A DNA stretch of 64,000 bases, taken from a phage. The notes below the pieces were generated by a model. That model had not been told where the DNA came from. It saw nothing but the letters and a program-made list of their open reading frames with translations, and ran no database searches. A program made the position numbers and the translations under genes. Shown piece by piece: positions 1 through 64,000 of the stretch (positions are counted from its first letter, which is position 1; each line of letters begins with the position of its first letter). The stretch is from the sequence record PZ495249.1; one strand, written 5' to 3'.

Positions 1-910
1 CGTAGGAGTCAGCAACGTAAGAGCAGAAACCTTTAGGAACCACTTTGGTAATAAAGTGCAGCAGGAATTCTTTCTCTGCAAGATAACGGAGGCCATCAAC
101 ATCACCTGCGAGGTGAGGGAAATGCTCTTCGAGATCTTTTACGATACGACTGATGTTTGTAGTTGCCACAGAGTGCTCAGACGCAGGGATACTACCAGCA
201 ACGAAATCATCTTCATCAATACCGTAGTATTCGTAAACCGCGTCGATTGCCAGAATGTTATCTGTACCAGTGAACGCTGCCAGGTGAGCGATACCGCTCT
301 TATAGCCGTCTTCAATACAAGATAAACCGCGCAAACTGAAATCGTGACACTGGAAATTAACGTGATCCACATTGTCACAAGTTGCCAGTGCATATGACAT
401 TGCCACACGCTTGTACTGGAACGCAGCAGTTGCGTTGGTGATCGCTTTCCAGCTTTCGGTTGACATTACGGTTTCAACGTAGTTAGTCACCCAGAAGAAT
501 TTCTCAATCGTATTGTGAATGGTATAAACCGGAACACCAATCGGAGACAGAATACCTTCTGGCAGAGCACGAATTTCCAGAGGCAGGTAGCCTAAATCGT
601 GCAGTTCACCCCAACATTCAGCGCTTGGCGCAGATTCACCGAGTGATTTTTTAGCCATGCGATCAAAACGCTTAACGGCTGCTTCTCGCTTCATCTTGAA
701 GAATTTCTTCCACATGCCTACCATTGAGTCCATCACCATACGGCGGAAGCCGATGACGATAACACCGCGAGCATTTTTATCTGCGTAATGCGCAAAGTTC
801 TTGTCATTACGTGGAGTCAGGTTAGAGAAGATCAGTTTAGTGTTTGGATTGTACATTGGCTTGTGACCAGGTTTGTACCAATCGGCAGCAGACGGTGCAT
901 AAATTTCCAT
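1..910 (-). CDS. nadV: nicotinamide phosphoribosyltransferase (NAMPT/NadV), N-terminal ~303 aa; 3' end lies beyond window start
   Basis: Manual minus-strand translation from ATG at 910-908 gives MEIYAPSAADWYKPGHKPMYNPN... and LPLEIRALPEGILSPIG, HDFSLRGLS, GSIPASEHS, matching NAMPT signature regions; not in ORF track because truncated. Confidence 0.85.
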   Translation of the reverse strand, partial: MEIYAPSAADWYKPGHKPMYNPNTKLIFSNLTPRNDKNFAHYADKNARGVIVIGFRRMVMDSMVGMWKKFFKMKREAAVKRFDRMAKKSLGESAPSAECWGELHDLGYLPLEIRALPEGILSPIGVPVYTIHNTIEKFFWVTNYVETVMSTESWKAITNATAAFQYKRVAMSYALATCDNVDHVNFQCHDFSLRGLSCIEDGYKSGIAHLAAFTGTDNILAIDAVYEYYGIDEDDFVAGSIPASEHSVATTNISRIVKDLEEHFPHLAGDVDGLRYLAEKEFLLHFITKVVPKGFCSYVADSY

Positions 911-979
911 TTGTTTCTCCTTTCTCTTGTTTGTTTCGATGAGGAGAAGATTAAGTTATCCTCTCCACAAAGTCAACAC

Positions 980-1879
980 TTATTTGTAATTTTTACGAAG
1001 ATTGCCGTTCAGAATGAAATTCTGGAGCGCTTGTTGGTTTAACACCAGTTTACCTGTCTCGTCAACATTATTCTCCCACACATTGAAAGAATGGATGCAA
1101 TCAAAGTGCTCATTTAGTTCTTTCATACCCTTAGAGAAGATACCGTGGGTAACGAACAGTTCAATCTTACCAGCGTTACGTTCACGCAATACTTTGGCAA
1201 GCTCAATGAAAGTACGACCACCATCGCAGATATCATCCACGATCATCAAATTCTTACCGCAGAAGTCCTCGACGTTGATGTTGGTCTTGACAATATCTCC
1301 GGTCTTCGTATCACGGATTTTCTCTGCACAGTGTACAATGAGTTGCATTGGTTTAGCCAGTTTGAAGATTTTCTTCAAGGCTCCACCGTCTGGACTAACC
1401 AGATCAAACTCTTCCATACGGAGTTTCCAGTTAATCGCGAACATTGCAATCTCTTCTTGTGGGATAACAAACAAGTTATGGATTACAGCCGGAGTTACAT
1501 CACTGTGCGGATCAGCAACAGTCACACGGTCAAAGTTAAGGTTGTTAAGTGCTTCTGCAAACGCACCGATACCATTGGCTTCACCTGGTTCACACACTCG
1601 GTCTTGTCGAGCATATGGCACATAGAGCATAACAAGCTCTGTTGTGTGAGGGATGAATTTAAGAATGTTATCAATTGCATTCTTAGTCATCAGCAACACC
1701 ATGAAGTCATTACCTGATCTTACTTCGTGATGGATAATCACACGAGAACCTGGTTCAGTTAATGCAATCATCGTGTCTGCATCAACACGTACATGTTCTT
1801 CTCCGCCAGAGAAGGTGAATGTTTTGATTGGTACAGGATAAACTTCACTGTTGTGTGGGTGCATGATATCAATCTTCAT
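980..1879 (-). CDS. prs: ribose-phosphate pyrophosphokinase (PRPP synthetase)
   Basis: Track ORF 980..1915; start moved to ATG at 1879 (MKIDIM...) just after upstream stop; VSPDGGA and MIVDDICDGGRT PRPP-binding motifs. Confidence 0.8.
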   Translation of the reverse strand: MKIDIMHPHNSEVYPVPIKTFTFSGGEEHVRVDADTMIALTEPGSRVIIHHEVRSGNDFMVLLMTKNAIDNILKFIPHTTELVMLYVPYARQDRVCEPGEANGIGAFAEALNNLNFDRVTVADPHSDVTPAVIHNLFVIPQEEIAMFAINWKLRMEEFDLVSPDGGALKKIFKLAKPMQLIVHCAEKIRDTKTGDIVKTNINVEDFCGKNLMIVDDICDGGRTFIELAKVLRERNAGKIELFVTHGIFSKGMKELNEHFDCIHSFNVWENNVDETGKLVLNQQALQNFILNGNLRKNYK

Positions 1880-2081
1880 TGTCTTCCTCCTCTTCTTCAA
1901 TTTCTTCAATTTCACTTAAACGATCAAGAATTGTCTGAGCCTGGTCCCAGAGAGCATCATAGGCTCTACGCTCACGAGGAGATAGCTGTGAAGGTCTGAA
2001 ATCATCTTGGTACATCTTATCAATAATATCTTGCATATCGTTCGATGTATTCTCGAACATACAATAACTCATGTTTGACAT
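1869..2081 (-). CDS. hypothetical acidic protein (C-terminal EIEEIEEEEEDNED)
   Basis: Track ORF; RBS AAGGAGAAAGAT upstream of ATG; first gene of minus-strand unit. Confidence 0.5.
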   Translation of the reverse strand: MSNMSYCMFENTSNDMQDIIDKMYQDDFRPSQLSPRERRAYDALWDQAQTILDRLSEIEEIEEEEEDNED

Positions 2082-2111
2082 ATCTTTCTCCTTGGTTAGT
2101 TGATGGACAGG

Positions 2112-2140
2112 AGTATAGATATGTAAGATCAGTAAGTCAA
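2112..2140 (-). promoter_or_regulatory. sigma70-like promoter for the acidic-protein/prs/nadV unit
   Basis: Minus strand reads TTGACT-17nt-TATACT about 30 nt upstream of the 2081 start. Confidence 0.45.
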
Positions 2141-2355
2141 CTACTTTCTTAGTATGAATTAATTAAGGAATAGATTGACTCAGGTATGTTAGATCTGATA
2201 CATTGACAGACATGAAAGATATCTATACAGACAACTCTACTGTCTAAGAGATCTAAGTGAAACAGAATGAGAGAATCTCCCCTCGCTTCGCTCGGCAAAC
2301 TTCGTGTTTAGGGTAGCATGTTTCAAAACAAAAGTCAATACCTCAAAGGAGAAAA

Positions 2356-2496
2356 ATGAAAATTAATTTAGAACAAGTAAAAGACCTCACACCTAAGTAT
2401 AAGAGAGGCGGTGCATCACGCCGTAGAACGCTGCGTGAGGGCATTGACAAGCCACGGTTAGTGGTTTATCATCCAGAGAAAGAAAACGGCTCATAA
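2356..2496 (+). CDS. small basic hypothetical protein (46 aa)
   Basis: Not in track (<60 aa); AAGGAGAAAA RBS then ATG; MKINLEQVKDLTPKYKRGGASRRRTLREG... Confidence 0.35.
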   Translation: MKINLEQVKDLTPKYKRGGASRRRTLREGIDKPRLVVYHPEKENGS

Positions 2497-2514
2497 CGCG
2501 ATACAGGAGGTCTG

Positions 2515-2817
2515 ATGGACTTTACGCACACAACTTTGATGGGAGAGCTTCACGGATTCTACAATGGTGAAGTTTTCTGTGCTGCTTACCACGACGATGA
2601 TATGTCAGTGGAATGGGAGCAACTTGAATTTATCTCGGAGAAAGCCAGTGTGATGGTTGACTTCGACCACATCGAGTGGTACATTGGCAACTCTGTTAAG
2701 GTGGTAGGTTTGGATCGTAACCAGATCATTGATCTTGATTGCAAATTAATCAACTTCCAATTTGGGAATAAGATTCCCTTGGAGCGACAATTACAACTCG
2801 TTTGTGAGGAGGAGTGA
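2515..2817 (+). CDS. hypothetical protein
   Basis: Track ORF, start/stop-coupled with downstream gene. Confidence 0.5.
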   Translation: MDFTHTTLMGELHGFYNGEVFCAAYHDDDMSVEWEQLEFISEKASVMVDFDHIEWYIGNSVKVVGLDRNQIIDLDCKLINFQFGNKIPLERQLQLVCEEE

Positions 2818-3041
2818 TGAGTAAATATCAAAAAGGTATCTGGTATCCTTGGGGAGAAAGCGGGGATAAGCGTAATGGTTTCCCGCCTGTCCCGCTTGGT
2901 ACAAAAGTAACTGTTCGTCATCGTGACGGTGACGTGATTCCTGATCAGTTTGTAGGGTATGGTGCTGCCGAAACATGGGTAGTAATCAATGACCGTTACT
3001 GGGACGGTGATATCATGGCTTTTATGGTTGAGGAGGAATGA
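2814..3041 (+). CDS. hypothetical protein
   Basis: Track ORF, ATGA overlap with neighbours. Confidence 0.5.
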   Translation: MMSKYQKGIWYPWGESGDKRNGFPPVPLGTKVTVRHRDGDVIPDQFVGYGAAETWVVINDRYWDGDIMAFMVEEE

Positions 3042-3253
3042 TGGAGACTATCTACCGTGTAACCCTGGGTGGTATTCATGATGTTAAATCGACGTACAAC
3101 TACGCAGAGGCGAAGGAACACTTCCTTATGTGGGTTCAAGAGGAGATTATGGATGAAAAGGTGGCTTATAAAAGTGTGACGCTAACTGCCGATCATGAGC
3201 CAATCCTGGAGTATATTCGTCAACCCTACCCAGAGGAGTTTGACAATGAGTAA
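3038..3253 (+). CDS. hypothetical protein
   Basis: Track ORF, ATGA coupling. Confidence 0.5.
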   Translation: MMETIYRVTLGGIHDVKSTYNYAEAKEHFLMWVQEEIMDEKVAYKSVTLTADHEPILEYIRQPYPEEFDNE

Positions 3254-3485
3254 ACATCCGATCACAGGTGTTACCTACTCTTGCGTTGGTAAGGGTGGAC
3301 TGTATTCAGTGCTAAGTTTCCCTACCCCTGCTGGTGTATCGAAGGTATTTGATCCTATTGTGATCTACGAAGACCTTCGTACTGGTGCGCAATATTGGCG
3401 TTTTCAGGGCGATTTCTTAGATCGTATGGAGGTGGTGAGTGGCGAAAACACCGAAGAAGCAATCCGCTCGAAAACCCGCTACTAA
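3246..3485 (+). CDS. hypothetical protein
   Basis: Track ORF 3195..3485 trimmed to ATG at 3246 overlapping upstream stop. Confidence 0.45.
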   Translation: MSKHPITGVTYSCVGKGGLYSVLSFPTPAGVSKVFDPIVIYEDLRTGAQYWRFQGDFLDRMEVVSGENTEEAIRSKTRY

Positions 3486-3777
3486 GCGTACAACGCCAGC
3501 TAAATCGCAAACTGCACCGAAACCTAAGTTTGACACGGAGGCATTTGTCTTTGACACACCGATTGAGAAGATTGAAGAGGCGCTCCAACGCCTTGAAGAG
3601 CAGGAGGCAGATCCTATGGCTGAACCTCTCACGCAGGATCAACTCTACTGGTGGGGATGGTGGACATTGCACATGCCTGATGCAAAAAGACGTGGCATGA
3701 CTACGGTTCCGATTTGTGCGAAAGAGTCTGCGGTGTTGGGGCTTTACGAGAAACCGAAAGGGAGGAAGAAGAAATGA
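3439..3777 (+). CDS. hypothetical lysine-rich basic protein, possible nucleic-acid binding
   Basis: Track ORF; GTG start 6 nt after GGAGG; N-terminal KTPKKQSARKPATKRTTPAK. Confidence 0.4.
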   Translation: MAKTPKKQSARKPATKRTTPAKSQTAPKPKFDTEAFVFDTPIEKIEEALQRLEEQEADPMAEPLTQDQLYWWGWWTLHMPDAKRRGMTTVPICAKESAVLGLYEKPKGRKKK

Positions 3778-3929
3778 AACTACGTATCACTGATATCCGA
3801 GCGTTTGACAACTATCACATAGCCTTGTCAATTCTTGGCGCACATAATGTAGGTGATGTGTTGGAGTATAACGAACATATGCCTATCTTCGATATCTTGA
3901 TCGAAAAAGGTTGGGTGCAAAAGGTATGA
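3774..3929 (+). CDS. hypothetical protein (51 aa)
   Basis: Track ORF 3714..3929 trimmed to ATG at 3774 after GGAGGAAG. Confidence 0.4.
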   Translation: MKLRITDIRAFDNYHIALSILGAHNVGDVLEYNEHMPIFDILIEKGWVQKV

Positions 3930-4270
3930 GAATCTGGCTTGATGATTTACGTGATCCAAGAGATTACGGATACCCTGATGCCATCTGGGTTAAAAACTCC
4001 ATTGATTTCAAGCTGCAACTTATTGATTGTCTGCTTATGGAAGATGATGGTGATAGCCTGGTAGCGATCCACTTTGACAACGATATTGGAGAAAAGACCG
4101 AAGGTTATCACCTCTTCTTAAAAGTGGAGGAGATCATTCATGCTGGAAAATTCAAGGGCTTGAAAGAAATCTTTGTCCATACGTCGAATTCAGGGGCGGC
4201 TCAGAAATTTATGCTTGCAAAAGACGGGTTAGCTCGTTATGATGTGAACATAATTCGTAAATACTATTGA
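3926..4270 (+). CDS. hypothetical protein
   Basis: Track ORF 3911..4270 trimmed to ATG at 3926 (ATGA coupling). Confidence 0.5.
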   Translation: MRIWLDDLRDPRDYGYPDAIWVKNSIDFKLQLIDCLLMEDDGDSLVAIHFDNDIGEKTEGYHLFLKVEEIIHAGKFKGLKEIFVHTSNSGAAQKFMLAKDGLARYDVNIIRKYY

Positions 4271-4281
4271 GGAGAGATAAC

Positions 4282-4449
4282 ATGTGGAGCACACCATCAA
4301 GAGGCCAACTGCCTAACCAAAACGAAGTTGTTGTGGCTGTCAGTCCAGAGGGTAAGGAATTGGAGATGTACCGAATTGGCAATCTGTGGTTCCCTGTCGG
4401 TGACACATGTTATGTCTACTGGACACCTGTAATGTGGAGGAATAAGTAA
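4282..4449 (+). CDS. hypothetical protein (55 aa)
   Basis: Track ORF 4267..4449 trimmed to ATG at 4282 after GAGGAGAG. Confidence 0.4.
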   Translation: MWSTPSRGQLPNQNEVVVAVSPEGKELEMYRIGNLWFPVGDTCYVYWTPVMWRNK

Positions 4450-5012
4450 TGTTTGTGACGAGTGATCGCCACTTCTGGCATGATAAAGTGCTGGATTTTC
4501 AGGCGCATACCCGCCCATTCTCTGATTTAGAAGAGATGCATGAGGCATATATTAAAGAGTGGAACGCCTGTGCAACCAAACCTGGGGTGAAAATGTTCCA
4601 CTTGGGAGATTTCAGTTTTGGTCTTCAAGACCAGACAGAAGAAATCTGCAAGCGTTTGCAGGGTGATATCACCTTCATCGTTGGCAACCATGACCGCAGC
4701 TATACCCGTTCCGTAATGGAAAAGTATGGGCGTGTCGTCTGGTATGATGAAGTGAAATATCAGAAACACTTCTTTGTATTGAGCCACTACCCTATGCTCA
4801 CCTGGAACAAATCCCACAAGGGGAGTATCATGTTACATGGTCACGAGCATGGCAACTTGGTGCATCTCGAAGAGGAGCGTGGTAAAACTATGGATGTGGG
4901 CGTAGACGTTCACGGTCGCTTCTTACATTTCGATGAAATCATTGAGATTATGAAAGACCGTCCTATGCGCATGGATCATCGTAAATTTAGAGGGGAGGAT
5001 ATTATCCGATGA
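4449..5012 (+). CDS. calcineurin-like metallophosphoesterase
   Basis: Track ORF; GDFSFG, GNHDRSY, GHEHG metal-binding motifs. Confidence 0.65.
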   Translation: MFVTSDRHFWHDKVLDFQAHTRPFSDLEEMHEAYIKEWNACATKPGVKMFHLGDFSFGLQDQTEEICKRLQGDITFIVGNHDRSYTRSVMEKYGRVVWYDEVKYQKHFFVLSHYPMLTWNKSHKGSIMLHGHEHGNLVHLEEERGKTMDVGVDVHGRFLHFDEIIEIMKDRPMRMDHRKFRGEDIIR

Positions 5013-5169
5013 GTACAATTTATATACTGTTTGCTCTGTTCACCTACGGTGAGAGTAACAGTTCTTTTGATAAGGAATTCAACTCACAAGGTGCTTGTAT
5101 CATGGCTATGAATGAAGGTGTCAGTAAGCGGATATTTACCCGCGCAATGTGCGTACCGAAGGGCTGATT

Positions 5170-5412
5170 ATGCGTATACCTGATGATTTTTATACCCACG
5201 AAGATACGTGGAGAAAGGCTCTTGAGCGTCTGATCGAACTGGAGCCAGTAACGGGTGAACCTGATGAAGATAACAGAGGGTTCTGGCAACATGAATTGAA
5301 TGCGTTCAACCGCGCCTATGCAGAACTTCATGAAGGTTGTCCTCATGATGGCGCTACCTACTATGATATGAGTGGGCGTGAACGCTGCGGAATGTGTGGA
5401 GGTGACATGTGA
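5170..5412 (+). CDS. hypothetical Cys-containing protein
   Basis: Track ORF 5149..5412 trimmed to ATG at 5170. Confidence 0.45.
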   Translation: MRIPDDFYTHEDTWRKALERLIELEPVTGEPDEDNRGFWQHELNAFNRAYAELHEGCPHDGATYYDMSGRERCGMCGGDM

Positions 5413-5600
5413 GTACACTGAAACGTGGAGACACTGTTATGTTGAAATTCCCATTAGGTGGTACTTGGAGAAAACTTCTTCTGGTAGAACAAACACCGTA
5501 CTTGGATAATAAAGTCGATGTAATCTACTTTGATACGCAAGAACGTATTTGTCGTGATCGCCTCCACATTGATCTTGTAGAGAAAGTAGGAGAAGATTAA
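5409..5600 (+). CDS. hypothetical protein
   Basis: Track ORF. Confidence 0.45.
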   Translation: MSTLKRGDTVMLKFPLGGTWRKLLLVEQTPYLDNKVDVIYFDTQERICRDRLHIDLVEKVGED

Positions 5601-5785
5601 TGAAAAGTTTTGTAGTTCCTTGGTTAGATTGTCCTTGCACATCTCATAATATTGAGGTAAGCTCGGAGAAAGGTGATGAACTCTATCTTTACTTTGGCGA
5701 TGAAGTGAAGTGTCTCGATTGTGGTCGAGAGGGTGTCATTGAAACAGATGATTGCTGCGCATACGCAGTGTGGGAGGATGATTGA
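5600..5785 (+). CDS. hypothetical Cys-rich (Zn-binding-like) protein
   Basis: Track ORF; CPC...CLDCG...CC. Confidence 0.45.
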   Translation: MKSFVVPWLDCPCTSHNIEVSSEKGDELYLYFGDEVKCLDCGREGVIETDDCCAYAVWEDD

Positions 5786-5961
5786 TGGCTGATTTCAGCT
5801 CGACAAAACGGAATGCTTCTCTTGAGGATTGGGGAGAAGCTCTTGAGTGTATGGTTGAACTTAACGGTAAATCGTTCGACATTACAGAAATGGAGATCGA
5901 GGCAGCTTATGAAGCATATAAGCGTGTAGACGATTTCTATTATGAAGAATGGGAGGACTGA
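5785..5961 (+). CDS. hypothetical protein (58 aa)
   Basis: Not in track; ATG overlaps upstream stop; fills gap before 5961. Confidence 0.35.
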   Translation: MADFSSTKRNASLEDWGEALECMVELNGKSFDITEMEIEAAYEAYKRVDDFYYEEWED

Positions 5962-6185
5962 TGAGTACAGCGATTTATGTGAAAGGTAACGATTTAAATC
6001 AAGAAATGCTATTCTCTTTCGGAGATGGTACAGACATTGATGTAATCTACGACGATGTGGTAGCGGGGCTGTTAAATCAAGGCTTCATCACTGTTACAGA
6101 CTTCATGGTAACTTCTTCTGAGTATCTCGATGTAGATCTATTAGAGATGATGGAAGCTGTGCAGAAAGAAGTGTACAACTGGTAA
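5961..6185 (+). CDS. hypothetical protein
   Basis: Track ORF 5949..6185 trimmed to ATG at 5961. Confidence 0.45.
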   Translation: MSTAIYVKGNDLNQEMLFSFGDGTDIDVIYDDVVAGLLNQGFITVTDFMVTSSEYLDVDLLEMMEAVQKEVYNW

Positions 6186-6194
6186 GGAGAAAGA

Positions 6195-7313
6195 ATGCAG
6201 CAAACAAATCCTACCCTATACGGGAAAGACTCGAAAGGTAATATCAAAGAGTGGTCTGTTTACACTGACGGCGCAACTGTGACGGTAGCTCACGGTCGTC
6301 TTGGTGGTAAGATCACCACTAAGTCCTATGAAGCGGAAGCTAAGAACGTTGGACGTTCCAATGAAACAACTCCGGCTGAACAAGCCGAATCAGAAGCCTT
6401 AGCCAAATGGACTAAGCAACTCAAACGTGGGTACTACCACACCATTGAAGAAGCGAAAGAGCATGAACCTTTCACGCCCATGAAATGCCAGGACTATAAA
6501 GACTTCTCACACAAAGTGAAGTTCCCTGGTTATGCACAATACAAGTTGAATGGCTTACGCTCCATGATCAACGATGATGGTGAATGCCTGTCCAAAGCTG
6601 GTGAAGTTTATAAGCTCCCTAACCACTGGTCGCCTATCCCTCAGTTTATTCAAGAAGATTTCGGATATCCGTTAGATGGTGAAGTGTTTGCTGGTCTTGG
6701 TGTTATGAGCCTACAGGTCATCAATGGTGCATGGAAGAAGTACAAACCAGGTATCACTGAGCAATTAAGTTACTACGTCTACGACATTCCAGTGCCAGAT
6801 TTGCCTTTCAAGAAACGTGTTGAATTCCTGAAAGACTTGGCAGAGATGATTGTGGATGCTGGTCTGGAAAACCTGATCCATGTTGTCCATTCCGAATACA
6901 TCGAAAACCAAGAGCAGTTAGACGCTTTCTATGAGAAAGCCCTGGCAGATGAGGCCGAAGGTATTGTATGGCGTAACGAAGACGGTACTTATGAGTTTGG
7001 TAAACGTTCCTATGATGTGATCAAACGTAAACCTCGTGCAACTATGGAAGTCAAGGTAACAGGTATGGTTATTGATAAAAATGGTGATGGGGTATTGACA
7101 GGGATTACAAAAGATGGTAAGATTGTCGAATTCCTGATGAGGAAAGATTCACATCCTACCATCAACTACCGCAAAGCAGAAAACGCCGTCAAACTTATCG
7201 ATCACTTTGTTGAAATTGAATACGAAGAGTTATCTGACGCTGGCGTACCTACAAAACCAGTTGGCATTCGTCTGAGACAAATGATCGAAGGTACATGGGA
7301 ACCTGCCGAATAA
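6195..7313 (+). CDS. ATP-dependent nucleic-acid ligase-like protein (putative DNA ligase)
   Basis: Track ORF; nucleotidyltransferase motifs KLNGLR (I, variant of KxDGxR), LDGEVF (III), EGIVWRNEDG (IV), VIKRKPR (V). Confidence 0.6.
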   Translation: MQQTNPTLYGKDSKGNIKEWSVYTDGATVTVAHGRLGGKITTKSYEAEAKNVGRSNETTPAEQAESEALAKWTKQLKRGYYHTIEEAKEHEPFTPMKCQDYKDFSHKVKFPGYAQYKLNGLRSMINDDGECLSKAGEVYKLPNHWSPIPQFIQEDFGYPLDGEVFAGLGVMSLQVINGAWKKYKPGITEQLSYYVYDIPVPDLPFKKRVEFLKDLAEMIVDAGLENLIHVVHSEYIENQEQLDAFYEKALADEAEGIVWRNEDGTYEFGKRSYDVIKRKPRATMEVKVTGMVIDKNGDGVLTGITKDGKIVEFLMRKDSHPTINYRKAENAVKLIDHFVEIEYEELSDAGVPTKPVGIRLRQMIEGTWEPAE

Positions 7314-7322
7314 GGAGAAAAC

Positions 7323-7505
7323 ATGTTTTACGCAATTTTATTTGTGTTGTTCCTGATTGTGTGCGCAATCTTCATTCTCGCTGAAAGCGAGAATAGAAGC
7401 CTCGTTACCGCAGTGGCACGAATCCTCGACTCCCTGTTTGCAGGGATCGGCGCGGCTGTCAGCACTTGGGCGCTGGCACAATACTTAACCAGTTTATTCA
7501 ACTAA
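7323..7505 (+). CDS. small hydrophobic membrane protein
   Basis: Track ORF; two hydrophobic segments. Confidence 0.5.
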   Translation: MFYAILFVLFLIVCAIFILAESENRSLVTAVARILDSLFAGIGAAVSTWALAQYLTSLFN

Positions 7506-7514
7506 GGAGAAAAA

Positions 7515-8243
7515 ATGATCGAAGGATTTTTCAAGGACATTAAAGTAGACAAGCAGTTTTTCATCGACGCAGCAAAGCATATCGTTGAGTGGAATGCGAA
7601 AGCTCGTGGTGGAGAAACTCCAGAGTTTACCCAAGAGATGTTCATTTCTCAGATCGGATTTGTCCGTGAAGAACTGAAAGAGTTCCAAGATGCAGCACAA
7701 CTTAACGATCATGTCGAAATGCTTGACGCAGCGGCTGATGTGTTTGTTGTGGCATCCTATCTGGCATTTATGTTCTGGGGAGAAGAGCGAGTTAATCTCA
7801 TGCTGTCTCAGAATGTAGGCGATGTTTTCCCGTCAAACATCTATGATGAGTTCAATCAGATCGATGCAACGTTCACTGAGGCTGCTCAGATGGCTATCAT
7901 GACTCTCGGTATTACCCGTATGGCTCGCGACACTCTGGTGAGATCTGTGTATAACGAGAAGAAAGTGGTGAAAGAAGTGCTGAAAAGCAATGACTCTAAG
8001 TATCCAACACGTAGACAAATTCTTGCAGTGTGGGAAACAAAGGACATTGATTTCGCACTGGAGCAAGAATGTGCAGCAATTGAAGATCGTAACAAAGACC
8101 GTCCAGAAGGTGCATATACCGGAGTTCATGCTGTCTATAATGAAAAGCAGAAGGTGTATGTATTCTTTGATGACAAAGGTAAAATTATGAAACCTTCCAC
8201 CTTCGTTAAACCTGATATTGGGGCTATCGTTGGAAAATCCTAA
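7515..8243 (+). CDS. hypothetical protein, possible MazG-like nucleotide pyrophosphohydrolase domain
   Basis: Track ORF; REELKEFQDA...EMLDAAADVF resembles MazG helices; weak. Confidence 0.4.
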   Translation: MIEGFFKDIKVDKQFFIDAAKHIVEWNAKARGGETPEFTQEMFISQIGFVREELKEFQDAAQLNDHVEMLDAAADVFVVASYLAFMFWGEERVNLMLSQNVGDVFPSNIYDEFNQIDATFTEAAQMAIMTLGITRMARDTLVRSVYNEKKVVKEVLKSNDSKYPTRRQILAVWETKDIDFALEQECAAIEDRNKDRPEGAYTGVHAVYNEKQKVYVFFDDKGKIMKPSTFVKPDIGAIVGKS

Positions 8244-8340
8244 TTCATTAGGGCTGGCTTGCCCCAACGCTGTGGGCGAGCCTGGAACTCTTGGAGGAAA
8301 GGGTGATACTGGGAGGTTGATTTTGACTAAGGAGGAAATC

Positions 8341-8625
8341 ATGTTTGAACAAAATCAAATCTTCCAACAAGGACTCGTTCAGATTATTCGCAATCTCAAG
8401 AATGCGGGTATTGAAGATATCACAACCGAGATCGTAGGATTACACAATGGTAACAAAGGTATGAAGTTCCGCTTCTATACCGAAGACCAATGGGTATCCA
8501 ATCCAGCTAATCGAGCAAACGAGGCGGTGAAGCTATTCGGTAAAACTTACAAGGGTGAGTTTAAGATGCCAGATCATATCGTTGCATATGATAAGGTGAA
8601 GTATTTTGTTGTTGAAGTAAAATAA
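8341..8625 (+). CDS. hypothetical protein
   Basis: Track ORF 8218..8625 trimmed to ATG at 8341 after GGAGGAAATC. Confidence 0.45.
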   Translation: MFEQNQIFQQGLVQIIRNLKNAGIEDITTEIVGLHNGNKGMKFRFYTEDQWVSNPANRANEAVKLFGKTYKGEFKMPDHIVAYDKVKYFVVEVK

Positions 8626-8634
8626 GGAGAAACT

Positions 8635-9519
8635 ATGTTTGCTAAAAATTTCAAATCTGTTCTGCCTCTGGCTGCTGGTGAAGGTTTATCTCTCTCTGCG
8701 CTGAATAGCATTACAGATCGTCCACTGGATTTCGTTATCGCAGAAGGACAGCAAGCCCACACCATTGGGCTGGTAAAGTTTGAGGACGACAACTCCTACG
8801 TGAAAGAGTTCTCTGGCCTCCAGATGATCAACGTTGGTCAGTCTGTGAAGAAAGTGAACAAGAAGAAAGTTAAACGTCTTCTGGCAGCAAAAATCAAAAC
8901 TATGGAAGAAGCTTTCCTGCTGGAAAATCCAGGTAAAGAGTTCTTCTTGGATAAAGAAAGTAAGAAAGCTGTAGAAGCGGATATCATTTTCTCCCTGCTC
9001 CCTGAGACAGAGGCAGATGATTTCTACAACTACGTAGTGGTTGATACGACTACCGATATTGTGTATGTTATCAATGGTAGCAAGAAAATCAGCGAAGAAA
9101 TCTCTATCTTCCTGCGTGATGTTCTGGGTAGCTTCCCTGTAATGGGCTTTGGTGTTCATGAAGAAGTAATCGTGAAAGGCTTCGGTGACATTCTGGAAAC
9201 TCACGAACATGAACGCCTGACTCTGGGTAACTACATCAAACTGGAAGATGATGAAGGTGTTGTAGTGTGGAGCAAAGAATCCCTGTACGAGTCTAAGGCT
9301 CTTGAACTGAAAGAAGATGGTAAGTCTGTTGTTGCTATCGGTTTGGAGTTTGACGGTGTAGTGAACTTTGTTGTTGATAAGGAGTTCCGCCTTAGTGGAG
9401 TGAAGTTCCCGAAATACTTCAACGATGAGGAAGGAAGTATCGAAGCGGCAGCACTGCTGTGCTTCAACGAGATTCGTGGTGTGCTTGCTGATCTGAAAAG
9501 CGCAACTTTCGATAAATAA
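8635..9519 (+). CDS. RdgC-like recombination-associated protein
   Basis: Track ORF; IIFSLLPETEADDFYNYVVVDTTTDIVYVINGS and VLGSFPV align with E. coli RdgC regions (recalled from memory). Confidence 0.5.
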   Translation: MFAKNFKSVLPLAAGEGLSLSALNSITDRPLDFVIAEGQQAHTIGLVKFEDDNSYVKEFSGLQMINVGQSVKKVNKKKVKRLLAAKIKTMEEAFLLENPGKEFFLDKESKKAVEADIIFSLLPETEADDFYNYVVVDTTTDIVYVINGSKKISEEISIFLRDVLGSFPVMGFGVHEEVIVKGFGDILETHEHERLTLGNYIKLEDDEGVVVWSKESLYESKALELKEDGKSVVAIGLEFDGVVNFVVDKEFRLSGVKFPKYFNDEEGSIEAAALLCFNEIRGVLADLKSATFDK

Positions 9520-9522
9520 ATC

Positions 9523-9552
9523 TTGACTTAGGTACTTCGTTTGTGTTAGTAT
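9523..9552 (+). promoter_or_regulatory. sigma70-like promoter
   Basis: TTGACT-18nt-TAGTAT upstream of 9594 gene. Confidence 0.5.
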
Positions 9553-9593
9553 GCCCTCCTACTTAGTTAGGTGGGCTTTTAAAGGAGAACATT

Positions 9594-9803
9594 ATGAATA
9601 AGATTCTGATGGCTTTACTGTTAGTGGCAAGTGCTCCTGCAACCGCAGGGCAGATTACTATTCCAAACTCTGGTGAGGCTGTGAATGGTGACACAAAAGT
9701 TTGCTTCTATTCCAACTCCAATTATGACTTCACCTACGAAGTATCCGCAAATCGTCAGTGTCCTGGGACACGCACGTTTAGTACAGACGAGGATGATGAA
9801 TAG
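9594..9803 (+). CDS. small secreted protein (signal peptide)
   Basis: Track ORF; MNKILMALLLVASAPATAG. Confidence 0.5.
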   Translation: MNKILMALLLVASAPATAGQITIPNSGEAVNGDTKVCFYSNSNYDFTYEVSANRQCPGTRTFSTDEDDE

Positions 9804-9812
9804 GAGGAGTAA

Positions 9813-10949
9813 ATCGGTTACATATTAATTGAGCCGGAAGACCTACACAAATACGTTGATGAAGATACGATTGCAGCAATTGACTACGATCAGATAGCAT
9901 TCCAAGCAGCATCTGCATTGGAAAAGCGCAGTATCCACGCCGTACACAAGGCTTCCGGTAACGTAAAAGAGTTTGCGAATAGAACAGAGTTTTGGGGAAA
10001 TAAGAAGCACGAAATTGAGGGCTGGCTCGGAGCACTAAATGCATCACGAGAACAAGAAGGTAAACGCCCATTCACCAAAGAAGATTTTGATATCTTAGAC
10101 GTGCAAGAAGTACCTGAGAAAATAGCTTTCACATTCCAAGCTGCAAAGACAAAAATCGCTGGTATCATGGAACATCTCAAACTGAGAAAATACTGTGGTG
10201 TTATCGGCGTAGGCAAGACCTTCCGGCATTCCTTCGCGATGCCAACAGAATACAAATCTGAACGATCTGAAATAAAACCTCTTCAACTATCTGACACGAA
10301 AGATTACCTTGTGGAACAACACAATGGTAACGTTGTTACGGGACTTGAAGCAGATGACGCTCTGGAAATCTTCGGTTACTCCGGCTGGAAAGCCTATAAA
10401 GAAACTGGAAAGTTCTCACACATCGTAGTGTCAATTGATAAAGATAGTCTCTCGACTCCAAGTTTGCTCTTCAACTTCTACAAAGAAGACGGCGTTTTCA
10501 AACAACCTTACATCATTCTTATCGACGATTCGATTGGTGAGATTTGGGTTGTCGAAAAGGGCAAGAAGAAAGAGATTAAGGGTTGGGGTAGTATGTGGTT
10601 GGCTTATCAGATGCTTATGGGCGACAAGACAGACAGTATTCGTCCTTACCAGGACTTCGGTATCAAGTTCGGAGATATGGCTTGCTTCAATCTGATCTCG
10701 GAGTGTAAGACACAAGCTGAATTATTCAACACAGTTAAAGCCCAATATCACAAGTGGTTCCCCGATGGTGTAAGTTTTACATCGTGGGATGGAACAGATA
10801 CTTGGATGGAAACTGATGCATGGATAGAAACAATCTTCCAACTGGTCTACATGAAGCGTTGGGAAAATGATGAAACAACATTTGAGAGTATGTTAAAAGC
10901 ATACGAAGCAGAACAGGACGAAGCACTGTCCATTCAGGAGGAAAATTGA
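9813..10949 (+). CDS. 5'-3' exonuclease / flap endonuclease (RNase H-like); start codon unresolved
   Basis: Frame open from 9813; IAAIDYDQIAF (T4 RNase H-like N-terminus), GLEADDALEIFGY, H3TH-like MGDKTDSIRPYQDFGIKFG; track start at 9918 (TTG) would remove conserved N-terminus. Confidence 0.75.
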   Translation: MGYILIEPEDLHKYVDEDTIAAIDYDQIAFQAASALEKRSIHAVHKASGNVKEFANRTEFWGNKKHEIEGWLGALNASREQEGKRPFTKEDFDILDVQEVPEKIAFTFQAAKTKIAGIMEHLKLRKYCGVIGVGKTFRHSFAMPTEYKSERSEIKPLQLSDTKDYLVEQHNGNVVTGLEADDALEIFGYSGWKAYKETGKFSHIVVSIDKDSLSTPSLLFNFYKEDGVFKQPYIILIDDSIGEIWVVEKGKKKEIKGWGSMWLAYQMLMGDKTDSIRPYQDFGIKFGDMACFNLISECKTQAELFNTVKAQYHKWFPDGVSFTSWDGTDTWMETDAWIETIFQLVYMKRWENDETTFESMLKAYEAEQDEALSIQEEN

Positions 10950-11911
10950 GTAAATTAACAAACGAGCAGAAAGTTGCAATCACGTCAATGAAAGCTGCTG
11001 GTTATTCTTCACGTCACATCGCCGCTACCGTACTTGGTAGCGCAACTCGTAAAAGTACAGTCAACGACTTCCTTGCACGAGAGAATTTTGACGAAGTGTT
11101 CGAAGTTGAAGATGCAGTTAAAAAGCCTGTAATAAAGATTATTGACGTTGAGACAGCGCCAGAAATCGTTTACAGCTTCCGCAGATTCAAGGCTTTCATT
11201 TCGCCAGATCAGGTGATCAAACGTGGCTACCTGCTTTCCTACTCCATCTCTGATCTGTACACCGGAGAAGTAGAAGGTAAGAACCTTAGCGATTATCCGC
11301 TGTTCGACATTGATCATACAGATGATTGGGAATTATGTCAAGACCTGTGGCGTATTCTGGACGAAGCCGATGTTGTTGTAGCACATAACGGTTATAAGTT
11401 TGACCGAGCTTACATCAACCAACGTTTCGCATTCCACGGTATGCAACCACCATCTACCTACGTAGTTGTGGACACATTGAAAGCTGCCAAGAAACAATTT
11501 GCATTACCATCCAACTCCCTGAAAGAGATGGGCGCATACTTCGAAACCGAAAGTGAAAAACTGGATAACGAAGGATTCCCACTCTGGAAAGCATGTTGCG
11601 AAGGTGATCGAGATGCGTTCGGACGTATGCAGACTTACAACGATGGTGATGTTGTGTCACTGCGTGATCTGTATATCAAAATCCTTGCGTGGATTCCTCA
11701 GCACCCTAACCTGGCAGCATACTACGAAGACGAGCTGCGTCGTTGCCCTCGTTGTGGTAAAGACCATCTCGTACCAGTGGCTGGTAAGTTCTATAACACC
11801 GCTGTCAGTACGTTCCAAGTGTTACGTTGTACTTCATGTCAGAGCCTGTCTCGTGGACGTGTTAACCTGCGCAGCAAAGAGAAACGTGCCTCAACCGTTA
11901 TCGGTATTTAA
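10946..11911 (+). CDS. DnaQ-like 3'-5' exonuclease with N-terminal HTH
   Basis: Track ORF; IIDVETAP (exo I), HNGYKFD (exo II), YNDGDV (exo III). Confidence 0.65.
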   Translation: MSKLTNEQKVAITSMKAAGYSSRHIAATVLGSATRKSTVNDFLARENFDEVFEVEDAVKKPVIKIIDVETAPEIVYSFRRFKAFISPDQVIKRGYLLSYSISDLYTGEVEGKNLSDYPLFDIDHTDDWELCQDLWRILDEADVVVAHNGYKFDRAYINQRFAFHGMQPPSTYVVVDTLKAAKKQFALPSNSLKEMGAYFETESEKLDNEGFPLWKACCEGDRDAFGRMQTYNDGDVVSLRDLYIKILAWIPQHPNLAAYYEDELRRCPRCGKDHLVPVAGKFYNTAVSTFQVLRCTSCQSLSRGRVNLRSKEKRASTVIGI

Positions 11912-11915
11912 TATA

Positions 11916-11940
11916 AACCCGCTTCGGCGGGTTTTTTATT
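11916..11940 (+). terminator. rho-independent terminator
   Basis: AAACCCGCTTCGGCGGGTTTTTTATT. Confidence 0.7.
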
Positions 11941-11949
11941 GTTAAAGGC

Positions 11950-11979
11950 TTGACACAGAACCACCGATTGTAGTAGAAT
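11950..11979 (+). promoter_or_regulatory. sigma70-like promoter
   Basis: TTGACA-18nt-TAGAAT just after terminator. Confidence 0.55.
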
Positions 11980-12013
11980 TCAATCACTGAGTGGACTATC
12001 CAAAGGAGGAAAC

Positions 12014-12442
12014 ATGAACCCAGTTGAATTTACAGATTACGAGTCATTTCGTGAATACTCTGCCGACTCCGGCAAGAACAACGCTGCGCGAGCACTGTAC
12101 CGTCAGTTTATTGACCTTAACGGACTTGAACGAAACACACATATCATTGATGACGATGGTGTGATTATCGGACGAGATAACCGCCAGCAGGTGATGATAA
12201 ACGGTAGTATGTACGCCGTATCTGTGGGCGACAATAAAGAATGTCGTCAATATGATGTAGAAGACTACAACGGTATTCTTCACATTGATCCTCGCAATGG
12301 TTTGGTTAGCATCAGTTACAAGGATGATCTCCAAATCAACACCAAGTCTCCTAACCTAATCAGGAGCAAAACCAAGACTCCAGCTTGCAATGCGAAGATG
12401 AAAAACCACCGCAAGGTGTTTGGTCTTAAAATCTGGCGTTAA
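12014..12442 (+). CDS. hypothetical protein
   Basis: Track ORF with AAGGAGGAAAC RBS. Confidence 0.5.
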   Translation: MNPVEFTDYESFREYSADSGKNNAARALYRQFIDLNGLERNTHIIDDDGVIIGRDNRQQVMINGSMYAVSVGDNKECRQYDVEDYNGILHIDPRNGLVSISYKDDLQINTKSPNLIRSKTKTPACNAKMKNHRKVFGLKIWR

Positions 12443-12464
12443 GCTGAAACACAACTTATCATTC

Positions 12465-12485
12465 AAGGGGCTTCTGCCCCTTTCT
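12465..12485 (+). terminator. GC hairpin, weak terminator/attenuator
   Basis: AAGGGGCTTCTGCCCCTT then T-rich. Confidence 0.4.
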
Positions 12486-12499
12486 GCATTGGAGAAAAT

Positions 12500-12901
12500 A
12501 TGTCTGACGCTCTAAAAACTCAGGTCGATGGCGACCATTACAAGAAACAAAAAATCCAACCTATTGAATTAGCTTACCTTATCGGTGCAACACCATGCTT
12601 CACTAAGCTGGCGAAGTACATGACACGAGACAAGGGTGATCGTAATATTAACCTTGACAAGGCTATTCACTGTGTTAATATCGAGAAAGAAATTCATGAA
12701 ACCGCTATGTACCACATTCTTGATAGCTACCCTTTACTGGCTAACCCTGCAAGGTTAGGTCAGGCTGAAATGCTCATCAACATCTTCTCAGAAGATCCGT
12801 TTGTGCAAGCCGCGCTGAAAGCAATGATCAGACAGGACTACGACGAGGCAATTGCCGAAGTTGAAGCCCTGAAAAGGTTATTAAATGTCAAGCACGAGTA
12901 A
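12500..12901 (+). CDS. DUF3310-like phage protein
   Basis: Track ORF; VDGDHYK...IQPIEL...KY..R...D..KA pattern. Confidence 0.5.
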   Translation: MSDALKTQVDGDHYKKQKIQPIELAYLIGATPCFTKLAKYMTRDKGDRNINLDKAIHCVNIEKEIHETAMYHILDSYPLLANPARLGQAEMLINIFSEDPFVQAALKAMIRQDYDEAIAEVEALKRLLNVKHE

Positions 12902-13088
12902 GCAATATGGAGAAGGTGAGGTTTATAAGATCTACAATCGCAAAGGCGACAAGCTCTTACAAACTATCACCATGCCGGAGAGTATGTGCAAAGCAGGTCT
13001 GGATAGAATGTTGTTCTTCAAGTACAACATTGCCCCAGGCGATTATGTAGCTAAGAAGGTGAGTAACATTGGCGAACAAGGAACCTAA
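12885..13088 (+). CDS. hypothetical protein
   Basis: Track ORF. Confidence 0.4.
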   Translation: MSSTSKQYGEGEVYKIYNRKGDKLLQTITMPESMCKAGLDRMLFFKYNIAPGDYVAKKVSNIGEQGT

Positions 13089-13647
13089 GATTGTATGGGG
13101 TGAGGGAACCCCCTGGAGAACCCAAGCAGAATTCTACACGTATTTGCGAGGTTGTCTAAGGAGAGCATGGATTCGACACCCCAACAAGATTAAACGTATT
13201 AACGCACTACGCTACCAAGTTGATCGACTTGACAAAGACGGTAACGTAATGCGAGATAAGAAAACAGGTAAACCAAAGAAAATCTGGAACTGCAAGTGTG
13301 AACTCTGTGGACACACAGGCGGAATGAAAGATTTCCAAGTAGACCACATCCACGCCGCAGGTGCGCTAACCTGCTATGAAGACCTTCCAGGTTTTGCTCT
13401 AAGACTCCTCTACGTAAACGAAGAAGACCTACGAGTAGTTTGCAAGAAATGCAACTCAATCCTCGCATATGCTGATAAGCACAACTTATCGTTCGTAGAA
13501 GCGTCGGCGGAGAAAGAAGCCATTGAAATCTGTCGTACTAAGAAGGACAAACAGTGGCTTGAGAAACGTGGAGTGAAGCCTGAAAGTACAATAATTAAGC
13601 GAAGAAAACAGATAGTGAAAATACTTCTTGATCTTGCGCAACAATAA
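13069..13647 (+). CDS. HNH-family endonuclease-like protein
   Basis: Track ORF (TTG start); CELCG...DFQVDHIH...CKKCN. Confidence 0.5.
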   Translation: MANKEPKIVWGEGTPWRTQAEFYTYLRGCLRRAWIRHPNKIKRINALRYQVDRLDKDGNVMRDKKTGKPKKIWNCKCELCGHTGGMKDFQVDHIHAAGALTCYEDLPGFALRLLYVNEEDLRVVCKKCNSILAYADKHNLSFVEASAEKEAIEICRTKKDKQWLEKRGVKPESTIIKRRKQIVKILLDLAQQ

Positions 13648-13656
13648 CGTAATATA

Positions 13657-13680
13657 AGCCCCATCAGACGGGGCTTTGAG
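13657..13680 (+). terminator. GC hairpin, weak terminator/attenuator
   Basis: AAGCCCCATCAGACGGGGCTT. Confidence 0.4.
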
Positions 13681-13687
13681 GAGAACC

Positions 13688-14287
13688 ATGAGAATCGTCT
13701 GTGACTGTGATTTAGTAATAGCTCCGGCTGATGTTCCCTGGCTTGCCTGGTTGAATGCTGTGAGTGGTGACAATGTTGTATTGCCAGCAACTGGCAAAGA
13801 TGCACATTACGACCTATCTGCATACTTCCCAGACTTCGAGAAGAGGTTTGGTATCGACCCGCATTCCTTCTGGGATAATCAGCATCTGTACGACACAATG
13901 GGTACAGTGCCAGGCAGCGTGAATACTCTTAACTATCTTGGTAAGGCTGGAGATACCCTTCTCATCGCAAGCCACACCAAAGGTGGACATTTTAGCTCCA
14001 AGTACCGCTATATAAAACGCAACCTCCCTGAATTTGATTTCGGACGAGGAACAGGTAATGGCTTCTTTGCGACGAAGGAGAAATACCTACTCCCCTGCGA
14101 TATAGCAATTGATGATCGGGCAGAGAATCTCGTCTTATTCCCAGATCATGTAGTGAAGGTGTACTTCAACACCATATATCAAGATCCATTCTTGGAAGAA
14201 TTAAAAACCATGCCGAACGTACTGATAACTTCCATCGAAGATCCTTGGAAGGATGTATTCAATGCGGTTGACATTTATCATAAATAG
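13688..14287 (+). CDS. HAD-superfamily 5'(3')-deoxyribonucleotidase-like
   Basis: Track ORF 13676..14287 trimmed to ATG at 13688; N-terminal DxD (CDCDLV). Confidence 0.55.
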   Translation: MRIVCDCDLVIAPADVPWLAWLNAVSGDNVVLPATGKDAHYDLSAYFPDFEKRFGIDPHSFWDNQHLYDTMGTVPGSVNTLNYLGKAGDTLLIASHTKGGHFSSKYRYIKRNLPEFDFGRGTGNGFFATKEKYLLPCDIAIDDRAENLVLFPDHVVKVYFNTIYQDPFLEELKTMPNVLITSIEDPWKDVFNAVDIYHK

Positions 14288-14295
14288 GAGGAGAC

Positions 14296-14601
14296 ATGGG
14301 TAAAGTAGTTATAAATACTTGTTACGGCGGTTTCGGCTTATCTGCTTTCGCCGTAGATAAGATGGAAGAAAGAGGTTATAAAGTTGATCGATACGAGTTC
14401 GGTAGTTTCCTGGATGACAATATTCCTCGACATAATCCAGATTTAATAGCAGTCGTAGAAGAATTAGGTGAAGATGCGAATGGATTCTGCGCTGAATTAA
14501 CTATCGTAGAATTTGATGGTAATGTTTATCGCATTGATGAATATGATGGTTATGAAAGTGTAGTTACACCAGAAGACCAGAAGTGGATTGTAATTGAGTA
14601 A
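14296..14601 (+). CDS. hypothetical protein
   Basis: Track ORF. Confidence 0.5.
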   Translation: MGKVVINTCYGGFGLSAFAVDKMEERGYKVDRYEFGSFLDDNIPRHNPDLIAVVEELGEDANGFCAELTIVEFDGNVYRIDEYDGYESVVTPEDQKWIVIE

Positions 14602-14607
14602 GGAGAA

Positions 14608-15579
14608 ATGATGGTAGATATTAGCGCAAAAGTAATTGCACACTCTCACAACGGATGTGGGAATGAAATTGTAACCTTCGAGTTGGAATATCCTCGAATT
14701 ATTCATAGTGAATTGATGACTCACCGTTTATTCAGTCGCAATGCTGCATCGAGTCGAGCTATTCCGGTGAAGACACTGATCGAAATGGTTCGTCAAGAGC
14801 CAGCAATGCCCTATCGCTTTGGTGCAAATCAACCAGGGATGCAAGATAAGGGTGTAGAACACGATGGGATCGTAGGTGCAGGATATACTGGTCGTGAGTG
14901 GTGGAATCTTGCTGCGCTTAGTGCTGCTCGCTTTGCAGAAGAACTGGCAGAGGCTGGTTATCATAAACAAGTTGTTAACCGTCTTCTGGAGCCGTTCCAA
15001 CGCATGAAGACCGTTCTGACTGCCACAGAGTATGAAAACTTCTGGTGGCTGCGTGTAGACGCTGACGCTGATCCAACTATCGAAGCCCTTGCGAAAGCGA
15101 TGCATAAAGAATATGAAGCATCTGAACCAGAACTCCTACAACCTGGTCAATGGCACACGCCATATGTTGATCACATCTATGTGCTTGCAGCAGGTAGTGG
15201 AGATTTAGATCCTCCTGTATTTGATGGTTATTGTGTCTATGATGAAGACAATCATCCGGTACGTTTAACTACCGAAGAGGCGAAATCTATTTCATCCTCG
15301 TGTTGTGCTCAGGTGAGTTATCGCCGTCTTAACTCGACTAAAGATAAAGCCCTTGATATTTATGGACGTTTACTTACAGGGCGTAAGGTACATGCTTCTC
15401 CATTCGAACATCAGGCAACACCAATGCAAGAAACGGATGGATATAAGAATATGGAACCGTATAAGTGTAATTGGGAAGAAGGTGTCACACACATGGATCG
15501 AGATGGTGATCTGTGGTCAGGCAACTTCAAAGGCTTCATTCAACATCGTCAGCTTTTGGACAATCACACCAAGTGGTGA
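14608..15579 (+). CDS. thyX: flavin-dependent thymidylate synthase ThyX-like
   Basis: Track ORF; EIVTFELEYPRIIHSELMTHRLFSRNAASSRAIP matches ThyX region (first Arg of RHR is Thr); long C-terminal extension. Confidence 0.6.
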   Translation: MMVDISAKVIAHSHNGCGNEIVTFELEYPRIIHSELMTHRLFSRNAASSRAIPVKTLIEMVRQEPAMPYRFGANQPGMQDKGVEHDGIVGAGYTGREWWNLAALSAARFAEELAEAGYHKQVVNRLLEPFQRMKTVLTATEYENFWWLRVDADADPTIEALAKAMHKEYEASEPELLQPGQWHTPYVDHIYVLAAGSGDLDPPVFDGYCVYDEDNHPVRLTTEEAKSISSSCCAQVSYRRLNSTKDKALDIYGRLLTGRKVHASPFEHQATPMQETDGYKNMEPYKCNWEEGVTHMDRDGDLWSGNFKGFIQHRQLLDNHTKW

Positions 15580-15596
15580 TTTAGTTCAAAATCCTA

Positions 15597-15625
15597 TTGA
15601 CTTTTAGTTGAGATTCATGTAAGAT
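15597..15625 (+). promoter_or_regulatory. sigma70-like promoter
   Basis: TTGACT-17nt-TAAGAT; 5' UTR hairpin GGGAGAGCTATGTCTCTCCC follows. Confidence 0.5.
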
Positions 15626-15677
15626 AGCATAACGTTGGGAGAGCTATGTCTCTCCCTTGAGAAGAGAAGGAGAATTT

Positions 15678-16088
15678 ATGTCATTAATCAATACAACCGT
15701 TTGGGCGACCGTAAGCATGTCTACCATTGAAGCAACCCCTATCTGGCAAGAAAAATTAGCACAACACAACGGCTATATCCCTAAACAAGAGTACGGTACT
15801 GTTCTTAAACAAGCACTCGTAACATTAGGCATGGCTAACGATGGTTCATACACCGTCGAACGAAACGTCAATATTCGAAGTAATAATGACCTTCGTACTG
15901 TATATGCAAATACCACCTTGTACACTTTCCCTGTACGATCTAATTATCCATACAAACGTGTATATCAGAATCGTGATATTCTACATTTCGGAGAAGAAGG
16001 TTTTACTGGTTGGGGCGTATCTCACATCAAAATGGAAGACTTCGGAAATGAACATGATCCATCAAGAGAAGATGGTTCAGATTTCTAA
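15678..16088 (+). CDS. hypothetical protein
   Basis: Track ORF 15657..16088 trimmed to ATG at 15678 after AAGGAGAA. Confidence 0.5.
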   Translation: MSLINTTVWATVSMSTIEATPIWQEKLAQHNGYIPKQEYGTVLKQALVTLGMANDGSYTVERNVNIRSNNDLRTVYANTTLYTFPVRSNYPYKRVYQNRDILHFGEEGFTGWGVSHIKMEDFGNEHDPSREDGSDF

Positions 16089-16100
16089 TTGAGAGGCCAA

Positions 16101-16349
16101 ATGACCGATAGCAATAAATATCAAGGCTGTGAAATTGAAGTCTATTACGATGAAACGGTAGGTTGCAATGTTACAGTTATTAAAGACACATCAAAACGAT
16201 TATCCCCGAAAAGACAAGAAGCAGACAGGAAAGCAAAAGAGAAAGGGTTTGAAGATATAAACCATTTCGAAGGATTCTTATATGCCAACGGCTTATTTAA
16301 TGAAATGCGCGGTGGATATGATGTTGATGTATTAAACATGCACAATTAA
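16101..16349 (+). CDS. hypothetical protein
   Basis: Track ORF 16089..16349 trimmed to ATG at 16101. Confidence 0.45.
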   Translation: MTDSNKYQGCEIEVYYDETVGCNVTVIKDTSKRLSPKRQEADRKAKEKGFEDINHFEGFLYANGLFNEMRGGYDVDVLNMHN

Positions 16350-16364
16350 GGTTAGGGAGTAGAA

Positions 16365-18614
16365 GTGATTCGATATGTAACTAAATCCAACGGCAAGAAA
16401 GAAGAGTTTAATCCAGAGAAACTTCGTAAATGGTCGGAGTTTGCTGCGGGTAAACTTAACTGGTCGGAAATTGAGTTAGAAGCTGTTAAACGTTGTTACG
16501 ATGGTGTGTCCACTCGTGATCTGCATAAAGCAATGATCTCTGCGTGTATTGACAAGAAAACCCAAGCGTACAGCGATATGGCTGGTCGATTACTTCTCGG
16601 TATGATTTACAAACAGGCGCATGGGGGATACCACAGTATCCCTTCCCTGAATGAGTTCTATAAAGATATGGTGAGCCGAGGCCACTGGATCAAGATGGAC
16701 TATACCGACGAAGAAATCAAAGAGATCGGCAAGATCGTTAAACACGATAAGAACCTTGGGTACGGTTATTCTGTACTTCGTCAAATGTCAGATAAATACC
16801 TGGTGAAAGATGCCGTGAACGATATTGTTCACGAATCTCCTCAGTTCCTGTTTATTGGTGTTGCGATGAAGGTAATGGAGATTCAGCCGAAGGAACGACG
16901 CATTGAAGATATTAAGCGACTGTATACCTATGTCAGTGATCTTAAAATCAACCTGCCGTCACCTTATCTGACGACACTGCGTACTCCGATCCCTGGTAGT
17001 GCTTCCTGCTGTCTGTTCCGCGCAGACGACACAGCAGAATCACTGGCAATTGCAAACTACTTGGCACACGAGTATACTCTGAATAACGCTGGTATTGGTG
17101 TTAACCTCCAGACTCGTGCAACGGGGCAGGGCGTTAAGAACAACCGTATTATCCACGGTGGACTACTTCCTTACCTGAAATGGATGGAAGATAGCGTAGG
17201 TGCATCGAAACAGGCAAGTCGTGGTGGTAGTGCTACCGTCACATACACAATCTTGGAACCAGACTTCGAAGACTTGATCCGAATCAAGAACCCGACAACT
17301 CCGGTTGACAAGCGTGTAGATAAATTAGATTATTCAGTCGTGGTTAACCGTTCCTTCTTACGCCGAGCAGCAAAAGGTGAAGAATGGATGCTGGTAAGCT
17401 GTGATGATGCTCCAGAACTCTACGAAGCACTCTACAAAAGTGAAGAAGAGTTTGATGAGGTTTATGATCGTGTTAGTCGTAAGCGTATCAAGAAAAAATT
17501 CGTTAAGGCGCGTGACCTGCTGACCGAGATTATTGTTCAACGTGCAGAGACAGGACGTATTTATATGTTCTTCGCTGATAACGTAAACAATCACACACCG
17601 TTTACTGATACTGTATATCAGTCAAATCTGTGTCAGGAAATCTTCCTGCCGACGAAAGCATTCCATAAGATGACGGATCTTTTCACTGGGGAAAATACCG
17701 AGGATCAGGAATTAGCTCTGTGCTTCCTATCTTCTATCGTGGCTGGTCGAGTTAAACCAGAAGAATACGAAGATGTAGCCTACTACACCGTATTGACAAT
17801 CGACAACGTTATTGAGACAATGGTTTACCCATTCAAACACAATGAGATCACAGCGAAAGCTCGTCGCTCCATCGGTGTTGGGATTACAAACCTCGCTCAT
17901 TACCTCGCAAGTAACTTCGCGACATACTCTGATCCTTATGGTAAGAAACTGATTCACGAGTTAGCTGAACGCCACTATTTCTGGTTGGCAAGTGCATCTC
18001 TTCGCCTGGCGAAAGAGAAAGGTAATGCTGAGTGGATTGACAAAACCAAATGGCCTCAAGGTTGGCTACCAATTGATACCTATTCAAAAGCGGTAGATGA
18101 TATTGGCAACTTCGAGTTGAAAAACGATTGGGAAGGATTACGCCAAGAGATTATCGCTCAGGGTGGTATCCGCAACAGCGTATTAACCGCTATTGCACCA
18201 AATGAATCAAGTAGCCTGGTGAGTAACACTACCAACTCTGTATATCCAGTACGTGACACAATCATGTACAAGCAGAGCCAGAAAGGTAACGTGTTGTTTA
18301 TTGTGCCGGATTACGAAAAGCTGAAAACCGTTTATCAGAGCGCATGGGATACCCCTGCGAAAGATATTGCTGAAATGTACGGATTGTTAACCAAATTCAT
18401 GGATCAGGGTATTTCCTGTGACGAATGGGCTGACTATTCTAAAATGGAGGGTGGTCGTCTGTCTATTAAAGCTCAGATGCAATTCATCTTCACGTTTGCC
18501 AAATTAGGCGGTAAGTCTCTGTACTACTTGAATAGTAGAACCAAATCAGCCGAATCTCTCGCCCAAGAGGATTCCGGTTTTGGTGAAGATGGTTGCGAAG
18601 CGTGTAAGATGTAA
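16365..18614 (+). CDS. nrdA: ribonucleoside-diphosphate reductase class Ia alpha subunit
   Basis: Track ORF 749 aa, GTG start; ATP-cone N-terminus and conserved RNR large-subunit regions. Confidence 0.9.
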   Translation: MIRYVTKSNGKKEEFNPEKLRKWSEFAAGKLNWSEIELEAVKRCYDGVSTRDLHKAMISACIDKKTQAYSDMAGRLLLGMIYKQAHGGYHSIPSLNEFYKDMVSRGHWIKMDYTDEEIKEIGKIVKHDKNLGYGYSVLRQMSDKYLVKDAVNDIVHESPQFLFIGVAMKVMEIQPKERRIEDIKRLYTYVSDLKINLPSPYLTTLRTPIPGSASCCLFRADDTAESLAIANYLAHEYTLNNAGIGVNLQTRATGQGVKNNRIIHGGLLPYLKWMEDSVGASKQASRGGSATVTYTILEPDFEDLIRIKNPTTPVDKRVDKLDYSVVVNRSFLRRAAKGEEWMLVSCDDAPELYEALYKSEEEFDEVYDRVSRKRIKKKFVKARDLLTEIIVQRAETGRIYMFFADNVNNHTPFTDTVYQSNLCQEIFLPTKAFHKMTDLFTGENTEDQELALCFLSSIVAGRVKPEEYEDVAYYTVLTIDNVIETMVYPFKHNEITAKARRSIGVGITNLAHYLASNFATYSDPYGKKLIHELAERHYFWLASASLRLAKEKGNAEWIDKTKWPQGWLPIDTYSKAVDDIGNFELKNDWEGLRQEIIAQGGIRNSVLTAIAPNESSSLVSNTTNSVYPVRDTIMYKQSQKGNVLFIVPDYEKLKTVYQSAWDTPAKDIAEMYGLLTKFMDQGISCDEWADYSKMEGGRLSIKAQMQFIFTFAKLGGKSLYYLNSRTKSAESLAQEDSGFGEDGCEACKM

Positions 18615-18618
18615 TATC

Positions 18619-18644
18619 AAGGGGCGAAAGCCCCTTTATTTTTC
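18619..18644 (+). terminator. rho-independent terminator
   Basis: AAGGGGCGAAAGCCCCTTTATTTTT. Confidence 0.6.
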
Positions 18645-18655
18645 TAAGGAGGATT

Positions 18656-18994
18656 ATGAATTCTATAATCGTATTGTCTGGAGTAACAAAGCTATTACCA
18701 CTCAAGAATTATGTCCTGGTTGATCCAAAAGATTTCACATTAGATTGGTGTTGTCAGTTTATCGGGGGAATGAATTTTACGAATGCGGAGATCTGGGAGT
18801 CTTCTGACTCTAAGGCAACTGCATATACACTCTCCAGAGTAAGAACTTATGGTTCAGAATTTAGTGTGCTACTGACACAAAGCGTGTGGAATGGTCTGGA
18901 AGAATACTATCGAGAACATGGTGTGGAAGAGAGTGAGATAGAAGTGTTAAAATCATGGTGTGATATTGTGGAGGATTTAAATGGCAGCAATTAA
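18656..18994 (+). CDS. hypothetical protein between nrdA and nrdB
   Basis: Track ORF with AAGGAGGATT RBS. Confidence 0.5.
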   Translation: MNSIIVLSGVTKLLPLKNYVLVDPKDFTLDWCCQFIGGMNFTNAEIWESSDSKATAYTLSRVRTYGSEFSVLLTQSVWNGLEEYYREHGVEESEIEVLKSWCDIVEDLNGSN

Positions 18995-20066
18995 TTTACA
19001 TAACGAAACTTACAAAGAGGGTAAATACCCTGTCTTCTTAGGTGAACAACTGGGGATCTTTGATTCTATTAACGTCACCTATCCTGAAATGCATCGTCTT
19101 TATAAGCTCCAGAAAGCCCAAGATTGGGATGAAAACGAGGTGAATCTGGATCAGACACGTAAAGACTTCGTAGCATGTTCTGCAAATAACTACGATGTGA
19201 TGATCAAAAACCTTTCGTTCCAGTGGGAGAATGATTCCCTGGCGAAATCTATTATCACGTTGTTCGCTCCTTTCCTGAGTAACAATGAAGCCTGTGCAAT
19301 GATGATGAAGCAGTCTGAAATTGAAGTGCTTCACGCTCTAACTTACTCTGAAATTATCCGTCAGTGTATTCCAAATCCGAACGAAGTGATCGAACAGATT
19401 ATGGAAAATGACCGTATCTTCCAGCGAATGGGTATTGTGGAAGAAGTCATGTCCGAACTGTACGAAGCTGGTCACAAGTATGCACTTGGTGAACTGGAAG
19501 CAAATGACGATCTGCGTCTACTGATCCTGAAAGGTATGATCGCTCTGATTGGTCTGGAAGGTATTCAGTTTATCTCTTCCTTCTCTGCAACATTCGCCCT
19601 GGCAGAACAGCAACTGTTCGTCGGTGCATGTAAGCTGATTCAGAAAATTATGTTGGATGAGATCTTGCATGTTAAGATGGATTATGCTATTATTGACGCA
19701 CTGATGAAGGAACCAGAGTGGAAGAAAGTTTACGATGAGAACATTGATGAACTGACTGCTATTCTGGATACCATTATCGCCCAAGAAGAAGATTGGTGCG
19801 ACTACCTGTTCAGTGAAGGTCGTGTAATTGTCGGTCTGAATGCTGAACTGTCCAAACAGTGGGTTTACTTCAACGCCGCCCCTATCTATCGTCGTCTGAA
19901 AATGAAACACAAATTCCGTTCTCCGAAACAAACGCCTCTGGCGTGGATGGATGTGTGGCTCAACCCAGACCAGATTCAAGCGGCTGCTCAGGAAATCCAA
20001 CGTACTGACTACAAACTCAACTCTGCCAATAAAGATGTGGCAGACGATGAAGAATTTGAGTGGTAA
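18981..20066 (+). CDS. nrdB: ribonucleoside-diphosphate reductase beta subunit
   Basis: Track ORF 361 aa; diiron/tyrosyl radical protein signature regions. Confidence 0.9.
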   Translation: MAAINLHNETYKEGKYPVFLGEQLGIFDSINVTYPEMHRLYKLQKAQDWDENEVNLDQTRKDFVACSANNYDVMIKNLSFQWENDSLAKSIITLFAPFLSNNEACAMMMKQSEIEVLHALTYSEIIRQCIPNPNEVIEQIMENDRIFQRMGIVEEVMSELYEAGHKYALGELEANDDLRLLILKGMIALIGLEGIQFISSFSATFALAEQQLFVGACKLIQKIMLDEILHVKMDYAIIDALMKEPEWKKVYDENIDELTAILDTIIAQEEDWCDYLFSEGRVIVGLNAELSKQWVYFNAAPIYRRLKMKHKFRSPKQTPLAWMDVWLNPDQIQAAAQEIQRTDYKLNSANKDVADDEEFEW

Positions 20067-20075
20067 GGAGCAATA

Positions 20076-20213
20076 ATGTTAGATGGTGATGTGTGCCAGG
20101 TTTGTGGTGGCACTGGTCAAGTTTATGTCGGCGGGGGCTTTAGCCCTTGCTGGACTTGTAACGGCTTCGGAGTAATTCCGAAACAAGAGGAGGAAGAAAA
20201 GGATGGGGATTGA
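20076..20213 (+). CDS. small Zn-ribbon-like protein (45 aa)
   Basis: Not in track; CQVCGG...CWTCNG. Confidence 0.35.
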   Translation: MLDGDVCQVCGGTGQVYVGGGFSPCWTCNGFGVIPKQEEEEKDGD

Positions 20214-20529
20214 TATTGGCTGGAGAATGGTACAGGGTGCTACACTGGATGTGTGGGAAGAGGCTTTCGGAGAAGATGAAACATTTCTGGAAGATTATGA
20301 CGGAGACATGGCAGGTTTCTTGGAAGATCACTTGAATGTTGTAAGGGTATCGCCGTGGTTTGATGCAGATAGCTCAGATTGTATCTTCGGTGTTAAACTT
20401 GCAGGTGGTGATTACTCCAAGGATATAGATCTTGCTGAACTTGCTGTTAAGGCAAAAGAAATAGCACACGATCTCAAGAGTAAGTATGGTATTGATACCA
20501 CTACCATTTGTAGTCAGAACGTCTACTAA
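20203..20529 (+). CDS. hypothetical acidic protein
   Basis: Track ORF. Confidence 0.5.
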   Translation: MGIDIGWRMVQGATLDVWEEAFGEDETFLEDYDGDMAGFLEDHLNVVRVSPWFDADSSDCIFGVKLAGGDYSKDIDLAELAVKAKEIAHDLKSKYGIDTTTICSQNVY

Positions 20530-20538
20530 GGAGAAAGA

Positions 20539-21534
20539 ATGCGATACCTGGTGACAGGTGGGCTTGGATTTATTGGGAGCGCGGTAGTGCGCTCTCTGCA
20601 TAAAAACCCACTTAACGAAATCTATGTTGTTGACAAATGGGGCTATGCCTCCGATCCACGTAATCTTACACTCACCCCAGATGTAAGATTCTGTAAGTTA
20701 GACTTGACAGACCTCGTGTTAACTGTTAAGATGCTGGCTGACATTAATCCAGATTACATTATCCACTTGGCGGCTGAAAGCCATGTTGACAATTCAATCT
20801 CTGCTCCAAAAGCATTCATTGAGTCAAATGTAATCGGTACGTTCAATCTGCTTGAAGCAGTGCGGTACATGGGTAACAGATCAAAGCTCAAGAAGTTCCT
20901 ACATGTCTCCACAGACGAAGTGTACGGCGATTTGAGCGTAGAAGATGTTCCGTTTACCGAAGACACACCTTATGCCCCAAGTAGCCCGTACAGCGCGTCT
21001 AAGGCAGCGAGTGACCATCTGGTACAAGCTTGGCATCGTACCTACGGAATTCCAACCGTAATTACCAATTGCTCGAACAACTTTGGTGCATATCAGCATC
21101 CAGAAAAGTTGATTCCCCGTGTAATTACGAGTATCATGATCGGTAAACAGATTCCTGTCTATGGGAACGGTTTACAAGTAAGGGATTGGTTGTTTGTCGA
21201 TGACCATGTAGATGCCTTGCTTCTGGCACTCACCGAAGGTAAGGTGGGAGAAACATATAATATCGGTAGTCGCAACCCTCGTACCAATATGGAAGTAATT
21301 TATATGATCTGTGATTATATGGATGCTGTCCATGCAGACAAGGGTTTCTATCCTGCATCAAATCTTATTAAATTCGTTAGTGATCGCCCTGGTCATGACA
21401 CTCGTTATGAGATTGATCCTACGAAGTTGGAGACAGAGTTAGGATGGGCTACTGAGGGTACATTCGAAGAGAAACTTTATCAAACCATTGAGTGGTATAT
21501 TGCTCACGACTTATGGTGGCAGAATAAAGTTTAA
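20539..21534 (+). CDS. rmlB: dTDP-glucose 4,6-dehydratase
   Basis: Track ORF; [33 protein letters not shown]; close to enterobacterial RmlB. Confidence 0.9.
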
Positions 21535-21542
21535 GGAGGAGC

Positions 21543-22469
21543 ATGAAAGGTATTATCCTTGCGGGTGGCAGTGGCACTCGTTTGTATCCGGTGACTAAAG
21601 GGGTAAGCAAGCAATTGCTCCCCATTTACGATAAACCGATGATCTACTATCCACTATCTGTATTAATGCTGGCAGGGATAAACGATATCTTAATTATCAC
21701 AACACCCGAAGATCAGCGTAATTTCCAACAGCTTCTTGATGACGGAGAAGACTTAGGAATCAGCATCACCTATGCAACTCAGGATCAACCAAGAGGGTTG
21801 GCAGAAGCCTTTATTATCGGTGAAGATTTCATTGGTGATGATTCTGTAGCCCTTGTCCTCGGAGATAATTTATTCTTTGGACAAAGTTTCGGTACTCTCT
21901 TACATTGTGCAAAAGAGCATGTGGAATTCTATGGCGGAGCCGGAGTATTTGGTTATCGAGTGAACGATCCTGAACGATTCGGTGTTGTAGAGTTCGATGA
22001 CTCAGGTAAGGTTGTGAGTATTGAAGAGAAACCTGTTAATCCTCGCAGCAATTATGCAGTTACTGGACTTTATTTCTACGACAATTCTGTGATTCAGAAA
22101 GCCAAAGAAGTGCAACCTTCTGCTCGTGGTGAATTGGAGATTACAGACATTAACGAAATGTACCTTAAAGAACGTGCGCTCCAAGTGTGGAAACTGGGAA
22201 GAGGTTTCACTTGGCTTGACACAGGTACACATGCAAGTTTAATGGAGGCATCTCAGTTTGTGCATACAATTGAGAAACAGCAAGGAATGAAACTCGCTTG
22301 CCTTGAAGAAATTGCATTTATGAATGGGTGGATTACAGCAGAGCAACTTATTCTGACAGGAACTGCCCTGGCTAAAACAGAATATGGACAATATCTGCTT
22401 TCATTAGGAGGGGTTAGATGGAAAGCACAATTAACGTCAGAGAAACCAGCATTGAAGGTCTTGTCGTAA
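21543..22469 (+). CDS. rmlA: glucose-1-phosphate thymidylyltransferase
   Basis: Track ORF; [16 protein letters not shown]...[17 protein letters not shown]. Confidence 0.9.
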
Positions 22470-22987
22470 TAACACCGAGGGTGTTCGGTGATGACCGAGG
22501 ATTTTTCCTTGAGTCTTTCAACCAAGCCCGATATGATAACCTTATTGGTGAACACACGTTTGTTCAAGATAACCACTCCCGTTCTACGAAAGGAGTCCTC
22601 CGTGGACTCCACTACCAAGAAACAAATCCCCAGGGGAAATTAGTGAGATGCACAAGCGGCATGGTATTTGATGTGGCTGTGGACTTACGTGAAGGTAGTC
22701 CGACCTTCGGAGAATGGGAAGGTGTTGTACTTAGTGAACAAAACAAAACGCAATTCTGGATTCCACCAGGATTCGCTCATGGCTTTGTCGTTATCTCAGA
22801 CGTAGCCGATTTCGAATACAAATGCACTGAATATTACGATCCAACCTCGGAACGCAGTTTACTCTGGAATGATCCTGATGTAGCTGTCGATTGGGGATTT
22901 GACTTAATCTTTGGTGATGAAAATTATCAGCCTATTCTATCTCAGAAAGATCGAGAGGCCAAAACCCTACGGGAGATTTTTGGATGA
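22418..22987 (+). CDS. rmlC: dTDP-4-dehydrorhamnose 3,5-epimerase
   Basis: Track ORF; cupin RmlC-like sequence; overlaps rmlA 3' end by 52 nt. Confidence 0.85.
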
Positions 22988-23820
22988 AACGATATTTAGT
23001 ATTGGGTGGTAATGGTCAATTAGGCCAAGCACTCAATAAAGTGAAGCCGGAAGATGTAGATTTAATTTATCCTGAACGTTGTGATATTACCGATTTCAAA
23101 CAGGTGAAGGATCTAATCGTACAAACTATGCCGGAAGCAGTTATCAACTGCGCAGCATATACAGCCGTCGATAAAGCCGAAGAGGATATGCAGACTGCAA
23201 TTAGTGTTAATGCATACGGTGCTGCAAATATTGCGAAAATCTGTGGTGAACTTTACATTGACTTAATTCACATTTCGACGGATTATGTCTTTGATGGTTC
23301 ATTCCCTGGTATTGAGGGTGCTGAAACAAATCCGTTAAATGTCTACGGTTACTCCAAGCGTTTCGGTGAAGAATTAGTTCACGCGGTTCATCCTGGGGCA
23401 TTAATTATCCGTACAGCTTCTGTGTATAGCGAATTCGGTAACAACTTCCTGAAAACTATGTTAAGCCGCTACAACGGCGGTCAACGTGAGTTTGATGTTG
23501 TCTGCGATCATTACTCCTGTCCAACATATGCTCCAGATCTTGCTGAAATGATTTTCACAATGTTGGAATATGGTGTTGGTGGTCGTATTCTTCATTACGC
23601 AGGTAAAGAATATTTAAGCTGGTATGACTTTGCGACACGTATCTTCTGGGAAATAGATATGACGGTTAAAGTAAACCCAGTATCTGCTGCTCAGTATAAC
23701 TCCAAGGCAGTACGACCTGCCAAATCCTATCTTGAAACCAAAGGGTTCCTGACTCCAAAACCAGTAGCCCACGGTATTAACGAATCACTGAAAGTTCTAT
23801 TAAATAAGGAGAGAGAATGA
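22984..23820 (+). CDS. rmlD: dTDP-4-dehydrorhamnose reductase
   Basis: Track ORF; GGNGQLG, STDYVFDG, YGYSK. Confidence 0.85.
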   Translation: MKRYLVLGGNGQLGQALNKVKPEDVDLIYPERCDITDFKQVKDLIVQTMPEAVINCAAYTAVDKAEEDMQTAISVNAYGAANIAKICGELYIDLIHISTDYVFDGSFPGIEGAETNPLNVYGYSKRFGEELVHAVHPGALIIRTASVYSEFGNNFLKTMLSRYNGGQREFDVVCDHYSCPTYAPDLAEMIFTMLEYGVGGRILHYAGKEYLSWYDFATRIFWEIDMTVKVNPVSAAQYNSKAVRPAKSYLETKGFLTPKPVAHGINESLKVLLNKERE

Positions 23821-24083
23821 ATTTTGTAATCTATGGTAAACCTGACTGTCAATTCTGCACTATGGCTAAGCAGCTATTAGAGATGCGAGGTCAGGAGTTT
23901 AATTACCTCACCCTGGATGTAGATTACACTCTTGATCACATGCAAGCAGTGGTCGTAGAGAAAACAGGAATTCCACCACGTACATTCCCACAAATTTTAG
24001 TGCAGGAATCGGACGTTGCGGAGTACAAGCACGTAGGAGGTTTCACCGAACTACGTGATTTCATGGCTCAGATTGCGGAGTAA
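23817..24083 (+). CDS. glutaredoxin/NrdH-like redoxin
   Basis: Track ORF; CQFC active site in thioredoxin-fold-sized protein. Confidence 0.65.
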   Translation: MNFVIYGKPDCQFCTMAKQLLEMRGQEFNYLTLDVDYTLDHMQAVVVEKTGIPPRTFPQILVQESDVAEYKHVGGFTELRDFMAQIAE

Positions 24084-24087
24084 CAAT

Positions 24088-24234
24088 ATGAAAGGTAAAC
24101 AGAAACGTAAGATCTTTTCTCGTGCTTTGGCAGCGGAGCTAAAGTCCAACATCAAGAAAACGAAACCAAAACGTGAACCATCTCCAGAACACGCAATGTT
24201 CGACGAACTGGATCACGGCGAGGTTGACGCATAA
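24088..24234 (+). CDS. small basic hypothetical protein (48 aa)
   Basis: Not in track. Confidence 0.3.
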   Translation: MKGKQKRKIFSRALAAELKSNIKKTKPKREPSPEHAMFDELDHGEVDA

Positions 24235-24241
24235 GGAAAAC

Positions 24242-24742
24242 ATGGCTAAAGTAGTAGATGAGTTTGATATGCTACGCCTTGACGAGGGACTAAAGCTCAC
24301 CGTCTATACAGATACCGAAGGGTATTGGACAGTGGGTATTGGTCATCTCTTAACGAAAGTCAAAGATAAAGCGGTTGCTATCGCTGAACTGGATAAGCTG
24401 GTAGGTCGTAAGACCAATGGTGTTATCACAGAAGACGAAGCACGTACAATCTTCAAGAAAGACGTTGAAAAGGCTATCAAGCAGGTTAAACAGAGTAAGA
24501 TTCTATCTCCGATTTACGATAAGGTGAGTCCTACTCGTAAAATGGCAATTGTCAATATGGTATTCCAAATGGGGATTGCCGGAGCAGAATCTTTCCAAAA
24601 TAGCTTGACATTAGTGAGCAATTCGTACTATACTCAGGCTGGTATCAATTTACGTAAAAGTAAGTGGTACAAACAAACGCCTAATCGTGCAGAGCGAGTT
24701 ATCAAGGTTCTTACATCTGGAACACTTGATGCTTATAACTAA
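24242..24742 (+). CDS. endolysin, T4-type lysozyme (GH24 muramidase)
   Basis: Track ORF 24173..24742 trimmed to ATG at 24242; MLRLDEGLKLTVYTDTEGYWTVGIGHLL and WYKQTPNRAERVI nearly colinear with T4 lysozyme (recalled). Confidence 0.85.
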   Translation: MAKVVDEFDMLRLDEGLKLTVYTDTEGYWTVGIGHLLTKVKDKAVAIAELDKLVGRKTNGVITEDEARTIFKKDVEKAIKQVKQSKILSPIYDKVSPTRKMAIVNMVFQMGIAGAESFQNSLTLVSNSYYTQAGINLRKSKWYKQTPNRAERVIKVLTSGTLDAYN

Positions 24743-24745
24743 CAG

Positions 24746-24765
24746 AGGGGCGTAAGCCCCTTATT
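24746..24765 (+). terminator. GC hairpin, weak terminator
   Basis: AGGGGCGTAAGCCCCT; identical core at 38425. Confidence 0.45.
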
Positions 24766-24779
24766 CAAGGAGTGCTACT

Positions 24780-25532
24780 ATGGGAAATAAACCAGCAAAG
24801 TCTCCACGTCAGAAGCTGGCTGCTAATGACCAGAGACAAAGCCGTTATGCGGCGAAAGCTGTGGGGAACGATGACTACCGTCTTGACGAATTCTATCCAA
24901 CCGAGGCTCAGGAAGAGATTGTGCATAGCATGGTCTGGAATGACCTTACGATTGTGAATGGACGTGCAGGTACTGGTAAGACAACAACCGCTCTGTGGAA
25001 AGCGTTACAAATGCTGAAAGCAGGTGATGTACGAAAACTGCTCTTCCTGAAAAACCCAACTGAGGTGGGTGACGATCAGATTGGTTTCTTATCTGGTGAC
25101 AAGTCAGAAAAACTGACTGCGCACTACGAGTCTACCAAACGAATTTTCCAGCAATTCATGACCGCAAACAAACTGGAAACAGATATTGCTAACGGTAAAA
25201 TCGAACTAAACATTCCTAACTACGCACTGGGCGCTACCTGGGATAACACAATCATCCTGATTGACGAATCTCAGTTAATGTCTCCCGATACCATCAAGCT
25301 CCTTCTGGAACGTACTGGTATCAACTCTCGTGTTGTCGTTATCGGTGACGTGAAACAAACTTATGCTATCAAACATCGTAAAAACGGACTCGCAGATCTT
25401 GTAGATCGTGTAGCTCCGGCTGATGAAGACGGCTATCACACACCTGTAACCGACTTTATCGGATACGTTGAACTGTCAAGCGATGAGAACCAGCGTTCAC
25501 GTCTGTCTCAGTTCATCACGGAAATTTATTAA
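24780..25532 (+). CDS. phoH: PhoH-like ATPase
   Basis: Track ORF; Walker A GRAGTGKTTTAL. Confidence 0.85.
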   Translation: MGNKPAKSPRQKLAANDQRQSRYAAKAVGNDDYRLDEFYPTEAQEEIVHSMVWNDLTIVNGRAGTGKTTTALWKALQMLKAGDVRKLLFLKNPTEVGDDQIGFLSGDKSEKLTAHYESTKRIFQQFMTANKLETDIANGKIELNIPNYALGATWDNTIILIDESQLMSPDTIKLLLERTGINSRVVVIGDVKQTYAIKHRKNGLADLVDRVAPADEDGYHTPVTDFIGYVELSSDENQRSRLSQFITEIY

Positions 25533-25569
25533 TTTAACAAGGCAGGGAAGCCACTTTTATGGAGGATAA

Positions 25570-26061
25570 ATGGCATTTGTTGAAATAGGTAGAAGCGGTA
25601 TTGACGAGTGTTACCAAGCGGGTTTAGTAAAGCCGAACGAGTTCCGGCAGATTTATGTAAACAAGATTGAACAAGAGATCGCTCTCTTACTTGAAAACCT
25701 AACACTTAAACAAAAGTGGGGAATGTTCAAATCTTGGTTAAAGAATGAGGATTGGATTTTATCCCATTACCAGGAACTTTCTGATAGTAAAGACGGACTG
25801 TTTGAGTGTATAATAGAGATAGCCGCCTCAAATCCACAACTTCTTCATATTGATGAAGAAGATTCCAAACTACTTTTCCTAAGCAGTATTTTCCACAAGA
25901 AATCCTTACTCGTTCGAGAGTGCAGTGATTTATTTAATCACCCGCTCACCCGTACCGAGAAGATTCTGGTGGACAAAGAAACGTTACGCGCAATTGACTA
26001 TCTACGAAAATACGTGAACGGTGGAAAAGCAGTTCTTAAAACATTGCAGGAGGAAGAATAA
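25570..26061 (+). CDS. hypothetical protein
   Basis: Track ORF. Confidence 0.5.
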   Translation: MAFVEIGRSGIDECYQAGLVKPNEFRQIYVNKIEQEIALLLENLTLKQKWGMFKSWLKNEDWILSHYQELSDSKDGLFECIIEIAASNPQLLHIDEEDSKLLFLSSIFHKKSLLVRECSDLFNHPLTRTEKILVDKETLRAIDYLRKYVNGGKAVLKTLQEEE

Positions 26062-26750
26062 TGACAACGATTATTGCAACAAAGACTAAGATTCTAAGCG
26101 ACGGTAAAACTACCGTAGGCAATCGTGTAGACGATTACGACTTTAAGAAAGTACGTAAGATTGGGGATTATCTGGTCGGTGGCGCTGGTCGTCTAACCTC
26201 CATCCTCACATTCTTCGCCTGGTTTGAGCAGAATCTGCAATGTCAAGCGGCACAAGAATCTATCCCAGGGTTGATGATTCAATCAGATCCTGACAAGGAC
26301 GACGAAGACTTCATTGCGTTAGTTGTCCATCCTGACGGTAAAATTTTCATCCACGAAGGTGCTGATCCTCGTCGAGCATTCCCAATCGAGCGTGAATACT
26401 ACGCTGTTGGTAGTGGTGCAGACTTCGCATTAGCGGCGCTTGATGCCGGAGCCACTCCAGAACAAGCAATGGAAGTTGCAAAACTCCGTGATGCTTTCTC
26501 GGGTGGTGAAACTTTCGTAGAAGAACGCGAAGAAATTGTTGACATTACTGATGAAGATCTGAGAAACTTCTCAAGAGAGCAGCTTCTGAATCTGCTTCTT
26601 ACTGGTTCTCCAGAAGGTGATGCAGCACAACAGTTGCTGGCTACGCCGGAAGAAGAACATCCTAAAGGTGATACTGGTGAAATGGGAGTTTCTTGTGGTA
26701 TTCCTGGTGTTGCAGGTGCTACTTTTACAACTCCTTCACTGGGCGCTTAA
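26061..26750 (+). CDS. HslV/ClpQ-like Ntn-hydrolase peptidase with C-terminal extension
   Basis: Track ORF; MTTIIATK...DG.TTVGN...KKVRKIG...GGAG and AVGSGADFALAA match HslV (recalled). Confidence 0.7.
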   Translation: MTTIIATKTKILSDGKTTVGNRVDDYDFKKVRKIGDYLVGGAGRLTSILTFFAWFEQNLQCQAAQESIPGLMIQSDPDKDDEDFIALVVHPDGKIFIHEGADPRRAFPIEREYYAVGSGADFALAALDAGATPEQAMEVAKLRDAFSGGETFVEEREEIVDITDEDLRNFSREQLLNLLLTGSPEGDAAQQLLATPEEEHPKGDTGEMGVSCGIPGVAGATFTTPSLGA

Positions 26751-26756
26751 TACTAT

Positions 26757-26775
26757 GCCCCTTCGGGGGCTTTTA
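26757..26775 (+). terminator. GC hairpin, weak terminator
   Basis: GCCCCTTCGGGGGCTTTT. Confidence 0.45.
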
Positions 26776-26785
26776 AGGAGGAGAT

Positions 26786-27226
26786 ATGTTAGAAATTCCA
26801 GCTTCATTCATGGATAAGAACGTCCATGCATACCAGCAAATCTGTAAGCGAGCAAAGAATACACTGGATGCTATTGTCAGCAAACGTTATGTCATTTCTG
26901 AAAAGAAATGGTTCCGTACTATTCACTACGAAGTGAACGTTTTCGGTGAATGCAAACACAGAACAGGATCTACCGAGAGAATTCTGGAATGGATGCTTGA
27001 AAACGACCATATTTCCTCTCAAGACTATCAACTGCTCAAGTTCTACGACATGTCCAACATGGTAGATATTGTCATCGACAATCTCCAGGAACGCCGTAAC
27101 GAGAGCGATAAGGTGTCTGTGAATATGGATGAAATGCAACTCCTGTATTACATTGGAACGTTCACAGAAGACCCCACTTTAACGAAAGAGGAACTTCTTT
27201 TTGGCGAACAAGTACGACCGACCTGA
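26786..27226 (+). CDS. hypothetical protein
   Basis: Track ORF with AAGGAGGAG RBS. Confidence 0.5.
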   Translation: MLEIPASFMDKNVHAYQQICKRAKNTLDAIVSKRYVISEKKWFRTIHYEVNVFGECKHRTGSTERILEWMLENDHISSQDYQLLKFYDMSNMVDIVIDNLQERRNESDKVSVNMDEMQLLYYIGTFTEDPTLTKEELLFGEQVRPT

Positions 27227-27710
27227 GTCGGATTATTACCCAACACCACAAAAGTGTATTGAAGCACTGTTCAGTGTTATTGATTTTAAAAATTTGAGAG
27301 AAGAGGGTTGGCACTTTGCCGAGCCATGCCGAGGGGAAGCATCTGCGATTTATCAGCACTTCCCCGAAGGTTCAGAATATTGCGAGTTAGAAGAGGGTAA
27401 AGATTACTTTGCCAGTGTATGGGAAACCAAACCGGACATTATAATCACAAACCCTCCATTCAAACTGGCATTAGAGTTCTTGCAAAAGAGCTTACAAGAA
27501 GCAGACGTATCTATCTACCTGTTACGTTTGGGATTTCTGGAATCTAAGAAACGTCGAGATTTCCATAAAGCCAACCCTCCAACCAACTTGATTATTCTCT
27601 CTGAGCGACCATCGTTTGTTGCGGGTGGCACAGACAAGACAGCGTATGCCTGGTACGTCTATGATCCAAAACAAAGGCTTGGGCTTACCCAACCTTTCTA
27701 TTTTGTATAA
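27201..27710 (+). CDS. phage-type DNA N6-adenine methyltransferase-like
   Basis: Track ORF (TTG start); SDYYPTP and NPPF motifs. Confidence 0.55.
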   Translation: MANKYDRPESDYYPTPQKCIEALFSVIDFKNLREEGWHFAEPCRGEASAIYQHFPEGSEYCELEEGKDYFASVWETKPDIIITNPPFKLALEFLQKSLQEADVSIYLLRLGFLESKKRRDFHKANPPTNLIILSERPSFVAGGTDKTAYAWYVYDPKQRLGLTQPFYFV

Positions 27711-27719
27711 GGATGATTA

Positions 27720-27923
27720 ATGGCCTACAACTACTATCTTGTGTATGTTCACGAGAACACGAAAGAAGACACTGGAACGAACGTCTACGCTGAGTCGGAA
27801 GACCATGCAAAGGCTATCGGGGCAGTTCTTCTTACACGCATGACAGGGGAAGAATTTACATCGGCTGATGTTTACGCAGAAGTAGATCCTGATATGCAAG
27901 AAGATGATATCACAACCACTTGA
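27720..27923 (+). CDS. hypothetical acidic protein
   Basis: Track ORF. Confidence 0.45.
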   Translation: MAYNYYLVYVHENTKEDTGTNVYAESEDHAKAIGAVLLTRMTGEEFTSADVYAEVDPDMQEDDITTT

Positions 27924-27948
27924 CAATAGTTTTGTGTTAGTGCATACT
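27920..27948 (+). promoter_or_regulatory. sigma70-like promoter
   Basis: TTGACA-17nt-CATACT upstream of recombinase gene. Confidence 0.5.
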
Positions 27949-27973
27949 CATTGAAACAGCATAGGAGGGTGTC

Positions 27974-28636
27974 ATGAAATTCGTACTTTACCATCGTCTT
28001 TCCAAAAAGAAACAGCAAGGCAACCAATACGGTATTGAATCACAGGAAGTTGATATTCAACGTTTCCTGGACTCGCAAGAGAACTATACCGTGATCGGGA
28101 CTTTCGCTGAATACTACTCTGGTAAAGGTGACTGGAAGCAACGTAGAGAACTGGTGAAAGCCGTGGAACTCTGCAAAGCAACTGGTGCAACACTTGTGGT
28201 TGCAAAGGTTGACCGTTTAGGTCGTAACACTGCCTCAGTTGCAACGCTTCTCGAAATGGTGAATGTTCGTATTGCTACGATGCCCTCCGCTGAGAATATG
28301 GTGATTAATATCCTCGCCGTTCTCGCAGAAGAAGAAGCACGAGCGATCTCTGATCGTGTGAGAAAAAGTTTGAAAGTTGCCAAAGAGAAAGGTATACTCC
28401 TTGGTGCTGCAAATGAAAAATACAATCGTACAGATTACTCTAAGAGAGAGGAATCAAAGCGCTCTATGGAATTTGCCATGAGCATGAAAGATTCCCTTGT
28501 TGCTTTCCGTTCAATGAACACACCGTTCATGACAATTGCAAAGCATCTTAACGAAAGCGGTAAAACTACTATCCGAGGCAGCAAGTTTGATGCGAAAGCT
28601 GTCCAGCGCTTATGTTCTAAGTTAGAAATCAACTGA
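27974..28636 (+). CDS. serine recombinase (resolvase/invertase family)
   Basis: Track ORF; YHRLSKKKQ...GIESQ catalytic-Ser region, VAKVDRLGRN, C-terminal HTH-like segment. Confidence 0.7.
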   Translation: MKFVLYHRLSKKKQQGNQYGIESQEVDIQRFLDSQENYTVIGTFAEYYSGKGDWKQRRELVKAVELCKATGATLVVAKVDRLGRNTASVATLLEMVNVRIATMPSAENMVINILAVLAEEEARAISDRVRKSLKVAKEKGILLGAANEKYNRTDYSKREESKRSMEFAMSMKDSLVAFRSMNTPFMTIAKHLNESGKTTIRGSKFDAKAVQRLCSKLEIN

Positions 28637-28647
28637 GGAGGTTTGGT

Positions 28648-28842
28648 GTGATTACCCATGAGGAGACAATCGTCAAGAATTTTCCGTCAAAACGTCAGAT
28701 GGTGGAGTTTGTCCATTTTCTGGAGGCTGACGAAATACTTATCCAACGTCAAGGGGAAACCTGGAACGTTTTATACAATGCCAACAAAACCACTGTAACT
28801 CTGTCCGAAGATGATTTCTCCGAGGTAGACGTTATGAGTTGA
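28648..28842 (+). CDS. hypothetical protein
   Basis: Track ORF. Confidence 0.4.
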   Translation: MITHEETIVKNFPSKRQMVEFVHFLEADEILIQRQGETWNVLYNANKTTVTLSEDDFSEVDVMS

Positions 28843-28860
28843 GTTTTAAGGAGTACAACT

Positions 28861-29433
28861 ATGCGTTTAGCTTCAACAGGTAAAATCAACACGACCAATG
28901 TCCTAACGGCTGTTGGTCTATTAAGCAAACATTTTGTACCCGCAAATTTACCAGTTTGCGTAGACTTCGATCATGTCTTTGATATTGCAAGTCCTTCACG
29001 CTGCTTTGCCCGTAGTAACATCGAGAATCCCAGTGAGAATCTATTTTACATCGTTAAACCATCTCAGGCGATCCTGAATCAAGTGGAAGCGGGTATTATT
29101 CTCCCAGGTAAATACTTCTCACTACTTCCGTGTAAATCAATTGCTATCGAAGATAGCGTAAATTATGCCAACAACTTAGTTGTTGCTGCCTACATTGTGT
29201 CAGAACAAGAATCTACCGCAGAATTAGCGAACGTAGTCAAAAGTGTTTACGATGCAATGGGTGTTGCTTACACAACCTTTATCTGTGAGGATAAACCTCA
29301 TTGCGTAGAGTTTGTGGTTAACGGTGTAACAGTGTGTAGAGTAGAAACATTCTTAGTATATGATTATTATGTTTCAGTAGCCAGTGTAGTATCTGAACCT
29401 GTGTTCAGTATTGCATGTTCACTAACTTATTGA
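28861..29433 (+). CDS. hypothetical protein
   Basis: Track ORF. Confidence 0.5.
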   Translation: MRLASTGKINTTNVLTAVGLLSKHFVPANLPVCVDFDHVFDIASPSRCFARSNIENPSENLFYIVKPSQAILNQVEAGIILPGKYFSLLPCKSIAIEDSVNYANNLVVAAYIVSEQESTAELANVVKSVYDAMGVAYTTFICEDKPHCVEFVVNGVTVCRVETFLVYDYYVSVASVVSEPVFSIACSLTY

Positions 29434-29443
29434 GGAGGAGGGA

Positions 29444-29755
29444 ATGAGAATCACAACAGAAGGTGCTTTAGTCAACAAAGGTAGGGAGATCTTGGAAAGC
29501 CATTTCCCAGACATTGAGAAAACTCCTGGTTATCTTGGCTGGCGTATGCAAGAAACTGTGGATTTTCTCCCTCATCAAACTTCAATATTTCTTCTCGTCA
29601 AAGTAGAAGGTGACACGCCATACAAAGATGTAGCGGAGCACATCGAAAGAGTAGAAGACGTGGCTTACGCCGAATTTGCCTACCTGGATATCGCACCAGA
29701 ATTAGAAGGGAAGGTGAATATATTTATTCTAATGGATTTTGAGGAGGAGACATGA
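29444..29755 (+). CDS. hypothetical protein
   Basis: Track ORF. Confidence 0.5.
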   Translation: MRITTEGALVNKGREILESHFPDIEKTPGYLGWRMQETVDFLPHQTSIFLLVKVEGDTPYKDVAEHIERVEDVAYAEFAYLDIAPELEGKVNIFILMDFEEET

Positions 29756-30489
29756 TCTTATATAAACACATCGATCTGAATGATGATCAAGAGTTGTTCA
29801 TTGTTGGTGATTTGCATGGTTCATATGACCTGTACACCAAGGGTGCTCACATACTTGGTATTCGTGAAGAAGATGTGGTGATTTCCCTTGGTGATTTAAC
29901 AGATCGTGGGGAACAGAACTTGCGTTGTGTACTGGAGTTCACCAGAAAGAAAAACCACTATGCTATTCGTGGTAATCACGAGGACATGATGATCCGTGGT
30001 ATGCTGGAAGGTAGCAGAGACTACTACCAGTGCTGGTATCAAAATGGTGGCTGGACTGTCTGGAACGAAATGGGTGAAGAAGGTGTAACTCTTCTTGCCA
30101 CAATGGTAGAAGAACTGCCTGTGGTGTTGACAGCCTCACATCGTGGGAAAACATATGGCTTCATTCATGGTGGATATCCTTCTGTTTTTGAACACTTACC
30201 ACTTACCGATATTCCAAAACTTAATCTTGAAGGTGAGCGCCTCCAGGCTTTTGCTGAAAGTTTAATGTGGGATCGCGATATGGTAACTTGTGCTCAGGAA
30301 GGTCTAAGTCTGCCGAAAGTTCTTGGTGTGGATTATGTCTTTCATGGACATTCTTACGTACCGGAGCCGTTGATCAACGCCAACCGTGTTTATATGGACA
30401 CTGGCGGTGTATTTAACAACAATCTCACCTTTGCATACTTTGATGTGGATGGTGAACTTAAATTTTATTCAACTCTTGAGGAGGATTGA
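29752..30489 (+). CDS. PPP-family Ser/Thr protein phosphatase (lambda-phosphatase-like)
   Basis: Track ORF; GDLHG, GDLTDRG, GNHE. Confidence 0.75.
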   Translation: MILYKHIDLNDDQELFIVGDLHGSYDLYTKGAHILGIREEDVVISLGDLTDRGEQNLRCVLEFTRKKNHYAIRGNHEDMMIRGMLEGSRDYYQCWYQNGGWTVWNEMGEEGVTLLATMVEELPVVLTASHRGKTYGFIHGGYPSVFEHLPLTDIPKLNLEGERLQAFAESLMWDRDMVTCAQEGLSLPKVLGVDYVFHGHSYVPEPLINANRVYMDTGGVFNNNLTFAYFDVDGELKFYSTLEED

Positions 30490-30755
30490 TGTATAAAATT
30501 ACAATCAAGCGAACTGTTGGAGATATCGTTACAGAAACGACTATTGAGACAGATGACCTTGAATTAGCCAAAGAAATTTTGGTGTCAGAAGAGATTATCA
30601 AAGTTGAAACTGATGTTCCGAATGAGAGTATTGATCCTGGTATGGAATCTCTGAAAGAACTATGGAGAAAACATCTGGACGATATATGGAAAAACCCGCG
30701 CACAGGCGTTCCATATGAAACAGGAACTCCCTGGCCTTTCACAGTAACTTGTTAA
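30486..30755 (+). CDS. hypothetical protein
   Basis: Track ORF. Confidence 0.45.
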   Translation: MMYKITIKRTVGDIVTETTIETDDLELAKEILVSEEIIKVETDVPNESIDPGMESLKELWRKHLDDIWKNPRTGVPYETGTPWPFTVTC

Positions 30756-30764
30756 GGTGACGAT

Positions 30765-31337
30765 ATGAGCGACTTATTTTATACGGGCGTTGGAAGTCGT
30801 GATATCACAGATGAAGAATGGGATGTAATGGTAGCTGTTGCCAAATGGTTGGCACAGTGGTGTAAACTTCGATCAGGTAAAGCCGGAGGTTCGGACTCTG
30901 CATTTGAATATGGGGTGTCCTTATCGGACTTCCCTGACAACAAGGAGATCTATATTCCTTGGCCTAAATTTGAAGGGAATGAAATTCCAGGTGAAAAGAT
31001 TTCTCTTGATCGTCCAGACAGCGTAAACTATGCTCTGACTTTGCAGTATGCGAAAGAGATTCATCCGGCTTGGGATAAACTTTCTCAGGGTGCTAAGAAA
31101 TTACATCAGAGAAACATACACCAAGTGTTGGGACGAGATCTGGAAAACCCTGCACCATCCATATTCTTGCTGGCGTGTTCAGACGAGGATAAGAACGGAG
31201 ATGTGAAAGGCGGTACTCGAACTGCTTGGCTGCTGGCTAAGAAGTTTAATGTTCCGTGTTTCAATATTCGAGGAAAAACGAAAAGAGAGATCTTCGAATT
31301 TATTCAACCTATCTTGAAGGAGAAACTTAATGCTTGA
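30765..31337 (+). CDS. hypothetical protein, possible SLOG/DprA-like Rossmann domain
   Basis: Track ORF; GVGSRDIT and RSGKAGGSD motifs; tentative. Confidence 0.4.
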   Translation: MSDLFYTGVGSRDITDEEWDVMVAVAKWLAQWCKLRSGKAGGSDSAFEYGVSLSDFPDNKEIYIPWPKFEGNEIPGEKISLDRPDSVNYALTLQYAKEIHPAWDKLSQGAKKLHQRNIHQVLGRDLENPAPSIFLLACSDEDKNGDVKGGTRTAWLLAKKFNVPCFNIRGKTKREIFEFIQPILKEKLNA

Positions 31338-31866
31338 TGCATATCAAAGGGGCGGTGCTCGCCCCAATATCAGTGAGATGTATAGTCCGGTTGTCGATTT
31401 AACACCAATGATCACTAAACGTGTTATGGATACTATCGAGAAAGGTACATGGGTGGTGAGTGATAAGATTGAGTTTCGTTATCACAAGACGATTGTTGCT
31501 GTTAGTGACAATGGCGCGGCAATGAATGTTCCATTCTATCCCTTGGATAAGACTCTCACTCAAGAAGAGATTGAGGAAATTAACCTCCACGTCCTGGGTT
31601 ATGTCCCATTTGAGAATACGGTCATCCAGACCTACACCACTCTAATGGTAAATGAGATCCTACGCGCAATTACCCGTGTCTTGGATGAGGGTGTAAGAAA
31701 AATCATCGTACATTTCTGTCCCGCTGATACACCGGAATATGCTAACACTGTGGCTTATCCGCTGTATGGTTTTATTGCTAATGGTGTTCTTCAAATGGAA
31801 ACTTCTTTCCTGATTGAAGAAATAAAAAATGACTTTTCTGTTGACATAGATCAAGGTGGTTGGTAA
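31330..31866 (+). CDS. hypothetical protein
   Basis: Track ORF. Confidence 0.5.
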   Translation: MLDAYQRGGARPNISEMYSPVVDLTPMITKRVMDTIEKGTWVVSDKIEFRYHKTIVAVSDNGAAMNVPFYPLDKTLTQEEIEEINLHVLGYVPFENTVIQTYTTLMVNEILRAITRVLDEGVRKIIVHFCPADTPEYANTVAYPLYGFIANGVLQMETSFLIEEIKNDFSVDIDQGGW

Positions 31867-32052
31867 ACTCTTCGGAAATTGTCAATAACAACTGGAGGTA
31901 AGAGATGAAAACGACAGAACAACTGATCGCGCAGAAACTGGAAGAAGCAATTGTGATGGCTCGTGCTGAGGGCTTAGGTCAAAACTATTTCAACATCACC
32001 CTCGAAGATGGTGAAAATGTTGAAGTGAACGTTCAATGGCGATCTTCTTCCT

Positions 32053-32346
32053 ATGACTGCTAATGTGGGATTAGAACACTCCTTCCTTGCCTCTTGGCAA
32101 GGATGGGATGAAGTGGGAAGTGCAGGTGATCTTTGCTTCTATGGTTGCACTTTAGCGAACCACCTGAAAGGGATGGAGCCAGAGGGAACCAAGGAGATTA
32201 TTACAATCTTCCTGATGAGTGAGTCAACTGTGCAATTTGACTTCTACGGTGAGAGCGCGTTTTCTGACCCTCGTGATGCTTACTTGGGAAGCAAAGCATT
32301 TAAAATTAAAGCAGTATTAGAAGAGGAGATTCCTTGCGATGAGTAA
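32053..32346 (+). CDS. hypothetical protein
   Basis: Track ORF. Confidence 0.45.
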   Translation: MTANVGLEHSFLASWQGWDEVGSAGDLCFYGCTLANHLKGMEPEGTKEIITIFLMSESTVQFDFYGESAFSDPRDAYLGSKAFKIKAVLEEEIPCDE

Positions 32347-32758
32347 ATATGTAACTGGTCAAATTTTTGAAGACAACTGGGATGACGAAGTGGGGCGTAT
32401 TGTATACGCTAACGGCATCTGGTCTAACGATGAAGACCGCGCTGCCTTTGAAGATTCGTATGGCGGAATGCCGGACGATATGCCAGAGGTGATCCTGTAC
32501 GAATTCATGTACCATGATGAATTTGTCGAGGGCGAAGCAGCGATCAAAGATTTTGTTCGTGAGCATGGCCTTATCGACGTTGCAGAGCGTGAGTGTAAAG
32601 ATCGAGAACGCCAAGTGATTGTTGATACCCTGAATGCAATGGGCGTAGATACCGCCGATCTGATTGTTTCAGAAGGTCGTGTTTACATGGGGAGCGACGA
32701 GTGTGAAGCCTATATTCAAGGCAGTCATGCTTGGTGTTCAAGTAGCATGATTTGCTAA
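32339..32758 (+). CDS. hypothetical acidic protein, paralog family with C-terminal W-x-SSS-x-C motif
   Basis: Track ORF; ends HAWCSSSMIC. Confidence 0.5.
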   Translation: MSKYVTGQIFEDNWDDEVGRIVYANGIWSNDEDRAAFEDSYGGMPDDMPEVILYEFMYHDEFVEGEAAIKDFVREHGLIDVAERECKDRERQVIVDTLNAMGVDTADLIVSEGRVYMGSDECEAYIQGSHAWCSSSMIC

Positions 32759-32767
32759 GGAGAGTGG

Positions 32768-33202
32768 ATGTATAATAACACTGATAATCTCGAAGTCGGA
32801 AAAGACTTCTACGATCTGAATACTGGTGAGTATGTCTTTACCGTTATTTATGATGGTGACGACGACACCCGCATCCTGGTAGAAGGTATCCCAACAAAGG
32901 TGCAGAGTCAGTATAGTGATTACATGTATGATATCGTGGCATACAATAAGGACACTATGCACCCTTTAGACGAAGATGATGTGAACGATATTTGTTACAA
33001 CAATTTGATTGTCACAAAGGAATATCTGGACGCCATCAATGCCACGAAACAAGTATTGATTAATATCTGGGAACAATCTGGTATTCAAGAACCATTCGTG
33101 TATGAAGATGGGAATTTCTATGTTGGTAAAGAACAAGTTCTTTCAGCCCACATTAATTCCGGCTACGAACACGGTTGGATTTCGAGTAGTATCTGCTGGT
33201 GA
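32768..33202 (+). CDS. hypothetical acidic protein, same paralog family
   Basis: Track ORF; ends HGWISSSICW. Confidence 0.5.
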   Translation: MYNNTDNLEVGKDFYDLNTGEYVFTVIYDGDDDTRILVEGIPTKVQSQYSDYMYDIVAYNKDTMHPLDEDDVNDICYNNLIVTKEYLDAINATKQVLINIWEQSGIQEPFVYEDGNFYVGKEQVLSAHINSGYEHGWISSSICW

Positions 33203-33426
33203 GTGTTGGAACTGTAGCGGTATGGATAAAGTCTGAATCTGGTGATGATTATCTGTACTGCTTTGAGAACCAATCCTTAGAGCAAATTTCCAACAATCTG
33301 ACAGAGAACCTGGAAATGTTTTGCCCTATTTGTGATTGGAAAACTACCGGAGACAATAAAGACTTCGTTAGTGATGTTAAGATGTTTATGTCGGATTTAT
33401 ATGATAAATCATGGGAGAGAGAATGA
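33199..33426 (+). CDS. hypothetical protein
   Basis: Track ORF. Confidence 0.45.
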   Translation: MSVGTVAVWIKSESGDDYLYCFENQSLEQISNNLTENLEMFCPICDWKTTGDNKDFVSDVKMFMSDLYDKSWERE

Positions 33427-33617
33427 GTGAATTTAAAACAGTAAGTGAAGCAGTGGCAGCGGCAAATGCTGCCCTCGCTGAGGCAGAACGCCTATCTCTG
33501 GAAACAGGTGAAGGGTTTGGTTTCCATCCGTGTTATGGTATGGGCGGTTACTTCGATCCAGAAGAAGAAAACGAGTACACTGGGGATCACTGGTTCCCAT
33601 CTTCACTGGGTTGCTAA
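33411..33617 (+). CDS. hypothetical protein, same paralog family (short)
   Basis: Track ORF; ends HWFPSSLGC. Confidence 0.45.
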   Translation: MGERMSEFKTVSEAVAAANAALAEAERLSLETGEGFGFHPCYGMGGYFDPEEENEYTGDHWFPSSLGC

Positions 33618-33973
33618 TGCAGCCATTTGAGTGTAAAGTGTTTATTGCAGGGCATGAAGTTATGCCCTTTGATGAAAACGTGAGTATTGAGATAAGGAGA
33701 ACACCTGTGGACAAGAAAGAAATTGAAAACCTGATCCGTGAAAAAACTGCTGCTGCCGAAGCCTACATGCAGTCTGTGAAAGACGAAGTGGCTGAACTGG
33801 CAGATAAAGCTGGCGTTCAGGCTTATTGGGGCGAATATGGTAGCGGTGAAACCTACTACCCTGTTGGTACAGATGTAAATGCCGAATACATCGGTTGGGA
33901 AGCGAGTGAGTATGCAGATGAGAACGGTATCCTGACTCAAGGTATGTGGATCTCTTCAAGCTCTATGTGCTAA
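33617..33973 (+). CDS. hypothetical acidic protein, same paralog family
   Basis: Track ORF 33530..33973 trimmed to ATG at 33617; ends GMWISSSSMC. Confidence 0.5.
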   Translation: MQPFECKVFIAGHEVMPFDENVSIEIRRTPVDKKEIENLIREKTAAAEAYMQSVKDEVAELADKAGVQAYWGEYGSGETYYPVGTDVNAEYIGWEASEYADENGILTQGMWISSSSMC

Positions 33974-33986
33974 GAGTGTAACTATT

Positions 33987-34010
33987 AACCCGCTTCGGCG
34001 GGTTTTTTAT
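33987..34010 (+). terminator. rho-independent terminator (same hairpin as 11916)
   Basis: AACCCGCTTCGGCGGGTTTTTTATTG. Confidence 0.7.
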
Positions 34011-34020
34011 TGCCTGAGTA

Positions 34021-34049
34021 TTGACACGTTAATCAAAACCTGGTAAACT
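34021..34049 (+). promoter_or_regulatory. sigma70-like promoter
   Basis: TTGACA-17nt-TAAACT. Confidence 0.55.
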
Positions 34050-34079
34050 CTGGGAATCATTTAAGAGAGGAGAAACATT

Positions 34080-35009
34080 ATGATTATGGTTGGTAGCCGT
34101 GGTTTAGAGATTCAATTAGAACGGGAGGCTAAGAAATTTTATCGCCCTTGTCTTGATCTTGACTTTCTTTGCACAGAGAAGGAGTGGAGTATAGCATTCA
34201 TCCGTTACACCCACGAAGAAGGCGTTGAGCTTGTGGAACGTACTGGCAACAAAGGTCATGTCAAACTGACAGATGGGACACATATCGAGTTTGATATTGC
34301 TCAACCTGGCGATAGCACAGATATTCTGATCCAATATTGCAAGGCAAACCCACAGAGTATGTTCCTTAACAACGGTGATTTCGTGGCTCCGGTGGATGTT
34401 CTGTATCTGCTGAAAATGAGTCATCGTTATAAGAAGAATAGCCCTCATTTCTTCAAGACCATGAATGATATCCATTTCATGCGTTCTCTTGGGGCTAAGA
34501 TCCCAGTGGAATTAGAAGAAGTGTTTAAGCTGCGTGAGAAAGAGACTTACGATTACTCACACCCAAATCTGGATGTGAAGAGCAAAGACTTCTTCAAAGG
34601 TGATGAAGTGCCGTATGTTTACGATCACGACACGATTCATGAAGCAGTGGCGGTGTTGGGTGTACCTGCATACAAATCTTACATGAAAGATGACAGCGAA
34701 GTGATGACTTCCAAAGAGAAGTTCTTTGAACAGGAAAATCATATCCGTCTTCTCGGTGTGTACGAAGAGAGCTGCGTACTGGCACTGGAACGTTCGCAGA
34801 TTCCGTTCAATTTCGAGGTTCCGGCTCGTCAGAGTTTTGTTATGGCACTTAGTAAAGTTTGCACATCGATCACTTCCGGCTGGTTCCGTGAGTACGCCTG
34901 GGAGAACTTCGGGGTTGTCATGAAGTTCTATGAAAGCATGGGTGAAACTGATTACATTGAGCGATTCAAAGCTAATCAACACCTGGTTAAACCATTCGAG
35001 GGGGAATAA
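34080..35009 (+). CDS. hypothetical protein (309 aa)
   Basis: Track ORF with GAGAGGAGAAAC RBS; no confident domain. Confidence 0.5.
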   Translation: MIMVGSRGLEIQLEREAKKFYRPCLDLDFLCTEKEWSIAFIRYTHEEGVELVERTGNKGHVKLTDGTHIEFDIAQPGDSTDILIQYCKANPQSMFLNNGDFVAPVDVLYLLKMSHRYKKNSPHFFKTMNDIHFMRSLGAKIPVELEEVFKLREKETYDYSHPNLDVKSKDFFKGDEVPYVYDHDTIHEAVAVLGVPAYKSYMKDDSEVMTSKEKFFEQENHIRLLGVYEESCVLALERSQIPFNFEVPARQSFVMALSKVCTSITSGWFREYAWENFGVVMKFYESMGETDYIERFKANQHLVKPFEGE

Positions 35010-35399
35010 ATGGGTTATTTAAATGATACATACATCACACCTACTAAGGATCAATTAAGTATGGCTCTTATTAAGGTGAAACGTGTGCGCGAACTCTACA
35101 AACCAATTAATGAGCGTTTGGAGAAGGAGACAGTAGAGGTTAAAAGTTGGTGGGGTTTACGCCGTAAGGTGATGACTAAAGATCAGCACATCCGTAAAGC
35201 TAACGAAAATTCTTTCATGCCGTTTTATGGTCGTGCATTTCTGCTCGGATACATAACAGCAGAAGAATACCAAATCTGCCGTTTCCTGATGGAGGCTCCA
35301 GGAGTGAAGACACTCCAAAAATGGGAAACAGCGGAGAGAGTATATCTTTGTGAAGATGACCACAGACAGTTGATGTTTGCTTTAACTGAGGAGATTTAA
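35010..35399 (+). CDS. hypothetical protein
   Basis: Track ORF. Confidence 0.5.
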   Translation: MGYLNDTYITPTKDQLSMALIKVKRVRELYKPINERLEKETVEVKSWWGLRRKVMTKDQHIRKANENSFMPFYGRAFLLGYITAEEYQICRFLMEAPGVKTLQKWETAERVYLCEDDHRQLMFALTEEI

Positions 35400-36076
35400 T
35401 GTCGAAAGTAGTATGGTGTTTATTTGATGGTAGTGGTATTATGGGATTACCCTGGGCTGAGGCTGGATACCAAGTTTATTGCTTTAATGCCAGTAGCGGA
35501 GATCACGGAGAGTATGAAATTAAAGTGGATCACCCTTTGATCACTTACGTCGATACTTGGATTGACTCTACCTTTGATCCAACAGGTATGGGTGACAACG
35601 GCGGTGATGCTCCTACGTTTATTATCGGCTTCCCGCCTTGTACAATGCTCGCTGGTAGTGGAGAGCAACACGAGCGTACTGCGGAAGAGATCGAAGAGGC
35701 GCTTCAAAACGTCCGTATCGTCGAAACTTTGGGTAATAAGTATGGTGTGCCGTGGATGATTGAGAATCCAGTGGGTAAATTGTCCACACTCTGGCGTAAG
35801 CCGGACTACTACTTCGATCCGTATGAGTTTGGTGGTTATCTCCGAAAAGAGGAAGGTAGTTATCACCCTAAAATGCCAGTACAGGATGCCTATACGAAGA
35901 AAACCTGCCTATGGGTAGGCAATGGTTTCGTATTCCCTGATAAAAAACCCGTAGAACATATTGGTTTCTTCTGGGGATGGCGTTATCTCGGTGGTAAGAG
36001 TAATCGAACAAAACAGTTGCGATCTCTCACCCCTCGTGGGTTTGCTCGCGCAGTGTTTAAGGCTAATAGGAGGTAG
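35399..36076 (+). CDS. compact C5-cytosine methyltransferase-like protein
   Basis: Track ORF; LFDGSGIMG (motif I-like), GFPPC (Pro-Cys motif IV), ENPVG (motif VI); only 225 aa. Confidence 0.5.
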   Translation: MSKVVWCLFDGSGIMGLPWAEAGYQVYCFNASSGDHGEYEIKVDHPLITYVDTWIDSTFDPTGMGDNGGDAPTFIIGFPPCTMLAGSGEQHERTAEEIEEALQNVRIVETLGNKYGVPWMIENPVGKLSTLWRKPDYYFDPYEFGGYLRKEEGSYHPKMPVQDAYTKKTCLWVGNGFVFPDKKPVEHIGFFWGWRYLGGKSNRTKQLRSLTPRGFARAVFKANRR

Positions 36077-36077
36077 T

Positions 36078-36191
36078 ATGTGGAGAGGGTGGCAGGGCGC
36101 ACTGATTCTTGTGTGCATACCAATTAGTTTTCTTGGTTGGGCTTTTTGGGAATTTGTATTCTGGTTGTTCCACAACTTACATTGGGGGTGA
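36078..36191 (+). CDS. small hydrophobic membrane protein (37 aa)
   Basis: Track ORF 35961..36191 trimmed to ATG at 36078 after AGGAGG. Confidence 0.35.
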   Translation: MWRGWQGALILVCIPISFLGWAFWEFVFWLFHNLHWG

Positions 36192-36193
36192 AA

Positions 36194-36835
36194 ATGACAA
36201 AGAAACTGGTGGCGTATCAAGTTGATCGGGACGATTACGAAGGTAGTGTAATTGTTTTTGACTCTCACGGCTTGGCTGCTCGCCGCCGTGGGGCTTCGAT
36301 GTTAGACCTTGGCGGAGAAGATGAGTATTGCCAGGTAAGACGTGTAAAAGATTTCGATCAATATGCGGAAAAGGGCTACGTTCCTTATAAGGCTTTGCTG
36401 GAACATGGTTGGTGGTTACACTCGGCTCATGATGGTCGAAAAATCACAGAGGACTACTGCTACGATGAATACGAGGACGAGGAGGTAGAAACACCTGAAC
36501 TTGTCTTCTTCCAGAACGAGCAGGGTGTGTGGTTTGATTGGGATGAAATGGAACGCCATGCCTATTCTATTAACGAAGCAAAAGATCGCTTTGATTGGTG
36601 GATTGAAACGGTTATGCGTTGCTACCCACATCTTACCTTCACTAAGTTTGAAGGTGGACCTGGACGTATTACTCACACAGCCAACTTCACCTTCCCTGGT
36701 GCTCAGTATGGCGGTGGTCACATCCGTTGGGATTGGGAGGAAGGTGTAACACCAGATCCTAAAGAACATTTCTCCAGTTGGGTTGCCACAGGAGATAAAG
36801 AAGCATTTGACAAGTACCTCGAAAGTGTGGTATAG
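36194..36835 (+). CDS. hypothetical protein
   Basis: Track ORF 36137..36835 trimmed to ATG at 36194. Confidence 0.5.
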   Translation: MTKKLVAYQVDRDDYEGSVIVFDSHGLAARRRGASMLDLGGEDEYCQVRRVKDFDQYAEKGYVPYKALLEHGWWLHSAHDGRKITEDYCYDEYEDEEVETPELVFFQNEQGVWFDWDEMERHAYSINEAKDRFDWWIETVMRCYPHLTFTKFEGGPGRITHTANFTFPGAQYGGGHIRWDWEEGVTPDPKEHFSSWVATGDKEAFDKYLESVV

Positions 36836-36851
36836 TGCTTGAAATTAATCT

Positions 36852-36875
36852 AAGCCCCTTGATTGGGGCTTTATT
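36852..36875 (+). terminator. GC hairpin, weak terminator
   Basis: AAGCCCCTTGATTGGGGCTTTATT. Confidence 0.45.
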
Positions 36876-36889
36876 CGTATGGAGGATTT

Positions 36890-37450
36890 ATGGGATTTGA
36901 TGACATGTTGGACTATGAGGGAAACTGCGTTAAAGAAGCTCTGGCCTTACCAGAACTGGAGATCACCATCACAGTGTATGACACTTATTCCGATTGTGAA
37001 ACTTGCGGTGCATACTGGAGCAGAGTTCTTGAAGTAGATGGAGACTTAGGGGAATTCCAGAGTGGTGATCGTGCAAGTTGTTTGGGTAGTAATGATGACG
37101 GTACTTATCACGAAGTTGCTCAATGGATTAACGCGCGACTTGAAGAGCATGGTCGTCCTGTTCCTGTACTATTGACACCGGATGCAATGCTGCAAGCTGA
37201 TAACGAGTATTACGCTCAAGCGGCTTTGGTGAACTATGATTATAATCATCCTTCGCTTGAGGCATTAGGACATAAAGCAGGTTGTCTGTCAGATGCTTTT
37301 GATGCATACTATACGTTAGACAGTCTGAAACGATTGTATTCTGCATTCGGTGTGACCATTTATGATGATCACAAGGCAGATGAGGTTTACGATGCCAGCG
37401 ATTGGGGCGATTATGAAGATAATGAGGAAGAAGAATGCCAAGACGACTGA
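36890..37450 (+). CDS. hypothetical acidic protein
   Basis: Track ORF 36863..37450 trimmed to ATG at 36890 after GGAGGA. Confidence 0.5.
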   Translation: MGFDDMLDYEGNCVKEALALPELEITITVYDTYSDCETCGAYWSRVLEVDGDLGEFQSGDRASCLGSNDDGTYHEVAQWINARLEEHGRPVPVLLTPDAMLQADNEYYAQAALVNYDYNHPSLEALGHKAGCLSDAFDAYYTLDSLKRLYSAFGVTIYDDHKADEVYDASDWGDYEDNEEEECQDD

Positions 37451-38250
37451 TTGTAATTTCTGGTGCAGGACTTAGCGCCGATAGTGGTGTACGTACATTC
37501 CGTACCGACACCGAAAGTGGAAAAGCACTTTGGGACGAATACGATCTTGCAGAGGTTTGTGATATTGGAGCATTCCAAGCTGGCTATCGTCGCCGTACAT
37601 CACCAGATGTTCCGGTTGTTGGTGGTATCGACGATGAAGGGATGGATCTGTACGAGAAGACAAACAACTTCTACAACAAACGCCGTGTGGAACTTGCAAC
37701 TGTAGAGCCTAACGCTGCACACCTTCAAATCGCTAAGTGGTTTGCAATGGCTCCTGAGCGTGTCTACAACATCACGACTAACGTTGATGACCTGTTGGAA
37801 CGTGCTGGCGTTGCTCGTGAATCTGTACTTCACGTCCACGGCTACTTACCAGAAATCCGTTATCGCTTAGAACCTGGTTCACAGGAACAACTTGTGGATG
37901 TAGGGTACGCTCATGTCGATATTGACGCATTCCATTGGACAAAACCTAACGTTGTGTTCTTTGGTGAGGCTGCACCACTCTATAATGACATGTACGCACT
38001 GTTCGACACGCTAACATCTCAGGATATGGTGATTGTGGTTGGCTGCTCTAACCAAGTGATCAACTTCAACTGGGAACTCTTCCCGATGCTTAACATCGGA
38101 ACTAAGATGGTTGTGGTGAACCCTGGGGTTAACTACCTGGAGACAGAAATGTATCAAGAACGGGGCGTGTTTGTTTATCGCGCCGGAGCCGCAGAAGCGT
38201 TCAGCAATGAGCACTTCATTAAGATGGTAGAGGATCACCTGAATGGTTAG
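37435..38250 (+). CDS. SIR2-family (sirtuin/CobB-like) NAD+-dependent protein lacking the Zn-ribbon cysteines
   Basis: Track ORF; GAGLSADSGVRTFR, PNAAHLQIAKW, TTNVDDLLERAG, HVHGY, VVFFGE align with CobB (recalled); no CxxC pairs. Confidence 0.75.
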   Translation: MPRRLIVISGAGLSADSGVRTFRTDTESGKALWDEYDLAEVCDIGAFQAGYRRRTSPDVPVVGGIDDEGMDLYEKTNNFYNKRRVELATVEPNAAHLQIAKWFAMAPERVYNITTNVDDLLERAGVARESVLHVHGYLPEIRYRLEPGSQEQLVDVGYAHVDIDAFHWTKPNVVFFGEAAPLYNDMYALFDTLTSQDMVIVVGCSNQVINFNWELFPMLNIGTKMVVVNPGVNYLETEMYQERGVFVYRAGAAEAFSNEHFIKMVEDHLNG

Positions 38251-38424
38251 TTGCTGTGAAGACAGTGATTTACATCCTTCGGATTGTTTCGACGATCCAA
38301 ACGAAGGATACGCCCACAACGTATCAATGTGCTATAATTGTGGGGCTATTGTAATAGATAGAGTTTGGTTGAACAGTGGGAGAACTATTGTGAAGTCAAA
38401 CGGGGAAGTTTTACAATCTTAAAC

Positions 38425-38446
38425 AAGGGGCGTAAGCCCCTTTCTT
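38425..38446 (+). terminator. GC hairpin, weak terminator
   Basis: AAGGGGCGTAAGCCCCTTTCTT. Confidence 0.45.
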
Positions 38447-38460
38447 ATTGGAGAAATAAT

Positions 38461-38718
38461 ATGACTGACAAATTAGTGAAAGACTTTTATATGATGCACT
38501 ACGTGTACTACTGGAATGATGGTACTAATCGTGGAGAAGGAAACCTCTACCTGGAAACACAAACGGGTACAGGTGTTAGAAAAGAACATATTGATGGGGC
38601 AATTGATCACGTCACCGTGGGATTGGTTAACAACTTGGGCGCTAACAGCGTTGTTGTCGTTCCTACCGGAATATTCTATCTCACCTCTTGCACACCAGAA
38701 GAATTTAACCACTCCTAA
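38461..38718 (+). CDS. hypothetical protein (85 aa)
   Basis: Track ORF 38365..38718 trimmed to ATG at 38461. Confidence 0.45.
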   Translation: MTDKLVKDFYMMHYVYYWNDGTNRGEGNLYLETQTGTGVRKEHIDGAIDHVTVGLVNNLGANSVVVVPTGIFYLTSCTPEEFNHS

Positions 38719-38786
38719 AACTCTCTAAAACGCTCTGTGGGCGTTTTTAATCGTAACTGGTACATCGGTTCATCTTATATATAGAA

Positions 38787-38820
38787 AAGCCCTCAGAAAC
38801 GCTCTGAGGGCTTTATTTTT
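38787..38820 (+). terminator. bidirectional terminator at convergent junction
   Basis: AAGCCCTCAGAAACGCTCTGAGGGCTTTATTTTT; weaker hairpin at 38728-38750; T/A runs on both sides. Confidence 0.65.
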
Positions 38821-38892
38821 ACTCATCTATGAACACACCTATGATTAACATGACCAAGATGATCATTGTAATCACTCCATCCCAGTACCCCA

Positions 38893-39123
38893 TCAATCTA
38901 AACCTTTCGCATAGAGTTCTACAACCAGTTCATCTTCATGCGTGATCCTGGCTATCTGTCGATCACGAAGGAACACTGTCTGGTAATGATGAATTTCGCT
39001 ACACAGGATACATTCCCACAATCCATCTTTCATTTGCTGGTTTACATGTACCTTTACCGGAAACGGGTGAGGGTTGTCCACCAGAAACGCCATACACCCT
39101 TCTTTAATCTCTGACATAATCAC
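38893..39123 (-). CDS. hypothetical protein
   Basis: Track ORF. Confidence 0.45.
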   Translation of the reverse strand: MIMSEIKEGCMAFLVDNPHPFPVKVHVNQQMKDGLWECILCSEIHHYQTVFLRDRQIARITHEDELVVELYAKGLD

Positions 39124-39328
39124 TCCTCAGTTTATCCAACACATCTTCGAACTCATCCGGCTCGTAGTTATATAGACGAGATGATAGCTCTTGGATTAGT
39201 TCCTCCGTAGAAACATCTTCCATATCACTCTTCTCCTCCTTGAGGTAACGATTTCGCCAACCGCAGCCACAATCACCTCCACCAACATAGTTATCACACA
39301 CTTGGCAGTATAAGTAAAGTCCATCCAT
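39104..39328 (-). CDS. hypothetical Cys-rich protein
   Basis: Track ORF. Confidence 0.45.
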   Translation of the reverse strand: MDGLYLYCQVCDNYVGGGDCGCGWRNRYLKEEKSDMEDVSTEELIQELSSRLYNYEPDEFEDVLDKLRSDYVRD

Positions 39329-39342
39329 ATTTTCCTCCTACG

Positions 39343-39365
39343 AAAAAAACCCGCCGAAGCGGGTT
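39343..39365 (-). terminator. rho-independent terminator (same hairpin as 11916/33987, minus strand)
   Basis: Plus strand AAAAAAACCCGCCGAAGCGGGTT. Confidence 0.65.
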
Positions 39366-39382
39366 ACATTTGATATTGACCC

Positions 39383-40375
39383 TTAGTGAGTCTGCGTTTT
39401 GAACGGAAGACGCTCATTGAATTCACGAGCACTACCTGTCAACTTGCCATCAGTGAAATAATAGCAGAATTCACCGTCTGGTGTGGACACACGTACAGCA
39501 TCAATCAGGTTGAACGGAACAGAAATGTTGTTACGAATCTCAATTCCACCAATATTTCTGCTGGTATCCACATGAAGTGCCTGATGTTCTGCACTCACTA
39601 CAACGTACTCAGCACGACGAATCTGATAGTCTTTACCATCTTTGTACAAGATGTACACGATGGTTTGCTTACGCTTTTCAGGCGCTTTACGCTGACGGCG
39701 CGGTGCATTCTTACTTGGTTTAACTGCAATCAGATCTTCGGCATCGTAGTGGTTAATCATGCCATTCTTCCAACGCACAGAGTACACATACATGTTATCT
39801 GGTGTTAATCCAGCCTTTTCGACAATCCCTTTCATGTTAATCGGATTCCAGCCGTACTCACCTAAGCCCACAAATTTTGATTTAGGATTGAGTACCACCA
39901 CATTTCCGTAGTTGAATACAGGCAGTGGCTTATTATCAGATAAAGGTGTGCTTGCATCCACCTCTTTCACCATACGAGGAACAAACATCCATGCACGAGG
40001 TACGAACTGATCGCCACCTTCGCCGTGAGGGAAGTGGATAAATACATTGTACCCTGCCAGATCACCTGAACGATACACACGTTCAGCATCGAACACTTTG
40101 CCTACAAGCTGATCTTTAAATGAATAACTACCATCTAAAATCTGTACTTTAACTTTGTTCATATCTGACATAGGTTTCTCCTCAATAATTTCAATGTTGT
40201 GTAAGTCGAAAATCCACGTAGTTCCTGGTGGGTATTTAAGGATACTATCATGTTCATGATCGATAATCAACCATGCACAACCAAGTTCCTCGTTTATTTC
40301 CGCCACTGAATAAGTGTTACCTACGACTTCTTCTTTGAAGCTGTAGCTTCTTGAGCGCAACACCTTAGCTCTCAT
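39383..40375 (-). CDS. hypothetical protein with internal duplicated segment
   Basis: Track ORF 330 aa; SYSFKEEVVGNTYSV and SYSFKDQLVGKVF repeats. Confidence 0.55.
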   Translation of the reverse strand: MRAKVLRSRSYSFKEEVVGNTYSVAEINEELGCAWLIIDHEHDSILKYPPGTTWIFDLHNIEIIEEKPMSDMNKVKVQILDGSYSFKDQLVGKVFDAERVYRSGDLAGYNVFIHFPHGEGGDQFVPRAWMFVPRMVKEVDASTPLSDNKPLPVFNYGNVVVLNPKSKFVGLGEYGWNPINMKGIVEKAGLTPDNMYVYSVRWKNGMINHYDAEDLIAVKPSKNAPRRQRKAPEKRKQTIVYILYKDGKDYQIRRAEYVVVSAEHQALHVDTSRNIGGIEIRNNISVPFNLIDAVRVSTPDGEFCYYFTDGKLTGSAREFNERLPFKTQTH

Positions 40376-40670
40376 TGCCCTTCTCCACTAAGCCAAGAGA
40401 CTGTGAATACTCTCTGTAAAACTTCACCTTCTCTTTCTTGAAAGCTATCTTATCAGGATCTGGCACAAAGTCAAACCCTTCTTCCTCATTTAGAAGTTGA
40501 ATAATAGCCAGAAGATCATTAATCTCCTGGTGGAGGCGTTCGCGATTAGTTTCGTCACGCCCTGTTTGCATTTCTTCTGTCCCGAAGTGCATGTTTTTTG
40601 AGGCCATTTGACCGACCTCATTACATTCCTCGGATAGTTTGAGAAGAAGATACTGCCAATTCTTCATCAT
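40365..40670 (-). CDS. hypothetical protein, possible MazG-like pyrophosphohydrolase
   Basis: Track ORF; LLKLSEECNEVGQ resembles MazG helix; tentative. Confidence 0.4.
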   Translation of the reverse strand: MMKNWQYLLLKLSEECNEVGQMASKNMHFGTEEMQTGRDETNRERLHQEINDLLAIIQLLNEEEGFDFVPDPDKIAFKKEKVKFYREYSQSLGLVEKGNES

Positions 40671-40954
40671 ACACTTTCCCTCGTAAAGTAGTAAGATTCG
40701 TACTCTGAACGAGTGACGATCTCAGGGTGTTCAGGTTCACCCAAGCCAATGCGGATATCTTTAACAATGTTATTGTTAAACATGCAGTGTTCTCCACGCA
40801 TGTAGATACCGTTTACTGTTGGAGCGATATCATATTTACCGATGCTGCTGAATTTAATTTCGCCATCAAAATCTTTGACGACTACAACTGCGTACTCAGG
40901 CCACACCATATCCCGTTCTTTCAGTTTTTCGTACACTTCTTGCACCAGTTCCAT
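40667..40954 (-). CDS. hypothetical protein
   Basis: Track ORF. Confidence 0.45.
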   Translation of the reverse strand: MELVQEVYEKLKERDMVWPEYAVVVVKDFDGEIKFSSIGKYDIAPTVNGIYMRGEHCMFNNNIVKDIRIGLGEPEHPEIVTRSEYESYYFTRESV

Positions 40955-40955
40955 A

Positions 40956-41339
40956 CTACCTCCTCAGTTTATACTTTTCTAACTTGACCACTTCAACAAG
41001 CTCTGCTTTCTTCCGGTGGAAACACACCTGCTTACGTCCCTTCTTTACATGACGTTCGTCTACTTCCCATATCTCAAGTAGTGCGCCTTGCTTGCAACTT
41101 GCGATAAACATATCCCTGTCAAACCAAGCATGTAATTGTTCAAGGGAAGAAAACGCAAAGTGGTCGGTTTTACGCACATTTAATATCCCATCATCATCAG
41201 GTCGAGGATGTTGATCGGTCATAGAAGAAATATCTCGACCAATCATCTCACTAACAGCCGAACTCATTACAGTTCCTGGTTTTACCTCTGTGAAATAGAA
41301 ACCTTTACCGTCCTTCCCTGCTACACGCCATACTCTCAT
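40956..41339 (-). CDS. hypothetical protein
   Basis: Track ORF. Confidence 0.45.
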   Translation of the reverse strand: MRVWRVAGKDGKGFYFTEVKPGTVMSSAVSEMIGRDISSMTDQHPRPDDDGILNVRKTDHFAFSSLEQLHAWFDRDMFIASCKQGALLEIWEVDERHVKKGRKQVCFHRKKAELVEVVKLEKYKLRR

Positions 41340-41467
41340 TTCATCAGCCTCGGTAAGATTAGACCGAGAACCATTCCTGCAATAAGAGCAGCGATCAGAC
41401 TGTACTTAGCAGCCCCAAAGATGATCAGCACTGCAATGATAATCACAACTGTTGACATACAACCTCC

Positions 41468-41677
41468 TTAGATGGTGAATTTTTCCTCTTCCGGCTTATC
41501 ACGGTTAGGTGAGTATACATGCGATGGGTTGAAACCTTTAAAATTACCGCGACCTTTACGAGGACAGTTAAAAGTCTTCGCCTGGTGATCGCCAAATGAC
41601 TTACCACAATGAATACATTTGAAATTGGTTTCGTTGAACATGCAATTCTCCTTATTATGATAGGCTGTACCTATCAA
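41468..41677 (-). CDS. hypothetical Zn-ribbon protein
   Basis: Track ORF; CIHCG...CPRKG. Confidence 0.45.
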   Translation of the reverse strand: MIGTAYHNKENCMFNETNFKCIHCGKSFGDHQAKTFNCPRKGRGNFKGFNPSHVYSPNRDKPEEEKFTI

Positions 41678-41829
41678 AGTACAGCCTTTAATAGATATTA
41701 ACGTTTAGAGTCGAGGAAAGCCTGAATCTTAGCAGTAGCCTTGTTCAGTTCTACAACAATAACGTCTTTATACTTATGGGTAAGATAACCCAGTACAAAC
41801 ATTACGATTCCAGTTAACATTTTATCTCC

Positions 41830-42429
41830 TTAATAGGTTGCTTCATGTGGGTAGAAAAAGTACAGATCCGATTCTCGGAAGCCGAATGGTTTATTTACAC
41901 CAGGGATCATGTTCAAAATACTCCCTTTGATGTTAATTCCATTGTCTTCTTTCTGGTACTCGCCTGGGTATAAACGGAGTGTGACAGGAAAATTTACATC
42001 TCCCAGTTCCGCGAAATCCCCATCGTTGAGCAAAGTTACTTCTAAGGCTTCAACGGTTAATGGCTTAACTGCATCTTCACGTTTTCCGAGGAGAAAGTCA
42101 ATCGCTTTTTCAAGAGCGCGATTGTTGAGAACCTCTCCTGTCTCTTCAAAATATGCATCAGCCACACGTAGTGTGCGCGGATCAAGTGGTTCCTCTGCAC
42201 GTTTGAACGTCGCAGGGAGGAGAGGGCAAAGATTGATCCGCTTCTCTTCATCATACCAATGACAGATCCACACTTTGTTATACTCCATCTGGTAATCTTC
42301 CGCGATCAGAGTTACCAGTGTCCCAGTGGCTGGAACACGGTAGTAGTCACTGATAGGTGCGCCTGTAAACTTAACCACCAGACCTGGGCGGAGCGGTGAT
42401 AAACCGTCCCAGTAATCATCTCTTGTCAT
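41830..42429 (-). CDS. hypothetical protein
   Basis: Track ORF. Confidence 0.5.
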   Translation of the reverse strand: MTRDDYWDGLSPLRPGLVVKFTGAPISDYYRVPATGTLVTLIAEDYQMEYNKVWICHWYDEEKRINLCPLLPATFKRAEEPLDPRTLRVADAYFEETGEVLNNRALEKAIDFLLGKREDAVKPLTVEALEVTLLNDGDFAELGDVNFPVTLRLYPGEYQKEDNGINIKGSILNMIPGVNKPFGFRESDLYFFYPHEATY

Positions 42430-42872
42430 AGATACCCCTTATCCTCAACACCATCCATTGAAGATTCCCAACCATGAGAATAATAGCCATTATGGGAATT
42501 GTAGAGATGCAGGTAGGCAACACCTCCTGTTGCACTATACATACGAAACACAACAGTTTCATCAAAGTCGTAGTTATCAACAAAAGTGGTATCAAAACGA
42601 TAACCTACCAGTTCTGCTTCTTGAACTTCCGGCACATTTTCGTGATCTTCATAGCCTACAGCTTCACGAGTAATGTACCAACCGAACTGCTCACAGCACT
42701 GACCATCCATATCATAACCTACAAAGTTATCAAGATCATCAATGAAGTTAATGCTGCTGGTGTAATTTTTGTAATTCTCTTTGATTAGCATATCAAAGCC
42801 CCATTTCTTCGATATATGCTTCCAGTTCAGGGTGTTCAGCCAAGAACTGTTCCCAAGCTGCATTTGCTTCAA
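42426..42872 (-). CDS. hypothetical protein
   Basis: Track ORF. Confidence 0.5.
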   Translation of the reverse strand: MKQMQLGNSSWLNTLNWKHISKKWGFDMLIKENYKNYTSSINFIDDLDNFVGYDMDGQCCEQFGWYITREAVGYEDHENVPEVQEAELVGYRFDTTFVDNYDFDETVVFRMYSATGGVAYLHLYNSHNGYYSHGWESSMDGVEDKGYL

Positions 42873-42995
42873 AAGCGGTCTGAATTTCTTCTACCGTGGG
42901 GCTTGGATTGAACACAACAGCCATATCTGCCTGACAGGAGGTGGCGAGCAGGACAACAGCACGTTCGAGGATATCTTGATTTGGAATATTCATTG
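42793..42995 (-). CDS. hypothetical protein (67 aa)
   Basis: Track ORF 42793..43128 trimmed to ATG at 42995 after AAGGAGAAACC. Confidence 0.4.
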
Positions 42996-43003
42996 GTTTC
43001 TCC

Positions 43004-43636
43004 TTATTTGTATGGATAAAACAGATTGTTACCTTCAATCTCTTTGTGGTAGATCGGTTTATTCTTGGCAATATATGCCAGCTTTTCAGCAGTTTGGATG
43101 TTTGGTGCAGGGTTTTCACCGAACACATCCTCAGAGTGGATGTAGCTCAACCCACGGATAGGGAATCCCCAACCAGCATCAGACCCAGTAAGACCTGCCT
43201 TTATTGCACGATGTGATCGTGCGGCATCTTCGTAACCGTAACGGTTATATTCAAGATTATACCCGCCAATCGTTTCCATTGCAAGTTTATCTTGATAAAC
43301 GAAACAACCAAGAGCACTGAACCAGTAAGTGATATCACTCTCAGCATACAAGAACTCACCACCGAAGATATCTGGCAGAACCATGTAGTGAATACCATTT
43401 GCTTGCGCTTCCTGGATGAAATAATCTTCCCAACCCAGACGAGTTGGATAACAGTCGTCATCAAAGATGAATACGTGATCGTAGCCATCAAAGTGAGCAA
43501 GCACCTGATTACGTGCATGACCAGGACCAAGCCGCTCTATATCTGTGTAGATAAAGGTTTCGTGCGTAGTTTTCTCAAAGAACTTCGGATTAATCTCACG
43601 AAGTCCCATAGTGATTACGCCAACGCCAATTTTCAT
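43004..43636 (-). CDS. GT-A fold (family-2-like) glycosyltransferase
   Basis: Track ORF; DDD (DxD) motif and GGYNLEYNRYGYEDAARSHR. Confidence 0.6.
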   Translation of the reverse strand: MKIGVGVITMGLREINPKFFEKTTHETFIYTDIERLGPGHARNQVLAHFDGYDHVFIFDDDCYPTRLGWEDYFIQEAQANGIHYMVLPDIFGGEFLYAESDITYWFSALGCFVYQDKLAMETIGGYNLEYNRYGYEDAARSHRAIKAGLTGSDAGWGFPIRGLSYIHSEDVFGENPAPNIQTAEKLAYIAKNKPIYHKEIEGNNLFYPYK

Positions 43637-43649
43637 ACTACCTCCATTC

Positions 43650-43919
43650 TCAATTAGTGAAATGGTATTTCACATCAATATTCATATATTCCAGTTCGCG
43701 ACCTTCTTCAAACTCCGTGTAGGTGAAGGTGATGTAGGCAATACCATACCGATCAAAGTTGAAGGTTGGTACTTTTTCACGAATCTGCTGCACAGCGAGA
43801 AGAATATCTTCCTCCTTCTCCCAGTAAGAATAAGTGCCATCTTCTTCCATGACAAGCTGCTTCTCCTGAATATCAACGAAGACATAACAATTTTGCGGCT
43901 TATCTCGTTTAGTGGACAA
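43650..43919 (-). CDS. hypothetical protein
   Basis: Track ORF (non-ATG start as reported). Confidence 0.4.
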   Translation of the reverse strand: MSTKRDKPQNCYVFVDIQEKQLVMEEDGTYSYWEKEEDILLAVQQIREKVPTFNFDRYGIAYITFTYTEFEEGRELEYMNIDVKYHFTN

Positions 43920-44298
43920 AATCCTCTCCTTCGCTTTCGCTTATAAGTTGGCCTTTCCAGTATAATTTAGTGCGAACACAAATGTACTGGGTATCACTAC
44001 CAGGATCGTTAGTGTACCTGGTTTCCACTATCGTTTCAACAGATAAGTCCTGGAGGAAGTCCATTGGATCAATATTAGTCATCTTAAACCTCCTTCCGAA
44101 TTATCCAAGCGTTGATTAGCTCTCTTCATCAGTTATTCGCCGCAATAAGTGCAGTTACAACAGCAACGGCAAAACTACCTACAAACACAGCCACACCATC
44201 AATACCGTAATGAAACAGGAGGCTACCACCGCAGATTGTGAGGAAAGATACTACAAAACTCAGAATAAATACGATTGCAACTTGCATCGCTCACCTCC

Positions 44299-44496
44299 TC
44301 AGTATTCAGGTGTATCTCGCCAATCGTCTTCTTGTCCTTCATAGTCAAGAAAACGATCAGTGTCATTCATCAGATAGCCAAACTCAGATGCCATCATGAG
44401 TTCAACTTCACGGTCTAAATTTACAGGAGGATCACCCGCCCGAACTTTTCTTATCTCCATTAGCGCTCCCCTATGCTTTCTGGTGTACCATCCCAC
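44299..44496 (-). CDS. hypothetical protein
   Basis: Track ORF. Confidence 0.4.
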   Translation of the reverse strand: MGWYTRKHRGALMEIRKVRAGDPPVNLDREVELMMASEFGYLMNDTDRFLDYEGQEDDWRDTPEY

Positions 44497-44648
44497 GCGC
44501 CAAGTATCTCTTTCAAGTGCTCGCGTGGCTCTTTAAACATCTCTTCCATCTTATCTAAGATATCGTCAGTGCTTGGGCTATACCCTGGAACACCACGGAG
44601 GGTGTTTTTCTCCTGGATGGCTAACCATCTGTGATAACTTCGTACCAT
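44460..44648 (-). CDS. hypothetical protein
   Basis: Track ORF. Confidence 0.4.
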   Translation of the reverse strand: MVRSYHRWLAIQEKNTLRGVPGYSPSTDDILDKMEEMFKEPREHLKEILGAWDGTPESIGER

Positions 44649-44740
44649 AATCCCTCCGCTTAGGATTTATCCGAGCGCCGAAGGCGCGATCTAATATCTA
44701 TCGCGATTTACTTCTGTCCGGTAGCCGGACATTGTAAACG

Positions 44741-44962
44741 CTATTCTACTATTTCCGTTTCAACAACCGCTGTTGTAAATATCCCGCAGAGTAAGACAAG
44801 CAACAGGAAACCGAACCGCTGCATATTACTCCACTCTGTAATGTCCAAAGTAGGCAGGTAGAGGAAAATGAAAGCAATTAGGGCGTAACCTACGCTAAAA
44901 ATGCTAATCAACATTATCCAGAAAACGGTAATCCAGATCATAGATTTACGCATATTACTCAT
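44741..44962 (-). CDS. hypothetical membrane protein
   Basis: Track ORF 44741..45007 trimmed to internal ATG with GAGGAAGAG upstream. Confidence 0.4.
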   Translation of the reverse strand: MSNMRKSMIWITVFWIMLISIFSVGYALIAFIFLYLPTLDITEWSNMQRFGFLLLVLLCGIFTTAVVETEIVE

Positions 44963-45488
44963 TCCACTCTTCCTCAATTTTCTGGAGTGCTTCCCACACC
45001 CCTTCAATTACACGTTGGCTAACAGCGTCAGGATGTTCTTCTGACATGTCCACACCCTCCACGATTTCAGGATACCATGTATACTGCCACAGATTGAAGC
45101 TGTTACGGATATCTTGTCCAAGCGTGTGGTGATATTCGATCAGGTCTTCACGTTTGCATTCACGCAAACCCGATTGCTTGCGAACCTCTTCTGGTAGTTC
45201 ATTCCACCAGGTGAGCACTCGTGCAACCATCAGCTTAATACCTGGGCGTGATCGGTAGAGTTTCCAGCCGTCAGACCAGAACACTTGTTCGATGGCTTCG
45301 AGAAAATCTCGATCAACGTCATCAGATTGCACCTCGACAGAACCTTCTCGCAGATATGTACCTACGCCAACATCGATCCGGTAGCCTTTCAGTTGCAGGG
45401 CATTACGCAGGGTTTCTGGGATGATATTATCCTCCACTTCTTTCACTGCTTCCACGGATGGAACCCAAATACTGATAAGTTTGAACAT
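44955..45488 (-). CDS. hypothetical protein
   Basis: Track ORF. Confidence 0.5.
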   Translation of the reverse strand: MFKLISIWVPSVEAVKEVEDNIIPETLRNALQLKGYRIDVGVGTYLREGSVEVQSDDVDRDFLEAIEQVFWSDGWKLYRSRPGIKLMVARVLTWWNELPEEVRKQSGLRECKREDLIEYHHTLGQDIRNSFNLWQYTWYPEIVEGVDMSEEHPDAVSQRVIEGVWEALQKIEEEWNE

Positions 45489-45518
45489 GATTTTCTCCTT
45501 TTGGTTAGTATGTGCGTA

Positions 45519-45830
45519 TTATTGCACAAATCCAGTTTGATTGCAAGGCATACATTCAAATATTTGCCCTACATCTGCTTCTCGCCAGCCTAAACCTCCG
45601 CAATAAGGGCAAACAACCTTACCCTTAGATGCAGCCAACTCTTTATATCTTAATTCCAGATCGGCTACATGGCAACGGGCATCAATTTCGTTGTTTTCTG
45701 CTGCGGATAACTTAGCTTCAAGTGCTGCGTAATCTGCATACAGGACATAACCTCCGTTCTCGGAGAGTTCCATATCACACTGACCAGCAGCACCTTCACT
45801 GTAAATCTGTAGATCGTATCTGTCAACCAT
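45519..45830 (-). CDS. hypothetical Zn-ribbon protein
   Basis: Track ORF; CPYCGG...CMPCN. Confidence 0.45.
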   Translation of the reverse strand: MVDRYDLQIYSEGAAGQCDMELSENGGYVLYADYAALEAKLSAAENNEIDARCHVADLELRYKELAASKGKVVCPYCGGLGWREADVGQIFECMPCNQTGFVQ

Positions 45831-46053
45831 CTATCCACTCTCCTTCATGATATTTCACTGCATAGTGATAGTAATCAACCATGTTCCACGTTGTAACACC
45901 AGCCATACTATCACAGAAGCCGTAATCAGGGTAGTTGTAATAATCTGCTACCCTCTTACCAGCGGCGTGTGCCGCCTCTTCACTATCACAGGCACACACC
46001 ACTCTTGACCATGCACAATCGAAACCTTTATATTGTAGCTGAACGAGCCACAT
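45823..46053 (-). CDS. hypothetical protein
   Basis: Track ORF. Confidence 0.45.
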   Translation of the reverse strand: MWLVQLQYKGFDCAWSRVVCACDSEEAAHAAGKRVADYYNYPDYGFCDSMAGVTTWNMVDYYHYAVKYHEGEWIDG

Positions 46054-46054
46054 A

Positions 46055-46285
46055 TTACCATTCCGAAATTTTCAGAGGTTTAGTGGCACGAGCATGATAC
46101 TGGGTGATATCCTCATAGGACAGCCCTTTCTCGCTTTCAGCACGAGCCTTTACCACCTGAGCAAAGGTTGCGTCGGATAGGTTGCTATCCCACTCACCCA
46201 CTGCAACACCGTCAGGTGTCACCAAGAAGAATTTCAGGGATTCGTCCAGTTTGTCTACTGCTTTATACAGAGTATTTGTTTTCAT
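46055..46285 (-). CDS. hypothetical protein, tandem paralog A
   Basis: Track ORF; LYKAVD...GVAVGEW...SEW shared with next gene. Confidence 0.5.
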   Translation of the reverse strand: MKTNTLYKAVDKLDESLKFFLVTPDGVAVGEWDSNLSDATFAQVVKARAESEKGLSYEDITQYHARATKPLKISEW

Positions 46286-46294
46286 CTGTTCTCC

Positions 46295-46507
46295 TTACCA
46301 CTCTGCGATCAGAGTTGGGTTGATTGCATCATCAAAGGCACTCTTACCTGCGTAGGCATAAGTGGCTTCGTTATCCTGCGTCGTGCGGATCTGTTCACCT
46401 TCATCCATATCATAGAACCAGGCTCCACGAGCCACCCCTTTATCGCTCACGATCCAACGCTTCAATACACCATCACGGCGGTCTACCGCTTTGTAAAGTT
46501 GAGTCAT
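46295..46507 (-). CDS. hypothetical protein, tandem paralog A
   Basis: Track ORF; LYKAVD...GVARGAW...AEW; AGGAGGA RBS. Confidence 0.5.
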   Translation of the reverse strand: MTQLYKAVDRRDGVLKRWIVSDKGVARGAWFYDMDEGEQIRTTQDNEATYAYAGKSAFDDAINPTLIAEW

Positions 46508-46690
46508 TTATCCTCCTAATAGGAAAAATCTATCAATCATTTCTGATTAATCGGGATTATCCATTTTACTTTTGCCGAAAAACATGCTACCCTAATCTTA
46601 GATGCCGAGCGATAGCGAGGTAGCTAAAAGATAGTTTTCATGAGTATCATGAAAGAAGTATACCGTAGGTACTCCTGGTATGTTACTCAC

Positions 46691-47092
46691 TTATCTCTCA
46701 CTTATCTCCATAGTCTCAGATAGTTTCTTCATCTCTAAGGTAGAAAGTAAGTTATCAGAAGCTAAGAGCATAGCATCTACCTCAGAGTAAGATAATGCCT
46801 TTCTCTTTAATACATCTCTTTCATGTTCAGAGATAAAGCCTAAAGCTAATGCTGTATCCCAGGCTGCTGACACATGTCCTCTTATCCGGTTAACAACTAT
46901 CTCCATCTGGGAAGTCTTCCACTTGAAGATCCACCAACCACTCTCCACTTTCGTAGAAAGCAGACGTTGATTAACCTCCTTCACTAATCGATCACGATAA
47001 CCAGCTTTCCTGCGAGCAGTGATTAACAAATCACGAGGCACACGGTGTACACCACCTTCTGGTTCAACATAGTTTGTGTAGAACATAATCAC
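46691..47092 (-). CDS. hypothetical protein
   Basis: Track ORF. Confidence 0.45.
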   Translation of the reverse strand: MIMFYTNYVEPEGGVHRVPRDLLITARRKAGYRDRLVKEVNQRLLSTKVESGWWIFKWKTSQMEIVVNRIRGHVSAAWDTALALGFISEHERDVLKRKALSYSEVDAMLLASDNLLSTLEMKKLSETMEISER

Positions 47093-47379
47093 CTCATAAG
47101 TGTAAGATGGATTTCATGGTTTTGTGATAATTCACGAGTTCGCGTGTAAGCGTACCAACGACTACCAGATCCTTTATTACTAAAGTTTTGACCATTGAGA
47201 GGTATACGATTAAAGAATGTCACCTCACCATGCTCAAAGAGTCGCTCCGATTCTACCATGATTTTCAACTGCTGGTAGTAATATTCGAAAGCTTTCCCTC
47301 TTTCACAAATCTCTTTGGCAAGGACGTTGTGTTTCACTCGATCAGCTAAAGTCATAAGCCCTCCTCTGGGTGTTCGCAA
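47089..47379 (-). CDS. hypothetical protein
   Basis: Track ORF. Confidence 0.45.
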   Translation of the reverse strand: MRTPRGGLMTLADRVKHNVLAKEICERGKAFEYYYQQLKIMVESERLFEHGEVTFFNRIPLNGQNFSNKGSGSRWYAYTRTRELSQNHEIHLTLMR

Positions 47380-47412
47380 AATTTTAGGGAGGGAGGTTCA
47401 CCTTCCCATCCC

Positions 47413-47667
47413 TCAATATTCTGTCACTATACCCTTTACCAACGTTTGACGCAACATATTTGTATCGTGATCCAGGCAAATAATCACTAAGTCTCGATCC
47501 CAACCTCCCATCAATTCGATGTTAGCTGCGATTTCCTGTGCAATCCACTCTTCATCGTGATAAAGGGCTTCCATCTCTTTGAGTTCAGCGTAGATTGCTG
47601 CTCGCTCTTCGTCGGTGATTGGTGTCCCATACCGAGAAGGAGTAAACACACTCCATCCGTCCATCAC
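47413..47667 (-). CDS. hypothetical protein
   Basis: Track ORF. Confidence 0.45.
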   Translation of the reverse strand: MMDGWSVFTPSRYGTPITDEERAAIYAELKEMEALYHDEEWIAQEIAANIELMGGWDRDLVIICLDHDTNMLRQTLVKGIVTEY

Positions 47668-47906
47668 TTATCCTCCACGTCACGCTGCTTGATCGTGCAG
47701 CTTATGGCTGGTGAGTAGTCTATCAAAGTACCATCTTTCAAATACACTCGTGTGCCACTCTCCAAAGTCATTGCTGAAATAACCTGATCCTCTGACCAAG
47801 TTACAACTTTGTTTTCGGTGGGATCATCACATTTGACAGCATACACTGTTGATGCATCACAACCTGCGGTGAGAAGGACACACACTGCCAGCAGAATCTT
47901 TTTCAT
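47664..47906 (-). CDS. small lipoprotein
   Basis: Track ORF; MKKILLAVCVLLTAGC lipobox. Confidence 0.55.
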   Translation of the reverse strand: MKKILLAVCVLLTAGCDASTVYAVKCDDPTENKVVTWSEDQVISAMTLESGTRVYLKDGTLIDYSPAISCTIKQRDVEDK

Positions 47907-48019
47907 TTATTTCCCCTTATTGCCTAACCAATACACCAGAGCAATATCCTGGAAAGCTGTGAGCCACAGCATCCAGTGATACATCCCATCCCCGAAGAAA
48001 TGCCAGATAATTGCGCTAA

Positions 48020-48274
48020 TCATTTCTTCTTATACTCATCAAAGCAACCGAGAGGCTCTACTTCATAGCCATCGTATTTAAGCACCATATACTGGCAACC
48101 TGACTTGCGATCAGTGATAATCGCATCAATGAATCCAGACATCCCAACTACTTCGAAACGATCACGCACCACTGCGTCAGATGTGGTGAGTGGTTGAGAA
48201 ATCTGTGCTCCGGCTTGTGCTTGATCACAACCAGCGAGGAGCAGCAGTGCTGCCCCAATAAGAATCTTACGCAT
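48020..48274 (-). CDS. small lipoprotein
   Basis: Track ORF; MRKILIGAALLLLAGC lipobox. Confidence 0.55.
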   Translation of the reverse strand: MRKILIGAALLLLAGCDQAQAGAQISQPLTTSDAVVRDRFEVVGMSGFIDAIITDRKSGCQYMVLKYDGYEVEPLGCFDEYKKK

Positions 48275-48761
48275 CTTGTTCTCCTGTTACAAAGAAGGTG
48301 GCTCCTACTTTCTCGAAGAAAGCTGGAGTGTAGCCGTGATCACATTCAGGGACAAACTCATCCAGACAATGATCGTAGGTGTAATACTGGTCTTCTTCCT
48401 CATTGTAATGGAAAGAAGCCGTGAAGAGCGCCTGGCCTGGTCTACCCCACCAGGTGGCAACAAAGTTTTGCTTGTGTGGGAATCCTTCATGGATTGCCAA
48501 CTTAGGTGCGATTAGCGTACTACCGAGTTGTGTCACCTCATAATCATCAGTCCACGTATAGTGGAAGCCGCCGCTGTCAGCGACATACACTCGTTCACTA
48601 TCTTTGGTGATCATCACCTTGTAAGCCTTGAGATCTTCGTTATCCTCATACCCTTCAAGGATTAAATACTGATCGCCCATCTTGCGCATCACAATCGTGC
48701 CAGTGTGCTCATAGCCAGCGTCATGAATGCGCTGACCAAGAGCCATAGTGTGTTTACCCAT
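48267..48761 (-). CDS. hypothetical protein, tandem paralog B
   Basis: Track ORF; LILEGYEDNEDLK and YTWTDD shared with next gene. Confidence 0.5.
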   Translation of the reverse strand: MGKHTMALGQRIHDAGYEHTGTIVMRKMGDQYLILEGYEDNEDLKAYKVMITKDSERVYVADSGGFHYTWTDDYEVTQLGSTLIAPKLAIHEGFPHKQNFVATWWGRPGQALFTASFHYNEEEDQYYTYDHCLDEFVPECDHGYTPAFFEKVGATFFVTGEQDA

Positions 48762-49036
48762 TATTTCAGCTCCTCTGTCAGACTTGGATCTTCGGTCCAG
48801 GTATAATATCCATCACCAACCTCCTGTAAGAATGCCTTGGGACCGTTCTCAAGGATGATCACTACACGACCTTCCGGCTCTTCAATTAGCGGAAACACAC
48901 GTTTAACCTCTGAGTTGTTTTCATAACCCTCCAGGATTAGCGGTTCACCATTATCACTGGCTTTAGCCACTACGATAACAGTGTGATCAAATGCCTCGTC
49001 ACGGACGATATCGCCCAAGTTTAATTTTAAACTCAT
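48761..49036 (-). CDS. hypothetical protein, tandem paralog B
   Basis: Track ORF; LILEGYENNSEVK, YYTWTEDP. Confidence 0.5.
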   Translation of the reverse strand: MSLKLNLGDIVRDEAFDHTVIVVAKASDNGEPLILEGYENNSEVKRVFPLIEEPEGRVVIILENGPKAFLQEVGDGYYTWTEDPSLTEELK

Positions 49037-49045
49037 AAACCCTCC

Positions 49046-49309
49046 TCAATAAAGATGAAACATAATTTTATAGTGGTGAATAGTGCTTGTCAACAAGGTT
49101 TGAGAAAGTGGCGGCAATTCTCCCAATGCTTTAATCATGTTTTTACAGTTGATATATCTTTCCTGATCAAACCCGCGACGGATCATATGGGTTGTAGCCA
49201 AGTAGTGGGCTGCACTCATAATGTCGTTTGCCAACTCTTGGGCTTTTTGAACATCAGCAGCCTCTTTTCGTGCTCTCAACAAGGCTCTTGTTTTCCAGAC
49301 CGTGATCAT
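49046..49309 (-). CDS. hypothetical protein
   Basis: Track ORF. Confidence 0.45.
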   Translation of the reverse strand: MITVWKTRALLRARKEAADVQKAQELANDIMSAAHYLATTHMIRRGFDQERYINCKNMIKALGELPPLSQTLLTSTIHHYKIMFHLY

Positions 49310-49803
49310 CTCACTGCTCTACTATTCTGGTGGTCTTCGACTCGCGCCTCTACTTTAGCCAGCGTAACACCGCAGTCGATAGCTGATTCCATCAGTTCTT
49401 TCATGGCAATAGGATTGACACCATCACGGATCGCCTGGCGAATCACTTCATTAGCCATTTTACGGATGTTGTCCCAGTGAGGTTGGCTGTACTTACGGAA
49501 TTCATCCGTCATCTCGCCGTATTGATCATGACAAATCATCGGCTCGGCTTCAACAAGCCGCGCAAATATCTTTGCCCGATTAATCCAGGTGGTGGAGAAG
49601 AAGTCTTTATTGATCACAGACCAGTGATCGTTAAAGCCGGAGTAGCCACGGAGATATTTATACTTTGTGTTATCTTCGTCTACCCACGCCCGTACAAGAA
49701 CATCTCCGTCAATGCTCTTACAAATACGCCACGCAACTTTCGTCGCCCATTCTGGGGCATCCTCATTAAGAATAAAACCTTCATCCACTTGCCAAACTTT
49801 CAT
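49306..49803 (-). CDS. hypothetical protein
   Basis: Track ORF. Confidence 0.5.
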   Translation of the reverse strand: MKVWQVDEGFILNEDAPEWATKVAWRICKSIDGDVLVRAWVDEDNTKYKYLRGYSGFNDHWSVINKDFFSTTWINRAKIFARLVEAEPMICHDQYGEMTDEFRKYSQPHWDNIRKMANEVIRQAIRDGVNPIAMKELMESAIDCGVTLAKVEARVEDHQNSRAVR

Positions 49804-50129
49804 TATTGTCCCTCCACATCAGAAATACGTTCTTTAACCCAAGCCAAACGCATTGGATTGAAAATTGCTACGCCAGCGACTGCGTCCGTGACGTAGCGGT
49901 CTTCACCACCGAACGGATAATCTGAATCAAAACCAGCCTGGAAAAACTGTTGATTCATCTCCTGCCGAATGATAAGACACATGTCATGTTCCTCTTCCCA
50001 CCACAATGCATTCGCACACAACCCGCAACTTACTTCGAAGATATCGTGATCGTATGGGTTTTCGCTCTGCGCGAAAGCGAGCCATTCTTTGTAAAACTGT
50101 AACAGTGCTGATGATGACTTGGCAATCAT
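49803..50129 (-). CDS. hypothetical protein
   Basis: Track ORF. Confidence 0.45.
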   Translation of the reverse strand: MIAKSSSALLQFYKEWLAFAQSENPYDHDIFEVSCGLCANALWWEEEHDMCLIIRQEMNQQFFQAGFDSDYPFGGEDRYVTDAVAGVAIFNPMRLAWVKERISDVEGQ

Positions 50130-50329
50130 TGCATATCCTCCTTAGTGATAGTTTCGCCGCAACGCTGGCAGTAGAGCGCTTCTAAACTTTCGTCACGGAG
50201 GGTTTCCATAAACTCCACCGCACCTTCGCCACTAATGTTACGAAGTCCCGCTGGCATGTTTGCCGCGCTGCGCGTTACCACAGGTTTGAATTTATGACCA
50301 AACAACATTCCTGCTACACCTTTACACAT
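50126..50329 (-). CDS. hypothetical Zn-ribbon-like protein
   Basis: Track ORF. Confidence 0.45.
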   Translation of the reverse strand: MCKGVAGMLFGHKFKPVVTRSAANMPAGLRNISGEGAVEFMETLRDESLEALYCQRCGETITKEDMQ

Positions 50330-50514
50330 GATCTGTCTCCTCAGTGGAATTTACAGTAAGCTACAACAATGACTGCGAGAATGAAAGGATACATCGCCAT
50401 GAAACGACCATAGGCCGTGTCCTTCTCTTTGACATTACCCATGCAGATAGCAAGTACAGCCGCCAGTGTCAGTAGTGCGATAATCGTATCACTTGTGCTC
50501 ATTCTCGTTTCTCC

Positions 50515-50733
50515 TCATTTGTTGTCTTGCTTGTATCTTACATACCTCTGGCAGTCCATGTCAAGAAATTTTTCTGCTTCTTTTTGATGTTTTAGCACGA
50601 TGCACAATTCTTTCTCTTGCTCCCCTTTTCGATCAGCTTCATCGAGGATAGCACCAAGCTCTACAACACCCCAAATTAGAGCAGCAATGAAGACTGCGTA
50701 AACAACAACGACACCCAAATCAAGATATTTCAT
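50515..50733 (-). CDS. small membrane protein
   Basis: Track ORF; hydrophobic N-terminus. Confidence 0.45.
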   Translation of the reverse strand: MKYLDLGVVVVYAVFIAALIWGVVELGAILDEADRKGEQEKELCIVLKHQKEAEKFLDMDCQRYVRYKQDNK

Positions 50734-50933
50734 ACTTCCTCCACATCAAGAAGATTAATTGTCACACGTAAACGCACGTCTGACTTAGGGAAGAACCTCA
50801 ACACATGGTTGAAGATATATTCTCGTGCGAGGTTGTAGTTTGGAAGCTTCACCTTCACCAGATCGTAAGTTTCTGAACCACTCAACCAGAATGACTTCAC
50901 TGTCCAGATGTACGTAGGGTATTTATTCTCCAT
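50730..50933 (-). CDS. hypothetical protein
   Basis: Track ORF. Confidence 0.45.
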   Translation of the reverse strand: MENKYPTYIWTVKSFWLSGSETYDLVKVKLPNYNLAREYIFNHVLRFFPKSDVRLRVTINLLDVEEV

Positions 50934-51162
50934 AAGGCCACCCTGATACGTTTTCCAGTGGTTTGTAGAAGTCTCTGAGCCTACGCTTCACTGTTTCATA
51001 GCTCTCACTCACTTCAATCTCTTCATAACCACCGTCACCATTCTTCCAGTTCATCTGGATCATGGCGTTGTCTCCCCATTTAGAGACACGGCGAATATCG
51101 TTTGGGTTTACAATAAAGGGATCATCGCTATGTTCGTAGTGAAACTCAATCTGGTCTTTCAT
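50923..51162 (-). CDS. hypothetical protein
   Basis: Track ORF 50923..51189 trimmed to ATG with GAGGTG RBS. Confidence 0.45.
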   Translation of the reverse strand: MKDQIEFHYEHSDDPFIVNPNDIRRVSKWGDNAMIQMNWKNGDGGYEEIEVSESYETVKRRLRDFYKPLENVSGWPYGE

Positions 51163-51368
51163 GTTTTCACCTCGAAAGTTATACCCCAAAGCCTTTCAAT
51201 ATCATAATCGGGAATAGCATCGCCATCTCCATCAATTATTACCAACCCGTAAGAAGATAGCCTATTGCTGTCCGGCTCGCACTTGAACAGTTCAAACGCC
51301 TGGTAAGTTTCCCCATCTTTGAAACACGCACAATTCGTGTTGGGCTTACATTTTGCAATCACTTTCAT
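51159..51368 (-). CDS. hypothetical Cys-containing protein
   Basis: Track ORF 51159..51419 trimmed to ATG with AGAGGAGG RBS. Confidence 0.45.
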   Translation of the reverse strand: MKVIAKCKPNTNCACFKDGETYQAFELFKCEPDSNRLSSYGLVIIDGDGDAIPDYDIERLWGITFEVKT

Positions 51369-52329
51369 TTGAAACCTCCTCTGTAAGGGTGTCCACACGT
51401 ACACCACCAAATCTTTCATAGATACTAACCACTTTATCGTAGTCTGTCAAGGCTACCGTTTCTGTCCATCCATCAGGCATGTCAAATTTGGATACAACAC
51501 AACACTGCAAAGTATCTTTACATGTTTTTTCTGCTGCTTTGCACAGTTTAGTGGTTTCAAACCTGTACAATCCAATACGTTCCATCTTAACTTTGTTGTT
51601 ATAATTTTGTTCTCTTATACGAAGATCACTATTTGTTGCTACCCCAAACTTAATAGCCATAACCACACCATTATCGCGTATGATATTGATATAACATTCA
51701 AATTGATTATGTCCTGCACACTCAGGGCAACCTGATCCGCGTAAAAGAGAACCCGTGGTTTTCACCTGTTCACCATGTACTGGACATATGTACTTAAACT
51801 TAGTAGTGTTCCCAATACGTTCAGGACTAATTTCTAACCACCCGTTAAAAATTAATCCTGTTTTTTCAAGTTCTTTTTCTATCCTGTACTGCCATTGCTC
51901 ATTGTTAAATCTGAAATTATGTGCGCACCTACACGGAACGGAACCTCTTGTCAAAGATTGTGTTGTGGATAAAAATACCCCAGAACAGTTACCGCTGCTC
52001 ACGTAGCCATCTACCGAACACTTAGGACAGAACACTTGCCATTGCGAGGCATGACCATCCAAATCATTATCATTAACTGGCGTGAAAACCGTCCCCTCTG
52101 TAAACTTACCTGTTTTGTAAAAATTTTCAATGTGCTCAGTAACGGTTAATGGCTTGGGTAATAAAGCTGATAGAGCCTCACTTGGACTATCTCCTCGGTG
52201 TAATCTTGCACGATATGATCCATTCTTGATACCCAACCAATCGCAAATTTGCGTCATGTTAAGTAAATTAACATCTGAACTCTCAAATACTTTACCATCC
52301 AGTGTTAGTTTTATCTCTAATTCCACCAC
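51346..52329 (-). CDS. hypothetical Cys-rich protein, possibly nuclease/Zn-finger-like
   Basis: Track ORF 327 aa; several CxxC/CPxC pairs. Confidence 0.5.
   Translation of the reverse strand: MVELEIKLTLDGKVFESSDVNLLNMTQICDWLGIKNGSYRARLHRGDSPSEALSALLPKPLTVTEHIENFYKTGKFTEGTVFTPVNDNDLDGHASQWQVFCPKCSVDGYVSSGNCSGVFLSTTQSLTRGSVPCRCAHNFRFNNEQWQYRIEKELEKTGLIFNGWLEISPERIGNTTKFKYICPVHGEQVKTTGSLLRGSGCPECAGHNQFECYINIIRDNGVVMAIKFGVATNSDLRIREQNYNNKVKMERIGLYRFETTKLCKAAEKTCKDTLQCCVVSKFDMPDGWTETVALTDYDKVVSIYERFGGVRVDTLTEEVSNESDCKM
51422..51450 (-). promoter_or_regulatory. sigma70-like promoter inside 3' end of upstream CDS
   Basis: Minus strand TTGACA-17nt-TAGTAT about 54 nt upstream of 51368 start. Confidence 0.45.
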
Positions 52330-52440
52330 TTCGCTCCGAAATATTTACAAACCCGATTGGCAAGCCACAAGGTGACGCTTGTCACTGCCCCGAAGATAAG
52401 TAGCAGGGACACTCCTAAGAGTAGCCCCGCAGCGGTAGTG

Positions 52441-52884
52441 CTATCCATTCGAATCACCATCTTTTAAAAATTCGTCAAGGATGTGACGAACAGGATCTAT
52501 TTTAGCATTTACATCGTCAATCTCAACTTGTAATGCCCTCTGAATGTAAGCGCAGCGTTTTGCACCAGAATAAGTGGAGAAATCGAACGCTTGTGCTACG
52601 ACAGGAGCAATGAAGTTGATTGCCATGATCTCTGCGGCATCGTTGAAACTCCGCTTACTGGCAGGAACGGTTAATGCTCTTTCTCTCACATCACGTTCAT
52701 GTTCGCGTAGAGAATTACGTATCTCGAAAGCCTGACCCACTTTTGTACGTTGTTCATCAAACACCATGCCGATATATGTTTTCCAGATTCCCAACACCTC
52801 TTGATAGCGGTCTTGAGCACCAAGTTGCATAATCATTTGTACAAGTTCTGCTGTTTCTTCTTCGGTGATATGTTCTTCTTGCAT
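52441..52884 (-). CDS. hypothetical protein
   Basis: Track ORF. Confidence 0.5.
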   Translation of the reverse strand: MQEEHITEEETAELVQMIMQLGAQDRYQEVLGIWKTYIGMVFDEQRTKVGQAFEIRNSLREHERDVRERALTVPASKRSFNDAAEIMAINFIAPVVAQAFDFSTYSGAKRCAYIQRALQVEIDDVNAKIDPVRHILDEFLKDGDSNG

Positions 52885-53009
52885 TGTCCCTCCTTAATCG
52901 AATACGTCACAGAGTCCATCAATAATCTCTGCGAAAACTTTGTATAGCTTAAACCGAATCATCAGCCAAAGCAAGAGAATAATTCCTGCACCAATCAAAA
53001 GAATAGTGG

Positions 53010-53294
53010 TTAGTGACATTCAATATACCCCCTTTCCTTAGCCACCTGGATGTAGCTGTTAATCAGCAAAATAATGTTTGCAAATTGGTCTTGCATATCA
53101 TCCGGCAAGGTGAAGAAAATCGCTGCACCGAAATGACCGTTATACTCGATAAGCTGTGCGCCAGCAGCCGAAAGAAGATCGCAGAGCGTTGCTGCATTCT
53201 TTTCTTCATTCACTTCATCAAGCGCCTCAATAGCAACGAATTGCTCCACTGTTATTTCTGCACAGTAACTTCTGGCAACGACTGTAACTTCCAT
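53010..53294 (-). CDS. hypothetical acidic protein
   Basis: Track ORF. Confidence 0.45.
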   Translation of the reverse strand: MEVTVVARSYCAEITVEQFVAIEALDEVNEEKNAATLCDLLSAAGAQLIEYNGHFGAAIFFTLPDDMQDQFANIILLINSYIQVAKERGYIECH

Positions 53295-53494
53295 TATTCC
53301 CCCTTACTGAATTTGGCTCTCACCCAATCAAGCGCTGCATCGACAGCATTCATGATCGCAAAGCTTACGAAGAAGTAGGCAAACGCTTTCCAGCCATCAA
53401 AATAGTAGGTGGCAATGCCGATAGAGATAGCCACATTCAGAATCTGGTTAACCACCAACACTGCTTTATCACTCAGTCCTTCAACTTTCATTGG
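53294..53494 (-). CDS. small membrane protein
   Basis: Track ORF 53294..53554 trimmed to ATG with AAAGGAGA RBS. Confidence 0.4.
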   Translation of the reverse strand, partial: PMKVEGLSDKAVLVVNQILNVAISIGIATYYFDGWKAFAYFFVSFAIMNAVDAALDWVRAKFSKGE

Positions 53495-53513
53495 ATCTCC
53501 TTTCGTTTTGATT

Positions 53514-53810
53514 TTATGCAAGCATAAGATAGGTTTGACGTTTACCCGTTCCACCTATCTTCTTCATTACGACTTTCCCTTTCTTAATCAATCGTTTAAG
53601 ATCAGGATCGTAATGTGTATTGGCTTGCCATTTATTGTTAACAGGAATACTACCGTGTTCTTCCAAATAACGCAAGATCATTTTACGACGTTCTGCACCC
53701 TGTGTCATGTAGCGCCAGTTATTTGGTTTTACAAAGCTGCTCTCAGGGTGCATCACCTTGTACAGATTGAATAAGGCTTGCCGCTCTCTACGGGTTTTCA
53801 TCTTAGCCAT
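53514..53810 (-). CDS. hypothetical basic protein, possible DNA-binding
   Basis: Track ORF; Lys/Arg-rich. Confidence 0.45.
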   Translation of the reverse strand: MAKMKTRRERQALFNLYKVMHPESSFVKPNNWRYMTQGAERRKMILRYLEEHGSIPVNNKWQANTHYDPDLKRLIKKGKVVMKKIGGTGKRQTYLMLA

Positions 53811-54079
53811 CAGTCATCCTCCAACGGAGCATCGAGATCAACCTCAACGCCCTTAGTTAATTCTTTGACAGCATCCCAGATCGGTACGCCTGTTTGCACA
53901 AGCTCAAGCTCACTCTCTCCGATGAAGAGCCACCCGAAGCGGTCAACAGAGTACGCCCACTCCGCTTTGTTATGCTCGTTTCCCTCACTCCAGAAGATAG
54001 CTGTGACATGACCTTCTTTGCCGTGATAAGTGTCACGGACGAGATCACCAATCTTAAATTTCTGTTCAGGATTCACCAC
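53810..54079 (-). CDS. hypothetical protein
   Basis: Track ORF. Confidence 0.45.
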   Translation of the reverse strand: MVNPEQKFKIGDLVRDTYHGKEGHVTAIFWSEGNEHNKAEWAYSVDRFGWLFIGESELELVQTGVPIWDAVKELTKGVEVDLDAPLEDD

Positions 54080-54146
54080 AGTTCACCTCCAGTTAATATC
54101 ACCCAAAGTAGTAAGACGAGGAACCAGCATATCAATATATCATCCA

Positions 54147-54344
54147 TCATTTACCACCTGGTTCACACAGTTGAACATCTTGCTCACGCTCAAAGAGCCA
54201 AGCCATTTCGTTTAGGGGACCGAAAGTGGCTCTACCTTTACGCATAACACGCTTCGTGATCCTACCACCCTGACTCAAGTAGCGTTCCATCCAGACATAG
54301 CATGGATAATCGTCGAAGGGAATATGTTTCTTATTACCTTTCAT
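54147..54344 (-). CDS. hypothetical protein
   Basis: Track ORF. Confidence 0.4.
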   Translation of the reverse strand: MKGNKKHIPFDDYPCYVWMERYLSQGGRITKRVMRKGRATFGPLNEMAWLFEREQDVQLCEPGGK

Positions 54345-54538
54345 TGTACATGTTCCTCCACCATTTTCAAGATTTCTTTCATGAGCAACTCCCTACGGTA
54401 GACGCCTGTGAAAGGGTTGCCATAGTCTTCAATCAGGGAGAGTAGCTTCTCCTGTACCACCTTACGTTGTTCAAATTCTTCCTCCAGCATTTTTGGTTTG
54501 TGTTGAAGGTTTTCACACATGGCATCTACAAGATTCAT
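54341..54538 (-). CDS. hypothetical protein, paralog family C (short)
   Basis: Track ORF; LLSLIEDYGNPFTGVYRRELL. Confidence 0.45.
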   Translation of the reverse strand: MNLVDAMCENLQHKPKMLEEEFEQRKVVQEKLLSLIEDYGNPFTGVYRRELLMKEILKMVEEHVQ

Positions 54539-55056
54539 TACACACCCTCCTCAATCATCTTAATGATCTCTTTGAGCAGACGCTTCTCTTCTTCGTGATA
54601 AGCAAGCATAGCCTGAACAGAGCCACATTCACTTTCATAATACACCCCGCTAATAGCTTCGCCGTACTCTTGCACGAGGGAGATCAGCTTATCTTTACGC
54701 CCTGCGTCTGCGACATTTTGCACGAAAGTGCCAGAGACAGTGATCATATCCTGCATGGAAAGGTCAGCAGCCCTTTGGTTAGCAGCTAAGGCTTCTTCCG
54801 CAGGATTGGGATTGAAGCAATCGTACAGAGTACGAGGAGCTTCTTCTTCCATAACCTGCACTTCATAGCTATAGAAAGCGTATTCACATCCTTCGTAAAC
54901 GTCATCTGGGCTGTAGAACCATCCTGGCAAAGCAGAAATTACATCATATGAGATGTAATAGAGAGAATAACCCTTACGCTCAACTTCCACTTCGACAGGG
55001 AATTGCACCTCAGCCAACCCGTCATAACCACCGCTATGTAACAATTTCACTCTCAT
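54538..55056 (-). CDS. hypothetical protein, paralog family C
   Basis: Track ORF 54538..55107 trimmed to ATG with GGGAGG RBS; MRVKLLHSGGYDGLAEVQFPVEVEV. Confidence 0.5.
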   Translation of the reverse strand: MRVKLLHSGGYDGLAEVQFPVEVEVERKGYSLYYISYDVISALPGWFYSPDDVYEGCEYAFYSYEVQVMEEEAPRTLYDCFNPNPAEEALAANQRAADLSMQDMITVSGTFVQNVADAGRKDKLISLVQEYGEAISGVYYESECGSVQAMLAYHEEEKRLLKEIIKMIEEGV

Positions 55057-55295
55057 GATTCTACCTCCCAAGGTGTATTTGTTATGAATATACCCATATT
55101 CAAACATGTTTGCAACTGTTGTTTCTTCGCTTCAAGACAGCGCTGCATATGGAAGAGTACATGTTGATCAACAGGCTCTACACGTTCCAGGGCTTCTTGC
55201 ACATTACCTAAGTGGGTTTGCAAATCCTCAATACGATCCAGAATATCTCTACGATCATATACACTAATCACTCTGCCTAAGTATAGCTCGCTCAT
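55053..55295 (-). CDS. hypothetical protein
   Basis: Track ORF. Confidence 0.45.
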   Translation of the reverse strand: MSELYLGRVISVYDRRDILDRIEDLQTHLGNVQEALERVEPVDQHVLFHMQRCLEAKKQQLQTCLNMGIFITNTPWEVES

Positions 55296-55708
55296 ATCAG
55301 TTGCTCCTTAACGATTTTCTCAATCGTCTTGTACAGACGTTCCGCACGATCTACTCCTGTCTGAGGATTACCATAATCACGGATCAGAGAGAGCAATCGT
55401 TCCTGACGTTCGTTGGAAGCTTCCACCATCTCTGCATAGAGAGCATCCAGATCAATCTCTTGTGACTTACACACATAAGGTGTCTCTTGAGGAGCGTGAG
55501 CGACGATTTCAAACTCACCATTCCAGAACAGGTAGTAACCCTCGTTGAGACATTCCGAGGTGATCCACTCATACCCTGGAACACGCTTAAATTCTTCGCG
55601 TGGAACAAAGACACGATTCTCATTACAATCTTCTGCCTCCACCTCCACAGGGAAATCAATTGCACTCAGACCAACAAACCCACCATCATTTAACAGTCTT
55701 ACTTTCAT
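55292..55708 (-). CDS. hypothetical protein, paralog family C
   Basis: Track ORF 55292..55717 trimmed to ATG; MKVRLLNDGGFVGLSAIDFPVEVEA and LLSLIRDYGNPQTGV. Confidence 0.5.
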   Translation of the reverse strand: MKVRLLNDGGFVGLSAIDFPVEVEAEDCNENRVFVPREEFKRVPGYEWITSECLNEGYYLFWNGEFEIVAHAPQETPYVCKSQEIDLDALYAEMVEASNERQERLLSLIRDYGNPQTGVDRAERLYKTIEKIVKEQLI

Positions 55709-55871
55709 GATATCCACCCCTTATCCGCAGCAACAAACACAAGGAACAACATAGCCCAACACACCAAGAAGGTTGCTACAAGTTCCCACATTAAACGTTT
55801 CATACTCACCTCTCATTGGCTTTCTTTCATGACAATCAGCCTACACCCTTCCCCGAAAGAAAGCAAGCAGT

Positions 55872-56057
55872 TTAAGATAGATACCACTTAAAGCCACAAG
55901 ATGGACAACAAGGCTCTTTGATACGGAGTTGTTCAGGAGCTTTCACCGGAGCATCTTTCAGGTTGTATGAAGTGAAGCATCTTGCACAAGTCACATCCTT
56001 ATCTGGAATCTCCATCTCAAACCAAGGAAGACCATTACCCCTCTTTGTCACTTTCAT
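55872..56057 (-). CDS. hypothetical Zn-ribbon protein
   Basis: Track ORF 55872..56069 trimmed to ATG with GGGAGGG RBS; CARC...CCPSCG. Confidence 0.45.
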   Translation of the reverse strand: MKVTKRGNGLPWFEMEIPDKDVTCARCFTSYNLKDAPVKAPEQLRIKEPCCPSCGFKWYLS

Positions 56058-56375
56058 ATACCCTCCCAATGGAAATCTTTCACGACCTTCATAGTAGACT
56101 TAATTACCCAACATTTCTAATAGCTTTTCCCTATCAATTATCCCCGAATAATCGTCTATTTTCCCCGAAAGATTAGACTAAAATTTCATCAGAGAAATCC
56201 GAATTCTATCCCCGTATACCCAGTTTATTTTGACACCCCCTGTTTTGCTATGAGCAGACCGAAAATATCCTTATAGGTCAGATGGTTAGGCCAAAACACT
56301 GCGCCATTGCGTGAGGTGCTTAACGCGATTTTTCGTGCCACCCCATTTCTCGACCGCACAATCCCCAAATATCAA

Positions 56376-56390
56376 TGAGAATCATTCTCA
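56376..56390. promoter_or_regulatory. perfect 7-1-7 palindrome TGAGAATCATTCTCA, operator-like
   Basis: Identical copy at 58172-58186; related AAATGAGA-N5-TCTCATTT at 56568-56590. Confidence 0.5.
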
Positions 56391-56567
56391 ATATCATTAG
56401 CATTCAATAACTTAGCTCACATTGTATATAGTTTCATGAGTGAACAATTACTTTTCTATCTAACAAGCAATAACTCTTTATGAATCAATGAGTTGGCAAG
56501 TCTAAACATCTGTTTGAGTGTTGCCAAATGGCTCGACCGTGGGCGCTCCCTCCTCGCTCATGCAAAT

Positions 56568-56590
56568 CAAATGAGAATGACTCTCATTTG
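56568..56590. promoter_or_regulatory. inverted repeat CAAATGAGA-N5-TCTCATTTG
   Basis: Shares TGAGA/TCTCA arms with the 15-bp palindromes. Confidence 0.4.
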
Positions 56591-56710
56591 TATATATTCT
56601 GTACCACAAAAGCCCGAATAAATCAAGAAAAGTCTCAAAGTTTCTCTTTTACGAGAAGTGGCTCAACATCTCACGATGTTTCTGCCCCCAAATTATATGC
56701 TTTTGAATGA

Positions 56711-57145
56711 TTAGGGTGCTAACAGTTGCCCTACTCGGTCGCCTGTCATTGCCCCCAAAATGATTAGCAATCGAATAGTTTCACAATGAAACAATCGCTG
56801 ATGATCATACCTGCATTTGTTAGTGTGCTAACAATGCCACCCTGTTATCGTTAGTGTGCTAACGATGATACATGCTAATAATAACGCACGTAATGGTTGA
56901 CAGCGTAAGCTATTACGCTTGCAAACATTGCAAGCTACATAATAACATGAGTGACTATTAGGAATAGTCATGAAATGGTGTGGTGTAGTTGCGTTATTAT
57001 TAGCTGCCTACGTTTCCGGCGTAGGCGCTAATGATACGCTTGCTAATAATTTTCCCCGAAATAATGTACTACGTGATAGTACCCCTCCGTGATGAATAGC
57101 TTTTTGAATAGATTATTCATAAGTTAATAGTTAGAATGCTAACAA
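56711..57145. repeat. four copies of TTAG-N3-GCTAAC inverted-repeat motif (iteron/operator-like)
   Basis: TTGTTAGTGTGCTAACAA at 56817, TCGTTAGTGTGCTAACGA at 56848, TTAGGGTGCTAAC at 56711, TTAGAATGCTAAC at 57131. Confidence 0.5.
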
Positions 57146-57639
57146 TAACAGACAGGAAAAGATAGGGTTTTAAGGGTTAGGGTTAATATAGATAGGCTGA
57201 TAACGGTTTCAGATAGTTATTGTTTCCGGTGTCAGATATGGCGGGGCTTATGGTTAGGATGATAATCATTAAAGGTGAGATAATAACAGTGATTTACTGT
57301 TAGTTGAGTAAGTAAAAGGGAGGTTTCAGGGTGTTAAATACGAATAGTTCCTATTCTCACATTATGCAATGAAAGTGAATAAATAAGCATAGAAAAGTAG
57401 TCAAATGAGAGGCATTATCAATAATGCCGATATTTCCCCGAAAAGGTGGCTTTGTGCTATGCGCGTGATGCTTCGCATCCATTTTAAGCGGTCTAAAACG
57501 CTCTCTGTGAGGCGCAAGACTCACCCCTGGCACTTGATCAAAGGTGCTTAGAAAACGCCATAACGCGATTTATGCACTTTTCGGCTGTGAGTGATTTCGA
57601 TAGGCAGAATCTATGATTCCAGCTATCACGGATCAGGAG

Positions 57640-57670
57640 GCAAAAAGAAAGGGCGCTTTGTGCGCCCTGG
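57640..57670 (-). terminator. rho-independent terminator for right-hand minus-strand block
   Basis: Hairpin GGGCGC-TTTGT-GCGCCC followed on minus strand by TTTCTTTTT. Confidence 0.55.
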
Positions 57671-57689
57671 TGTGATTAGATGGTTTCTG

Positions 57690-58049
57690 TTAGATTGTGC
57701 CTGTAACGTCGATCCAATAGGATAAATCAATTGTTCCTTTCTCTTTGATTTTTTCCATCAGGCGCTCGGCGCGGTTGGTGCTGTTGATATAATAATCAAA
57801 CATTTCTCCGGTTTCTTCGTCCTCTAATGTTTCGATTCGACCGATGATCACATGGTCCAGGGCGTAAACCTTGCCAGTGTACCAGTTAGTGAGATGAATC
57901 TCGCACTTATAATCATCTGATCCGCTGTCAATGGTTACAACGTCGATTAAATCACCTTTAAACACTGACAGGCTCCACATTGGATCGTTATCCACTACAC
58001 CGCCAAAATCTTTGCCTTTGATAGTAGTTGCCAGGTTAATGATAGTCAT
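57690..58049 (-). CDS. hypothetical protein
   Basis: Track ORF. Confidence 0.5.
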   Translation of the reverse strand: MTIINLATTIKGKDFGGVVDNDPMWSLSVFKGDLIDVVTIDSGSDDYKCEIHLTNWYTGKVYALDHVIIGRIETLEDEETGEMFDYYINSTNRAERLMEKIKEKGTIDLSYWIDVTGTI

Positions 58050-58171
58050 GGTGATTTCCTCGTTTACCGTTTTTCGTTTGGGCTGTTCTGCCCCTCTGAA
58101 AGTAATATTAAGCTATCTTGATTCATCCGTCAATAGTTAATTGTGTAAAGATGCAAAATAAATTTTGTGAA

Positions 58172-58186
58172 TGAGAATCATTCTCA
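58172..58186. promoter_or_regulatory. second copy of TGAGAATCATTCTCA palindrome
   Basis: Identical to 56376-56390; upstream (minus sense) of 57690..58049. Confidence 0.5.
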
Positions 58187-58443
58187 AATTATATTTCACG
58201 TAGCTCCCGTGTGTTTCCTTCGGTTTCATCGTTGCCGCCTCTATAAACATCATAACAAAACCAGGACAAAAAGCAAGCCCTGGAATTGTAAAGATTTAGT
58301 TAATCCACAAATTGATAATGGATATTGCTTCCTTTTCATCCTGTGCGTTCAAGTACAGATCTCGCACTATGATCAGCCTGTTACGGTCATCAAGATCTTT
58401 AACCTTCTCCCATTGCAGGGCATAAACCAGGGCTTCACGCATA

Positions 58444-58776
58444 TCATTGAACATAGTTACCTCTTTTTATTTCGCCTTCTTTCGGTAAAAGTAGCAGGTC
58501 TTTTGCGTTGTGTCCAGTGTAGCGGATCTGCTCCAGGGCCTCATCTATAGCGAAAATCTTCGCTTGTAGTTCACGCTGTCTTTCAATCAAGGCAAGTTGT
58601 AAGTTGTTTACGGCTTCGCCTGGTGTGGCTCCTGTGCTTTCGATCTCACCGTTGCCAGCGCCTGGCATAGCTCCCGCCTTGCTGCTGGCTGTATAATGTC
58701 CACGTTTAGACCAATACACCCTAAACCCTGGCATGTTGAAAACATACTTTTTCAGGATATTGCAAAAGATAATCAT
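58444..58776 (-). CDS. hypothetical protein
   Basis: Track ORF 58444..58797 trimmed to ATG with GAGGAA RBS. Confidence 0.45.
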   Translation of the reverse strand: MIIFCNILKKYVFNMPGFRVYWSKRGHYTASSKAGAMPGAGNGEIESTGATPGEAVNNLQLALIERQRELQAKIFAIDEALEQIRYTGHNAKDLLLLPKEGEIKRGNYVQ

Positions 58777-58781
58777 TCTCG

Positions 58782-59045
58782 TTATTCCTCGATCCAATCT
58801 AACGTTTCACAATATAACTTCGCTGTCAAGTGCTGCACGTAAAATTCATCTTTCGCCCACTCCCTAACAGCCTGATCGAAAGTAGGGTAATCGTAGGCGC
58901 TTGCCTCTTCGGTATTGTGCCACGGGTAAAGCGCGTTATATACCGTTTCAAGCGCTGCGCGTTGCTGCTCAAAGGTCATTGACTCAGGATCATAACATAC
59001 GGGCAAATTGTGCATTGTAAAGCCCTCAAAAATAGTAAATGTCAT
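58782..59045 (-). CDS. hypothetical protein
   Basis: Track ORF. Confidence 0.45.
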   Translation of the reverse strand: MTFTIFEGFTMHNLPVCYDPESMTFEQQRAALETVYNALYPWHNTEEASAYDYPTFDQAVREWAKDEFYVQHLTAKLYCETLDWIEE

Positions 59046-59211
59046 CAGTTACGTGGATCACAATCTGATTAGATTTAAAGTCCACAGAAAATTCACTGGT
59101 GTAATAGTTTGCTGTTTTCGTTGATATAGTTTGCGCCCCTATTGGATTGATCGGGGATGTGATTTCCTCTAACGTGTTACCCGTTGCACTTACTATCAGA
59201 ATGTTGAACAT
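59026..59211 (-). CDS. hypothetical protein
   Basis: Track ORF. Confidence 0.4.
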   Translation of the reverse strand: MFNILIVSATGNTLEEITSPINPIGAQTISTKTANYYTSEFSVDFKSNQIVIHVTDDIYYF

Positions 59212-59256
59212 GTTATCACCTCAAAGGCGGGGAACCGTAGCGGCTCCCCTTATTGG

Positions 59257-59613
59257 TTAGATGGCTGTTTCCAGGAGTTTAGCCAAATCGTTAATTAAAA
59301 AGTAAGGCTTGACAATTTCGAATTTACCGGATTTAAGGATCTCCGCTTTCATTTCGTCATGTTCTGCCTTTGTCAACGTGAAACGCCCCGCGCTATGGTG
59401 CGCCCAATATTTACCGCTTACGCGCTCAAAAGATACGCTTTCAATGGTAATGATAGTCATCATTTCAGCCGCTCCGCTCTCTACGCGAACCATCAGATCA
59501 GCCAGGGAAGATACGCACACCGCGCCGCTTTCGTATGTGCCATTGTTGGCATCAGTGAAAGTGATCAGGGATTTACCTTCTTTGATGGTTACTGGAAAAG
59601 TTACGTTTTTCAT
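59257..59613 (-). CDS. hypothetical protein
   Basis: Track ORF. Confidence 0.5.
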   Translation of the reverse strand: MKNVTFPVTIKEGKSLITFTDANNGTYESGAVCVSSLADLMVRVESGAAEMMTIITIESVSFERVSGKYWAHHSAGRFTLTKAEHDEMKAEILKSGKFEIVKPYFLINDLAKLLETAI

Positions 59614-59698
59614 GATGTTATCCTTTGAGGATGGACGGGGAACCGCTCCCCGCCCTACGCATTAACTATAACAAACGGTGATCAGCGTTGCAAGCGAT

Positions 59699-60082
59699 TT
59701 ATAAATAAATTTTGCCATCGTCGCCAACATAGGGATCGGCTTCGCCGTATGTCTGCGCTAACGTGGTGAGGCGCTCCCCTAAATCACCCAATCCACGATC
59801 CCAGAATCCCGCGCCGTGATGGTTGCGAGTTAACCAGAAGTCATGCCCCGCATACGCGTATGCGCCGCCGTCGCCTTTCCCGTACCATTCAGGCAGATCA
59901 GCCAGGAGGTTAGCCCCTGCAAATAAGAATGATTCGCAATCCTCTTTAACTTTGCGCATCGCTTCGGTGGAAAGTTCGAACCCTTCCAGGCTCTCCAGAT
60001 CTTCGCCGTCCTGGTCTGTCCCGCTGCTACTCCATAACATGCAAACGATATAAGCATTGATGAAAATTTCTTTGTTGGTCAT
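59699..60082 (-). CDS. hypothetical protein
   Basis: Track ORF 59699..60100 trimmed to ATG (MTNKEIF...). Confidence 0.5.
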   Translation of the reverse strand: MTNKEIFINAYIVCMLWSSSGTDQDGEDLESLEGFELSTEAMRKVKEDCESFLFAGANLLADLPEWYGKGDGGAYAYAGHDFWLTRNHHGAGFWDRGLGDLGERLTTLAQTYGEADPYVGDDGKIYL

Positions 60083-60083
60083 G

Positions 60084-60311
60084 TTACACCCCAAAATCAA
60101 AACTATTGAATAAACTTTCAGCTTTTGTCAATGCCAGATCATCCCACTCAGTAAAAAACGCTTTACAGGTGGCTTTACCGTTAACGAAACTTGAAACCTC
60201 ATACACAATGAAACCATTTTCAAGTATAGATGATAATGTAACTTTATTACCGTTTTTCTCGTTTACCTTGATTGTGCTTTCCATCTTATCACCTGTTTTA
60301 TTCTGTATCAT
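60084..60311 (-). CDS. hypothetical protein
   Basis: Track ORF. Confidence 0.45.
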   Translation of the reverse strand: MIQNKTGDKMESTIKVNEKNGNKVTLSSILENGFIVYEVSSFVNGKATCKAFFTEWDDLALTKAESLFNSFDFGV

Positions 60312-60366
60312 GTTTCGATGAATTTATAATACTTGCACCCCACTCGAAACGCAAGCATTATTTTAA

Positions 60367-60651
60367 CTAATTTGAAGATCCGCAACGGTCGCAATAATGA
60401 TCATCATCCTCATCATCTGCCACCTGTCCAACAAAATGATCTACTTTCGCTTTGAGGCTGTTATAATTGTTTTGCACTTCCTGGAACCGCTCCTGGTAGT
60501 ATTCCAGGGCCTCAAAGAGCGCCGCTTCGCTGCTCTTCGCTCTCATTGACAGATTCATCCCGCGCGTTTCGTCATACAGCCAGAACCCGTCTGTGCATTC
60601 AGCAATTGAGATTGTAGCAGACAATTTTTTACTATTCAATACTTTACTCAT
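60367..60651 (-). CDS. hypothetical protein with C-terminal Cys motif
   Basis: Track ORF. Confidence 0.45.
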   Translation of the reverse strand: MSKVLNSKKLSATISIAECTDGFWLYDETRGMNLSMRAKSSEAALFEALEYYQERFQEVQNNYNSLKAKVDHFVGQVADDEDDDHYCDRCGSSN

Positions 60652-60652
60652 C

Positions 60653-60946
60653 TTATTTTGCCTCGGTTGGTAAATGTTTTCTTTCTGGTTCTAATAGTAC
60701 ACGGGTATTATAAGAGAGTAAATAGGTGATCGCGCTTTTCTTCGTGTTGTACTTCTCCGCGATCTGCGCTGGTTTCATCCCGCCGAACTTATGCAGGGCG
60801 CGAATCTCTAATACCTGCTGATCTGTCCAGGTGATTTTACGCCCTCGCATATCTTGCTTAGGCTCCTTTCTTTTGTACGGCTCAACACTGATCGCCATAT
60901 TAACGAGGGATTGACGCAATTTTAAATTTTTGTTAGATGTTAACAT
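60653..60946 (-). CDS. hypothetical protein, possible HTH DNA-binding
   Basis: Track ORF; basic, helix-turn-helix-like segment. Confidence 0.45.
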   Translation of the reverse strand: MLTSNKNLKLRQSLVNMAISVEPYKRKEPKQDMRGRKITWTDQQVLEIRALHKFGGMKPAQIAEKYNTKKSAITYLLSYNTRVLLEPERKHLPTEAK

Positions 60947-60991
60947 GTTTCACCCTTTCAATGTTGGCGGCATTGCTGCCGCCTTTGCTGC

Positions 60992-61291
60992 TTATCGTTT
61001 CATAAAATCAATGGCGCTGGTCAGTTGGCTTACGCCGCCTTTCACCTGCTCAGTGATAAGATAGTAGCTCTTTTCCTTCATTGGTGCAAGCGTTATTTTC
61101 CTGATCTCCGCTTTATATTTCGCGGTCACTTTTGCCCCTAACTGATACCCCTTGATCGCGCCCTCAATTGTTGCTAACTGCTGGTTATGAGTTTTATAGA
61201 TAAACTCCGGTTTAAACTCCTGGCGCTGGCAAGCGATCAGAGTGTTGTTAGCAATAGCGCGTAAAGTTGAAAGGAGTTGTAAAGGTTGCAT
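60992..61291 (-). CDS. hypothetical protein
   Basis: Track ORF 60992..61348 trimmed to ATG with GAGGAA RBS. Confidence 0.45.
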   Translation of the reverse strand: MQPLQLLSTLRAIANNTLIACQRQEFKPEFIYKTHNQQLATIEGAIKGYQLGAKVTAKYKAEIRKITLAPMKEKSYYLITEQVKGGVSQLTSAIDFMKR

Positions 61292-61390
61292 ATTGTTTTC
61301 CTCGTTAGTGGTCGGCATCATTGCCGCCCCACAAAATAAGGATAGCAAAACGCCCCAGGGAGATCAAGCCCCAGGGCGAAATAATTCGAT

Positions 61391-61627
61391 TTATTTTTGT
61401 TGCTGGTGTACCAGCTTTAAACCGCGTAAGGCTTGCGCCTTTGTTGGGTGATAACTGGCGCTCTCACGGTTCAAGCCTGAATGAGTCCAGATAAAACCGC
61501 TTTTTGTTTCGCGAATATATCCGATCAGGCGGTTGTATTCCTCTACCGTTCCAGCGTGGATCACTTCGCTGATCTCCCACATACGATCAGGGAATTTTTT
61601 CTTAATGAGAATGCTTTTCGTTTTCAT
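61391..61627 (-). CDS. hypothetical protein
   Basis: Track ORF. Confidence 0.45.
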   Translation of the reverse strand: MKTKSILIKKKFPDRMWEISEVIHAGTVEEYNRLIGYIRETKSGFIWTHSGLNRESASYHPTKAQALRGLKLVHQQQK

Positions 61628-61866
61628 TTGTGGCCTCGTTTCATCACTTTAATAGCTTTAATGCCTTTACTTTCGAACCATTCCGGCGTGCGCATTTGCG
61701 CGGCGCTGCTACGGCTTTTCACCTTGTTAGACAATACACCGTAATAAGTGCCATCAGGATATTGACCGATGAAATAGTGATCTTTAACGCCATATTTCGC
61801 ATCACCTGCTTTCTCAATCGCTGCTGCCAGTTGGTCTAAGTTAAACATGATGATAATCTCTCTCAT
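61624..61866 (-). CDS. hypothetical protein
   Basis: Track ORF. Confidence 0.45.
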   Translation of the reverse strand: MREIIIMFNLDQLAAAIEKAGDAKYGVKDHYFIGQYPDGTYYGVLSNKVKSRSSAAQMRTPEWFESKGIKAIKVMKRGHK

Positions 61867-61940
61867 TTAGGCGGGAACCATTCCCGCCGCCCTATGTGAT
61901 GAATTATGCGCCCTTTCCCTCGGCGCGTCAACTATTATTT

Positions 61941-62396
61941 TTAGTAGTCTGTCAGATTTTCAGGGTTAAGGAATGGGAAGTGATGATCAAGCGTCAACCG
62001 ATCCCATTGCGCTAAATTGTGCTCTGCTGTACGCTTCACCGCTAACCCGCGCTCAATTTTCGCGGCGGCTTCGTCGATCCAGGTTTGGCACATGGTACGC
62101 GCTCGCATCATGAAAACGGATTCACCAGGATAAGTCTGTAAGTGATCCATTTCCTCAAGCGCAGCCATATAATCCCGAAAGGCTTCACGCGCTACGTGTT
62201 GACCTTCACCGAATTTTGAATGATGGTAAAAATAGTTGGTCTTATCCATAAATTCAGGTTCAATCTGGTAGGCGCTTTCCACGTCCTCAATTTTGCCATC
62301 CAGGACGATCACGCCCTCGCCACGTAAGGCGGTTACAACGTGGATCTTACGCTCGTTTAAACTGATAACCTTTTGACCTACGCAGAATTTATTCAT
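61941..62396 (-). CDS. hypothetical protein
   Basis: Track ORF 61941..62492 trimmed to ATG with GAAGGA RBS. Confidence 0.5.
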   Translation of the reverse strand: MNKFCVGQKVISLNERKIHVVTALRGEGVIVLDGKIEDVESAYQIEPEFMDKTNYFYHHSKFGEGQHVAREAFRDYMAALEEMDHLQTYPGESVFMMRARTMCQTWIDEAAAKIERGLAVKRTAEHNLAQWDRLTLDHHFPFLNPENLTDY

Positions 62397-62751
62397 GGTG
62401 CAATCCTTCGGATTTTCTGGCGTTGCACTATTGCCCCGCCCTATGTGATAAATAATAGCACGTAGCCGAAAGGATGCAACCCTTTTCTGCAATCTTTACA
62501 ATATTCACTTTATTGCATAGAAATGCACCCGTATGCAAATAATCACACGGTGAAACTAAATTTAAGACGCTTTGAGCGTTTTGGGAAAAGTCAATACCCC
62601 GTAAAACGCTCTAAAACGCCCCCTAAGAGGCTCTAACCGTTTCCCGTACCCTTGATCATTCTCTCCCTGATCTCGCTAAATTCACTTTTTTGCATAACGC
62701 AAAAATGAAAAATAATTGCGGGAACTCTTGACAAGCTCCCGCTCTTGTGAA

Positions 62752-62985
62752 TCAATCGAGGCGTGAAACGATGTAGTATAGATCTTGCTCTTTGTCGAAC
62801 AATTGAGAATCTTTCTCATCTATCAAATTACGGATCGCCATCAAGTGATCATTGGCTGGAATTTGTGCTGTACCTAATTGAGAAGCAATCTCATTAAGTA
62901 AACGCTGCGCGGTGTCGATAGCGTGGCGCTGCTGTCTTACGGTCGCATAGTCAAGTGCTGATTTTTTGATTGACACGTTAGCCAT
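62752..62985 (-). CDS. hypothetical protein
   Basis: Track ORF. Confidence 0.45.
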   Translation of the reverse strand: MANVSIKKSALDYATVRQQRHAIDTAQRLLNEIASQLGTAQIPANDHLMAIRNLIDEKDSQLFDKEQDLYYIVSRLD

Positions 62986-63219
62986 TTTCTGATCTCCAGG
63001 TTAAACGATGTTTCAGGATAGTAAAGAAAATAATACAATGAGCGCTAAAAAGTAAGATGCAATTTTGCACATTTTCGCCCCTTCCTCATAGGCAGGGTTT
63101 ACTGTGCTGTATTCCACTTGATAACGTTTCATTGGTTTACCCTCTCATGATAACCACCGCAAAAACCATTATCCATAACACGGCGGCAAAAGCAAGTTTT
63201 ATTTTAGTGTCACGTTCCA

Positions 63220-63510
63220 TCATGCCACCACCTGGAAAACATCATTGACAATTGCAGCCACGAAAGACGGCGCACAATTTGCCGGAAAAGGCAAGGAAAA
63301 ATCCTGGCTTGTTTCGTTATCAGTAGTTATCAAATGATAAGCTAATGAATAATAACCTTTCTTCACTTCTTTCAGACTGAGGATCAAAAGCGCCCCGTTG
63401 TTACCATCGCGTAACATTGCGATCAGCGTGTCGCCGTCCTGGTGTCTCTCCACCGTCACCGCATCACTGCTTACACCGCTAAACATAAGTAAAGATTTTG
63501 CCTGTTCCAT
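63220..63510 (-). CDS. hypothetical protein
   Basis: Track ORF. Confidence 0.45.
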   Translation of the reverse strand: MEQAKSLLMFSGVSSDAVTVERHQDGDTLIAMLRDGNNGALLILSLKEVKKGYYSLAYHLITTDNETSQDFSLPFPANCAPSFVAAIVNDVFQVVA

Positions 63511-63563
63511 TTTCTGCCCCTGTTGTTACTGTCATTACAGCTTAACCGTGATCGGCTCGTTTG

Positions 63564-63950
63564 TCAACTCTTTAAGTAATAACATTGCGCCATCGTGTAA
63601 ACGGTCATTTTGCCGATCATATCTTCAATCGCTCTTGTCATCAGGGGATTAACCTGATAAGGGGCATAATTGCCCCGCGCATTCTGTGCCACCCGCGCCG
63701 CTATAAGCTCGCATGATGCATCAGGATTATTATTGAGAACGGGTATCATTTGAGAATTTAATGCATTCTCAAAAGTTTTAGATAGATTGTAAGATCGTAA
63801 CGTTGCGTTAGTGTCGCCCGAAACTATCAGCATCTTTTCAATGCTGGCTCTGAGATCACGGCTTGCGCTCATTGCGTCGATCTCGGTGTCTGCTGCTGTT
63901 GCATTTAGGCTTACTGCCGCCAGGATAGCGGCGATGATAATCTTTTTCAT
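63564..63950 (-). CDS. secreted/periplasmic hypothetical protein (signal peptide)
   Basis: Track ORF; MKKIIIAAILAAVSLNATAADT; GGAGGAGGG RBS. Confidence 0.5.
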   Translation of the reverse strand: MKKIIIAAILAAVSLNATAADTEIDAMSASRDLRASIEKMLIVSGDTNATLRSYNLSKTFENALNSQMIPVLNNNPDASCELIAARVAQNARGNYAPYQVNPLMTRAIEDMIGKMTVYTMAQCYYLKS

Positions 63951-64000
63951 TTATCCCTCCTCCGGCGGTTATCGCCTCATGTGATCACTATGCGCCAACC

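Follow-up and report, generated by a model that had tools for sequence, protein, structure and literature searches.

Why do GC-rich hairpins recur directly in front of small minus-strand genes of this phage DNA, and are they parts of promoters, of terminators or of processing sites? The 64,000-nt stretch that was analysed (the window) comes from a Stephanstirmvirinae Klebsiella phage, its closest records being Stephanstirmvirinae. An earlier note had listed four sites at which a shared core and a stable hairpin lie upstream of a minus-strand start. The four strings quoted for them are all in place, and the starts that follow are at 59613, 61848, 62396 and 59211. That observation is confirmed in part, and its interpretation is supported in part: instead of a uniform motif at four sites, there are three sites, A, B and C, which are probably early-gene expression cassettes of a phi92/rV5-type myovirus, and one intercistronic hairpin without a promoter, at 59229-59249.

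Three predicted cassettes of promoter and leader hairpin

Promoters, cores, hairpins and genes described here and below lie on the minus strand. In cassette A, a consensus scan gave a promoter at 59665..59693 (TTGCAA-17-TATAGT with an extended -10 TG), which is almost invariant from -35 to -10 in an alignment of five phages and whose ortholog in FBKp34 carries a promoter annotation. The 8-mer TAGGGCGG at 59650..59657 begins 7 nt past the -10 hexamer, and the start predicted from spacing only is the G at 59658. The leader hairpin at 59633..59655, GGGCGGGGA-gcggt-TCCCCGTCC, is of canonical form and folds with -21.6 kcal/mol in a 45-nt segment (z -3.65); covariance model R1, to whose training set this copy belonged, scores it at 33.2 bits in the sense and 15.2 bits in the antisense direction. 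Among its orthologs, changes of paired GGGG/CCCC to GGG/CCC preserve the stem. The gene that follows, at 59257..59613 with its start at 59613, encodes 118 aa with no Pfam match.

Cassette B has its promoter at 61903..61931 (TTGACG-17-CATAAT, 10/12 in the consensus scan), with an inverted repeat, GCGCC-N9-GGCGC, in the spacer at 61906-61928. An alignment that adds phi92 and four relatives among the Klebsiella phages shows no variation in TTGAC or at -10 positions 2, 5 and 6; the hexamer itself is CATAAT in all four Klebsiella phages and TACTAT in phi92. The core TCACATAGGGCGG at 61887..61899 includes the predicted start, the A at 61895, and is followed by a canonical leader hairpin at 61870..61888, GGCGGGAA-tgg-TTCCCGCC (-14.5 kcal/mol, z -2.2; 33.0 bits sense versus 15.2 antisense with R1, this copy too having belonged to the training set). 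The downstream gene is 61624..61848. An ATG at 61866, upstream of its start at 61848, is probably spurious; in relatives the matching ATG is out of frame with a conserved ATGTTC start.

The promoter of cassette C, at 62452..62479, was read from the sequence: -35 TTGCAT at 62479..62474, a 16-nt spacer and -10 TATTAT at 62457..62452. It falls under the threshold of the consensus scan, its -35 matching at three of six positions; the orthologs in KP13-26, KP2025 and FBKp34 read TTGACT-16-TATGAT. The core TCACATAGGGCGG at 62436..62448 would run from the discriminator through the predicted start, the A at 62444, into the initial transcribed sequence; the 13-mer begins 4 nt, and its TAGGGCGG part 8 nt, past the -10 hexamer. 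Here the leader hairpin at 62419..62440 has an interrupted stem, GGCG-GG-GCA-atag-TGC-AA-CGCC, which folds with -15.2 kcal/mol in the 48-nt leader (z -2.43), and its outer stem is retained in KP13-26, KP2025 and FBKp34. The gene downstream, 61941..62396 with its start at 62396, encodes 151 aa, again with no Pfam match.

A stable hairpin does follow the core at these sites, with folds of -14.5 to -21.6 kcal/mol. As for the core said to be shared by all four sites, the 13-mer has two exact copies in the window, at 61887-61899 and 62436-62448, both on the minus strand, and TAGGGCGG has three, all on the minus strand (0.56 expected; at least three in 2 of 100 shuffles), while the site near 59227 has only the hairpin. 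The 3' arm GTTCCC(C)G occurs in four minus-strand copies, all inside 59.2-62.7 kb.

The core as a predicted start region

Since the TAGGGCGG core lies 7-8 nt past a sigma-70-type -10 hexamer, it would represent the transcription start and the initial transcribed region. The promoter-like character proposed for the motif therefore holds insofar as it is tied to transcription initiation; it is not phage-specific, host sigma-70-type -35 and -10 elements standing directly upstream at three of the four sites. Might core and hairpin nevertheless be read by a phage polymerase or sigma factor, in the manner of T7-type or N4 hairpin promoters? TCACATAGGG resembles the T7 sequence TCACTATAGGG, and the 3-nt loop with a central purine recalls the promoters of the N4 virion polymerase. 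The T7 promoter has a 23-bp consensus, TAATACGACTCACTATAGGGAGA, and is read by a phage-encoded polymerase; a T7-type promoter was rejected, as only TCAC-ATAGGG can be matched and one nucleotide is missing from the specificity region. Moreover, upstream of every full copy stands a sigma-70 promoter that is close to consensus and correctly spaced, the longest ORF in the window from a crude pass has 639 aa, and the motif is absent from the middle and late regions, all of which make a phage-specific promoter very improbable. In the genome paper of rV5, the only promoters found were of sigma-70 type and were proposed to be read by the host polymerase, and eight copies of a T4-late-like motif were found upstream of late genes.

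Recurrence among phages

The same architecture, that is, a consensus promoter, 9-14 nt, the hairpin GGCGGGAA-YGG-TTCCCGCC, an A-rich spacer, SD and ATG, is present in Stephanstirmvirinae relatives, both coliphages and Klebsiella phages, as well as in phages of Seunavirus and Asteriusvirus; from these three groups, 186 phage records contain a match to a 57-nt cassette. It occurs about 10 times within 12 kb of phi92, whose early region has the hairpin at 10 of 27 promoter-like sites where 0.59 would be expected (P 1.5e-10), as against 0 of 16 on the other strand. In the complete 141-kb genome of FBKp34, all four R1 hits of at least 19.6 bits lie on one strand at 16.5-24.2 kb, the early region of small genes. 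Within the window itself a strict hairpin is found at 2 of 46 promoter-like sites (0.44 expected, P 0.07). Window-internal evidence is modest and comparative evidence across phages is strong.

Alignments with four or five relatives show the -35/-10 pairs as the best-conserved intergenic part, and FBKp34 has annotated promoters at the orthologous places. Among 33 distinct cassettes, the stem lies 10.9 +/- 1.4 nt past the -10 hexamer; position 7 past the hexamer is C in 25 and position 8 a purine in 30. The conserved start region reads C7-R8-T9, of which C7-R8 matches the Y-1/R+1 pattern of a putative start site. If position 8 is taken as the start, a prediction from spacing only, the 5' overhang before the stem is 2-4 nt in 25 of the 33 cassettes and 5-7 nt in the other eight. 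Other early promoters lack a hairpin, namely 58133..58105 and 60354..60326 in the window and many more in FBKp34; therefore, the hairpin is not required for early expression.

Do the arms pair as a structure? In 25 distinct hairpins, 88.8% of pairing cells are paired versus 76.4 +/- 1.5 in shuffles, 29 cells are changed on both sides versus 9.9 +/- 2.3, and G.T outnumbers A.C beside Watson-Crick cores by 30 to 13 in favour of the sense strand (P 0.014, strand-symmetric test), although a stem-finding script picked the sets and the copies are relatives of one another, so that pairing percentages and P values, here and above, are inflated. Slid registers pair at 40-64%.

It is to be noted that the sequence is more conserved than pairing alone would demand: 20 of 25 hairpins have a YGG loop and 24 have G as the third loop base, and this loop and the GGGAA/TTCCC stem top are kept across the three phage groups, A10, T15 and T16 being invariant. 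This would suit a site of specific recognition, where a protein of the phage or the host attaches to the hairpin RNA or to the palindromic DNA overlapping +4 to +25, or where the element acts on RNA polymerase as nut and put do; the bound protein would shut off, activate or process early transcripts, and, as the element covers the start region, an operator there would obstruct polymerase. However, the loop varies in length and sequence (tgg, cgg, tag, cac, acttc, gcggt, atag) and the stem has 6-10 bp; nor would a symmetric DNA operator be expected to have G.T pairs biased towards one strand, as here. The early genes that were scanned against Pfam gave no candidate RNA-binding protein, the 97-aa protein at 60653-60946 having only a sub-threshold MarR-like helix-turn-helix match, and an Rfam covariance-model search of 55.5-64 kb (E <= 1) matched no family. 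Lambda nut boxB and HK022 put are likewise short RNA hairpins just downstream of early promoters, acting in cis on the transcription complex there, but the present hairpins have no boxA-like partner, no conserved GNRA-like pentaloop and no two-hairpin put fold; no N-like protein was identified and Rfam gave no match. Taken with these findings, recognition of this sort appears unlikely.

Hairpins outside the full cassettes

A further promoter-like site, D, is weak (-35 TTGATC at 61367..61362, -10 TATCCT at 61344..61339), its -35 lying within the loop of a terminator-like hairpin with a T-run that a terminator scan found at 61351..61378. FBKp34, KP13-26 and KP2025 keep both TATCCT and the spacing; because the -10 is poor, the promoter activity of this putative site is uncertain. 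Its leader hairpin at 61308..61332, GGGGCGGCA-atga-TGCCGACC, folds with -13.6 kcal/mol (z -3.3). Relatives have GGGCGGGAA-tgg-TTCCCGAC at this position, with both arms changed and pairing kept, and in FBKp34 the orthologous hairpin reaches 19.6 bits with R1.

Hairpin E, the fourth site of the earlier note (59229..59249, GGGGAGCCG-cta-CGGTTCCCC; -19.4 kcal/mol, z -3.2), has arms of the same family as the cassettes without promoter or core, and may be called a half cassette. It is placed between the stop codon at 59257-59259 and the next RBS, upstream of a 61-aa gene at 59026..59211 that starts at 59211. In KP13-26 and KP2025 it forms a homology island of 32-41 nt flanked by non-homologous genes, and the ortholog in phi1_175008 differs by G.U to A-U and C-G to U.G. 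Hairpin F at 60966..60983, GGCGGCA-gcaa-TGCCGCC (z -2.9), similarly lies between a stop at 60992 and a start at 60946, without promoter or T-run; it is conserved in KP13-26 and KP2025, where AGGGCGG precedes it.

Such promoter-less intercistronic positions recall phage T7, which has hairpin processing sites between its early genes, and hairpins cut by, or guiding, RNase III or RNase E could turn one polycistronic early RNA into several monocistronic RNAs whose ends are protected. RNase III, however, needs about 20 bp, for which stems of 7-10 bp are short, and most copies stand at predicted transcript starts, where there is nothing to cut. A role as processing sites is quite improbable.

The hairpin at 62718..62742, GCGGGAGCT-tgtcaag-AGTTCCCGC then AATTATTTTT (z -5.1), is terminator-like; it belongs to the same arm family as the cassettes and matches R1 weakly, at 11.9 bits. 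Hairpins of this arm family with T-runs are found in the window only at 62742..62718 and 61378..61351.

Comparison with PeSL cassettes and terminators

The closest likeness is to the promoter-early stem-loop (PeSL) cassettes of the T4-like phages RB49/phi1, PST and nt-1 (Arbiol et al. 2010, PMC2839356; Comeau et al. 2014, PMC4122927). In both, a near-consensus sigma-70 early promoter is combined with a stable, adjacent G-tract/C-tract stem-loop that contains G.T pairs and is followed by SD and ATG; here the sigma-70-type promoters predicted inside the element are those at 59693..59665, 61931..61903 and 62479..62452. Both are spacers in variable regions between small orphan early genes, those here encoding proteins without a Pfam family; both occur in many copies per genome, sit at insertion or replacement breakpoints and include promoter-less half elements. 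The lineages differ, PeSL being from Straboviridae and the present cassettes from Stephanstirmvirinae, Vequintavirinae and Asteriusvirus, so a T4-like genome is not what was found, the closest records of the window being Stephanstirmvirinae. The hairpin sequence differs as well, being GGCGGGAA-YGG-TTCCCGCC here, in cassettes known from sequence alone. PeSL cassettes are further characterised by mini-circles that arise when copies recombine, and by promoter and terminator activity in reporters. Most of all, the position differs: PeSL stems are found ahead of, inside or over the promoter, where they end transcripts from upstream (in RB49 between -35 and -10 or covering the -10, in PST and nt-1 upstream of the promoter), whereas the canonical stems here begin 9-14 nt past the -10, beyond the predicted start, and would be transcribed into the cassette's own mRNA. 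Partial exceptions are the repeat in the spacer of promoter B and, at site D, the terminator-like hairpin whose loop contains the -35.

Could the stem-loops nevertheless be attenuators of PeSL type, whose main effect is to stop or dampen transcription arriving from the cassette before, leaving each small gene to its own promoter alone? PeSL stem-loops of RB49 and phi1, with a G-tract and then a C-tract, were reported to lower reporter expression like a strong terminator (PMC2839356), the spacer of promoter B holds a PeSL-like inverted repeat, and two hairpins of the arm family have T-runs. Like intrinsic terminators, the hairpins are GC-rich, short-looped and intergenic. Yet a T-run (at least 5 T in the 8 nt past the stem) follows none of the 33 canonical copies, the flank being A-rich, and the copies follow a promoter rather than a gene end; hence they were rejected as intrinsic terminators. 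The RB49 stems lie inside or over the promoter and never past the start. As the canonical hairpins are downstream of the predicted start, an efficient terminator would kill the cassette's own transcript, and a terminator would not have to keep so constant a distance from the -10 hexamer (sd 1.4 nt). We therefore consider attenuation a doubtful explanation, a shade below recognition by a protein or polymerase.

Proposed function of the leader hairpin

What, then, would a transcribed hairpin do? We favour the view that these are PeSL-like early-promoter cassettes whose transcribed hairpin works at the 5' terminus as a stabiliser or insulator. A full cassette would be ordered as host promoter of sigma-70 type, ..C-R-T-A-G-G.. 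start region, G-rich-then-C-rich stem-loop, A-rich spacer, SD and start codon, with transcription starting at a purine about 8 nt past the -10 hexamer and the stem beginning 2-4 nt from the predicted 5' end. Because the hairpins lie directly past host-type promoters and would be transcribed by the host RNA polymerase, each such early mRNA probably opens with a short, stable and protective stem-loop at its 5' terminus. As RNA, the hairpin would shield this end from 5'-end-dependent decay by RppH and RNase E and would insulate the ribosome-binding site from whichever gene follows, while the purine-rich initial transcribed sequence may aid escape from near-consensus promoters. Stabilisers of this type have their hairpin at about 0-4 nt from the 5' end and prolong mRNA half-life in dependence on RNase E and RppH; an overhang of 3-4 nt is at the upper edge of the protective range.

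In T7, the gene 10 leader has GGG at its start and forms the hairpin GGGAGACC-acaac-GGTTTCCC, to which GGGGAGCCG-cta-CGGTTCCCC of the present phage is closely similar. The stabilising effect of 5' structures has long been known and is explained by the requirement of RNase E and RppH for single-stranded 5' ends (PMC3997798); the ompA and papA leaders are described there as 5'-terminal stem-loop mRNA stabilisers (Emory, Bouvet and Belasco 1992, via PMC3997798). All these leaders share with the present ones a stable hairpin a few nucleotides from the mRNA 5' end, upstream of the RBS and separate from it. They differ in being single genes with measured effects on half-life, as against a repeated, sequence-conserved family whose predicted overhang is less tight (2-4 nt, some 5-7). 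The literature on this phage and its relatives yielded no mapped 5' ends, half-lives or reporter data.

Pure stabilisers would need no particular sequence, and the conservation of loop and stem top hints at specific recognition or recombinational homogenisation. The RUAG 5' overhang, GGGAA/UUCCC stem top and YGG triloop are common to Stephanstirmvirinae, Seunavirus and the jumbo Asteriusvirus. It is conceivable, if rather unlikely, that the leader hairpin is a specific recognition element or a mobilisation site. If the former, it would be a tag read by a phage or host factor, or by RNA polymerase in a put-like way, giving early transcripts a distinct fate; if the latter, a site at which small orphan-gene cassettes move between unrelated phage lineages.

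For a stabilising or insulating hairpin, exchange could be a by-product: conserved cassettes of about 60-90 bp, together with the half cassettes (59229-59249 and 60966-60983), would form homology patches at which small early genes are exchanged, as proposed for the PeSL elements of T4-like phages. Boundaries of homology blocks between relatives do fall at hairpins (59222-59262, 59606/59638, 60950|60957 and 62717-62732), and any model that lets only intact genes survive would likewise place such breaks between genes.

The region had also been thought to be richer in GC and perhaps a separately acquired module. The former is weakly true: GC is 0.443 in 57.7-64 kb and 0.435 elsewhere, and 11 of 116 equal-sized windows reach 0.443. 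GC3 is 0.482 in the early genes versus about 0.42. The shift is small and does not indicate a clearly foreign module; separate acquisition is at best weakly supported. Between 59.22 and 62.46 kb, GC is 0.455, which is equalled in 7 of 244 windows.

Cassette architecture in the window

The four GC-rich strings that the earlier note had quoted from just upstream of minus-strand starts are all present in the window, and at each of these sites a hairpin is predicted on the minus strand, which is the sense of the local genes, with fold z-scores of -2.2 to -3.65. Hairpin E (59249..59229) reads GGGGAGCCG-cta-CGGTTCCCC, hairpin A (59655..59633) reads GGGCGGGGA-gcggt-TCCCCGTCC, hairpin B (61888..61870) reads GGCGGGAA-tgg-TTCCCGCC, and hairpin C (62440..62419) has an interrupted stem, GGCG-GG-GCA-atag-TGC-AA-CGCC. 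The core supposed to be shared by them is common only in part: TAGGGCGG is found at three sites (three occurrences in the window, each of them minus-strand, where 0.56 would be expected), whereas TCACATAGGGCGG is exact at two only, its two occurrences in the window, and at site E the core is absent. Four minus-strand copies of the 3' arm GTTCCC(C)G are present, all within 59.2-62.7 kb.

What precedes the core at A, B and C is a promoter of the sigma-70 type. The cores begin 7-8 nt 3' of a -10 hexamer for which there is a correctly spaced -35: at A, TTGCAA-17-TATAGT, whose -10 is extended by TG (59693..59665, minus); at B, TTGACG-17-CATAAT (61931..61903, minus); and at C, TTGCAT-16-TATTAT (62479..62452, minus). 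Downstream of the hairpin come, in this order, an A-rich stretch, a Shine-Dalgarno (SD) sequence and the start codon. The element is a real, ordinary-looking, well-organised regulatory element; the earlier note had picked out the right feature and came near to its function in likening it to phage-specific promoter or processing sites, but the promoter is of host type, with the motif forming the leader behind it. A T7-like or N4-like promoter is rejected.

Not all hairpins of the region stand in such a complete cassette. Hairpin E lies, with neither promoter nor core, between a stop codon (59257-59259) and the ribosome-binding site of the next gene (start 59211), and hairpin F, a relative of the family, is intercistronic (60983..60966, minus). 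Upstream of hairpin D (61332..61308, minus) there is a weak promoter-like site, TATCCT, overlapping a terminator at 61378..61351, and the hairpin at 62742..62718 (minus), which has a T-run and resembles a terminator, has the same arm sequence as the leader hairpins. Conversely, two sigma-70-like early promoters on the minus strand have no strong leader hairpin, namely TTGCGT-17-TATTAT at 60326-60354 and TTGACG-17-TAATAT at 58105-58133, the latter driving a Gp30.8-like gene. Since the counterparts of this Gp30.8-gene promoter in phages phi92 and EspYZU15 carry the ATCACGTAGGGC start motif and no hairpin, start motif and hairpin are separable.

For the gene after hairpin B, a mechanical ORF call places the start at ATG 61866, directly behind a TAA; in relatives this ATG does not share the frame of the conserved ATGTTC start, and therefore the true start is 61848. 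Small second hairpins lie directly 3' of leader hairpins A, C and E (59620-59632, 62402-62414 and 59218-59228, minus strand), in which SD bases pair with an upstream anti-SD (AUCCUCAAAGGAU, AUCCGAAGGAU and GCCUUUGAGGU), and these may tune translation. No Rfam family was matched in 55.5-64 kb at E <= 1, and a tRNA/tmRNA scan of the window found none. A Pfam scan covered nine early-region proteins and, as a control, one plus-strand protein: Gp30.8 (57690-58049) and DUF7275/DUF7277 on the plus-strand protein 34080-35009 were matched, along with sub-threshold MarR, DUF1033 and spectrin-repeat matches, and no RNA-binding candidate appeared among the ten.

Recurrence in other phages

Klebsiella phages FBKp34, phi1_175008, KP13-26 and KP2025 are about 83-86% identical to the region across about half of it; three of these four records are assigned to Stephanstirmvirinae, and that of KP2025 is without subfamily. 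Conservation in the aligned spacers is highest from the -35 to the -10, and FBKp34 has annotated promoters at positions orthologous to the window cassettes. In the relatives the hairpin is kept via matched changes, GGGG/CCCC becoming GGG/CCC and G.U becoming A-U, and at site D both arms are replaced between window and relatives (CGGCA/TGCCG versus CGGGAA/TTCCCG).

Beyond these relatives, a 57-nt cassette matched 186 phage records, including phi92, many Phapecoctavirus/Justusliebigvirus coliphages, Cronobacter and Salmonella Seunavirus phages and jumbo Asteriusvirus phages. In the early region of phi92 (gp225-gp248), most of the 75-125-nt spacers are built as TTGACA-16/17-TAnnnT, about 10 nt (often ATCACATAGGGCGG), a hairpin (GGCGGGAAA-tgg-TTTCCCGCC or GGGCGGCA-atag-TGCCGCTC), an A-rich stretch, SD and ATG, and the same plan is found in phAPEC6 and EspYZU15. 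On the coding strand of the early region, a hairpin stands at 10 of 27 promoter-like sites in phi92 against 0.59 expected (P 1.5e-10) and at 6 of 29 in phAPEC6 (P 2e-5), while the opposite strands of these regions have it at 0/16 and 0/14 promoter-like sites, respectively. The window alone gives a weak signal, 2/46 (P 0.07).

Is the motif simply a repeat of the host, or one spread over the whole phage genome? The 21-nt phi92-type hairpin is no host repeat, since among 596 Gb of bacterial genomes it had only seven matches, scattered over unrelated taxa of high GC, with enterobacteria not among them; two large IMG/VR contigs (149.5 and 97 kb) with phi92-type cassettes each hold several copies. 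The exact 14-mer ATCACATAGGGCGG occurs at 113 loci in IMG/VR, mostly by chance, and about six of them are informative (L040, L046, L047, L056, L068 and possibly L008). FBKp34, whose genome is complete, has four matches of at least 19.6 bits, all of them on one strand at 16.5-24.2 kb, in the small-gene early region, which indicates that the motif is local to early transcription units and not genome-wide. For the leader hairpin, no account turned up in the searchable literature on the motif strings, on FBKp34 or on transcription-start data for Stephanstirmvirinae, Phapecoctavirus and rV5; sigma-70 promoters are the only kind listed in the rV5 and CBB genome papers.

Structure, strand and position of the hairpin

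In a loop-anchored alignment of 25 distinct hairpins with three-base loops, 88.8% of cells are paired against 76.4 +/- 1.5 in shuffles, and 29 cells are changed on both sides against 9.9 +/- 2.3, both figures being inflated, as are the strand figures that follow, by the selection procedure and by kinship of the copies; in slid registers pairing is 40-64%. A covariance model gave 33 bits in sense and 15 bits in antisense orientation for the two canonical window copies, both of which were in its training set. A first wobble count (G.T 24 versus A.C 1) was biased by the way the hairpins were picked, and it is superseded by a strand-symmetric test on positions flanking the Watson-Crick cores, in which G.T pairs outnumber A.C pairs 30 to 13 (P 0.014). 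This excess speaks for folding of the sense strand, i.e., of RNA. In spite of the inflation, the evidence on structure and that on strand are consistent in pointing in one direction.

The position of the stem was measured in 33 distinct cassettes. The sequence 3' of the -10 hexamer is t-T-A-T-y-A-C-R-T, with C at position 7 in 25/33 and a purine at position 8 in 30/33, as is common for start sites, both in the pyrimidine-purine pattern and in its distance from the hexamer. As the stem starts 10.9 +/- 1.4 nt 3' of the hexamer, a 5' overhang of 2-4 nt is predicted in 25 of the 33. The 5' arm is 88% purines. None of the 33 cassettes has a T-run after the stem, where the flank is A-rich, and an intrinsic terminator is therefore rejected for the canonical copies.

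Module boundaries and base composition

Homology blocks between the window and the four relatives begin or end at hairpins. Hairpin E is, in KP13-26 and KP2025, a similarity island of 32-41 nt flanked by unrelated genes; blocks start at 59606 or 59638, at hairpin A; the break at 60950/60957 coincides with hairpin F, the relatives having about 275 nt in addition; and blocks end at 62717-62732. In phAPEC6, several cassette-flanked genes are annotated as rV5-like.

The higher GC content that had been noticed here is weakly true, 0.443 in 57.7-64 kb versus 0.435 elsewhere (0.8 points), and 0.455 in 59.2-62.5 kb. In the coding sequences of 57690-64000, the early small genes have a GC3 of 0.482 versus about 0.42 in the other window genes, and a GC1 of 0.489 versus about 0.535. 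Such a shift among codon positions could come from exchange of orphan genes or from different expression constraints; 0.8 points of GC and about 6 points of GC3 are unconvincing as signs of foreign origin, so that the idea of a separately acquired high-GC module has weak support at best.

Possible functions and relation to PeSL cassettes

What could such a hairpin do at this position? If host RNA polymerase initiates about 8 nt 3' of the -10 hexamer, the mRNA would have a stable stem-loop at its 5' end. RNase E and RppH require single-stranded 5' ends, and stabilisation of E. coli mRNAs by 5' structures has long been known (PMC3997798); given this requirement, protection of early transcripts would be the most economical function of the leader hairpin. 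Insulation of the ribosome-binding site from the variable downstream gene is likely to be a second one. The initial transcribed sequence bears on promoter escape, and the purine-rich start might ease escape from near-consensus promoters. Conserved cassettes and promoter-less half cassettes may also be patches of homology at which genes are shuffled.

Among known systems, the promoter-early stem-loop (PeSL) cassettes of T4-like phages come closest (PMC2839356, PMC4122927); the comparison also took in 5'-terminal stabilisers (the leaders of ompA and of T7 gene 10), intrinsic terminators, nut/put elements and T7/N4 promoters. PeSLs and the window elements have in common a promoter, a G/C-tract stem, an orphan-gene context and an association with breakpoints, but they differ in phage lineage, in hairpin sequence and in the fixed post-start stem. 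The stems of RB49, checked directly, either cover the -10 or lie between it and the -35, none after the start, and the fixed post-start position suggests that the role of the stem probably differs from that in PeSL.

It is to be noted that the spacer of promoter B (61906-61928) holds a true PeSL-like inverted repeat. GC-rich repeats filling the -35/-10 spacer (TTGAC-GCGCCC-aaggaaa-GGGCGC-ATAAT) are found there, at FBKp34 promoters 18546 and 23565 and in EspYZU15 (L120 6731-6795); this is the classic RB49-type PeSL layout, alongside the leader-hairpin layout in the same genomes.

If this reading is right, many enterobacterial myoviruses in use for phage therapy, a large group with the phi92-, rV5- and 121Q-like phages among its members, start expression of the genes for host takeover at a standard promoter-plus-leader module, and the PeSL idea of mobile regulatory cassettes behind gene shuffling reaches past T4-like phages. 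Current understanding is not overturned by the cassettes. Being compact (about 70-90 bp), self-contained and seemingly functional before many unrelated genes, the module is attractive as a natural 'insulated' expression part, and for annotation it offers a simple marker of early transcription units and true start codons.

Other repeats in the window

The interval 55700-57650, which separates the small-gene early region from the packed block of minus-strand genes, is an ORF-poor, repeat-rich, non-coding stretch with about six copies of the palindrome-like AATGaTTAGnnTGCTAACAaT and four plus-strand copies of (A)TTTTCCCCGAAA, in which no tRNA and no Rfam match was found. An ORF-free 'non-coding' box is mentioned in the rV5 paper. 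The stretch might serve as an origin or as a regulatory array.

Another palindrome, TGAGAATCATTCTCA, stands at 56376-56390, 56572-56586, 58172-58186, 62804-62818 and 62879-62893, with weaker copies besides; it is enriched (19 matches with at most three mismatches on both strands versus 3.9 expected) and clustered in 56.3-63 kb. One copy precedes the promoter of the Gp30.8-like gene by about 40 nt, and FBKp34 has one just 3' of its annotated promoter 25228. The palindrome resembles the Fur-box consensus and might be the operator of a regulator, either of the host or of the phage.

CTAAAACGC has three plus-strand copies (38725, 57493 and 62611) versus 0.34 expected, two of them in non-coding stretches flanking the early region, at 57.5 kb and in the gap of about 230 nt at 62490-62717. 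A second, unrelated family of intergenic hairpins, with the forms AAGGGGC-N4-GCCCCTT, AAGCCCC-N3-7-GGGGCTT and AACCCGC-ttcg-GCGGGTT, occurs in the plus-strand gene block (11915, 12465, 13656, 18619, 24745, 33987, 36852 and 38425 on the plus strand; 39348 on the minus strand). They are mostly terminator-like with T-rich tails, and three of them lie just 3' of sigma-70-like promoters at 15597, 36807 and 38388.
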